Translations under genes and position numbers: made by a program | Part shown: positions 1 through 32,000 of the stretch, piece after piece | How the letters are laid out: each line of letters begins with the position of its first letter | How positions within the stretch are numbered: the stretch's first letter is position 1 | The notes under the pieces: model-generated | What the model saw: only the letters and a program-made list of their open reading frames with translations | Database searches by the model: none | Told to the model about the DNA's origin: nothing | Source of the DNA: Candidatus Harpocratesius repetitus | GTDB lineage: Archaea; Asgardarchaeota; Lokiarchaeia; Sigyniarchaeales; Promethearchaeaceae | DNA: 32,000 nucleotides | Direction of reading: 5' to 3' | NCBI GenBank assembly: GCA_021498095.1 | Contig: JAIZWK010000001.1 | Span: forward strand, 4,194,758-4,226,757

Positions 1-2447
1 TCATTCCACTTTTGGAGATCTACAGATTGAATTTGAAATCTATTTAATAATTGAGTTTCTTTTTTTGAACCAAGTAAATTTAGAAGGAGAACGGCTTTTT
101 CTAACAACCAACAAACCATGATATTGGTATATGCATTATTTATTAAACCTAAACGATCCCCATTAGGCATTTTTTCATGAAATTCATCAGGTCCCATTAC
201 TTCCGATAAATCATATTTTTTGGTGATAGTATTAATTTTTAGATTATCAACCCAAAAATGAACAATTTCAATAAAAATTTCAAGTCCATAATTCTTCAAA
301 AACTCAAAATCTTGAGTTATTTTGAAATAATTCCAGATATTGTATGCAATTGCTAGCGAAACATGTTTTTGCAAATAGCTAAAATCATTATCCCATTTAC
401 CTGATTTTGGATTAAAATGGTATTTTTGAGTAGTTTCTTCCCCATTTCGACCACTTTGCCATGGAAACATTGCGCCTTTGAAATTATTTTCCTCTGCATT
501 AATCTTCGCAGATAAAAGACGATAATATCTATATAGAAGCAATGCTCGTGTAATTTCAGGAAAAAATAAATTGTAAAAGGGAAAAATAAATACTTCATCC
601 CAAAAAATGTGCCCATGATAAGATTCACCTGTTAACCCACGAGCAGGTATCCCAAAATCAAAATTTTGATTAACTAAAGAAGCGGTTGACAGTAAATGAT
701 AAGAATGTAACCGAATCGCTTGCTGTACGAATCGATCTCCTATTAACTGAATATCCATTCTTTCCCAATAAGAATGCCATTTCTCTCGATGATTTTTAAG
801 GAGCAGGGAAAAATCTGGAAGATTTTTTAGGGTTAATCGCGCCATTTTTATTGGATCTGCAGAATCAAAGTGATTCGAAGTATAGAGAACAACAATTTTC
901 TGGATGTTAGCAACTTCGTTTTTTTTTAAATTAATCGCAAATGTTGTATCAATTCGAGCTTGATCTTGAAAATTTATAAATTCAGGTTTGATACTTACAG
1001 AATTTTTTAACACTTTCAACTTTACCCATTCTGTGATGAGAATATTGGATTCTGAAGTTTTCATGGTTAAATAACTAAGGTTTTTTTCACACATACTGGA
1101 AATATACTTAAGATGTTGATTCTGGAATGATCTATATCTGTCAACTCCCTCATTACGAATATTACCATCGATACTTGATTTAAAAATAAACTTTCCAGAA
1201 TAGTTCAAAGGTTTTACTTTATAATCCAACACACCTATGTGAGGATTATCATGGCTAGCAAAAATTTTTGTTTGGATTTCAGTCCTCTTTCCATTTAAAT
1301 CCTCAATGATTAAATCCCTATAAGAAATTCCATCTCTCAAGTCTATTCCTTTTTTATACAAAACAATTTTCCTTTCAGAATTACCTATATAGTTATTTAT
1401 ATCAAACCAAGTGTTGTTATTACTATTCTTAAAGGTTAATAAAATCCAATTTGGAACATTTACTAAATCTTCGATCGAAAGAATTTTTCCTTCAATTTTA
1501 GAATTTAATTTATTATATACTCCTGCCAAATAGGTTCCAGGATAATTAAATTTCGTGCGTGAATTTTCAATTTGAACGCCTCGACTACCGAAATAACCAT
1601 TACCAATTGAACAAAGTGTTTCTATCACTTTTTCTTTATCATTCTGGTATTCGTTTGTTTCAAATTTCCATAATCGTTGAGGGAGTCCATTTTCAAACCA
1701 ATTTTTGATATCTTCAATAGAAATTTCATTCAAATCTGAAACCACGATATCTGCACCATTTTGTCTTAAATTTTCATGATTATTATGGCGAGCAACGCCA
1801 ATGACCAATCCAAAATGACCTTTTGTTCCTGCTTGGACACCAGATACAGCATCTTCAACAATTACGGATTGAAAATAGGGAACTTTGAGATTATGACAAG
1901 CAGTGAGAAAAAGATCAGGCGCGGGTTTTCCTTGCAGACTATATTGCTTTATTGTCGTTCCATCTACGATTGTATCAAATAAATGAGTAATATGAGCAAC
2001 GTTTAATACATGCTTACAGTTTTTACTTGATGAAGCAACTCCAATTTTCACTCCTTGAGAACGAAGTTCTTGAATTAATCTTAGAGTGGATGAATACAGA
2101 TCAACTCCTTGTTCATATAGAATTTCATTAATTAACTTGTTTTTTCGATTTCCTAACCCACAAATCGTTTCCTCTGATTCTGAATCTGTTGGACATCCAT
2201 AAGGAATCTTTATATTTCGCGATTCTAAAAAGGATTGAACGCCTTTATATCGAGGTTTCCCATCCACGAAAGGTAAATAATCAGATTCATGATTAAACTC
2301 AAAAAATGGTTCATTAAATCGCTTTTCTCGACTCTTAAGATAGTCATCGAACATCTTTTTCCATGCCATACAGTGTAAACTGGCTGTTTGGGTAATTACT
2401 CCATCAAGATCGAAAATCACCGCTTTTAAAGAAGATATTCTTTTCAC
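1..2447 (-). CDS. HAD-family beta-phosphoglucomutase fused to a GH65 (trehalose/maltose/kojibiose phosphorylase family) glycoside hydrolase; 3' end lies outside the window
   Basis: Manual translation from GTG at 2447 is open to the window edge, so there is no stop and it is missing from the ORF track. N-terminal HAD motifs: VIFDLDGVITQTA, VASSSKN, GKPAPDLF, IVEDAVSGV. GH65 motifs follow: ETLCSIGNGYFGSRG, PARGLTGESYHGHIFWDE, GAMFPWQSG, VMGPDEFHE. Confidence 0.9.
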   Translation of the reverse strand, partial: MKRISSLKAVIFDLDGVITQTASLHCMAWKKMFDDYLKSREKRFNEPFFEFNHESDYLPFVDGKPRYKGVQSFLESRNIKIPYGCPTDSESEETICGLGNRKNKLINEILYEQGVDLYSSTLRLIQELRSQGVKIGVASSSKNCKHVLNVAHITHLFDTIVDGTTIKQYSLQGKPAPDLFLTACHNLKVPYFQSVIVEDAVSGVQAGTKGHFGLVIGVARHNNHENLRQNGADIVVSDLNEISIEDIKNWFENGLPQRLWKFETNEYQNDKEKVIETLCSIGNGYFGSRGVQIENSRTKFNYPGTYLAGVYNKLNSKIEGKILSIEDLVNVPNWILLTFKNSNNNTWFDINNYIGNSERKIVLYKKGIDLRDGISYRDLIIEDLNGKRTEIQTKIFASHDNPHIGVLDYKVKPLNYSGKFIFKSSIDGNIRNEGVDRYRSFQNQHLKYISSMCEKNLSYLTMKTSESNILITEWVKLKVLKNSVSIKPEFINFQDQARIDTTFAINLKKNEVANIQKIVVLYTSNHFDSADPIKMARLTLKNLPDFSLLLKNHREKWHSYWERMDIQLIGDRFVQQAIRLHSYHLLSTASLVNQNFDFGIPARGLTGESYHGHIFWDEVFIFPFYNLFFPEITRALLLYRYYRLLSAKINAEENNFKGAMFPWQSGRNGEETTQKYHFNPKSGKWDNDFSYLQKHVSLAIAYNIWNYFKITQDFEFLKNYGLEIFIEIVHFWVDNLKINTITKKYDLSEVMGPDEFHEKMPNGDRLGLINNAYTNIMVCWLLEKAVLLLNLLGSKKETQLLNRFQIQSVDLQKWN

Positions 2448-2512
2448 CTCGTTGTAATATCAAAAAAATTTTTAAAATGTTAATGACTTAAACGATTTAA
2501 TAGTCCATTTCC

Positions 2513-3658
2513 TTAATCATCAAATTTTTGAATGGGAATATTATAAAGTAAATTTACTTCAGTTTTTGCATCAAATATATGAATTTTTTCAATAGGTATA
2601 GAAATATAGGCAGTATCACCCATTTTTCCTGAATAAAATCCAGAAGTCACAGCCATTGCAGAAATCCCCCCTTTAAAATCGAAAGAGACAACAGTATTTG
2701 CACCGAGATATTCAAGAACGGAAATTTGGACTTCAATGGAGCCCGGAAAAGGTTTTTGCTTAATTTCAATATGTTCAGGTCGAATTCCCATTATAAGACC
2801 ATTATTTAATTTTGGTTGAATTTTATTCACATATTCTTCTGGAATTTTTATTATATTTTCTCCAAATCTTAAATTTGATGATTCTAAATCACATTCTATA
2901 AAATTCATCATAGGAGAACCTATAAATCCTGCAACAAATTTGTTTCGAGGGTAATTGTACACTTCATGAGGAGTCCCAACTTGTTGAATTCGTCCTTGAT
3001 TTAAAATCGTAATTCTATCTGCCATAGACATAGCTTCTACTTGATCATGCGTTACATAAATTAAAGTCGTCTGAAGTTGTTTTTGTAATTTAATAATTTC
3101 TGCTCGCATTTGAGTTCGTAATTTTGCATCTAAATTACTCAACGGTTCATCAAAAAGAAAAACAGTTGGATTTCTGACAATGCAGCGACCTAAGGCGACT
3201 CGTTGTCTTTGACCTCCACTAAGTTCTTTGGGTTTTCGATCAAGAAGATGAGATATGTTTAAAATATTCGCAGCTTTTTGAACCCGTTTTTCTATTTCAT
3301 CAGGTTTTAATCTTGCCAATCGTAATGCAAAACTCATGTTTTTTCTAACATCCATATGTGGATATAATGCATAAGATTGGAAAACCATGGCTAATTTGCG
3401 CTCTTTGGGAGGCAACTCATTCACACATTGATCACCAAAGTAAATTTCACCAGATGTAACTATTTCCAATCCTGCAATTAGATTTAAACAAGTAGATTTC
3501 CCACATCCTGATGGTCCAACTAAAACCATAAATTCTTTGTCTCGAATCGTTAAATCAATATCTTTCAATACATGCACGTTTGGTTTGAAAATTTTATTCA
3601 CTTTTCTTAATTCAATTTTAACCATGTAGTAATCACCTTTATCCTTTAACTGCACCAC
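2513..3658 (-). CDS. malK: Sugar ABC transporter ATP-binding subunit (MalK/UgpC family)
   Basis: Walker A GPSGCGKST, Q-loop VFQSYALYPHM, signature LSGGQRQRVALGR, Walker B/D-loop FLFDEPLSNLD, YVTHDQVEAM, and a C-terminal TOBE-like region. The true start is probably the Met of MVKIEL near 3625. Confidence 0.93.
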   Translation of the reverse strand: MVQLKDKGDYYMVKIELRKVNKIFKPNVHVLKDIDLTIRDKEFMVLVGPSGCGKSTCLNLIAGLEIVTSGEIYFGDQCVNELPPKERKLAMVFQSYALYPHMDVRKNMSFALRLARLKPDEIEKRVQKAANILNISHLLDRKPKELSGGQRQRVALGRCIVRNPTVFLFDEPLSNLDAKLRTQMRAEIIKLQKQLQTTLIYVTHDQVEAMSMADRITILNQGRIQQVGTPHEVYNYPRNKFVAGFIGSPMMNFIECDLESSNLRFGENIIKIPEEYVNKIQPKLNNGLIMGIRPEHIEIKQKPFPGSIEVQISVLEYLGANTVVSFDFKGGISAMAVTSGFYSGKMGDTAYISIPIEKIHIFDAKTEVNLLYNIPIQKFDD

Positions 3659-5732
3659 TTGTAATTCCTTTAATTATTTGCTTTTGAAAGATCAAGACTA
3701 TAATTACTAATGGAACAGTCGCTAATGAAGTCGCTGCCATTAATGCAATGTCAGTATCCCAATCCGCAGAAAGACTTAAAGGACTTTGAACAAAACGCAA
3801 AATAGCACGGGGAACGGTATGATTAACATCACTCACTAACCATATTTGAGCAAATAATAACTCATTCCATGCATTAATAAATACTAAAATAAAGCAAGTA
3901 AATAGACCCGGAATCACTAATGGTGCAATTACCTTGTAAAAGATTTGAAAATTTGATGCCCCATCAACTTTTGCGGCTTTCCATAAATCTTCAGGAATTT
4001 CTTGAAAAAAAGATCTTAACACAAATGTTGCAATCGGTAAATTAAAAGCAGTATATGGTAGAAGTAATCCTAAGAGATTATCAGTCAAATCCATGAATGG
4101 AAATATTTCTGCAATCGTTTTAACTTGAATAAAATAAGGTATAATTATTATTAAAGCGGGTAAAGAAGTCATTGTAAAGATAATTCCAGTAGAGAGCATT
4201 TTTCCGGGAAATTTAAATTTCGCTAAAGCATATCCTGTCAGGGATCCAATAATTAAAACAATTACGCCTGTTGTACTAGAAAGAATAAATCCATTTACTA
4301 ATGCTCTACCAAAGCTGACTCCTGTAAATCCTGATGTTTCAAAAACTACTTTAAAAGCTTTAATAGAAAAATATTTCGGAAAGAATTCAAAGGACATTTG
4401 AGGAATATAAGGATTTCGAAATGATCGTCCAACAATCCAAATAAATGGTGCAGAACAGAATAAAATCATAAATATTATTGCTAATCTAAATCCCCAACGT
4501 TCAATTGCACGACGACGATTAAATCTTTTTAATACGCCCTTTTTAAGTGTAATTTTGGATGTTAAAGCTTCTTCTTTTTCAGTAAGAATTAAATCATCTG
4601 ATTTTGACCTATTAATAAGATGCAATTTTTTTTTTGTTATTTTTTTTTCCTTTTTGAAAACACCAATATTTATACGATTTAGTTGTAACTTTATTTTTTT
4701 CCGTAAAATTTTCCAAATTTTATGTTTTTTAGGTTTTCGTTCTTTTGAAGCCCATTTAAATATAATCAAAGCAAATGTTGCAATTAGGACGAATTCCAAT
4801 ATCGCTACTGCTGAAGCCATGCCAAACTCTTGACTTTTTGCCCAGAAATTCACTGCTTGGTATGTCATCGAATAAACACTTGTATCACGAAAAACTACAA
4901 TCGCATCATATACTCTTATTGCATCCATCATCCTAAAAACCAGCGCAATTCCCACTCCTGGTCTGATCATTGGCCAAGTAATTTTCCAAAATTTCTGCCA
5001 ATTATTTGCTCCTGCAATATCTGCTGCTTTATAGAGATCATCAGGTACGATTTGTAAAGCTGCAAGAATAAGTAAACTAAAATAAGGCGTGGTTTTCCAG
5101 ACATCAATAAATATACAACAGATCATAGTAAACGTTATATCAACATCTAAAAGATAAGGAGAATAAGGAACTGGAAGAATAAGAGTAAACAGTGTTTGAA
5201 CATCTGCACCATAAAAGGCAACTTCTCTTCCACTTAAAGCATGAATAATTGAATTAAATACACCGTAATCACTAAGAGGAGCGAAAAATTCATATCGAAA
5301 AATAGTAGCAGAAGCCACTGTAGGTAATGCCCAAGGTATTAAAAGGGTTGCTCGAGCTAACCCCCTTCCCCAAAATTTTTTATTTAATAATAGCGCAAAA
5401 ACAATTCCTAAAAATAATTCAAAAAATACTGCAACTATCGAAAAGAATAGAGTTTGATAAGTATACTGCCAAAAGTATTTTGTGTTTCTTCCACCATAAA
5501 AGAGGAGTTCATAATAATTTAAAATTGATATTTTAGTTCCAAAATATCCTGCAGTTGCAGAACTATCTGTGAAGCTGATAAAAATACCAATGATTAATGG
5601 AAAAAAGATCCCAAATAAAAAGACAACCAATGCAGGAATTAGAATTTTAAGTGCAAATTTAGTGTCTTTCTCATATCTTTTTTTTTTTTTAGTTAAATTT
5701 AATTTTGGTTTTATTACAGAAACTTCTGCCAT
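3639..5732 (-). CDS. Fused carbohydrate ABC permease (MalF-like half, Lys-rich linker, MalG-like half)
   Basis: Two multi-TM halves, each with an EAA-type loop (LYKAADIAGANNWQKFWKITWP; LWKAAKVDGASNFQIFYKVIAP). MalF-like LLIPWALPTVAS; MalG-like FINAWNELLFA and C-terminal FQKQIIKGITSGAVKG. Confidence 0.88.
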   Translation of the reverse strand: MAEVSVIKPKLNLTKKKKRYEKDTKFALKILIPALVVFLFGIFFPLIIGIFISFTDSSATAGYFGTKISILNYYELLFYGGRNTKYFWQYTYQTLFFSIVAVFFELFLGIVFALLLNKKFWGRGLARATLLIPWALPTVASATIFRYEFFAPLSDYGVFNSIIHALSGREVAFYGADVQTLFTLILPVPYSPYLLDVDITFTMICCIFIDVWKTTPYFSLLILAALQIVPDDLYKAADIAGANNWQKFWKITWPMIRPGVGIALVFRMMDAIRVYDAIVVFRDTSVYSMTYQAVNFWAKSQEFGMASAVAILEFVLIATFALIIFKWASKERKPKKHKIWKILRKKIKLQLNRINIGVFKKEKKITKKKLHLINRSKSDDLILTEKEEALTSKITLKKGVLKRFNRRRAIERWGFRLAIIFMILFCSAPFIWIVGRSFRNPYIPQMSFEFFPKYFSIKAFKVVFETSGFTGVSFGRALVNGFILSSTTGVIVLIIGSLTGYALAKFKFPGKMLSTGIIFTMTSLPALIIIIPYFIQVKTIAEIFPFMDLTDNLLGLLLPYTAFNLPIATFVLRSFFQEIPEDLWKAAKVDGASNFQIFYKVIAPLVIPGLFTCFILVFINAWNELLFAQIWLVSDVNHTVPRAILRFVQSPLSLSADWDTDIALMAATSLATVPLVIIVLIFQKQIIKGITSGAVKG

Positions 5733-5808
5733 AATCTTTGCTCCAATTTCTTTTTTATTATTTTAACTTAACATTAATAAAAGATTAAAAAAAATAAAAC
5801 ACTGGAAA

Positions 5809-7290
5809 TTAGTGTTTTTTCTTTATAATCACAAGAGTTCCAGCAGTTAAGCCCATGAATGCTATCATAAAAACCCATGTATATCCTGGAATAGAAACAG
5901 AATCTGAAGTTGGTCCTCCACTAATAATTTCTGAAATTGCTGTATCCATTTCTCCTAAACCTTTTTCAACTGATTTAACACCACCTAAAATATCATTGAA
6001 TTTATCTGCAATTTCAGTACTGATTTCAGGATATTTTGGATGAACTGGGCGCGAAAGAGTTCGATCAGCTGCATCTTTAAATTTGGAAACCCATTCAAAT
6101 CCAGCAGGTAGATCATCAAAGACCGATTTCAAAGCAGGAAAATTGGAACATTCAGTTAATTCTGCATTTTGAGCGGTGGTATTCCCTAAAAATCGAATTA
6201 GCTTCAGCGCCAAATCTTGATGAGTACTATAGGAATTAATAGCTAAAATCGCACCTCCCACAACAGATGATTTCTCGTCTGCAGAACCAGTTTTTGTTGG
6301 CATAGCAGTAACTCCAAATTGAATGTAGTTTCCTGAACCATCAGTAGCGTTCAAAATATCTGTGTCCTCTGAAAGACCATAAGCAAATGGCCATTGCCGC
6401 ATAAAAATGGCATTTCCTGCGAGCCACATACCGACACTTGAACCTTCATCATGAGTTAACCCCGCACGAGGTATAATATATCCAGTACCTTGAACACCCG
6501 TATATCGTGGAGCTACAAGGCCTTTCAGGAATTCCATCGCACCTTGAACATCTGTGGTATTTAAGTTTGGATTACCATTTTCATCAAATATAGAAGTGAC
6601 ACCAGCGGAACCAATCCATTCTATAAAATTACATACACCGCCTTCATATGCATCAAATTGGCCTACAAATCCAACAAGATCGGGATTCAATTCTTGTTCA
6701 GTTGTATTTGCTAAAATCTTATTAGTGTTCGTTTTAAATTCATCCCATGTATCAAAATCATCAATTGTAAAGCCATTTCGCGTTATTATATCATTACGGT
6801 AGAACAATACTCCAAGGTTCATAAAATATGGATATGCCCATATCTTTCCATCATAAGTACAACTCTGAACCATACCACCAAAGTAGTTATCCATTTCCCC
6901 ACTCTCTAAATCCGCAGTGAGATCTTTTATCCATCCGTTTTCCGCAAATTGTGCAGTCCAGACTGTATCTAACCCAATCACATCAAATTCACTATCCCCA
7001 GCCGCTAATAAGGTCGTTAAATAAGTTAATTGGTCATCAGCACGTGTACCTGAAGCGACCACTTCAACTGCATCAACCCCATCAGTAACAGCAAGGAAAT
7101 CATCGACGACAGCTTCTACTCCAGGAGCTTGCTGATCAGTAACGATTATTTTTAAAGTAACGCCTTGTGCTTTAGATGTACTAACCATTACCAACCCAAT
7201 AGGTAATACCATCATAACGAGTAGAAGGGTGCTATAAATGAATGTTTTTTTTTTCATGATAATTCCTTCGAATGCATTTTTTTTCTTCAT
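5809..7290 (-). CDS. Sugar ABC transporter substrate-binding protein (trehalose/maltose-binding type) with N-terminal signal and C-terminal Loki-CTERM-like anchor
   Basis: SBP family 1 motifs DVIGLDTVWTAQFAENGWIKDL, YRNDI, QFDAYEGGVCNF, FMRQWPFAY, VVGGAILAIN, SRPVHPKYPEIS. C-terminal IPGY, hydrophobic helix, then KKKH. The likely start is the second Met (MKKKTFIYS, about 7257). Confidence 0.9.
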   Translation of the reverse strand: MKKKNAFEGIIMKKKTFIYSTLLLVMMVLPIGLVMVSTSKAQGVTLKIIVTDQQAPGVEAVVDDFLAVTDGVDAVEVVASGTRADDQLTYLTTLLAAGDSEFDVIGLDTVWTAQFAENGWIKDLTADLESGEMDNYFGGMVQSCTYDGKIWAYPYFMNLGVLFYRNDIITRNGFTIDDFDTWDEFKTNTNKILANTTEQELNPDLVGFVGQFDAYEGGVCNFIEWIGSAGVTSIFDENGNPNLNTTDVQGAMEFLKGLVAPRYTGVQGTGYIIPRAGLTHDEGSSVGMWLAGNAIFMRQWPFAYGLSEDTDILNATDGSGNYIQFGVTAMPTKTGSADEKSSVVGGAILAINSYSTHQDLALKLIRFLGNTTAQNAELTECSNFPALKSVFDDLPAGFEWVSKFKDAADRTLSRPVHPKYPEISTEIADKFNDILGGVKSVEKGLGEMDTAISEIISGGPTSDSVSIPGYTWVFMIAFMGLTAGTLVIIKKKH

Positions 7291-7407
7291 TGAAATTAAT
7301 TCTTAAATTTCCACTGAAGAAAGATGCATATTTACCTTTTTCTTTATCTTATTTAAAACTTACGCAATTGTCTGCGATATATCCGTTATGATATTGACAA
7401 ATCTGTA

Positions 7408-7425
7408 ATGTCGTATATACGACAT
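7408..7425. promoter_or_regulatory. Perfect 18-bp palindrome ATGTCGTATATACGACAT, candidate operator upstream of the sugar ABC operon
   Basis: Directly visible self-complementary sequence in the divergent intergenic region 7291-7499. The operator role is inferred. Confidence 0.55.
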
Positions 7426-7499
7426 ATATGTAAATAAGAGATCTTTTCTCTAAAATATTATAATAGATCTTTTCTTTCCAAAAATCAGATGATGAAAGC

Positions 7500-7910
7500 A
7501 TGAAATCGATAGAATATTTATATCATAAATTGCAAGATAAGAATCTTTTAACTGCAATATTACTAATAGATGTGATCTTTACTCTTTTTTTCTTTTTAAA
7601 CCCATTTATGATTTATTTAACTGGTGATCTAGATTTTTTATTAAGTATTCTTACTGGAATGATCTATATCACAAAAAATCGTAAAGAAACCCAAAATGGA
7701 TATCTTCTTTTTTTTGAAACAGGAATTCTTGGGGGATTTGTAACAGCAATATCAGCAATTGTAATTACGATGATTAAACACATTTATGAACTTAATACCA
7801 ATTTTGGTGAGATTTATGTTATTTTTATATTATTAGGACAATTTATAGGCCTATTTCTTGCTATATTCTCAAGTATCTTACATTACTTTAATTTTAGAGA
7901 CATCGATTGA
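7500..7910 (+). CDS. Hypothetical membrane protein (about 4 TM helices)
   Basis: 136-aa ORF with four hydrophobic stretches, filling the gap between neighbours; no family recognised. Confidence 0.7.
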   Translation: MKSIEYLYHKLQDKNLLTAILLIDVIFTLFFFLNPFMIYLTGDLDFLLSILTGMIYITKNRKETQNGYLLFFETGILGGFVTAISAIVITMIKHIYELNTNFGEIYVIFILLGQFIGLFLAIFSSILHYFNFRDID

Positions 7911-7913
7911 TAA

Positions 7914-8624
7914 TTAAGAGACACTTTTCATTTCTGCCTTAATTTTTTCTACAATTGGGGAGATGTTGTTTCTCATAACATCCAATTGATCCCGCCAAAT
8001 TTTTCTTTGACCATAACTTGCTTCGCCCCAAATTCGTGGTAAATTAAAGACTTTGATAGGTATTAAATCCCTCCAAGGAAGCGAATCATAAACGATTTGC
8101 CCATATGTTAAAATAAGCTCCGGTTTAAGTAAATTGATTTCTGGTTTTAGATGTAATTCATAACATTTTTTGATTAAATATTCCCGATCTTTTAATTTTA
8201 GTTTTTGAAGAGGTCGTTTAGTTTGGCATTTTACCATAGTTGTGTAATAGATATAATCAAATATTTCTTCTGGTTTTATATCCAATACTTTAGATACAGC
8301 TTCAGGAAAATCTTTATGAAATGATAATCGAAGTGAATTATCTTGAATATGCATTCCTTTTTGGAATGTTTCTTCAGCTAATTTCAGATGAACTTCTACA
8401 AGTTGTTCTGCTTCTTCTTGACTAATTTTAATTCCTTGTGGATGAATTCTTTTATACTCACGAATTTCAGATTTTAGCATTTTACCGGGATTTATTCCTA
8501 TTACTAAAATTTTTTTTGGATTCTGGAAATATCCAAAAAAATCCCGAGGTATGCAACAATTATTACAATCTGGTAAATTCATAGCATAATGTTTATTACA
8601 TTCGAAATTAGAACATCTAAACAC
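7914..8624 (-). CDS. Uracil-DNA glycosylase superfamily-like protein with Cys-rich N-terminus
   Basis: KILVIGINPG (motif A-like), YYTTMVKC, EINLLKPELILTYGQ, and N-terminal Cys cluster CSNFEC...DCNNCC. GTG start. Confidence 0.65.
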   Translation of the reverse strand: MFRCSNFECNKHYAMNLPDCNNCCIPRDFFGYFQNPKKILVIGINPGKMLKSEIREYKRIHPQGIKISQEEAEQLVEVHLKLAEETFQKGMHIQDNSLRLSFHKDFPEAVSKVLDIKPEEIFDYIYYTTMVKCQTKRPLQKLKLKDREYLIKKCYELHLKPEINLLKPELILTYGQIVYDSLPWRDLIPIKVFNLPRIWGEASYGQRKIWRDQLDVMRNNISPIVEKIKAEMKSVS

Positions 8625-8772
8625 ATTTGAATATAATTTTAGTATCTTTGAATTAATACCAAATCTTTGCCTAGTGCTTGTAATTTTAGCTTACACCTAA
8701 TAGTATCTTTACAGATTTTTAATATTAAATTATTTCTTTTTTGCTTACCTATCAAGAAAACACTATACAAGA

Positions 8773-10659
8773 CTATTCCAGATTTAGAAGGAATTCATGC
8801 CATTTTTTGAACTTTTCAGGGACAATTTTTAGCACACTGCGATCATATGTCATTAATCCATTATATTCGATTTCTACATCAGTGATCTGAGTATATACAA
8901 CACCTGAAAGACCTTGCTTAACAGCCGGTAGCAGAATATTATTGATTAGATTAAAATAGGCTTGTTCCAATTCATTTCGTGATTTTATTCGTTTATATCC
9001 GAATTTTTTCTTTGGATTCCATTCATGATTAATAATTGGTAAAGTATATCCTCCAATTTCAGATAAAACCACTCCACGATAATTGAAAGTTGAAGGCATT
9101 TGAAACTTATCATTGTAATTATGAACGCTGACAAAATGACCTACTTTTTTATCAAACCAACCTGAAGCGGCATCAATTAATCTTGATGGATCTCTTTTTT
9201 TCAACCATTCTGTTAATGAAACAGTATCAAATTGACCCCATGCTTCATTGAAAAGTACCCATACTGCAATTGATGGTACATTATATAAGTGATCAATCAT
9301 TTCATGAAGTTCTTGTCGGAAATTTTTGCGGTGTTCGGGTTTTCCGTAACCTGAAAACCAATAATTTCGATCATCTTTAGGATTTAAATGAAGTATATGA
9401 AGAAGAAATTGACGGGTAATAACACCTTTGCCTCCCCCGTTAGGCATATCTTGCCACACAATTAGCCCCATTTGATCACAATAATAATACCAAAGTGAGG
9501 GTTCAATTTTGATGTGTTTACGCACCATGTTATAACCACACTTTTTAATTATTTCAAGATCATAACGTAATGCATCTTCTGTTGGTGCAGTATAGAGTCC
9601 ATCCGGCCAATAACCTTGATCAAGAACACCCATCATAAAATACGGTTTATGATTAAGGTGAAATCGCATACGCCCTTGTGAATCTGATTCCAATGAAAAA
9701 CTACGCATTGCAAAATAAGATTCTATACAATCAAAAACGGTGTTTTGCTGTAGAAGTTTAATTTTTAAACCATAAAGTATAGGATTTTCAGGTGTCCACC
9801 TTTTTAATGGCGGTAATTTAAGAATTATTGCTTTTTGGAATGGTTGGCGAATAGATAAAATTGATTTTTCTTTATCAAATACAGTAATTTCTAATTCAAA
9901 GGAAGATTTCAACTTATCATTAGAAATGTATTCATCGCCAGGATCTTTTGGATGAAAAGAGGCAGTAAATAAAAGAAGAAGTTGATCTGTATCAATATCA
10001 GGAGTAATTTCAATTTTCTCAATTGCATAGTATGGAACTGGTTCTAACCAAACAGTTTGCCATATTCCTGAAATGGAAGTATAAAACACAATAGCAGGTT
10101 TTAACCACTGTTTTCCGCTGGGTTGATGACCCTTTTCTGTTGGATCGAATACTTTTATAATTATAGTATTTTCACTTTCCATGTTTTTAGAAAGATAGAG
10201 AGTAATATCAAAACTAAATGGGGTATATCCACCACGATGCACACCAACTAAATGATCATTTATATAAACTGTTGTTTCCCAATCAACAGCTTCAAAGTGT
10301 AGTATTATCCGTTTATCATGCCATTTTGATGGAAGTGTGAACTTTCTTCTATACCAAAGTAGATTTTTCGGCTCTAATTTCCGTTTAACTCCAGAAAGTG
10401 CAGATTCTACAGGATAAGGAACTAAAATGTATCCTTCAGATGTAGGCATGGTTTCTGTATTAAAATTCGAGATAGAATACTCCCATAAACCATTAAGATT
10501 AAGCCAATCTTGCCTTTTAAACTGAGGTCGTGGATATGATGGCCACGGCATAGAAGGATCTACAGATTTACTCCACTTTGTTAAAAGAGAAGAAGGTTGA
10601 ATTTCCCAGCGATTTGATTCCCCCATATACATAAATAACCGCACTATTCTTTTAAACAT
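8773..10659 (-). CDS. Glycoside hydrolase family 2 (cytoplasmic, no signal peptide)
   Basis: YPRPQFKRQDWLNLNGLWEY, ILHFEAVDW, SGIWQTVWLE, GVLDQGYWPDGLYTAP, NMVRKHIKIE, WVLFNEAWGQ (acid/base NE), LSEIGG (nucleophile), YTQITDVEIE. The start may be at 10632 or 10626. Confidence 0.88.
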   Translation of the reverse strand: MFKRIVRLFMYMGESNRWEIQPSSLLTKWSKSVDPSMPWPSYPRPQFKRQDWLNLNGLWEYSISNFNTETMPTSEGYILVPYPVESALSGVKRKLEPKNLLWYRRKFTLPSKWHDKRIILHFEAVDWETTVYINDHLVGVHRGGYTPFSFDITLYLSKNMESENTIIIKVFDPTEKGHQPSGKQWLKPAIVFYTSISGIWQTVWLEPVPYYAIEKIEITPDIDTDQLLLLFTASFHPKDPGDEYISNDKLKSSFELEITVFDKEKSILSIRQPFQKAIILKLPPLKRWTPENPILYGLKIKLLQQNTVFDCIESYFAMRSFSLESDSQGRMRFHLNHKPYFMMGVLDQGYWPDGLYTAPTEDALRYDLEIIKKCGYNMVRKHIKIEPSLWYYYCDQMGLIVWQDMPNGGGKGVITRQFLLHILHLNPKDDRNYWFSGYGKPEHRKNFRQELHEMIDHLYNVPSIAVWVLFNEAWGQFDTVSLTEWLKKRDPSRLIDAASGWFDKKVGHFVSVHNYNDKFQMPSTFNYRGVVLSEIGGYTLPIINHEWNPKKKFGYKRIKSRNELEQAYFNLINNILLPAVKQGLSGVVYTQITDVEIEYNGLMTYDRSVLKIVPEKFKKWHEFLLNLE

Positions 10660-11429
10660 GCACTTAAAGAATAATAGGGAATGATCAAACTTCCATCTCC
10701 ACCATTTTTTTTCAACTGTCGAAGAAATTGCCTCTTCAAAATTCTAAATGTGAAGCGTAACCATCGATTATGGATGAAAGGAAGCCAATCTGAATAATGA
10801 TTTTGTAAAGCTTGCTTAATTTCTTGATATTCAAGAATTGTATCTCCCTCTTCAAATTGCTGAACTTTAAATCCATAATTCTCCAATAACATGCTTAGAA
10901 CCTTAGGATCAATCTCGTGATAAGGAGATCCCCCGGCGGTAATAACGAGAGACTTAACTAACCGCCAATATCTACGCCAATGAATGTATTTTAGATCTGA
11001 TTGAGATGTAATAGGAAATTCTTCTTCAATAAACAGTAATCCTCCCGGTTTCATTACTTCAATCCAACGGGAAAAACAAAGTGGAATTTTTCCGGTAATC
11101 GTATTTATGGCACAAATTGTGTAATCCACAACAATTATATCAACTGAATTGGCGAGAATCGATTTTAATTCACATGCATCTGTTTGAATAAATGAAACTT
11201 TCCATTCTTGTTTTACAAACTCAACACTTTGTGTAACGATTGCAGAAAGGTCACGATTAACAATATCTGTGGTAATTAATCTGGAAGTCGGAAAATCTTT
11301 AATATATTTCAAAATATCACGTGTAGTTCCCCCATTTCCTGTTCCGATTTCCAAAATAGTCTTGTTTGATAAATCAACATTATTCAACGGTAACATTTCC
11401 CATTCCTTCCACTGAATAAAGCAAATCAA
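10644..11429 (-). CDS. Class I SAM-dependent methyltransferase
   Basis: ILEIGTGNGGT SAM-binding loop, ITTDI, FIQTDA, VDIIV, MKPGGLLFIEE. The likely start is ATG 11396 (MLPLNN). Confidence 0.82.
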   Translation of the reverse strand: MICFIQWKEWEMLPLNNVDLSNKTILEIGTGNGGTTRDILKYIKDFPTSRLITTDIVNRDLSAIVTQSVEFVKQEWKVSFIQTDACELKSILANSVDIIVVDYTICAINTITGKIPLCFSRWIEVMKPGGLLFIEEEFPITSQSDLKYIHWRRYWRLVKSLVITAGGSPYHEIDPKVLSMLLENYGFKVQQFEEGDTILEYQEIKQALQNHYSDWLPFIHNRWLRFTFRILKRQFLRQLKKNGGDGSLIIPYYSLSACLKE

Positions 11430-11455
11430 AGCTTAAAAAGTGAACGGGATAAAAA

Positions 11456-12283
11456 ATGATTATAATGGTAATAATTACACAAAAAGGAGAAGTAACTGTT
11501 TTTAAAATGGGGCCTCAAGCCTTTGGAAAAATTCTTTACCCAGTTCATGCCTTTTTCATAGATGGACTCTTGATTGATACAGGTTCTCGAACTGCACATC
11601 GACATATCAAAAATATTTGGAAAAATTATTCTATTCATGCCATTATCAACACCCACTGGCATGAAGATCATATTGGAAACAACAATTATCTCCAAAACAC
11701 TCGAAATCTTCCAATATACGCACATGAAGCAGATATTCCAATGATTACAAATGCCAAAGATCAAAAATACTGGTTATACGAACGACTTTCATGGGGAATT
11801 CCAAAAGGATCGAGAGTGCTACCACTTAGTTCAAAATTCCAAACAGATAATTATACATTCGAAATTATCCATACACCAGGTCATACTCCCGGTCATATAT
11901 GTCTGTATGAACCAGAAAATAAGATTCTTTTTTCGGGAGATCTCTTTTTCGGAACCCGAATTACCTATTTACGAAATTTTGAAACTTTTGGAGAACAGTT
12001 GGATGCGCTTAAAAAAATTCTTAATTATGATTTTACAACCTTATTCTGTTCTTTTAGGGGTATTATTGACGATCCTAAACCAAAAATTCGAAAAAAGATT
12101 GCATTTATGGAGAATTTAAGACAAAAAGTTTTAGTATTGGCAGAACAAGGTTTTTCTGAAAAAAAAATTCAAAAAGAAATATTGGGAAGAGAAAATTATA
12201 TGTATTACATGTCATCAGGTGATTTTTCAAAAAGACATGTCATTTCACGAATTTTACATGAAAATTCTTTGAATAAACATTAA
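11456..12283 (+). CDS. MBL-fold metallo-hydrolase
   Basis: LLIDTG, NTHWHEDHIG (HxHxDH), HTPGHTPGH, LFSGDL. Confidence 0.88.
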   Translation: MIIMVIITQKGEVTVFKMGPQAFGKILYPVHAFFIDGLLIDTGSRTAHRHIKNIWKNYSIHAIINTHWHEDHIGNNNYLQNTRNLPIYAHEADIPMITNAKDQKYWLYERLSWGIPKGSRVLPLSSKFQTDNYTFEIIHTPGHTPGHICLYEPENKILFSGDLFFGTRITYLRNFETFGEQLDALKKILNYDFTTLFCSFRGIIDDPKPKIRKKIAFMENLRQKVLVLAEQGFSEKKIQKEILGRENYMYYMSSGDFSKRHVISRILHENSLNKH

Positions 12284-13078
12284 TTAACCAAAGATCTTCA
12301 ATATCCACCATACACCTGGAATTCCAAAAATAAATCTTATCATTTTATTAATCCATCCAGGGATAATTTTTCCTTTATTTTTTTCAACTGCCTTCAAAGT
12401 CGCAGAAACTACTTGATCAGGAGTTGTCCAAAGAAATTTAGGCTTTTTGAAAGGTCGCTTTCCAATATAATCACCAACGTGATGGAATTCGGTACGAGTA
12501 TATCCTGGATATACAACATGCATTTGAATATTAGATGCTCCCATGTTGCGAAGTTGACGACGAATTCCCAAAGTAAGTGTGGAAATATACTGTTTGCTGG
12601 CAGAATAAACGATCCCTATTTTTGGAGGACGAAAAATTTCCATAGAACTTATGTTAATAATCGCACCTTGCTCCCGTTTTAGTAAAATTTGTAGTGCTGC
12701 ATGAGTAAGAATTAGTGGAGTGGTAGTATGAATTGTATGAAGTGCTTCCATTTTTTTTTCATCAAGGTGGTTGAATTTTCCCAAAGTTCCAAATCCCGCG
12801 GCATTTATTAGTAAGGCTAATGAATTTGTTTCCATGATTTTTTGTTTAACTGCAATGATTCCATCCTTTTGAGTTAAATCAGCCATAATAACATCAACAT
12901 GAATGCCATACTGCTTTTCTAATGAAATTCGTAAATCATTCAAGATCTTTTCACGACGAGCAACTAAAATGATATTTAATCCCAAAGAAGCAAGTTTTTC
13001 AGCAAATGCGCGCCCGATTCCTGCACTTGCACCTGTAATTAATGCATAATCATTTTGACCGAGTTTATTAAGTTTCAT
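12284..13078 (-). CDS. Short-chain dehydrogenase/reductase (SDR)
   Basis: ALITGASAGIG, LVARR, INAAGFG, INISS, YSASK (YxxxK), PGYTRTEF. Confidence 0.9.
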   Translation of the reverse strand: MKLNKLGQNDYALITGASAGIGRAFAEKLASLGLNIILVARREKILNDLRISLEKQYGIHVDVIMADLTQKDGIIAVKQKIMETNSLALLINAAGFGTLGKFNHLDEKKMEALHTIHTTTPLILTHAALQILLKREQGAIINISSMEIFRPPKIGIVYSASKQYISTLTLGIRRQLRNMGASNIQMHVVYPGYTRTEFHHVGDYIGKRPFKKPKFLWTTPDQVVSATLKAVEKNKGKIIPGWINKMIRFIFGIPGVWWILKIFG

Positions 13079-13103
13079 CGATTAAAGATATCTCCCATTT
13101 CTT

Positions 13104-13728
13104 TTATTGCTTTTCTGTTACTCGAGTTAAATCTTGAACATTACTTTTGGTGAAAAATCCATCAAAATCCCCAAACCGATGAATATATTCATTTACAATT
13201 AACGTATATGGAGATTGTACTGAAAATGTTTGCTTCAGCCCTTCATCGGGAGATCCTACCAGATCAATTAAGATTTAAATTATTTACATAGATGGCAAAA
13301 TCAAAATTATAATTAGTCAAATTCATGAATTCTATAATAGCAGCATCCCGATCTCGGGCACGGACGCGAGTTGCAGTGTGATCTAATTTGTAAATATTTT
13401 TTAAATGAGTATAATCGGGTTTTTGAACATTAAAAATTTCAATTTCTTTGAATTCATTAGGATGATAATCATACTTATTCATTCCTTTATGTGGTTGAAT
13501 AAATCCATACGAAGTACCTATATATTTAGAAGGCGGAGTTTGAATAAAAGAATAATTATCTGTATCAATTATTTCGGGGGTTAAAAATTTAAATCCACGC
13601 TCTCTTTGGATTTCTACGTATTTTGATAAATTTGTTACTTCAAAAATGAAAGTTTCCAGTCGTGTATTGGGAAGATGTTGAGATTTGGGACGTAAATTAT
13701 AAGATTTTAAAAAATTGTCATAGATTGA
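13104..13728 (-). pseudogene. 5'-truncated, internally deleted and frameshifted relic of a VOC/HPPD-like protein gene
   Basis: A frame open from 13728 to 13264 has no start before the internal Met (…PKSQHLPNTRLETF…LDHTATRVRARDRDAAIIEFM…FAIYVNNLN). A second frame, 13271-13104, continues LIDLVGSPDEGLKQTFS…NEYIHRFGDFDGFFTKSNV…EKQ*. The family is recalled, not searched. Confidence 0.65.
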
Positions 13729-13765
13729 TTATGGGAAAAAAAATATAAGAAAATCGAGTTTTAAT

Positions 13766-15277
13766 ATGATTGTGAGCGATTCTTCAGAAAATTCTTCTCA
13801 TCAATCCCAAACATCTGATACACCTCGAAAAATTCTGCGTGTGGGGATTGTTGGTCTTGGAGATATCTGGCAAAGTCATGTACAAGCCTATCCAGATAAC
13901 TTAAATGCAGTTGTGGTTGGATTTTATGATCGTATAAAGGGACGAGCAGAAACTTGGAAAGATAAAATTAGTCGTTTTATGCATTTAGTTAAAAATGCCG
14001 CAAAAGAGAAACTTGATCCTGAAGATGAGATCCATCTGCAACGGTGTGCTATTTTTGAAAAAGAAGCAAAAATCTACGATTCAATGCAAGAAATGCTAGA
14101 TCAAGTAGATATTATTGATATTTGTGCACCTAATCACGTCCATACTCCTTATGCAATTTGGGCATTAAAAAAAGGAAAATCTGTAATGAGTGAAAAACCC
14201 GCTGGTCGATGTTCATATGAAACAGCTGAATTATGCAAAATTGCCGATGAATCTTCTGGATTCTTTCAATTAAATGAAAATTTTCTGTGGTACGCCGCAC
14301 TACGTAAATTAAGAGATGTTGTTAAATCAAATAAGATAGGAAATGTAAGTAAGATTACAATACGGTTGGGGCATGGACATCCATCTTGGGGGTGGCAGAA
14401 TCATTTTCTTAATCCTTCATTATCTGGAGGTGGAGTGCTGTCTGATATGGGTGTACATGCAATTGGATTAGGTTATGGTATTTTGGGTAAAGATTATGAA
14501 GTTAAATCAGTTCAAACAATTCGAATGAATGCTGGAACCACCAAAGAGCGAACACTACATCAGTATGATGGATTAAACGAATATTATATGAGTTCATTCA
14601 TGGTTGAAGATGAAGCAAAAATTAAAATTATTTTCAAACATCCTGATACAAAAAATTTACAGAAAGATTATATTGATAATCAGGTGAAAGAAGGGAATAC
14701 AAAACTAAATATCGACAATGAAGGTTTATCGCAACAAAAATCTAATAATAATGAGAAACAAAATACTGATATTACTGATAATGGTTTAGAAACAAATGAA
14801 ATTACAGTAATTATTGAAGTTTCATGGGCAAAATCGTACAGAGATATAACAATTCATGGATCAAAAGGTACTTGTGGACTAGATCGAAATGAACACAAAC
14901 AAGAAATCATTGCAATTTATTATAATACAGGTCAGCAAGAAGAAATTGCAATTCCAAACCAGGCACGTGATTCCCATCAAATTGAAATTATAGATTTCTT
15001 AAATAGAATTCAAAAAGGTCAGAAATCAATTCTCGATCATCATTGGGCACATAAGATGCAAGAAATTATCAGTTGTGCTTATTTATCCAATTTACGAGCA
15101 TTTGAGAGTAATGCAAAAAAAGGTATAGTCATTACTCCTTCAGATCTGCAAAAGTACTATAATCATTTCATTACAAGCAGTATTCCTAAAGAGATGATTG
15201 TTGAAGAAATCGTTTATGATTTTATGCGTCCATTTACAAGCTCCTATTATTCAGCTGAAAACCCTCTCCAAAAATAA
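13766..15277 (+). CDS. Gfo/Idh/MocA-family NAD(P)-dependent oxidoreductase with insertions
   Basis: RVGIVGLGDI, IIDICAPNHVH, VMSEKP, LNENF, GGGVLSDMGVH; contains an N/Q/E-rich insert. Confidence 0.85.
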   Translation: MIVSDSSENSSHQSQTSDTPRKILRVGIVGLGDIWQSHVQAYPDNLNAVVVGFYDRIKGRAETWKDKISRFMHLVKNAAKEKLDPEDEIHLQRCAIFEKEAKIYDSMQEMLDQVDIIDICAPNHVHTPYAIWALKKGKSVMSEKPAGRCSYETAELCKIADESSGFFQLNENFLWYAALRKLRDVVKSNKIGNVSKITIRLGHGHPSWGWQNHFLNPSLSGGGVLSDMGVHAIGLGYGILGKDYEVKSVQTIRMNAGTTKERTLHQYDGLNEYYMSSFMVEDEAKIKIIFKHPDTKNLQKDYIDNQVKEGNTKLNIDNEGLSQQKSNNNEKQNTDITDNGLETNEITVIIEVSWAKSYRDITIHGSKGTCGLDRNEHKQEIIAIYYNTGQQEEIAIPNQARDSHQIEIIDFLNRIQKGQKSILDHHWAHKMQEIISCAYLSNLRAFESNAKKGIVITPSDLQKYYNHFITSSIPKEMIVEEIVYDFMRPFTSSYYSAENPLQK

Positions 15278-15465
15278 CACTTTTTATTTAATTTCAAATA
15301 ATTTCACACATACTACTGGTAATTTTCTTGATTTTTTCATTTAATTCTTCTTTTACTGCAATATTTTTGAACAAATTTCCAAAATATCACTTTAGAAAAA
15401 AAATTTTTTTTTCAGTATTATATATTTTTATTCTCAAAAGCGTATTTGTTAATTTGATGATATAA

Positions 15466-18210
15466 ATGTCTTATAAAAATAAATTAATTTTTATGTGCGT
15501 TATTATCAACATTTTTTTATTAACTCTGCCGAATGGAATAATTTCATATTCTACTGCTCTTGATAAAGCAGTTAAGGAAACAAATGTTAATCTTGTCTGG
15601 TCAAATGACAACATTCAAGGAGAAGGAATAATAATTGGAATTGTTGATACAGGAATTGATTGGCAACATCCAGATTTTTATGAAACAGCTCCAAAACTAG
15701 TATTCCAAGGAGGACCTTGGCCATCAAGCAATGGAGTTTCAGATAATCTCTATATTGATCTTAATAATGATGGAATTTATACTGATGCAACCCTTGAAAC
15801 AACTGAAGGTCCTATTCGATTACTTGACAATGGAGAATTAAATCAATCCGGAGAAATTATTAGCTCTGTGGGGGATTATGATCCCGGAATTGATCTTTTT
15901 TTTATAGATCAGAATAATGACGGCATATATAATTCAGAGCCGGGATCAGAAGAACCAATATTTAAATTGTATAATGATTTTTCAGGAATTCTTGTTCAAG
16001 GGCTTGAAATTCATTTAATTGATCGAACAAGATCAAAAATAATTAAAATGTGGGACATGAGCACTCAACGTTATTATGTTAGAGGAGTTAACCTTAGTAG
16101 TTCATTAAATACAGAAAAGGATTATGATGGTCATGGTACTCATTGTGCCTCTATTGCTATCGGTGGTAAGGTGAATGTGGGAAAATTCGTCGGTGTGGCA
16201 CCAAAAGCTAATCTTAAAATAGTAAAACTTCCTGATTGGGATAATAGAACAAAAATAAGTGAAGGAATTAAATGGTTAGTAAATGATGGAATAGATATAC
16301 TAAGCTTAAGTTATGGAGATTATTGGAAAAATCTCACTTTAGATGGTGCGGGAAAATCAGAGGGGGGTTCAGAATTAGAAGATACCATCGAGTGGGTATA
16401 TCAACAAGGAGTAATTCCCATAATCTCTGCAGGAAATAATGGAGATAAAGATGCACATGCAACATTACAAGTTCCAAGTCAAAACTCTGATTCAACTGAT
16501 ATTGTAATACCTGTTCAACCAAAAATTACTTCTTTAGATTTAACTTTATTATGGAAATCACCAAATTCAGCACTAGATATCTCAATTATCGATCCAAATA
16601 ATATCGAAATTTCACCAAAAATTAATATTAATGCTACAGATGGATCATGGAATGTTGTTAGCGATTCTTTTCCAATTTTTGGAAATTTTTATCATGTTCA
16701 ATGGTTTTCTGCGTTGCATGCAAATTCAAGAGGAACGAATAAAACATACATCAGAATTGTATGTAATCCTTTTCCTGATAACATCAGTACACCATCAAAT
16801 GATCATAATATCCATCAATTTGCCTTAAATAACACCGTTGTTGGTAATTGGAAAATTAAGATAACGAATCCATCAATAAGTAGTAAAATTCAAGATGTAC
16901 AAGCATATTTAGTTTCAAATGAAGAATATATTTCATACGTTGGACATCCTGGCGCTTATTTCTTAACACCGAATAGAAACATGACAATTTCCAGTCCTGC
17001 TACAGCAGATCATGCAATTGTTGTTGGAAGTTATATAACAAGCCATTCATCTTCATCAAAAATAGGAAAAATATCCGATTTTTCATCTTGGGGACCTCGT
17101 ATTGATTATGTTTTACCAAAAATGATAACAGCACCTGGAGAAGCAATTATGGCGGCAGCATCTAAACATGCCAATTCAAATGGGAATAATTATACACAAA
17201 AATCAGGGACTTCAATGGCTACTCCATTTATTGCAGGATGCTGTGCACTCGCTTTAAATGCAAATTCATCATTAAAAGATAATATCGATTTAGTTTATGA
17301 GGTAATTAAAAGGAGCGCACGTATTGATGGAAATGTTTCAATTTTGGGTAATCTCAAAAATTATGCTTTTGGTTGGGGAAAAATTAATGCTTCTGCCTTA
17401 ATTGATCATTCTTATTCAATAAAAAATATTTGTCCAACCAATCCAGAATCACCAATATTATCTTCAATGAAATCAAGCATCTATTTAAATGAATGTGTGT
17501 GGATTAATTGGACAACCAATCCAAATACAGATAATTATACACTTTATCAATACAATTCGATGATTTATGAGATAAATGAATCTCTTACGTTAATTGCTGA
17601 TGAAATAAGAAATTCTTCCTTTCTATACAGTCCTTTTACGAATGGAACATTTTATTTTGTTATTCTGGCGCGAAATCAAACTGGTGTAAATATGAGTAAT
17701 GTTATACAAATCATAATTGAACCAATTCCACAAGAAAATCCAGATCTTGTCAATCCAATATGGCTTGAAACCCCCACTAACCAAATTATCACTTATGGAG
17801 AAAAATTCTACCTTGATGTTAATGCTTCCGATAATATTGCAATTGATAAGTATTGGATTAACGATACAATTAACTTTCAAATTGATAACGTTGGAATAAT
17901 TACTAACATTTCAACACTTATAATAGGTTGTTATTATTTGGGCATCCATGTCAATGATACAAGTGGAAATGAAATTATTGCAACTATTAGAATCAAAGTA
18001 ATTGATAATTCAACTAATAATACAAGTACTGAAACAACTACAGATACGAATACAAATACAGATTCAGATGATCATTCAAGTATTGATAACGACTCAACAA
18101 CAGATGATAAGCAAAACTATGGAATTATTGGATATCAAACTGAAGTAATCTTTGCAATAATCATTGCTTTCTCAAGTTCTCTGGTTATTCTAAAAAAGAA
18201 GCAAATATAA
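15466..18210 (+). CDS. Secreted, C-terminally anchored S8 subtilase (CspA-like architecture)
   Basis: Signal peptide; catalytic IVDTGID (Asp61), DGHGTHCAS (His223), ISAGN (oxyanion Asn), GTSMATP (Ser583); FSSWGP and ITAPG; beta-rich C-terminal domains, a T/D-rich stalk, then IIGY-TM-KKK. Confidence 0.9.
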   Translation: MSYKNKLIFMCVIINIFLLTLPNGIISYSTALDKAVKETNVNLVWSNDNIQGEGIIIGIVDTGIDWQHPDFYETAPKLVFQGGPWPSSNGVSDNLYIDLNNDGIYTDATLETTEGPIRLLDNGELNQSGEIISSVGDYDPGIDLFFIDQNNDGIYNSEPGSEEPIFKLYNDFSGILVQGLEIHLIDRTRSKIIKMWDMSTQRYYVRGVNLSSSLNTEKDYDGHGTHCASIAIGGKVNVGKFVGVAPKANLKIVKLPDWDNRTKISEGIKWLVNDGIDILSLSYGDYWKNLTLDGAGKSEGGSELEDTIEWVYQQGVIPIISAGNNGDKDAHATLQVPSQNSDSTDIVIPVQPKITSLDLTLLWKSPNSALDISIIDPNNIEISPKININATDGSWNVVSDSFPIFGNFYHVQWFSALHANSRGTNKTYIRIVCNPFPDNISTPSNDHNIHQFALNNTVVGNWKIKITNPSISSKIQDVQAYLVSNEEYISYVGHPGAYFLTPNRNMTISSPATADHAIVVGSYITSHSSSSKIGKISDFSSWGPRIDYVLPKMITAPGEAIMAAASKHANSNGNNYTQKSGTSMATPFIAGCCALALNANSSLKDNIDLVYEVIKRSARIDGNVSILGNLKNYAFGWGKINASALIDHSYSIKNICPTNPESPILSSMKSSIYLNECVWINWTTNPNTDNYTLYQYNSMIYEINESLTLIADEIRNSSFLYSPFTNGTFYFVILARNQTGVNMSNVIQIIIEPIPQENPDLVNPIWLETPTNQIITYGEKFYLDVNASDNIAIDKYWINDTINFQIDNVGIITNISTLIIGCYYLGIHVNDTSGNEIIATIRIKVIDNSTNNTSTETTTDTNTNTDSDDHSSIDNDSTTDDKQNYGIIGYQTEVIFAIIIAFSSSLVILKKKQI

Positions 18211-18295
18211 TGATGCTTTCATTAAAATTTTTTTTATTATAATTATTTTTTTCGATATTCTTATGAGGGAAGAATTTTCAAAGTGAGAGAAAGAG

Positions 18296-18327
18296 GAGGA
18301 AGAGGAAAATCAACAAACCTCTTCCTC
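18296..18327. terminator. 10-bp perfect inverted repeat GAGGAAGAGG-N12-CCTCTTCCTC, candidate terminator hairpin between convergent genes
   Basis: Seen directly. It lies between the protease stop (18210) and the small minus-strand ORF stop (18380), with a pyrimidine-rich tail on the minus strand. Confidence 0.5.
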
Positions 18328-18379
18328 TGGGTTGGGCATTTATGTGATTGGTTATGAAGGATAGGGGGGATAATCTGAA

Positions 18380-18550
18380 TTATAATAAATTGAAATTTTC
18401 TTTGCGCATAACTCGCAACATTGCATTTCCATCTTGATGAACAACTTCAATATCCTGAATAAAATCATGTGCTTTTAGAATTTCAAAATATGAGTAAAAT
18501 GTTCCAAGTGAGGGAAGGAATTTCGCAAAATCAATTTCAATGTTGGGCAT
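18380..18550 (-). CDS. Small hypothetical protein, 56 aa (MPNIEIDFAKFLPSLGTFYSYFEILKAHDFIQDIEVVHQDGNAMLRVMRKENFNLL)
   Basis: Manual translation from ATG to TAA. It is below the ORF-track length cut-off, has a globular-protein-like composition, sits in a 600-bp gap, and is followed by a hairpin. Confidence 0.5.
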   Translation of the reverse strand: MPNIEIDFAKFLPSLGTFYSYFEILKAHDFIQDIEVVHQDGNAMLRVMRKENFNLL

Positions 18551-18819
18551 AAGTTAATCACTCAAGATAATTATTTCTAAGTATATGATGATGTTGCCTC
18601 CATTTATAACAATTATATTGTAAAAATTCCAAGAAAGATTGTACGTTTGTGTAAATACTACTTTTCGAATGTCGCCCAAATTTGTCTGAAGCAATTCAAA
18701 CAAATTTTTATTTTTCTTTCTTTGGAGGTAATTTTTAGTCATTACGTTCATAAATAATGCTTTCTTACATGTGATCACTAGGTGTATCGCTAAACGCCTG
18801 TTATTAGGGGTAATAAAAA

Positions 18820-19992
18820 ATGTCGAAAATAAAGAATATTGTAGTAATTGGAGCGGGGCTAATGGGCTCAGGAATAGCACAAGTCTCAATTCAAGCAGGA
18901 TACAATGTAACCTTAGTAGATATTAAAGACGAATTTATTGAAAAAGGGTTAAAGAGCATATTAAAAGGCTTAAGTAGATTGGAACAGAAGGGAAAACTTG
19001 GTGAAGGAGTTAGTGCTCAAAGTTTAGTTTCTAAAATTCAAAAAACAACCAATATTCCTCAAGCAGTACAAAATGCAGATTTAATTATCGAAGCTGTGAT
19101 TGAAAATCTTAAAATAAAACAAGATGTATTTCGCACTTGTGATGAAAATGCACCAGCTGATTGTTTAATTGCCTCAAATACTTCTTCAATGAGTATAACA
19201 AAAATTGCAGAAGCAACAAAACGTCCAGAAAAATGTTTGGGAATCCATTTCTTTAATCCAGTTCCATTAATGAAATTGGTTGAAGTAATTAAAGGCGAAA
19301 AAACTTCAGAAGATACATTAAATACCGCTCAAAAATGGGCAGAAAGTCTTCCTTGTAGAAGTCCACGATATGTGCCATTAGTATTAAAGGATCGACCCGG
19401 ATTTATTGCAAATCGAATGATTGCACCTGCTTTTATTCTTATGAACTGGGCTTTTGAACAAGCAGTAAAAGAAGGCATATCTTGGGAATCTTTAAATGCA
19501 GATACTCTAAAAGAAGGATTGCCAATGGGATATTTAGAACTAGGTGATTATGTTGGGCATGATACCTATTATCATATCAATACATATTATTCAAAAACAC
19601 TTTCTCCTGATTTTACTCCTGGACCCGTTTATACTAAAATGGTGGAAGATAAAAAACTTGGAAGAAAAACCGGTCAAGGCTTTTTTGATTGGTCACAAGG
19701 TCGTCCAAAGTTACTAAATGAACCCAAAGCAAATTTGCTGTCAGCAGAATTACTAGATGCAATTGAGGCAAATGAAGGGTGTCGGTTATTAGAAGAGGGT
19801 GTAGTTAAACATTGGCATATAATTGATGAAACAATGATGGCAGGATTTAACCGCCCTGGAGTCATGAAAGATGCAGTAAGTAATTACGAAAAATGGGCGA
19901 AGATGCTTGAAGAAATTGCAGGAAAAATCGATAAACCATATTTAATGCCTTGTGAAATGTTAAAAACGGGTAAATTTATAGAACTTAAATGA
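18820..19992 (+). CDS. 3-hydroxyacyl-CoA dehydrogenase (NAD-binding plus C-terminal dimerisation domains)
   Basis: VVIGAGLMGSGIAQ, IIEAVIEN, ASNTSS, GIHFFNPVPLMKLVE, PGFIANR, LGRKTGQGFF. Confidence 0.93.
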   Translation: MSKIKNIVVIGAGLMGSGIAQVSIQAGYNVTLVDIKDEFIEKGLKSILKGLSRLEQKGKLGEGVSAQSLVSKIQKTTNIPQAVQNADLIIEAVIENLKIKQDVFRTCDENAPADCLIASNTSSMSITKIAEATKRPEKCLGIHFFNPVPLMKLVEVIKGEKTSEDTLNTAQKWAESLPCRSPRYVPLVLKDRPGFIANRMIAPAFILMNWAFEQAVKEGISWESLNADTLKEGLPMGYLELGDYVGHDTYYHINTYYSKTLSPDFTPGPVYTKMVEDKKLGRKTGQGFFDWSQGRPKLLNEPKANLLSAELLDAIEANEGCRLLEEGVVKHWHIIDETMMAGFNRPGVMKDAVSNYEKWAKMLEEIAGKIDKPYLMPCEMLKTGKFIELK

Positions 19993-20197
19993 TTTTCAAT
20001 TAATTAATTCAATTTAACCTTCTTTTTTATTAAATTCTTTTTTATTATCTTCTTCTTTCGATAATATCCTCTATTATAAGGGCTTAATAGCATCAATAAA
20101 AATAAAGAATGAAAATACTTAAATCTATTTCTATAGAAAAAAATAGAGAAGAAAGTGATAGATTGATAGATTTTCAAGTGAAGATGAAATCATATAC

Positions 20198-20650
20198 TTA
20201 TTTAATTTGAAGTAGCTTTAATTGTTTCTCTAATTGTTGAATTTGGTCAAAAAGCTCAAATTCATGACATTTTTGTTTTGTAATATCAACAATAAAACCT
20301 TCGATATATTCCAATTCATGTGTTTCCTTTGAGTAAATTCCATATCCTTCATCCATGACCCATTTTTCGTTATCACCAGCAGTTTTAATCATATAACTAA
20401 GATGATATGCAATTTTATTCTCTACTGCAAATTGAACTTGACTTCTAACTAAATCACGGTGATCTGGATGAATGATTTCTTCGTAGGATACAGTTGCATT
20501 CTCAACTAATTCACCCGGTTTATATCCTGTTAAGCAAAAGCTGCCTTCACTAACAAATATCTTTGTCCAGTGTTCGTCATTTCGACTTCTGTAAATCATA
20601 ATTGGTAAATTCTGCAACATTTTTTTTAGATCAACAGAATCTATATCCAT
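20198..20650 (-). CDS. Stand-alone PAS domain protein with C-terminal coiled coil
   Basis: FVSEG…LTGYKPGEL, IIHPDHRDLV, YMIKTAGDNEKWV, IEGFIVDIT; no kinase or other output domain. Confidence 0.85.
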   Translation of the reverse strand: MDIDSVDLKKMLQNLPIMIYRSRNDEHWTKIFVSEGSFCLTGYKPGELVENATVSYEEIIHPDHRDLVRSQVQFAVENKIAYHLSYMIKTAGDNEKWVMDEGYGIYSKETHELEYIEGFIVDITKQKCHEFELFDQIQQLEKQLKLLQIK

Positions 20651-20746
20651 AATCGATTATAACAAAAGCCAAAATTTATGGTTTTCTAATTTGGGAGCAT
20701 TATCCCCAAAATATATCATCTTTTTATCATGATAACATATAATTAG

Positions 20747-21796
20747 TTAACTTTTTTTACGAAACTGACATTTCAGTTGCCCACATGCTGCCTGAATTTC
20801 ATCACCTAAAGTTCGTCGAATTGTATTTGGAATATGATTTCTTGTAAGAATTTGTTGAAACGCTTCAATCTTTTCCAAAGAAGGAGGTTTAAAGGGAAAA
20901 TCAAGTAAAGGGCTTGCACTGTTAACAGGAATTAGATTAACATGACACAGCATTCCAGATAGAAGATTACTTAATTTATATGCCATTTTGATAGAATCAT
21001 TAATACCCGAAATAAGAGAATATTCAAAAGTAATTCTTCGATGAGTCCGTTCAATATAATCTCTACATGCTTGAATTAATTCATTAATCGGATATTTTTT
21101 GCTAATTGGTACAATTTGATTGCGAATTGAATCAATTGGCGCATGTAATGAGATTGCGAGGGTAATTGGAATCTCCAAATCAGCTAATTCATAAATTTTT
21201 GGGATAATTCCGCATGTCGAAAGTGTAATATGCCGATATCCTAAATTTAAACCATCCTTTTCATGAACTAAATTAAGAAAACGAACAACTTCAGTAAAAT
21301 TATCTAATGGTTCACCAGAGCCCATTAAAACTACAGAAGCGACACGTTGACATGTTTGTTCTTGAATCGTTAAAATTTGTTGGATCATTTCTCCTGCTGT
21401 CAAATTTCGAAAAAAGCCTTCTTTCCCAGAGGCACAGAATGCACAATGCATTTTACATCCCACTTGAGTAGAAATACAAGCGGATATGCCGTGATGATAT
21501 TCCATTTTTACCGTTTCAATTGAAGCACCATCATGAAGCGTAATTAAATATTTTACAGTATGATCAGCAGATTTTAATGTTTGTTTAATTTCTGGTTTAA
21601 AAAAGTAAAAATTTTCTGCAAGTTGAGCACGGAGCTTTTTTGGAATATTTAGCATTTCATCAAACGAAGAAATTTCGTGATATAACCACTGAAATACTTG
21701 TTTTGTGCGATATTTTGGATAATGTAATGTGTTTTCGATGAAATTTTCCAATTCTGAAATGGTCAATGAATAAATATACCGTATTTTTCCGTTCAC
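20747..21796 (-). CDS. rlmN: Dual-specificity RNA methyltransferase RlmN (radical SAM; 23S rRNA m2A2503 / tRNA m2A37)
   Basis: CISTQVGCKMHCAFCAS (CxxxCxxC), LMGSGEP, ITLSTCG, AISLHAP, ITFEY, HVNLIP, IQAACGQL (methyl-carrier Cys). GTG start. Confidence 0.92.
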   Translation of the reverse strand: MNGKIRYIYSLTISELENFIENTLHYPKYRTKQVFQWLYHEISSFDEMLNIPKKLRAQLAENFYFFKPEIKQTLKSADHTVKYLITLHDGASIETVKMEYHHGISACISTQVGCKMHCAFCASGKEGFFRNLTAGEMIQQILTIQEQTCQRVASVVLMGSGEPLDNFTEVVRFLNLVHEKDGLNLGYRHITLSTCGIIPKIYELADLEIPITLAISLHAPIDSIRNQIVPISKKYPINELIQACRDYIERTHRRITFEYSLISGINDSIKMAYKLSNLLSGMLCHVNLIPVNSASPLLDFPFKPPSLEKIEAFQQILTRNHIPNTIRRTLGDEIQAACGQLKCQFRKKS

Positions 21797-21962
21797 AATA
21801 TAAAAAGAGCAACGAGTATTTTGAAATTTCGGATTTTAGGATTAAAATTTTTCTTTTTTTCTCTAATATAGGAAATTAAATCTTAATCACCATATTTTAC
21901 ATAGAAGAAACAATAAATGATATTTCCAAGTTTTAATAAATGAAAACACTATAATACACAAA

Positions 21963-22478
21963 ATGAAAATTGGAATATTATCAGATACTCACGATCATTT
22001 AGCAAATATCTCTAAAGCAGTCGATCTATTCCTAAATGAAAAAGTAAGCAAAATTATTCATTGTGGTGATTATATTGCTCCATTTGTTATACGGGCAATG
22101 ACTAAGCTAATTGAACATAAAATACCTGTTTACGGTGTATTTGGAAATAATGATGGGGAAAGAATTGGATTAAAGAAAATTGCAGGAAAAATTATTGAAT
22201 TTAAAGGGGAATTTTTTGAATTTACCGAAAATAATTATAAATTAGCGGTTTATCATGGAACAGATGAACGAATTTTGCAAAATCTAATTCATTCCCAATT
22301 TTATGACGTGTTATTAACAGGACATACACATCAAATAAAAATTGAAAAAGTTGGGAAAACATTATTAATAAATCCTGGTGAAACATGCGGTTATCTTACT
22401 GGAAAAGCGACATGTGCAGTATTAGATTTATCATGCAAACATTTATCACAAGATAATGTTCAAATTTTCGAGTTATGA
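21963..22478 (+). CDS. YfcE/MJ0936-family metallophosphoesterase
   Basis: ILSDTHD, IHCGD, VFGNND, YHG, GHTH, INPGE. Confidence 0.9.
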   Translation: MKIGILSDTHDHLANISKAVDLFLNEKVSKIIHCGDYIAPFVIRAMTKLIEHKIPVYGVFGNNDGERIGLKKIAGKIIEFKGEFFEFTENNYKLAVYHGTDERILQNLIHSQFYDVLLTGHTHQIKIEKVGKTLLINPGETCGYLTGKATCAVLDLSCKHLSQDNVQIFEL

Positions 22479-22529
22479 GCCAAATTCACCTAAAAAAAAA
22501 TAATAAAAAAAGACTGTAATTTTTTATTA

Positions 22530-23423
22530 TTATTTCTTCTTCTGCTTATAGATTTTATAAGCTTCGATAATTTCTGGAGGGGCACGTTTACATTTTGGTA
22601 AATGGCGGAGAACTGAAACTTTTGCTTTTTGACAGAACGGACAAATTTGCTTAACTGCATCACCGGTTCCTACAGTTTTTATCTTTTTTATAACATCATT
22701 TTCAAAATCAATTGTACTAGCTGATGTAGTGCTTCTTGTATCATCATCAATCTCATCTTCAATAACTTCTTCTTCATCATCTATTCCAATTATGTCGTCT
22801 TCAAGTTCTTCTAACTCTTCATCAAGTTCTTCATCTTCTTCTTCAATTTCGTCTTCTTCGAAAATTTTACCATGTTTTTTACCTAATCCTTCTTCACGTT
22901 CATCTTCATAATCCAGTTCATCTTCTGGTTCTTCTTCAGTAACTCCAATAACTAAAGCAACATCTTCATCATCTTCGAATTCTTCTTCATCTTCGAATTC
23001 TTCATCTTCTTCATCTTCTTCGATTGCTTTTTGAGCAGATCGTTTCTTTCGCTTGACTGGTTTAACGATTTCTTCTTCAAGTTCCAAGTCATCTACATCA
23101 AGATCAAGATCTTCATCGAATTCTAAAGATTCATCACCAAAATCGTCATCAGATATGTCAATTTCATCAAGATCATAATGAAAATCAGGTGCATCATCTG
23201 CTATATACATTTCACTGTGAGTTAATTCATCTTTTCTTTCGCGATATAATTCACAAACTTGACAGACGATATTATAGGGACTCATAGTGAATTTTCGGGT
23301 TTTACATCGACAAAGCGGAGCACCTGAATTAGAAATGGCATTCAGAGAGACTAATTGCTCGCAAGCAATGACACGAACATTTTTTTTTGATTTGGAAGAT
23401 TTTTTTGGCATAATAGTGCACAC
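22530..23423 (-). CDS. Hypothetical highly acidic low-complexity protein with an N-terminal Cys cluster and a C-terminal C2HC-like Zn finger
   Basis: Long D/E-rich core with basic islands (KPVKRKKR, GKKHGK); N-terminal C…CRC…CQVC; C-terminal CPFC-x9-H-x3-C. The likely start is ATG 23411 (MPKKSSK). Confidence 0.8.
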   Translation of the reverse strand: MCTIMPKKSSKSKKNVRVIACEQLVSLNAISNSGAPLCRCKTRKFTMSPYNIVCQVCELYRERKDELTHSEMYIADDAPDFHYDLDEIDISDDDFGDESLEFDEDLDLDVDDLELEEEIVKPVKRKKRSAQKAIEEDEEDEEFEDEEEFEDDEDVALVIGVTEEEPEDELDYEDEREEGLGKKHGKIFEEDEIEEEDEELDEELEELEDDIIGIDDEEEVIEDEIDDDTRSTTSASTIDFENDVIKKIKTVGTGDAVKQICPFCQKAKVSVLRHLPKCKRAPPEIIEAYKIYKQKKK

Positions 23424-23607
23424 TAGTTAATAAGTAAAAATAAGGAGAAATGAACAAAATTCTTCAGTAACGTGATGGTAAATTATTCATTTAAAAAAAA
23501 TTTTTTGTTTTAATTAATTTCAACTGTTAAAAGCACTTAATTAGAATCACTATTTTCATATAGATGCTTCATTTTCTATTGCATATTTTACTACATTCGT
23601 TATCTAT

Positions 23608-23701
23608 TAGAGATTTATTTGTATTTAGATGCTTTTTTTACATATAGATGCTTTATTTGTATTTAGATGCTTTTTTTATTTTTAGATACTTTATTTTAAT
23701 G
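23608..23701. repeat. 19-bp-period imperfect tandem repeat, core TAGAT(G/A)CTTT
   Basis: Cores start at 23626, 23645, 23664 and 23683 (exact 19-bp spacing). A degenerate unit lies at 23608 and an isolated TAGATGCTT at 23561. Confidence 0.85.
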
Positions 23702-23704
23702 TTG

Positions 23705-24625
23705 ATGTCTATGGTTATTTCAGAACTTTTCTACGAAGAGCCTGTATATAGGCCGCCATCTGAAGGAAAAAAATCATTATTAATTACAGCCACTGTAGGA
23801 TGTTCTTTTAAATGTACATTTTGCTATCCATACCGACATAAAAAATTCCGTATTAGAGCTGTTGATGAGATAATTGAAGATATCAAAAAAGCGCGAAAAA
23901 TGTTAGGTCCAAATGTTGAACGAATATTTTTGTTGGACGGCAATGCTTTTGTGATGAAACCAAATGATTTAGTTGCAATATCGGAAGCTTGCTACAAATA
24001 TCATCCAAAACTGCAGAGGGTTAGCGCATATGCACATGCAAAAGATATTCTTCGTAAAAGCGACTTAGAATTGAAAGAAATCCAAAATTCAGGTATAACA
24101 ATGGTGTATATGGGCATAGAAACTGGGGATGATGAATTGCTGCAGAAAATTAACAAACATACGAACGCAAATGAATTGCAACAAGCTGCACAGAAATTGC
24201 ATAAAGCCAGAATAATTCTATCAGGCACAGTTATTTTAGGATTAGCAGGAGATAATATTGAACTTAGTAGGCGACATGCAATTAGAACAGCCCAGTTAAT
24301 TAATTCCATGAACCCTGCAAAGCATCAAGATTGGTATATCTCAGCATTAACCTTAATGCTCCCTCCAGGAACTCTCCTTGCAAATAAATATCAAAATGGA
24401 GAATTCACTCCACTTTCTCAAACAGGGATATTGCAAGAACTTCGATTAATGATTGAACATATCTCTGATGATGTTCATGATTGCATTTTTCGGAGCAATC
24501 ATGCATCTAATTACTTGGTATTAAAGGGTATTTTAAGTAAGGATAAACAGAAATTCTTGCATCTAATTGATCAAGCACTTCAAAATCCATCAATGCTCCG
24601 ACCGGAATTTTTTAGAGGGCTTTAG
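23705..24625 (+). CDS. Uncharacterised radical SAM protein (YRPPSE-type N-terminus)
   Basis: EEPVYRPPSE, TVGCSFKCTFCY (CxxxCxxC), FLLDGNAF, YMGIETG, FRSNHASNY. The track's 23648 start is an extension through the repeat; the real start is probably 23699-23711. Confidence 0.88.
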   Translation: MSMVISELFYEEPVYRPPSEGKKSLLITATVGCSFKCTFCYPYRHKKFRIRAVDEIIEDIKKARKMLGPNVERIFLLDGNAFVMKPNDLVAISEACYKYHPKLQRVSAYAHAKDILRKSDLELKEIQNSGITMVYMGIETGDDELLQKINKHTNANELQQAAQKLHKARIILSGTVILGLAGDNIELSRRHAIRTAQLINSMNPAKHQDWYISALTLMLPPGTLLANKYQNGEFTPLSQTGILQELRLMIEHISDDVHDCIFRSNHASNYLVLKGILSKDKQKFLHLIDQALQNPSMLRPEFFRGL

Positions 24626-24629
24626 AAAA

Positions 24630-24674
24630 ATATCTTTATCACTGAAATCAAGATTATTAAAATGATAAAGATAT
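24630..24674. terminator. 12-bp inverted repeat ATATCTTTATCA-N21-TGATAAAGATAT followed by a T-run; terminator or operator
   Basis: Seen directly, immediately after the radical SAM stop codon and 60 bp before the prenyltransferase gene. Confidence 0.45.
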
Positions 24675-24736
24675 CTTTTTAGGTTCAAGGCGCGTTAATG
24701 TATTAAACAAGAGAGTAAGAAAGAAGGAATAAACGA

Positions 24737-25861
24737 ATGAATGAGCAATTTCTAATGATCTTGGAAAAAGAACGGGAAAAAATCAATAAAAAGATCGATT
24801 CAATTTACCGAAATCTAATTGAACAAGAAGAAGAAACCTATCTTCGGAAATTTCATACATATTCTTATAATTTTACTAAGGGTCCAGGTAGAAGGATATT
24901 ACCCATTTGTTTAGTTAATATTTTTTTGGGATTATCTGGCGATCGGGATATTGCAGAGATGATTGATGAAGTTTATAAAATCAGTATATCAGTAGAGTTA
25001 TTACATATTTCAAGCCTAATAATTGATGATTTAATCGACAAAGAAGAAATTCGAAGAGGTTTACCAACTTTCCATAAATCTATTTTACAATTAGAGAAAT
25101 TACCAGATTTAATTGAAAATTCATCAAATATTTCAGAAGAAGATAAGGAAAAATCACAAGAATTTGAAACTTCAGCCGCAATATATGGAGGAAATATCAC
25201 TTCCTTAATTGGAAGTCGTTTAATTTTGGAATCAAATTTTGATAATGCACGAAAAGAGAAAAGCCTTCAGATTTATTTATCCGGACTTGAAGGAATTATC
25301 AGAGGACATCTGTTAGACGAACACTACAAATTGAAACATTTAGATCAAATTACTCTTGAAGATTATCTAATATTAAGTGCCTTAAAACGTGGAAAACCAA
25401 TGGAGACAGCAGTTGGTATCGGCGCAATATTGGGACATGCGCGCTCTTCTCAGTTGGAACCCTTGATGCAAGCCATGAATAAAATAGGTATAATTGATCA
25501 ATTGATGAATGATGTAAAAGGTAGTTTCGGAGATCCAAAGGAAAAATCGATTAGTTCAGATATTACTAGCGGGCAATGTACAATCTTAACAATTATTGCA
25601 TATCAATCAGCAACATCCGAACAAAAAGAAATATTAAATTCAACATTAGGAAATCGCAGTGCATCAAAAGAGCAGATAGAAGCGGTGCGGGAAATTTTTA
25701 AGTCAACAGGCGCGTTAGAATTTGTAAAAATGTATTCTAATAGTTTAAAAAATGATATTTATAATTTACTGCAAAAGGTTTACCCTGGATTGAAGGCAGA
25801 AATTATGAAATTTTTTAACGATTTGTTAAATTATATTACCGATCTTCCTGTCTTTAAGTGA
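24737..25861 (+). CDS. Polyprenyl synthetase (trans-IDS/GGPPS) family protein with degenerate motifs
   Basis: First Asp-rich motif is intact (SLIIDDLIDKEEIRRG), plus AIYGGNI and SSDITSGQCT. Other motifs are altered: GRRILP, GHLLD, LKRG, DQLMNDVKG. Confidence 0.85.
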   Translation: MNEQFLMILEKEREKINKKIDSIYRNLIEQEEETYLRKFHTYSYNFTKGPGRRILPICLVNIFLGLSGDRDIAEMIDEVYKISISVELLHISSLIIDDLIDKEEIRRGLPTFHKSILQLEKLPDLIENSSNISEEDKEKSQEFETSAAIYGGNITSLIGSRLILESNFDNARKEKSLQIYLSGLEGIIRGHLLDEHYKLKHLDQITLEDYLILSALKRGKPMETAVGIGAILGHARSSQLEPLMQAMNKIGIIDQLMNDVKGSFGDPKEKSISSDITSGQCTILTIIAYQSATSEQKEILNSTLGNRSASKEQIEAVREIFKSTGALEFVKMYSNSLKNDIYNLLQKVYPGLKAEIMKFFNDLLNYITDLPVFK

Positions 25862-25950
25862 AATGTCTCTTTTTTTTTATTCTACAAAGCATCTCCTTAC
25901 TTTTTTATCAGAGAATTATTTTATTGGATTTTGAGAAACACCATAATTTT

Positions 25951-25987
25951 TATTAATTGTTTTTGAAAGAATAATCAACAATTAATA
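25951..25987. promoter_or_regulatory. 11-bp inverted repeat TATTAATTGTT-N15-AACAATTAATA upstream of the hypothetical-TrmB pair
   Basis: Seen directly, about 40 bp upstream of the ATG at 26027. It is AT-rich, so chance cannot be excluded. Confidence 0.35.
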
Positions 25988-26026
25988 CACTGCAAAATTA
26001 TCCCTTTATGGGGAGATATATTTAGA

Positions 26027-26746
26027 ATGTCGAATGTCAATAATCTGATCGAATTTCCACATCCTTTAATAAAACGAAATTATCATCTAATTCGCCACTA
26101 TTTATTGTTTCTAGTTGATATTGGATTAGATTATCTAAAAAGAGAATATCTTCGCCATAATTCAGAAACTTCTTTTCAAGAATTTACCGCAAATAATTAT
26201 TATGATTATATTCTAAAGGATTATCTTCGTCGCAAATTGAAAGGGATATTAAAAGTCATTTTAAAAGCATCTGTAGAAGCAACTAAATATTTTAAAGATG
26301 AAAAAATCGATGCATCTGAATTAGATAGAATTGTGAAAAAATATTATCCCGAATATGCAGAAAATGATATGTCTCTTCTTCATAGCTCACCTAGCCATCC
26401 TAATCGAAGTGAATTGGAAACGATCAGTCGACTTACTTTTAGAGTGGCAATCATTCAAACAACACGAATTATTCAATGCAAGTATGAAAATATTAGTTAT
26501 TATTCTGATCTCATCCGAACGGTTTATCCAGACAAAATACAATGCCAAATTTCTTTACATGCTATATTAACTATGATAGATCAAATGATTGACTGTTTTG
26601 AAAGATCTTTAGATCTGATCTCCATTCCTTTTTACAAACCGACATGGAACTTGCGTGATTTTGCATATATTCGCAAAATATATGAATTTGCAATTACAGA
26701 AACTAATCATCAAATTGATTTAATTTATCAGGGGGAAAAAATATGA
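26027..26746 (+). CDS. Hypothetical, predicted all-alpha protein, translationally coupled to the TrmB gene
   Basis: 239-aa ORF with a GGGGAG SD-like element upstream and an ATGA overlap with the next gene; no motif recognised. Confidence 0.75.
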   Translation: MSNVNNLIEFPHPLIKRNYHLIRHYLLFLVDIGLDYLKREYLRHNSETSFQEFTANNYYDYILKDYLRRKLKGILKVILKASVEATKYFKDEKIDASELDRIVKKYYPEYAENDMSLLHSSPSHPNRSELETISRLTFRVAIIQTTRIIQCKYENISYYSDLIRTVYPDKIQCQISLHAILTMIDQMIDCFERSLDLISIPFYKPTWNLRDFAYIRKIYEFAITETNHQIDLIYQGEKI

Positions 26747-27624
26747 AAAAGTACAAAATGCCCAAGTTAAAACCGGAAATTCGCAGTGCCATGAAAGCGA
26801 TTGGATTTACGGACTATTTTATTAATCTTTTTATTACACTTCTGAATTCAGGAGAAATGAACGCTCACGAATTAAGTGAAATTACACATGTCCCCTATTC
26901 ACGTATCTATGAAATTCTCAATGAAATGGTAGCCAAAAAAATCATTACCAAAATAGATGGTCGACCAAGTACATTTATAGCCAATGATCCTACTGATGTA
27001 TTTATGTACATGAAACGCCAACAAGAGCAGATTTTTAGCGAAAATATTAATACAACACTCCCTATTCTTAAACAATTATTTGGTGAAAAACGACCAACAA
27101 AACAGGTTCAATTTACACTGCTCGAAGGAGATAAAGCCAGTCGAGATCATCTCCGAAATCTTATTAATGCAACGTCTCATAAATTACAAGCAGTAATTAG
27201 AAATGTAGCGGAAGTTTACCCCTTAATCAGACATAATTTAGATTTTCTTCGTACGAAAGGTGTAGAAGTTCAAATAATTATTGAAACAGAATTTGTAAAT
27301 GAAGAATTCATTCCAATCTTGGAAAACCATTGTGATATTAAATATGTAGATCACATTTTTCAAACTCTTTTTATTTCTGATGATAATGTTGCATTTCAAT
27401 CTGCCAAAGGATATTTTGATATTGCAAACCCAAAAATAAAAGGATATTCTATATTCAGTTCCACTGATACGAAGTATATTATGTACACCCAACAAATCTT
27501 TGAAAATATTTGGAAAATTGGAATTCAAAAAGAACAAATTCAACAAAAAAGTAAATCATCGAGTAATTCACAGAAAAAGGCAACTAGAACAAGTAAAAAG
27601 GCAGTAAAATCTGAAAATAAGTAA
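26743..27624 (+). CDS. TrmB-family transcriptional regulator
   Basis: N-terminal wHTH (IGFTDY…MNAHELSEITHVPYSRIYEILNEMVAKKII…GRPSTFIANDP), a PLD-like effector domain (LFISDDNVAF), and a basic disordered tail. Confidence 0.87.
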   Translation: MKKYKMPKLKPEIRSAMKAIGFTDYFINLFITLLNSGEMNAHELSEITHVPYSRIYEILNEMVAKKIITKIDGRPSTFIANDPTDVFMYMKRQQEQIFSENINTTLPILKQLFGEKRPTKQVQFTLLEGDKASRDHLRNLINATSHKLQAVIRNVAEVYPLIRHNLDFLRTKGVEVQIIIETEFVNEEFIPILENHCDIKYVDHIFQTLFISDDNVAFQSAKGYFDIANPKIKGYSIFSSTDTKYIMYTQQIFENIWKIGIQKEQIQQKSKSSSNSQKKATRTSKKAVKSENK

Positions 27625-27656
27625 TCTTCTAGGTTAAAACAACCCTAAAAAAGCAC

Positions 27657-28262
27657 TTACAATAATTTTATATTCCGTTTTATATATGGAGGCTTAGAAA
27701 GAAGCAGTTTTACTAGCTCTTTAAAAATTAAGCTTGTATTATAACCTGTTTTTGAAGATGTCTCAAAAGCACTACTTGCACCTAGTTTTTTTCGGATGTC
27801 CTCAACGATAGTAGGATCAATTTTTTTGTTTTCATTAATTATATCATATTTTGCACCTACTAAAATAGAAGGAATATTATCTGAATTAGCTCGTAATAAG
27901 GGCAACCATTTCTCTTCTAAACGAATTAAAGAATGGAAAGCAGTCATATCATAAACCCATATTACACCATTAGCCCCAGAGATAAATTGTGGAAGAAGTG
28001 GGCGAAAACGTTCTTGGCCACCAAAATCCCAAATTGAGAGCCCAATTCGAATTTTTTCACCGTTTTCTTCTGCAAGGATGGAATAACTATTAAAACTTAA
28101 TCCGATAGTAAGTTTTGTGTCTAGAAACTCCGAATAACAAAATCGATTAGTGATGCACGTTTTGCCCACACCACCTTCACCCAAAAGAATAATTTTGAAT
28201 TGGTAACGGATATTCTCATTCAAGTTTTCCATCATTGCTTTATATTTCACCATATAATTCAC
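27657..28262 (-). CDS. Rab/Ras-like small GTPase (eukaryotic signature protein)
   Basis: G1 GEGGVGKT, G2 TIG, G3 WDFGGQERF, G4 GAKYD, G5 ETSSK; no C-terminal Cys prenylation motif. Confidence 0.92.
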   Translation of the reverse strand: MNYMVKYKAMMENLNENIRYQFKIILLGEGGVGKTCITNRFCYSEFLDTKLTIGLSFNSYSILAEENGEKIRIGLSIWDFGGQERFRPLLPQFISGANGVIWVYDMTAFHSLIRLEEKWLPLLRANSDNIPSILVGAKYDIINENKKIDPTIVEDIRKKLGASSAFETSSKTGYNTSLIFKELVKLLLSKPPYIKRNIKLL

Positions 28263-28376
28263 AATTTGGTGTTTACTATAATAAAGAAATATAATTTTGT
28301 AAATATTAATTGATTAAAAAAAGCAGATCCTTTCCTATTAATTTTTACAATACTATTCCTTTATACATGGATGCTC

Positions 28377-29603
28377 TTAAATTTTAGAATAAATTTCGAT
28401 AATATCAAATTCATTTAAAACAAAATTCATACCTGCTCGAATACGCGTTTCTTGTCCATCCGAGCGAGTTCGGTAAATATAAGCAAATTTAAATCCATTA
28501 TATAGATCTTTATGAATTTTTAGCGCAACTTCTCCAACTGTGCTTGATTTTGGAACAATTAAAGGTTTATCTGCAATCCCCTTCTTAGATTTTGTGTATA
28601 TTCGAATTAATTTCAATTTTCGAAGAATATCTTCTTCAAAAGAGTTTAATCCTTTTTTCACAATTTCATCACGAGATTTATCATAAATAAAAGCAATTGG
28701 ATAAATAGAATATTCATATTTTGTTCCTTTTCCATAATTAATTTGCAATTTATTAAAATTCTCTTTAGTATTTGGTAGATCTGCTTTACTAGCAATTATT
28801 ATAGCGGGTTTATATTTTGAAGAGCGATTAAAAGCCATTTCTATTTCATCAATAGAGAGTTCTTGATAAATTTTTACAGTTGCATGGCTGATTCCTGACG
28901 CTTGAACCATTTCTTTAATAAAAGGAATATTATTTTCGTTCTTCTTTGCATCTTTTGTCATTAAAAAGATTTGTATTCCTCCAGCACCAGTTTTTTCTAT
29001 TGATACTTTTGGAGCTTCTCGATTTAAATAAAGATGGTGTTGATGAAGGTGCTTTATTATATTTTCCATTTGTTTAAGAGGATCCCGAGATAAATCAATC
29101 ATTAAAGCAATAATATCAGTTACTTTCAAGCCAGCAATCACACGAGATAAATACTGAGATTCATGTAAAGCAGGTTCTTCGACAATTTGAAATTTAATTT
29201 TTTTCCATTCGTAAATTCCAACAACAGGTTCGGCAGTAAATACACCTGGAACAAGGTGAGACACTCCAGTCATATTTTTTAAAAAAGTGGATTTTCCTGC
29301 ACCCATATCTTGATCAAAGTAATCACTAACCAACATAATTTGAACAGACTGTGGTTCTTTTTTGATTACAAATGGATCTTCAACAGCTGCTGCTAAAGCC
29401 TTTCGTCGCCGTATTTTATCTTCTCGTTCAGCTTTCAATTTTGAAAGTCGTGTTTTATTCAATGCCACGATACGTTCAGTAGCTTTATGCTTTGGAACAA
29501 GGGAAAGAAACCGTTCTAATCGCTCGATCTTATCATCAAGGGTCTTTGCATCTAAAAATTCACTGTAAGCCAGCTTTGCTTCCGCAGTTAAATTGGAACT
29601 CAC
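28377..29603 (-). CDS. OBG/DRG-family GTPase-like protein with C-terminal TGS domain and degenerate G motifs
   Basis: Archaeal DRG-type N-terminus (MSSNL…AKTLDDKIERLE…VPKHKATE), GAGKST, IDLSRDP, VSIEKTGAGGI, and TGS (IRIYTK…STVGEVALKIHKD…DIIEI). GTG start. Confidence 0.85.
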   Translation of the reverse strand: MSSNLTAEAKLAYSEFLDAKTLDDKIERLERFLSLVPKHKATERIVALNKTRLSKLKAEREDKIRRRKALAAAVEDPFVIKKEPQSVQIMLVSDYFDQDMGAGKSTFLKNMTGVSHLVPGVFTAEPVVGIYEWKKIKFQIVEEPALHESQYLSRVIAGLKVTDIIALMIDLSRDPLKQMENIIKHLHQHHLYLNREAPKVSIEKTGAGGIQIFLMTKDAKKNENNIPFIKEMVQASGISHATVKIYQELSIDEIEMAFNRSSKYKPAIIIASKADLPNTKENFNKLQINYGKGTKYEYSIYPIAFIYDKSRDEIVKKGLNSFEEDILRKLKLIRIYTKSKKGIADKPLIVPKSSTVGEVALKIHKDLYNGFKFAYIYRTRSDGQETRIRAGMNFVLNEFDIIEIYSKI

Positions 29604-29626
29604 TGGGAGCGCCCCCCTTTCTTTAA

Positions 29627-30121
29627 TTAAAATAATGATTTGAAGCGGTCTTCGCTTTTCAAAATTAGATCCCCAAAAATTTTATCCAAACGTTTATCGA
29701 ATTTCTTAAATTTTTTTACTTTTTTATGGGTAATATCATAAATACTAAAACGGTTTGAAAATTGAAACAGTGCTTCTCTCATGGTTTTTAAAACAGTCTT
29801 ATCATCACTGTTTTGATCAACAATACAATACATTAAAAGAGGTTCTAAAGAAGAATGATCCACATCAGAATTAGACTTTGAATTAGCTTCAGAATCCGCA
29901 GAATCCGCAGAATCAGCAATATTATGAGTTATAACTGTAATAGTATATTTACCAAGTGAAAAACTTTGAATTTCTTCGCCAAATGCTTCAGTAACTACTC
30001 CAGAAATAGTTTGTAAAAGAGAATTTCGAATATTTTTATCCAAGACATTTGATGTGGAATAAAATTGTTTTTCGAGTAAGGGTTCACCTTGGTAAGAAAT
30101 TGCCAATTCTAATATTGCCAT
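29627..30121 (-). CDS. Longin-like domain protein (putative Asgard eukaryotic signature protein)
   Basis: Secondary-structure pattern beta-beta-alpha-beta-beta-beta-alpha-alpha (LELAISYQGEPLLEK; LLQTISGVVTEAFGEEIQSFSLGKYTI; LLMYCIVD; MREALFQF; FKKFDKRLDKIF), typical of longin folds. Recognised by pattern only. Confidence 0.65.
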   Translation of the reverse strand: MAILELAISYQGEPLLEKQFYSTSNVLDKNIRNSLLQTISGVVTEAFGEEIQSFSLGKYTITVITHNIADSADSADSEANSKSNSDVDHSSLEPLLMYCIVDQNSDDKTVLKTMREALFQFSNRFSIYDITHKKVKKFKKFDKRLDKIFGDLILKSEDRFKSLF

Positions 30122-30240
30122 GTTAATTTCTGATCTCCGACTAGAAAATTCTCAATGTAAAATGGAATTAATTTGTTATGTTGATATAGATTGTTTATGT
30201 ATATTATTTTTTCCCACTATTATTATGTTAAAGATCAAGT

Positions 30241-30987
30241 TTAATATGTTAATGATGAAATATTGCGATATGAAAGTTGAATTTGTAAAGCAGCATTTTG
30301 AAGAACAGGGGACATATGTCCAGAGCAAAGGATTTCTGCTTGAAGATCTGAAAGTCTTTTTATAGATAATTTCAATTTTTGGAGGTCTCCACCAGGAAAA
30401 TCGTATCGACCAAAACTTCCTTGAGGAAAAACAACATCACCAGGGAATAGAATTTTATGTGATTTATCAAATAACGTAATTGACCCTTTACTATGTCCTG
30501 GTGTTTCTAACACATCGAGAGTAAATGATCCGAAATTTATTGTTTCTCCTTCATGAACTTCAATTAAATTAGTTAGAGGTTTTATTTTAACTCCAAAGAC
30601 ATCAGCACTTATTCCCAATTCGCGAGGACATATCCTTTGTTCATTTCCTTGTTTAAGAATTTGATTGGTAAAAGGAGCAACATAAATATTTAGCGAAGAT
30701 ATATCATTTTCTTCAAGAATAGAATAAAGCCCTAAAATATGATCTAAATGTTCATGAGTGATGATTATTGAAGCGAGATTCTCCATATTCAATCCAATTT
30801 CATGTATGCTCTTTTTAAACCCACTAAGTGATTTCCCATTACCTGTATCAATCAAACAAAATTTTCCAGAAGATTCATCTACCAGAACGTACATATTACA
30901 ATCGAGCATTGGAAATTCAGCAAAATAATATAGATTTGGTACAATTTTACGAACTATTTTTTTCGTGGGATTTCGGTTAAAGAACAT
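30241..30987 (-). CDS. MBL-fold metallo-hydrolase (glyoxalase II-like)
   Basis: LIDTGNG, ITHEHLDHILG, ETPGHSKGS, FPGDVVF, SFGRYDFPGG, SGH. Confidence 0.9.
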   Translation of the reverse strand: MFFNRNPTKKIVRKIVPNLYYFAEFPMLDCNMYVLVDESSGKFCLIDTGNGKSLSGFKKSIHEIGLNMENLASIIITHEHLDHILGLYSILEENDISSLNIYVAPFTNQILKQGNEQRICPRELGISADVFGVKIKPLTNLIEVHEGETINFGSFTLDVLETPGHSKGSITLFDKSHKILFPGDVVFPQGSFGRYDFPGGDLQKLKLSIKRLSDLQAEILCSGHMSPVLQNAALQIQLSYRNISSLTY

Positions 30988-31081
30988 TATAATTGCTAAG
31001 AACGCATAACTAAAAAATTAAAAGGAAATAATAAATGAATACATAACTCAAAAATGTAGTTCGTATAAAATAAAATAAAAT

Positions 31082-31960
31082 TTAATTAAAATATTCACGT
31101 TTCATTACCTTTTGAGAAAATTTTGCCATAGTTAAGGGTTTTTGAAGAGAATTTGCAAAATTAATACATTTTTTCAAGGTTTCTTCGAATTGATATCCCA
31201 CATATGAAGATCGGTGAGCATCAGATCCAAAAACAAGTGGAATTTCTCGTTCAATACATGCTTTAATCATTTCATCATGGGGATACTGCTCCTTAACTGG
31301 TCGATATAATCCAGAATGATTTATTTCTACAGCCATCTCACCAGTTCTTTTCACTTCATCTAAGAATTTCATTTTAAGATCCCAAATTTCGTCCGATCTA
31401 CCAAAATATGTTCCGTATTTTTTAGGAAGATCGCAGTGACCAACAATTTGAAATACACCAGTTTTAACCATTTTAATCAAATTCTTATAATACTCCGAAA
31501 AAATCGTTTCTTCTCCAAATTTTTGAAATTTTTCCATAATATCAGGAGAATCAACTGGAAAAGGAATTTCATCATCAATTTTTATTATATGAATAGATCC
31601 GATGAGATAATCAAGTTTAGACTCATATTTTTTTAGTTCAGAGTATAATTGTGAAAGAACGTGCGGATCAGGATAGTAATCCACTTCAGAAGCGATTTTA
31701 ATTTGAATTTTATCAGAATATTTGGATTGAAGAATTCTACATTCTTCAAGATACTCAGCAAATTGATCTCTTGGCATTGCAAACTGTTCTGCATTTGCTT
31801 CTTTTGGTAAAAAAAACATCGGAAAATGATCTGACAACCCTATTTCTTGCAATCCTATTTTTATGGCTTGTTGAACATATTCTTGCAATTTTCCAACTGC
31901 ATGTCCACAACGTTTTGAATGAATATGATAATCCCAGAGATCTTGAATAGAAGCACACAC
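31082..31960 (-). CDS. hisJ: Histidinol-phosphatase, HisJ/PHP family
   Basis: DYHIHS, GLSDHFP, ASEVDY, IGSIH, GHCDLPKKYG, EINHSG, FGSDAH. Confidence 0.87.
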   Translation of the reverse strand: MCASIQDLWDYHIHSKRCGHAVGKLQEYVQQAIKIGLQEIGLSDHFPMFFLPKEANAEQFAMPRDQFAEYLEECRILQSKYSDKIQIKIASEVDYYPDPHVLSQLYSELKKYESKLDYLIGSIHIIKIDDEIPFPVDSPDIMEKFQKFGEETIFSEYYKNLIKMVKTGVFQIVGHCDLPKKYGTYFGRSDEIWDLKMKFLDEVKRTGEMAVEINHSGLYRPVKEQYPHDEMIKACIEREIPLVFGSDAHRSSYVGYQFEETLKKCINFANSLQKPLTMAKFSQKVMKREYFN

Positions 31961-32000
31961 TAGTGAAAAAAAGATGGAATAGAAAAAAATTTTTGCTTCT

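Follow-up and report, generated by a model that had tools for sequence, protein, structure and literature searches.

Long, disordered D/E-rich tracts are carried by the histone chaperones nucleoplasmin, NAP1 and prothymosin-alpha, and in HMGB1 and the Firmicutes RNAP delta subunit a basic nucleic-acid-binding module is joined to a long D/E region, within which RNAP delta also has a block of lysines. Such tracts autoinhibit DNA-binding proteins, including HMGB1, and can speed their target search (PMC10250230). The mitochondrial nucleoid protein C17orf80 (MTNAP1) combines a CCHC finger, which defines the spacing C-x2-C-x9-H-x3-C (PMC10445727), with a long disordered region, and the TFE-beta/RPC39 proteins have a winged helix followed by a C-terminal Fe-S domain with the cysteine order C-x2-C-x5-C-xn-C. 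Here we describe an archaeal protein that has a long D/E-rich disordered tract like that of the chaperones, a basic block within it as in RNAP delta, a finger of the C17orf80 spacing and, similar to TFE-beta/RPC39, a four-Cys cluster domain, and that by the sequence tests we ran lies outside the nucleoplasmin, NAP1, RNAP delta, TFE-beta/RPC39, Elf1 and UBZ families.

The arrangement of these parts differs from each of the described systems. In HMGB1 and RNAP delta, which we compare for their way of working only, the acidic region is a tail, whereas here it is internal and lies between two folded domains; and unlike in the acidic histone chaperones, both ends are basic folded modules and the acidity varies widely across orthologues. 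The parallel with RNAP delta had been drawn in an initial annotation made from the letters alone, and it did not hold, in that no delta domain was matched; neither an HMG box nor the N-terminal HARE-type helix-turn-helix of RNAP delta (RpoE) gave a Pfam match, the N-terminus being a Cys hairpin domain. C17orf80 has its finger at the N-terminus together with an ATP synthase subunit f-like membrane domain, whereas the family described here has a C-terminal finger and no such domain, and orthology with C17orf80 was rejected because only a mobile finger of ~20 residues is held in common. The protein probably works in a manner that resembles DNA-binding proteins with acidic tails, and the reading that we prefer, with roughly even confidence, is a nucleoid or transcription accessory factor whose acidic linker would mimic nucleic acid towards the basic modules.

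A disordered acidic linker between two folded modules

The gene lies on the minus strand at positions 22530-23411 of the window (the whole 32,000-nucleotide stretch that was analysed), in a genome that forms one contig of 4,361,485 bases. It encodes 293 aa counted from an ATG with which the orthologue starts coincide, and the calculated pI of the protein is 4.2. The open reading frame and all of the motifs and spacings listed in the initial annotation are present (Cys 17, 34, 36, 50 and 53; C257, C260, H270 and C274). That annotation had proposed two Zn-binding modules, and two folded metal-type modules with a disordered linker are what we find, although zinc in the N-terminal one was an assumption and Fe-S is possible there. 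The protein starts with a Lys/Ser-rich basic tail (residues 1-13, 23373..23411, minus strand as are all features of the gene) of a type shared with the tailed proteins of the genome. From the alignment and AlphaFold2 this is followed by a folded N-terminal domain made up of a β-hairpin and short helices (residues 11-80, 23172..23381), then by the linker, delimited by composition and predicted disorder (residues 72-226, 22734..23198), and by a folded basic C-terminal module in which a helix, a hairpin, a CCHC finger and a closing helix succeed each other (residues 232-293, 22533..22718). In the AlphaFold2 model of the full-length protein residues 11-80 and 232-293 are folded, with pLDDT mostly 70-95, and most of 93-231 is unfolded, with pLDDT <50 over residues 93-165, 175-189, 210-218 and 222-231. 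The evidence supports an undescribed, conserved Lokiarchaeia protein in which a disordered linker is flanked by two folded metal-type modules.

Using a profile of the N-terminal domain we found the gene in 141 of the 153 other genomes of the order that holds Promethearchaeum, Lokiarchaeum and Sigynarchaeum (13/13, 1/1, 123/135 and 4/4 genomes by family), and a broader profile finds exactly one copy in 91 of the 94 order genomes that are at least 90% complete. The same N-terminal profile gave marginal fragments only, and no credible match, in 246 other genomes of the phylum, and with the broader profile 0/7 genomes from other orders of the same class have the gene, absence beyond the order meaning here that none was found in the genomes searched. 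The gene is therefore a single-copy core gene of one order, and the suggestion of a generally Asgard factor has to be narrowed, since the architecture is not pan-Asgard but confined to that order in the genomes searched. Among 1.84 billion cluster representatives a search recovered 32 proteins, made up of the family, one other architecture and two repetitive, noise-like sequences; protein P0082 was left out because it looks like a chimeric assembly. A 179-aa protein with a possible helix-turn-helix (not significant in Pfam, E 0.056) and a coiled coil ends with a C-terminal four-Cys domain as in the family, and its taxon, Bathyarchaeia, is taken from the NCBI source label alone, a type of label that proved unreliable for another protein. 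The gene for this protein (locus L041:170-709) is convergent with genes bearing formylmethanofuran-dehydrogenase-type domains.

Close homologues occur in Promethearchaeum syntrophicum (DSAG12_01428) and Ca. Lokiarchaeum ossiferum (NEF87_003782), both of the host's family, and since both species are cultured the family is directly testable. In the literature searched we found no paper that names the orthologues, and their locus tags and accessions were absent both from it and from the supplements examined of the Asgard chromatin preprint; nor did the papers searched describe a histone chaperone or an acidic chromatin factor from Asgard archaea. We conclude that the family is real and order-wide, that it has gone undescribed, and that it combines one unclassified domain with a revealing exchange of modules. 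As it is found in one order only and shares with eukaryotes no homologous part but the short finger, it would be a parallel to the eukaryotic chromatin factors and not their ancestor.

The initial annotation had put D/E at more than half over about 155 residues of the linker, which is exact (83 of 155 residues, or 54%) and beyond chance within the genome. In fact the best 100-residue window of this protein (0.59 D/E) is the highest among the 3,357 ORFs of the genome, and among 3,193 proxy proteins it alone has a 150-residue window of at least 50% D/E. (The genome has two further strongly acidic proteins, at 882551-884401 and 3984547-3985800, whose best 100-residue windows are 0.56 and 0.49 D/E.) Across the family the linker always alternates acidic and basic blocks, while its length and charge differ. 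Whole-protein net charge runs from -78 to +8, with the host protein at -55 near the acidic end and several members near zero or positive (+2, +4, +6 and +8). Because of this span a polyanion sink alone is not the conserved property, and a blocky linker that would fold back on the basic modules seems the better fit. The basic block kept family-wide within the linker (residues 117-124, 23040..23063) had been called NLS-like; the block is there, yet 41% of the proxy proteome carries the motif K[KR]x[KR], and we rejected the NLS reading because a motif that is common background carries no information. A second element, at residues 151-181 (22869..22961), is aromatic-acidic and among the aligned one-finger homologues is conserved to the same degree as the folded domains, with a mean column agreement of 0.69 vs 0.38-0.48 in its flanks; this candidate motif may bind a partner.

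A rival reading is a dedicated histone chaperone, in which the linker would bind Loki histones stoichiometrically and pass them on to DNA, where the finger would serve as anchor. The conserved aromatic-acidic motif and the most acidic stretch of the genome suit such a role, the host has 8 histone-fold genes (three of them with Lys-rich tails), and in cultivated Promethearchaeia histones are abundant, at 3.8 to over 20.8% of protein (bioRxiv 10.64898/2026.07.02.735847). However, the core domains of nucleoplasmin, NAP1 and Asf1 gave no Pfam or NCBIfam match, their folds are not among the fold-search matches listed (which does not exclude such a fold), and the positively charged members show that strong acidity is not conserved. 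Moreover no histone gene lies near the locus, and the gene was not found in the 246 out-of-order genomes searched although the Hodarchaeales also have abundant tailed histones (bioRxiv 10.64898/2026.07.02.735847). A complex prediction with a tail-less histone dimer and the full-length protein scored 0.00 without controls, and speaks neither for nor against binding. Of the proposed histone chaperone or nucleic-acid mimic, then, the host histones stand while the chaperone part is one that we consider unlikely; similarly, of the broader idea of an undescribed chromatin, transcription or condensate factor, the undescribed nature and a tie to nucleic acids through domain swaps stand, whereas neither condensates nor histones are singled out.

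The N-terminal four-Cys domain and its metal

Comparison across lineages separates a constant from a variable part, with the N-terminal four-Cys domain defining the family and the C-terminal module being interchangeable. In an alignment of 41 diverse sequences C17, C36, R39, C50 and C53 are invariant, giving a spacing of C-x18-C-x13-C-x2-C. The cluster of five cysteines noted initially is present, but only four of them are invariant; several lineages have Phe, Tyr, Ile or Ala in place of C34, and for this reason we assign four ligands, not five, to the metal site. The AlphaFold2 model of the domain has a mean pLDDT of 90.9. Profile searches with this module on its own found no match to a characterised family, and nothing significant appeared in Pfam, NCBIfam, PDB-sequence or Atlas searches; a match to the GatB Cys motif (E 0.15) was dropped after it fell to E 1.6 with a broader profile. 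The family adds an unclassified four-Cys domain. Although TFE-beta/RPC39 proteins also have four clustered cysteines, theirs follow the winged helix at the C-terminus in a different spacing, whereas here they are N-terminal, and hhalign found no profile similarity to the host genome's TFE-beta (probability <1%). Replacement of TFE-beta was rejected, as a separate TFE-beta coexists in all four families, including in the host genome and the winged-helix lineage, and so was replacement of Elf1 in the host genome, where the PF05129 Zn ribbon is absent at this gene and a true Elf1 is encoded elsewhere.

Foldseek searches against PDB and viral structures gave no match at E 0.001 or better, returning WW-like hairpins and generic fingers only. 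When 48,161 solved chains were compared with the N-terminal model just three reached Z ≥2, the best, and a weak one, being HPAD-gamma (2y8n_B; Z 3.2, rmsd 1.6 over 37 residues), followed by a likewise weak match to MASS-beta (9o8u_B; Z 2.3) and a third chain that is unrelated. The HPAD-gamma match recurs with the full-length model (Z 3.1; rmsd 1.6-1.8 over both models, 37 residues), although the HPAD-gamma and MASS-beta matches share a fold and are not independent, and their Z values are far below the level that the tool trusts. Both proteins are HiPIP-like [4Fe-4S] small subunits of glycyl radical enzymes (PMC12358834), and the likeness, at these weak scores, is to the predicted fold of our domain. 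In MASS-beta the Cys pair comes first (PMC12358834), whereas in the N-terminal domain of the family it comes last, a reversed order. The PF18671 and PF18524 profiles did not match at this gene, and an HPAD-gamma profile found nothing in 251 genomes of the phylum, where the controls were equally silent. We lean somewhat towards zinc as the metal of this domain, and treat a [4Fe-4S] cluster, which the modelled fold suggests with a smaller though real chance, as a lead.

Exchange of fingers, winged helices and Lys-rich tails

The C-terminal CPFC-x9-H-x3-C module noted initially is real, and its finger (C257-x2-C260-x9-H270-x3-C274, 22590-22643) meets the C17orf80-type spacing. Across 47 fingers of the family that have this spacing the C, C, H and C do not vary, and the last 60 residues of the host protein have a net charge of +9. 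PF28519 is on record for two-finger orthologues, though not for close one-finger homologues, and its Atlas score of 0.89 we take as a lead only. The number and nature of the modules change across the order: two fingers are present in its largest family (46 distinct sequences), a second family has a shortened finger, and all four Sigynarchaeum-family genomes, including Ca. Sigynarchaeum springense, have a winged helix instead. This winged helix scores 29.1, 21.8, 24.8 and 29.9 bits against Pfam B-block_TFIIIC (cut-off 22), also matches RPA_C and Rpc34, and in the PDB is closest to RPC39 WH2 (E 2.1e-6), followed by Lrs14 and MarR regulators; in the host genome we did not find it as a separate gene. 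A tree of the N-terminal domain splits winged-helix from finger forms, but the fork is below the support threshold of the tool and the tree is unrooted, so we draw no order of events for the swap. The C-terminal module is probably DNA-contacting.

The same finger occurs on other proteins. All 14 TFE-beta loci retrieved from the largest family encode a protein with this finger at its N-terminus. Finger-bearing TFE-beta, which was confirmed as an RPC39 homologue (E 1.4e-8), is also found in one genus of the host's family. In one genome checked the finger further starts aIF2-gamma (locus L154:130-1578) and a ScpA-like protein (L160:589-1575) whose ScpA match is below the Pfam cut-off. In the host genome the finger of our gene is the only one of its kind, and TFE-beta, aIF2-gamma and the ScpA-like protein have long Lys/Ser/Thr N-terminal tails where the others have the finger, so that finger and basic tail hold the same slot in different lineages. 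Of the 18 other ORFs of the host in which such a tail was seen, 9 code for proteins that bind DNA or RNA and a further 2 for proteins associated with the ribosome; similar tails are seen on three histones, the RNAP subunit Rpo1C, RadA, TopoVI-A, uS7, eS26, MetAP and Sec61-beta, and this protein's own N-terminus carries one. A small finger and Lys-rich tails are thus seen trading places on core information-processing proteins. We infer that the finger gives a general nucleic-acid affinity like that of a Lys-rich tail, with which its exchange for a winged helix fits.

Several other proteins of this type were noted in passing. TFE-beta is ~200-245 aa long in the finger and tail lineages, whereas in the Sigynarchaeum family and other Asgard most are 113-142 aa, and a family of unknown function (~340-410 aa) starts with the finger in several genomes and with an acidic tract in the host (3980528-3981778). 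A 125-aa protein at 2345087-2345461 of the genome, with a long Lys-rich tail, a C-terminal Cys cluster and no Pfam match, is a candidate nucleoid protein.

Starting from the architecture and distribution that we observe, we infer each of the following binding steps for a housekeeping factor, found throughout the lineage, that acts on the nucleoid or on the transcription machinery. The protein would be anchored to nucleic acid, with little sequence specificity, by its basic C-terminal module together with its Lys-rich tail. The acidic blocks, as a nucleic-acid mimic, would bend back onto the basic ends of the same protein, an autoinhibition as in HMGB1, and could also compete for the Lys-rich tails of histones, TFE-beta, RNAP, RadA, TopoVI and ScpA and loosen their grip on DNA, with the four-Cys domain as a putative specific docking or dimerisation unit. 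The domain swaps point to nucleic-acid transactions, and the single-copy state and the many DNA- or RNA-binding proteins among the tailed ones of the host also speak for this role, while the absence of histone and RNAP genes from the neighbourhood speaks against it. Since the finger also tags aIF2-gamma and the protein of unknown function, its ligand could be RNA or a protein surface, and it counts against the nucleic-acid reading that the winged helix also matches RPA_C, a protein-binding module, and that in some family members the terminal finger precedes an acidic tail.

Were RNA the ligand, the basic modules might bind it while the acidic linker escorts basic ribosomal and translation proteins. 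The finger on aIF2-gamma and the Lys-rich tails on uS7, eS26, MetAP and Sec61-beta fit such an RNA- or ribosome-side chaperone, as do a 50S-binding-type GTPase gene 1-2 genes off in 3/4 Sigynarchaeum-family loci and an RlmN gene two genes away in the window. These neighbours are however not kept across families and the winged helix that takes the finger's place most resembles transcription proteins, and we regard the idea as doubtful. A bolder extension of the transcription reading, which we rate a long shot, would make the family a general factor of transcription or chromatin specific to the order, its four-Cys domain being a permuted HiPIP-like [4Fe-4S] domain and its linker buffering the Lys-rich tails of the lineage. 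If true, the four-Cys domain would possibly be redox- or iron-responsive, and a eukaryote-like charge-buffering chromatin factor would have arisen independently from archaeal parts.

Conserved gene neighbourhood

A radical SAM gene lies within a few kb of the family gene in all four families, here as a divergent gene (23648..24625, plus strand), which is part of the neighbourhood and probably not a partner; its four different arrangements rule out an operon link as evidence. The convergent metallophosphoesterase gene (21963..22478, plus strand) belongs to the same conserved neighbourhood, and no histone or RNAP gene was seen in the family neighbourhoods examined. An MPN+/JAB gene is found directly upstream and in the same direction in 45/46 two-finger loci and in 3 one-finger loci, and a PCI-domain gene is often near. 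This arrangement, together with a weak match of the finger profile to the FAAP20 UBZ (E 0.038), would suit a Sem1/DSS1-like role in which the acidic protein serves as adaptor to a JAMM/MPN isopeptidase, or to a complex resembling the proteasome lid, and the finger reads ubiquitin. UBZ fingers use a conserved helix Asp for ubiquitin binding, whereas the fingers here have an Arg before the His, a Lys/Arg before the last Cys and no Asp column, and it would be odd for a winged helix to replace a ubiquitin reader. Nor is the adjacency general across families: the host's MPN gene is at about 1.737 Mb, ~2.5 Mb from our gene, and the MPN gene is convergent in another family and not adjacent in 11 other one-finger loci or in any winged-helix locus examined. 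We find such an adaptor improbable, take the proximity of MPN and radical SAM genes mainly as conserved gene order, and give a connection with JAMM-dependent proteolysis a minority chance. In the largest family the conserved MPN+/JAB protein has a helical C-terminal half (L030:6205-7869) and the PCI-domain protein is at L030:11032-11790.

A promoter scan gave a shuffle-level result only. In the divergent region, ahead of the radical SAM ORF or extending over its start, there is a 19-base tandem repeat of 4.4 copies (window 23614-23698), an array that a quick motif check did not find elsewhere. The RlmN-type radical SAM methyltransferase (20747-21796), bacterial in style in an archaeon, has a counterpart next to the L. 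ossiferum locus. The conserved neighbourhood further takes in a Ras-family small GTPase (27657-28262) and a basic-tailed TrmB-type regulator (26743-27624).

Follow-up and report, generated by a model that had tools for sequence, protein, structure and literature searches.

The question raised by this locus is whether a longin-fold protein, an altered GTPase of the DRG family and a Rab-like GTPase, encoded side by side in the lokiarchaeon Candidatus Harpocratesius repetitus, form a single functional module, or whether only some of them belong together. The window, by which we mean the whole stretch of DNA analysed, spans 32,000 nucleotides. As an initial annotation had reported, its list of open reading frames contains three successive minus-strand genes with gaps of 23 and 114 bp, which encode proteins of 164 aa (29627..30121), 408 aa (28377..29603) and 201 aa (27657..28262). 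These continue a co-oriented run whose upstream members, likewise on the minus strand, encode an MBL-fold hydrolase (30241..30987; Pfam Lactamase_B 1.5e-22) and a HisJ-family PHP phosphatase (31082..31960). On the other side a TrmB-family regulator on the plus strand (26743..27624; Pfam TrmB 3.6e-14) is convergent with the 201-aa gene. The window yielded zero Rfam matches, and scans for sigma-70 promoters and hairpin terminators gave counts equal to the shuffled expectation, both scans being uninformative for an archaeon.

The 164-aa protein, the first gene product of the run to be considered, matched no Pfam or NCBIfam family, even with E-values of up to 1, when 22 members of its family were scanned. 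In particular, none of the 22 matched Pfam Longin, Sedlin_N, Sybindin, Clat_adaptor_s or SRX, and hence we assign it by fold rather than to a named family. An AF2 model built with 22 homologs (pLDDT 75, pTM 0.70) displays a bb-a-bbb-a-a topology, with DSSP-defined strands at residues 3-10, 13-19, 52-56, 59-68 and 93-102, helices at residues 29-45 and 107-124, and short C-terminal helices thereafter. The five-stranded sheet bears one helix on one face and the C-terminal helices on the other, as in longin domains. VIA-align comparisons recovered synbindin (2zmv; Z 15.1, 124 aligned residues, rmsd 2.6), the VAMP7 longin domain (Z 14.0) and Sec22 (Z 13.4), followed by AP-3 sigma/mu N-domains and a TRAPP core subunit (Z ~12-12.5) and by AP sigma/mu N-domains and SRX (Z ~9-12), with Roadblock proteins scoring lower (Z 8-9). 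The best Foldseek matches are AP sigma subunits (2e-4). The longin identity proposed by the initial annotation is thus borne out by the structure model. The matched folds include solved complexes with GTPases or pseudo-GTPases, namely SRX with SR-beta, Mon1-Ccz1 with Ypt7, and AP sigma3 with the AAGAB pseudoGTPase. Within the family alignment the mean column identity is 65%, and a Ser/Asp-rich low-complexity loop (about residues 73-90) is found only in this genus. The family has 6 matches in this genome and several unlinked paralogs per genome, among them copies at other sites that adjoin no GTPase.

The 408-aa protein combines N-terminal helices, a G domain with an S5D2L-type insertion and a C-terminal TGS domain, which is the architecture of the DRG family. 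Its Pfam matches are weak (MMR_HSR1_Xtn 4.5e-8, TGS 2e-6, MMR_HSR1 9e-5). Full-length phmmer comparisons relate it to yeast Rbg2 (1e-15) and Rbg1 (3e-13), and Foldseek with its AF2 model (pLDDT 86) places Rbg1 at the top (2e-23) and Rbg2 (3.5e-17) ahead of YchF (2e-10). The motifs, which had been described as degenerate, are indeed so: G1 to G4 read QDMGAGKST, FTA, EEPA and SKAD, against GFPSVGKS, FTT, DLPG and NKSD in the canonical DRG paralog of the same genome. The protein therefore departs from the canonical set (GxxxxGK[ST], FTT, DxxG, NKxD), keeping GK[ST] but having lost the first glycine of G1, and for want of the canonical motifs it was filed as a divergent member of the archaeal clade B described below. 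These changes extend across the taxonomic order, in which the first G1 glycine is gone, the FTT of G2 has become FTA, G3 is without its glycine and G4 takes the form [ST]KxD; erosion is greatest in the family of Ca. H. repetitus (EEPA, SKAD, QDMGAGKST). At the same time G101, G103, K104, K273 and D275, as well as the P-loop T105, are invariant in 22 orthologs. Viewed as a possible pseudo-GTPase, the protein has kept the fold, the P-loop and the guanine-specificity residues and has lost the switch-I threonine and the G3 glycine. As K104, T105, K273 and D275 do not vary, the protein may still bind nucleotide. Hence both the architecture and the changed G motifs agree with the altered DRG-family GTPase that had been proposed.

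In a phylogenetic tree, for which the named outgroup sequences were taken from cluster look-ups, this protein falls in a second, archaea-wide DRG clade (clade B), the split from the other clade having an SH-aLRT of 100. Clade B also includes proteins of Thermococcus, Bathyarchaeia and Thermoprotei, on which ground we reject an Asgard-specific or eukaryote-like invention. The tree's single named eukaryotic DRG lies outside clade B, in the other clade, and the proto-eukaryotic character ascribed to this GTPase module is accordingly weak. The protein is not a decayed canonical DRG; a canonical DRG sits elsewhere in this genome, and the clade of the DRG-like protein has a long branch in the tree. 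The Thermococcus protein annotated as 'GTP-binding protein 2' or 'OBG GTPase family GTP-binding protein' (~388 aa) shares with it clade B membership, the N-terminal extension, the length and the change of the G3 aspartate to glutamate (EVPGL in Thermococcus), but, unlike it, the Thermococcus representative has a complete G1 (GxxxxGKS), a YAFTT G2 and the G3 glycine. Likewise, most other Asgard members of clade B keep G1 and G2 and are without a longin neighbour, whereas this order lost the motifs and gained the longin. No member of the longin family occurs within 4 kb of the clade-B gene in 40 loci from other Asgard families; in these lineages the gene instead lies behind an NPPY methyltransferase of the HemK/Mtq2 kind (10/40 loci) or a TrmY-like RNA methyltransferase (6/40 loci). 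As the longin link is specific to the order and the remodelling of G1 and G2 is seen only there, the two appear to have arisen together. A canonical DRG is present in all members of the family that were searched, although one of the matches is marginal (1.6e-6; that genome is 76% complete). When a canonical DRG served as the query, many near-complete sister-family genomes gave the clade-B gene and nothing else, at 1e-23 to 1e-30, and for this reason that gene is likely to be their working DRG. Reviews describe archaea as having one DRG and no DFRP-like partner (bioRxiv 10.64898/2026.05.13.724932; PMC8629797); against that view we find two deep archaeal DRG clades, one of which has acquired a partner gene.

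A synteny survey upheld the tie between the longin gene and the DRG-like gene across the order. In all 27 of the fetched order loci that have upstream DNA, the gene immediately preceding the DRG-like gene on its strand is the longin gene, and by coordinates the two are adjacent in about 58 of 60 genomes, from two families, in which both are listed. In the two exceptions the genes lie on different contigs, one of the DRG-like genes being cut at a contig end. One genome (G301) has the two genes ~9 kb apart on opposite strands. In a further family of the same order (f32) neither gene was found in 3 of 4 genomes searched, and the fourth gave a weak longin match and a DRG-like fragment. The flanks of the pair vary by family, with MBL or FolD upstream and a Rab-like, second longin or helicase-like gene downstream. 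In Ca. H. repetitus the 23-bp spacer from the longin stop to the GTG start of the DRG-like gene (29604..29626, minus) contains a G-rich, Shine-Dalgarno-like run (AAAGGGGGG), and the hairpin scan, uninformative though it is for an archaeon, placed no terminator-like site in it; spacers in most related loci are ~10-100 bp. Given the shared strand, the short spacer, the lack of a terminator-like site in it and an adjacency that is kept while the flanks change, the two genes probably constitute an operon. Further, pairwise distances of the longin and DRG-like proteins are correlated (r = 0.845), and the partial correlation given the upstream FolD is 0.715 (permutation p ~0.0005), as against -0.145 for longin and FolD given the DRG-like protein, although this mirror-tree test is a weak one because it uses a single control gene and related genomes. 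A complex prediction for the two proteins, run with no controls, returned a score of 0.00, which speaks neither for nor against binding; more than 100 genome-matched sequence pairs exist for deeper paired alignments. In the literature searched we found no description of a pair of longin and DRG-type GTPase genes.

The place of the 201-aa protein is different. Its identity as a Rab-like GTPase stands (Pfam Ras 5e-31, Roc 2e-26): it has a Ras-superfamily G domain with the motifs GEGGVGKT (G1), WDFGGQE (G3), AKYD (G4; TKxD in orthologs) and SSK (G5), and its closest solved relatives are Ypt6, Rab1A, Rab6/Rab6B and Rab35 (5e-26 to 1e-24). Neither it, ending in ...PPYIKRNIKLL, nor any aligned ortholog has a C-terminal cysteine prenylation motif, and hence we call it Rab-like rather than Rab. 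The initial annotation had made it the third part of a module, in which the Rab-like GTPase would have the longin protein as its exchange factor or platform and the DRG-like protein would anchor the complex at the ribosome, so that small-GTPase signalling is coupled to translation status. The known role of longin domains as GTPase platforms, seen in the fold matches, agrees with this proposal, as do the gene order longin, DRG-like, Rab-like that three genera within one family share (L001, L003, L075, L080), the direct adjacency of the longin and Rab-like genes, 117 bp apart, in a congener from which the DRG-like gene is cleanly missing (L073), and a genome-specific longin paralog followed by a Ras-family gene (L099). 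However, only three genera, g1, g3 and g72, all of family f1, have the Rab-like gene beside the pair. In the MK-D1-like genus g4 its position is occupied by a second longin paralog in the opposite orientation (L004, L076), and none of the 27 sister-family loci has the Rab-like gene there either, the pair being followed by a convergent helicase-like gene and preceded by FolD. In those three genera the MBL and TrmB neighbours are just as well conserved: TrmB, which adjoins the Rab-like gene in L001, L003, L073, L075 and L080, holds its position no less consistently than the Rab-like gene does and hence serves as a synteny control, and MBL precedes the longin gene in most of the family's loci (L001, L003, L004, L073, L075, L076, L079, L081). 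As the Rab-like gene is conserved only where these unrelated genes are too, its adjacency does not exceed the background and amounts to ordinary synteny at that depth. Moreover, a T7 run 55-61 nt past the DRG-like stop (28316..28322, minus), a candidate archaeal oligo-T terminator, and a TATA-box-like element, TTTATTATA (28277..28285, minus), 15-25 nt 5' of the Rab-like starts (GTG and ATG) and a candidate promoter of the Rab-like gene's own, set this gene apart from the DRG-like gene. The longin paralog with its Ras-family neighbour, a pair at another site of this genome (G000:C1:2860611-2861860), was rejected as support, since a search of 40 other genomes from the order, the same genus included, recovered no ortholog at an E-value cut-off of 1e-20. 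A published survey reports that MK-D1 does not, as a rule, have its small GTPase genes in operons with those for roadblock or longin proteins (PMC10933270). We therefore regard the three-part module as very unlikely. That the Rab-like gene is transcribed separately and neighbours the pair at family level, without supplying a third subunit, belongs to the explanation that we favour, and we give it the same roughly even chance as that explanation.

Two other readings compete for the pair itself. Conserved gene order within one taxonomic order could mirror co-expression of proteins that make no contact, the longin protein serving small GTPases or membrane or adaptor machinery and sharing nothing but a promoter with the DRG-like gene. 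This would fit the several unlinked longin paralogs per genome and the persistence of the longin gene after loss of its neighbour: besides the congener mentioned above, in genus g2 (L072, L074) no DRG-like gene was found in the ~4 kb around the longin gene, in G310 (L081) none lies downstream of it, and in G282 (L079) the DRG-like gene is fragmented. Thus, judging from gene content, the DRG-like gene is dispensable within this family while the longin gene is kept, and the longin protein is likely to have a role without the DRG-like protein. Yet an adjacency preserved in ~58/60 genomes of two families despite changing flanks on both sides, longin distances that track the DRG-like protein and not the other neighbour, and the absence of both genes from most of the f32 genomes searched all speak against it, and we consider it unlikely, although the strongest of the competitors. 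A relic status of the clade-B copy beside the canonical DRG, with the motif changes as erosion and the longin link as history, would likewise account for these repeated losses and the fragmented copy, for the presence of a canonical DRG in the family members searched (with the one marginal match), for the greater motif erosion in this family and for the long branch in the tree. Against such decay, the 408-codon frame is intact, the model is confident, the P-loop lysine and the G4 lysine and aspartate are invariant in the 22 orthologs, and another Harpocratesius assembly carries a near-identical protein (98%). Further, dN relative to the congener is 0.18, with dS >1 (saturated), and is no higher than in the neighbours (TrmB 0.20, Rab-like 0.22, MBL 0.28), which indicates purifying selection. 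With frame intact and selection purifying, a plain pseudogene is rejected, and we judge the wider idea of a decaying redundant paralog improbable. The explanation that we favour, at about even chances, is instead a two-gene unit in which a DRG-type GTPase would act on the ribosome with the longin protein as its dedicated partner and the Rab-like GTPase as a bystander; it is supported by gene order, co-variation and purifying selection.

Precedents for this arrangement exist in separate systems. The eukaryotic DRG-DFRP pairs (yeast Rbg1-Tma46 and Rbg2-Gir2; human DRG1-DFRP1 and DRG2-DFRP2) likewise comprise a DRG-family GTPase with HTH, G domain, S5D2L insertion and TGS, here gene-paired with a small candidate partner, and Rbg1 and Rbg2 are the top sequence and fold matches of the archaeal protein. 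In these pairs the DFRP partner stabilises the GTPase and raises its activity on the ribosome (PMC3510508, PMC8629797). In the lokiarchaeal pair, however, the partner has a longin fold instead of a DFRP domain, the pairing is seen at the level of the genes, and the GTPase belongs to archaeal clade B and is without the G3 glycine and the second G2 threonine. The second precedent is provided by the longin/roadblock platforms for GTPases, such as SRX with SR-beta, TRAPP Bet5/Trs23 with Ypt1, Mon1-Ccz1 with Ypt7, MglB with MglA and Ragulator with Rag, of which SRX with SR-beta is translation-linked. The 164-aa protein resembles these in having a longin fold (Z 15.1 to 9 across synbindin, VAMP7, Sec22, SRX and Mon1/Ccz1) and a gene-linked P-loop GTPase. 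It differs in that it matches no Pfam longin family and in that the linked gene encodes a multidomain GTPase of the Obg/DRG class, whereas to our knowledge all clients of longin and roadblock proteins are small GTPases of the Ras superfamily. Finally, AAGAB with AP sigma (PDB 9ddt; PMC12490416) offers a longin fold partnered with a GTPase-like domain devoid of catalytic motifs, and the AP sigma subunits at the top of the Foldseek matches include a chain of this complex. AAGAB is a small Ras-like class I pseudoGTPase and a eukaryotic assembly chaperone (PMC12490416); unlike it, the DRG-like protein keeps the P-loop lysine, the G4 aspartate and the full DRG architecture.

From gene order, folds, motif states, clade membership and purifying selection we infer the following mechanism for binding, ribosome association and nucleotide behaviour. 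The DRG-like GTPase would still bind guanine nucleotide and contact the ribosome through its retained S5D2L and TGS parts, with the usual switch chemistry probably lost. The longin protein would bind it as a dedicated partner and might stabilise or regulate it, as DFRP does for eukaryotic DRGs; alternatively, it may act as the longin/roadblock platforms do for small GTPases. We therefore put forward, as a tentative proposal less probable than the two-gene unit itself, that this longin protein of the Lokiarchaeia is a dedicated regulator of a multidomain, ribosome-binding GTPase of the Obg/DRG class, working either as a functional counterpart of eukaryotic DFRP or as a platform of the GEF or GAP kind.

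The eukaryotic signature proteins recognised in Asgard archaea include longin and roadblock domains, which have been assumed in these organisms to serve small GTPases in membrane traffic; we know of no Asgard longin protein with an assigned client. The order-wide link to a DRG-type GTPase supplies a concrete candidate, which points to the ribosome rather than to membranes. As both cultured Loki-type archaea, P. syntrophicum MK-D1 and Lokiarchaeum ossiferum, carry the pair, the two proteins can be made and tested. If the proposal is true, the DRG-like protein would be the first GTPase other than those of the Ras superfamily to serve as a longin client, the pair would represent the working DRG system in those genomes where clade B is the only DRG-family gene found, and the partnership of longin proteins with GTPases would, in the archaea most closely related to eukaryotes, reach into translation control.

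The three genes lie side by side on the minus strand in the order longin (29627-30121, 164 aa), DRG-like (28377-29603, 408 aa) and Rab-like (27657-28262, 201 aa), separated by 23 bp and 114 bp respectively, exactly as the initial annotation had placed them. The genome is closed (4.36 Mb, GC ~31%), and the closest named relative of the 408-aa protein comes from Candidatus Harpocratesius, a Lokiarchaeial Asgard archaeon (98% identity). Upstream of the longin gene, on the same strand, are genes for an MBL-fold protein and a HisJ-family PHP phosphatase. On the plus strand a 239-aa ORF without a Pfam match (26027-26746) overlaps the start of a TrmB-family regulator gene (26743-27624) by 4 bp, and the two are likely to form a two-gene unit convergent with the Rab-like gene.

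Pfam and NCBIfam scans of the 164-aa protein and its 21 aligned homologs matched no model. An AlphaFold2 model based on 22 homologs (pLDDT 75, pTM 0.70) displays a strand-strand-helix-strand-strand-strand-helix-helix order, and in an exhaustive comparison with solved structures the longin domains ranked at the top (synbindin, Z 15.1; VAMP7 longin, Z 14.0; Sec22, Z 13.4), followed by the N-domains of AP sigma/mu and TRAPP subunits (Z ~12), SRX (Z ~11) and Mon1 and Ccz1 (Z ~9.4), with roadblock proteins below the longin domains (Z 8-9). Foldseek gave a concordant ranking, and an ESM Atlas search recovered clusters from Promethearchaeota, then AP sigma and longin SNAREs. The model topology and these scores bear out the proposed longin identity at the level of the predicted fold, where the assignment stops short of a named longin family. 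A Ser/Asp-rich loop (residues ~73-90), modeled with low confidence, is confined to the window's genus.

The 408-aa protein has the architecture of a DRG: it shows weak Pfam matches to MMR_HSR1, MMR_HSR1_Xtn and TGS, aligns over its full length with yeast Rbg2 and Rbg1, and yields a confident model (pLDDT 86) whose best solved matches are Rbg1 (2e-23) and Rbg2, with YchF behind, all of which upholds its earlier identification as DRG-like. Its motifs depart from those of the canonical paralog in the same genome: QDMGAGKST versus GFPSVGKS in G1, FTA versus FTT in G2, EEPA versus DLPG in G3 and SKAD versus NKSD in G4. Across 22 orthologs the P-loop G-x-G-K and the Lys and Asp of G4 are invariant, and the P-loop Thr nearly so. 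This pattern suggests that the protein still binds nucleotide but with altered switch chemistry. In genus g7 (L005:1501, L007:2159) the conserved N-terminus (xSSNIG...) starts at a CTG codon, with no ATG, GTG or TTG near it in either locus.

To place this protein we built a tree of 146 DRG-family proteins, of which 116 are representatives obtained by searching 1.84 billion proteins and 30 come from fetched Asgard loci. The tree splits into two clades (SH-aLRT 100), although, as a quick, midpoint-rooted search, it does not fix the age of the split. Clade A, whose motifs are canonical, includes a mammalian DRG2, Micrarchaeota, Thermoplasmatota and the canonical copy of the window's genome (contig C1, G000:C1:2770888-2771895), which is just 24% identical to the 408-aa protein. 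Clade B is distinguished by an N-terminal extension of ~20 residues, mostly E-x-P-A at G3 and [NT]K-x-D at G4; it unites the Thermococcus "GTP-binding protein 2", Bathyarchaeia, Thermoprotei, the 408-aa protein and all the remaining "type B" proteins of Asgard archaea. Within it the window's order forms a subclade (SH-aLRT 99), in which the window's own family sits at the end of a long internal branch, and only in this order are the first glycine of G1 lost and FTT changed to FTA. The statement that archaea possess a single DRG (bioRxiv 10.64898/2026.05.13.724932) is too simple. We also rejected the 408-aa protein as a decayed canonical DRG, as it belongs to clade B and the canonical gene stands separately in the same genome. 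In that canonical gene (G000:C1:2770738-2771895; L002:1489-2646, +) no ATG, GTG or TTG occurs until after the region of the conserved N-terminal helix, and an in-frame ATT at L002:1513, 8 nt past a GGAGGAG run, suggests a non-standard ATT start codon. One locus of another Asgard lineage (L039) carries a clade-A and a clade-B DRG in tandem.

In every one of the 27 fetched loci from the order that include upstream DNA, the longin gene immediately precedes the DRG-like gene in the same orientation, mostly with spacers of 10-100 bp. When the coordinates of the best longin-family match were compared with those of the DRG-like gene, the two were adjacent in ~58 of 60 genomes; in the other two they fell on different contigs, one DRG-like gene being visibly cut at the contig end. 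The flanks of the pair differ between families: the MBL gene lies upstream in the window's family, its place being taken by FolD in the sister family, and on the downstream side there is either the Rab-like gene, a second longin paralog or a helicase-like gene in convergent orientation. Of four genomes searched from family f32, which belongs to this order too, three yielded neither gene, and the fourth gave only a weak longin match and a DRG-like fragment. No member of the longin family occurs within 4 kb of the clade-B DRG in 40 loci from other Asgard families. There the neighbors point to translation-related contexts: a ~200-aa NPPY methyltransferase of the HemK/Mtq2 kind precedes the gene in 10 of the 40 (L032, L036, L037, L040, L050, L056, L064, L065, L067, L068), including closed 1.4-Mb genomes of family f5, and a TrmY-like RNA methyltransferase (PF04013) in another 6 (L043, L054, L057, L058, L060, L070).

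The initial annotation had joined the pair with the Rab-like gene in a three-part module coupling translation status to small-GTPase signaling. The 201-aa protein is, as claimed, a genuine Ras-superfamily GTPase, with Ypt6, Rab1 and Rab6 as its best solved relatives; its G1, G3 and G5 motifs are intact, G4 reads AKYD in the window and TKxD in orthologs, and there is no C-terminal cysteine. Only three genera of one family, g1, g3 (locus L075, in a closed 6.03-Mb genome) and g72, carry its gene behind the DRG-like gene; it is absent from this position in the MK-D1-like genus (L004, L076) and the sister family. Since the MBL and TrmB genes are conserved in every locus where it is present, its position is plain family-level synteny. 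Further, the stretch from the DRG-like stop to the Rab-like start contains a T7 run (28322-28316) and a TTTATTATA element (28285-28277), which suggest termination followed by a separate promoter. There are two hints in favor of a longin-Rab link. In a congener (L073; G094:C23:1-6117) clean deletion of the DRG-like gene has left 117 bp between the longin and Rab-like genes, and elsewhere in the window's genome a Ras-family gene (Pfam Ras 1e-47) comes after a longin paralog that is specific to this genome and 33% identical to the window's (G000:C1:2860611-2861129 and 2861331-2861861; L099:4012-5262). However, the latter pair carries little weight, since a search of 40 other genomes from the order, with E up to 1e-20, found no ortholog, not even within the genus. 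The three-part module is very improbable. A further partial copy, 89% identical and with an internal stop, lies at G000:C1:3130376-3130702. In the MK-D1-like genus, the place of the Rab-like gene is taken by an opposite-strand second longin paralog without a Pfam match (L004:57-548, +; L076:5870-6328, -).

That the DRG-like gene is a decaying redundant paralog seems improbable. Besides the deletion in L073, no copy was found in genus g2 (L072, L074) out to ~4 kb from the longin gene or in G310 (L081) downstream of it, and a fragmented MAG (G282, L079) has the DRG-like gene split into several frames; the longin gene is intact in all these cases from the window's family. Hence, genomes with a canonical DRG can do without the GTPase, and the longin protein serves some function independent of it. 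In the window's genome, however, the DRG-like frame is intact and evolves no faster than its neighbors relative to a congener (dN 0.18, dS >1; dN of TrmB 0.20, Rab-like 0.22, MBL 0.28). Moreover, in many near-complete sister-family genomes a canonical query matches only the clade-B gene, at 1e-23 to 1e-30; in genomes that have clade A the match is at 1e-147 to 1e-159. With this query no clade-A DRG was found in many 98-100% complete genomes of that family, and with the queries used the longin-linked protein appears to be their only DRG-family gene. Clade A is patchy there even inside genera (~29 of 69 genomes, 1e-147 to 1e-159). Co-expression of the two genes without contact between their products could also account for the adjacency, and we regard it as possible but rather unlikely. 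In 24 sister-family loci longin and DRG-like pairwise distances correlate (r = 0.845), also given the upstream FolD (partial correlation 0.715, permutation p ~0.0005), whereas longin versus FolD given the DRG-like protein yields -0.145; with one control gene and related genomes, this fit to co-evolution is only a hint.

We give about even chances to the proposal that a single transcript encodes both the longin protein and the clade-B DRG-type GTPase and that the two act as a pair on the ribosome, where the longin protein would stabilize or regulate a GTPase with a remodeled switch. We infer the pair's binding, co-transcription, nucleotide behavior and ribosome association. By function the closest analogues are the eukaryotic DRG-DFRP pairs, and by partner fold the longin-GTPase complexes (SRX with SR-beta, TRAPP, Mon1-Ccz1) and the AAGAB pseudoGTPase with AP sigma. 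Full-text literature searches recovered no description of a longin-DRG pairing; a structural survey of Asgard GTPases, roadblock and longin proteins mentions neither TGS nor DRG, and places MK-D1 small GTPases generally outside operons with roadblock or longin genes (PMC10933270). The pair does not constitute a new category, but extends two known kinds of arrangement, the GTPase with a longin platform and the DRG with a dedicated partner.
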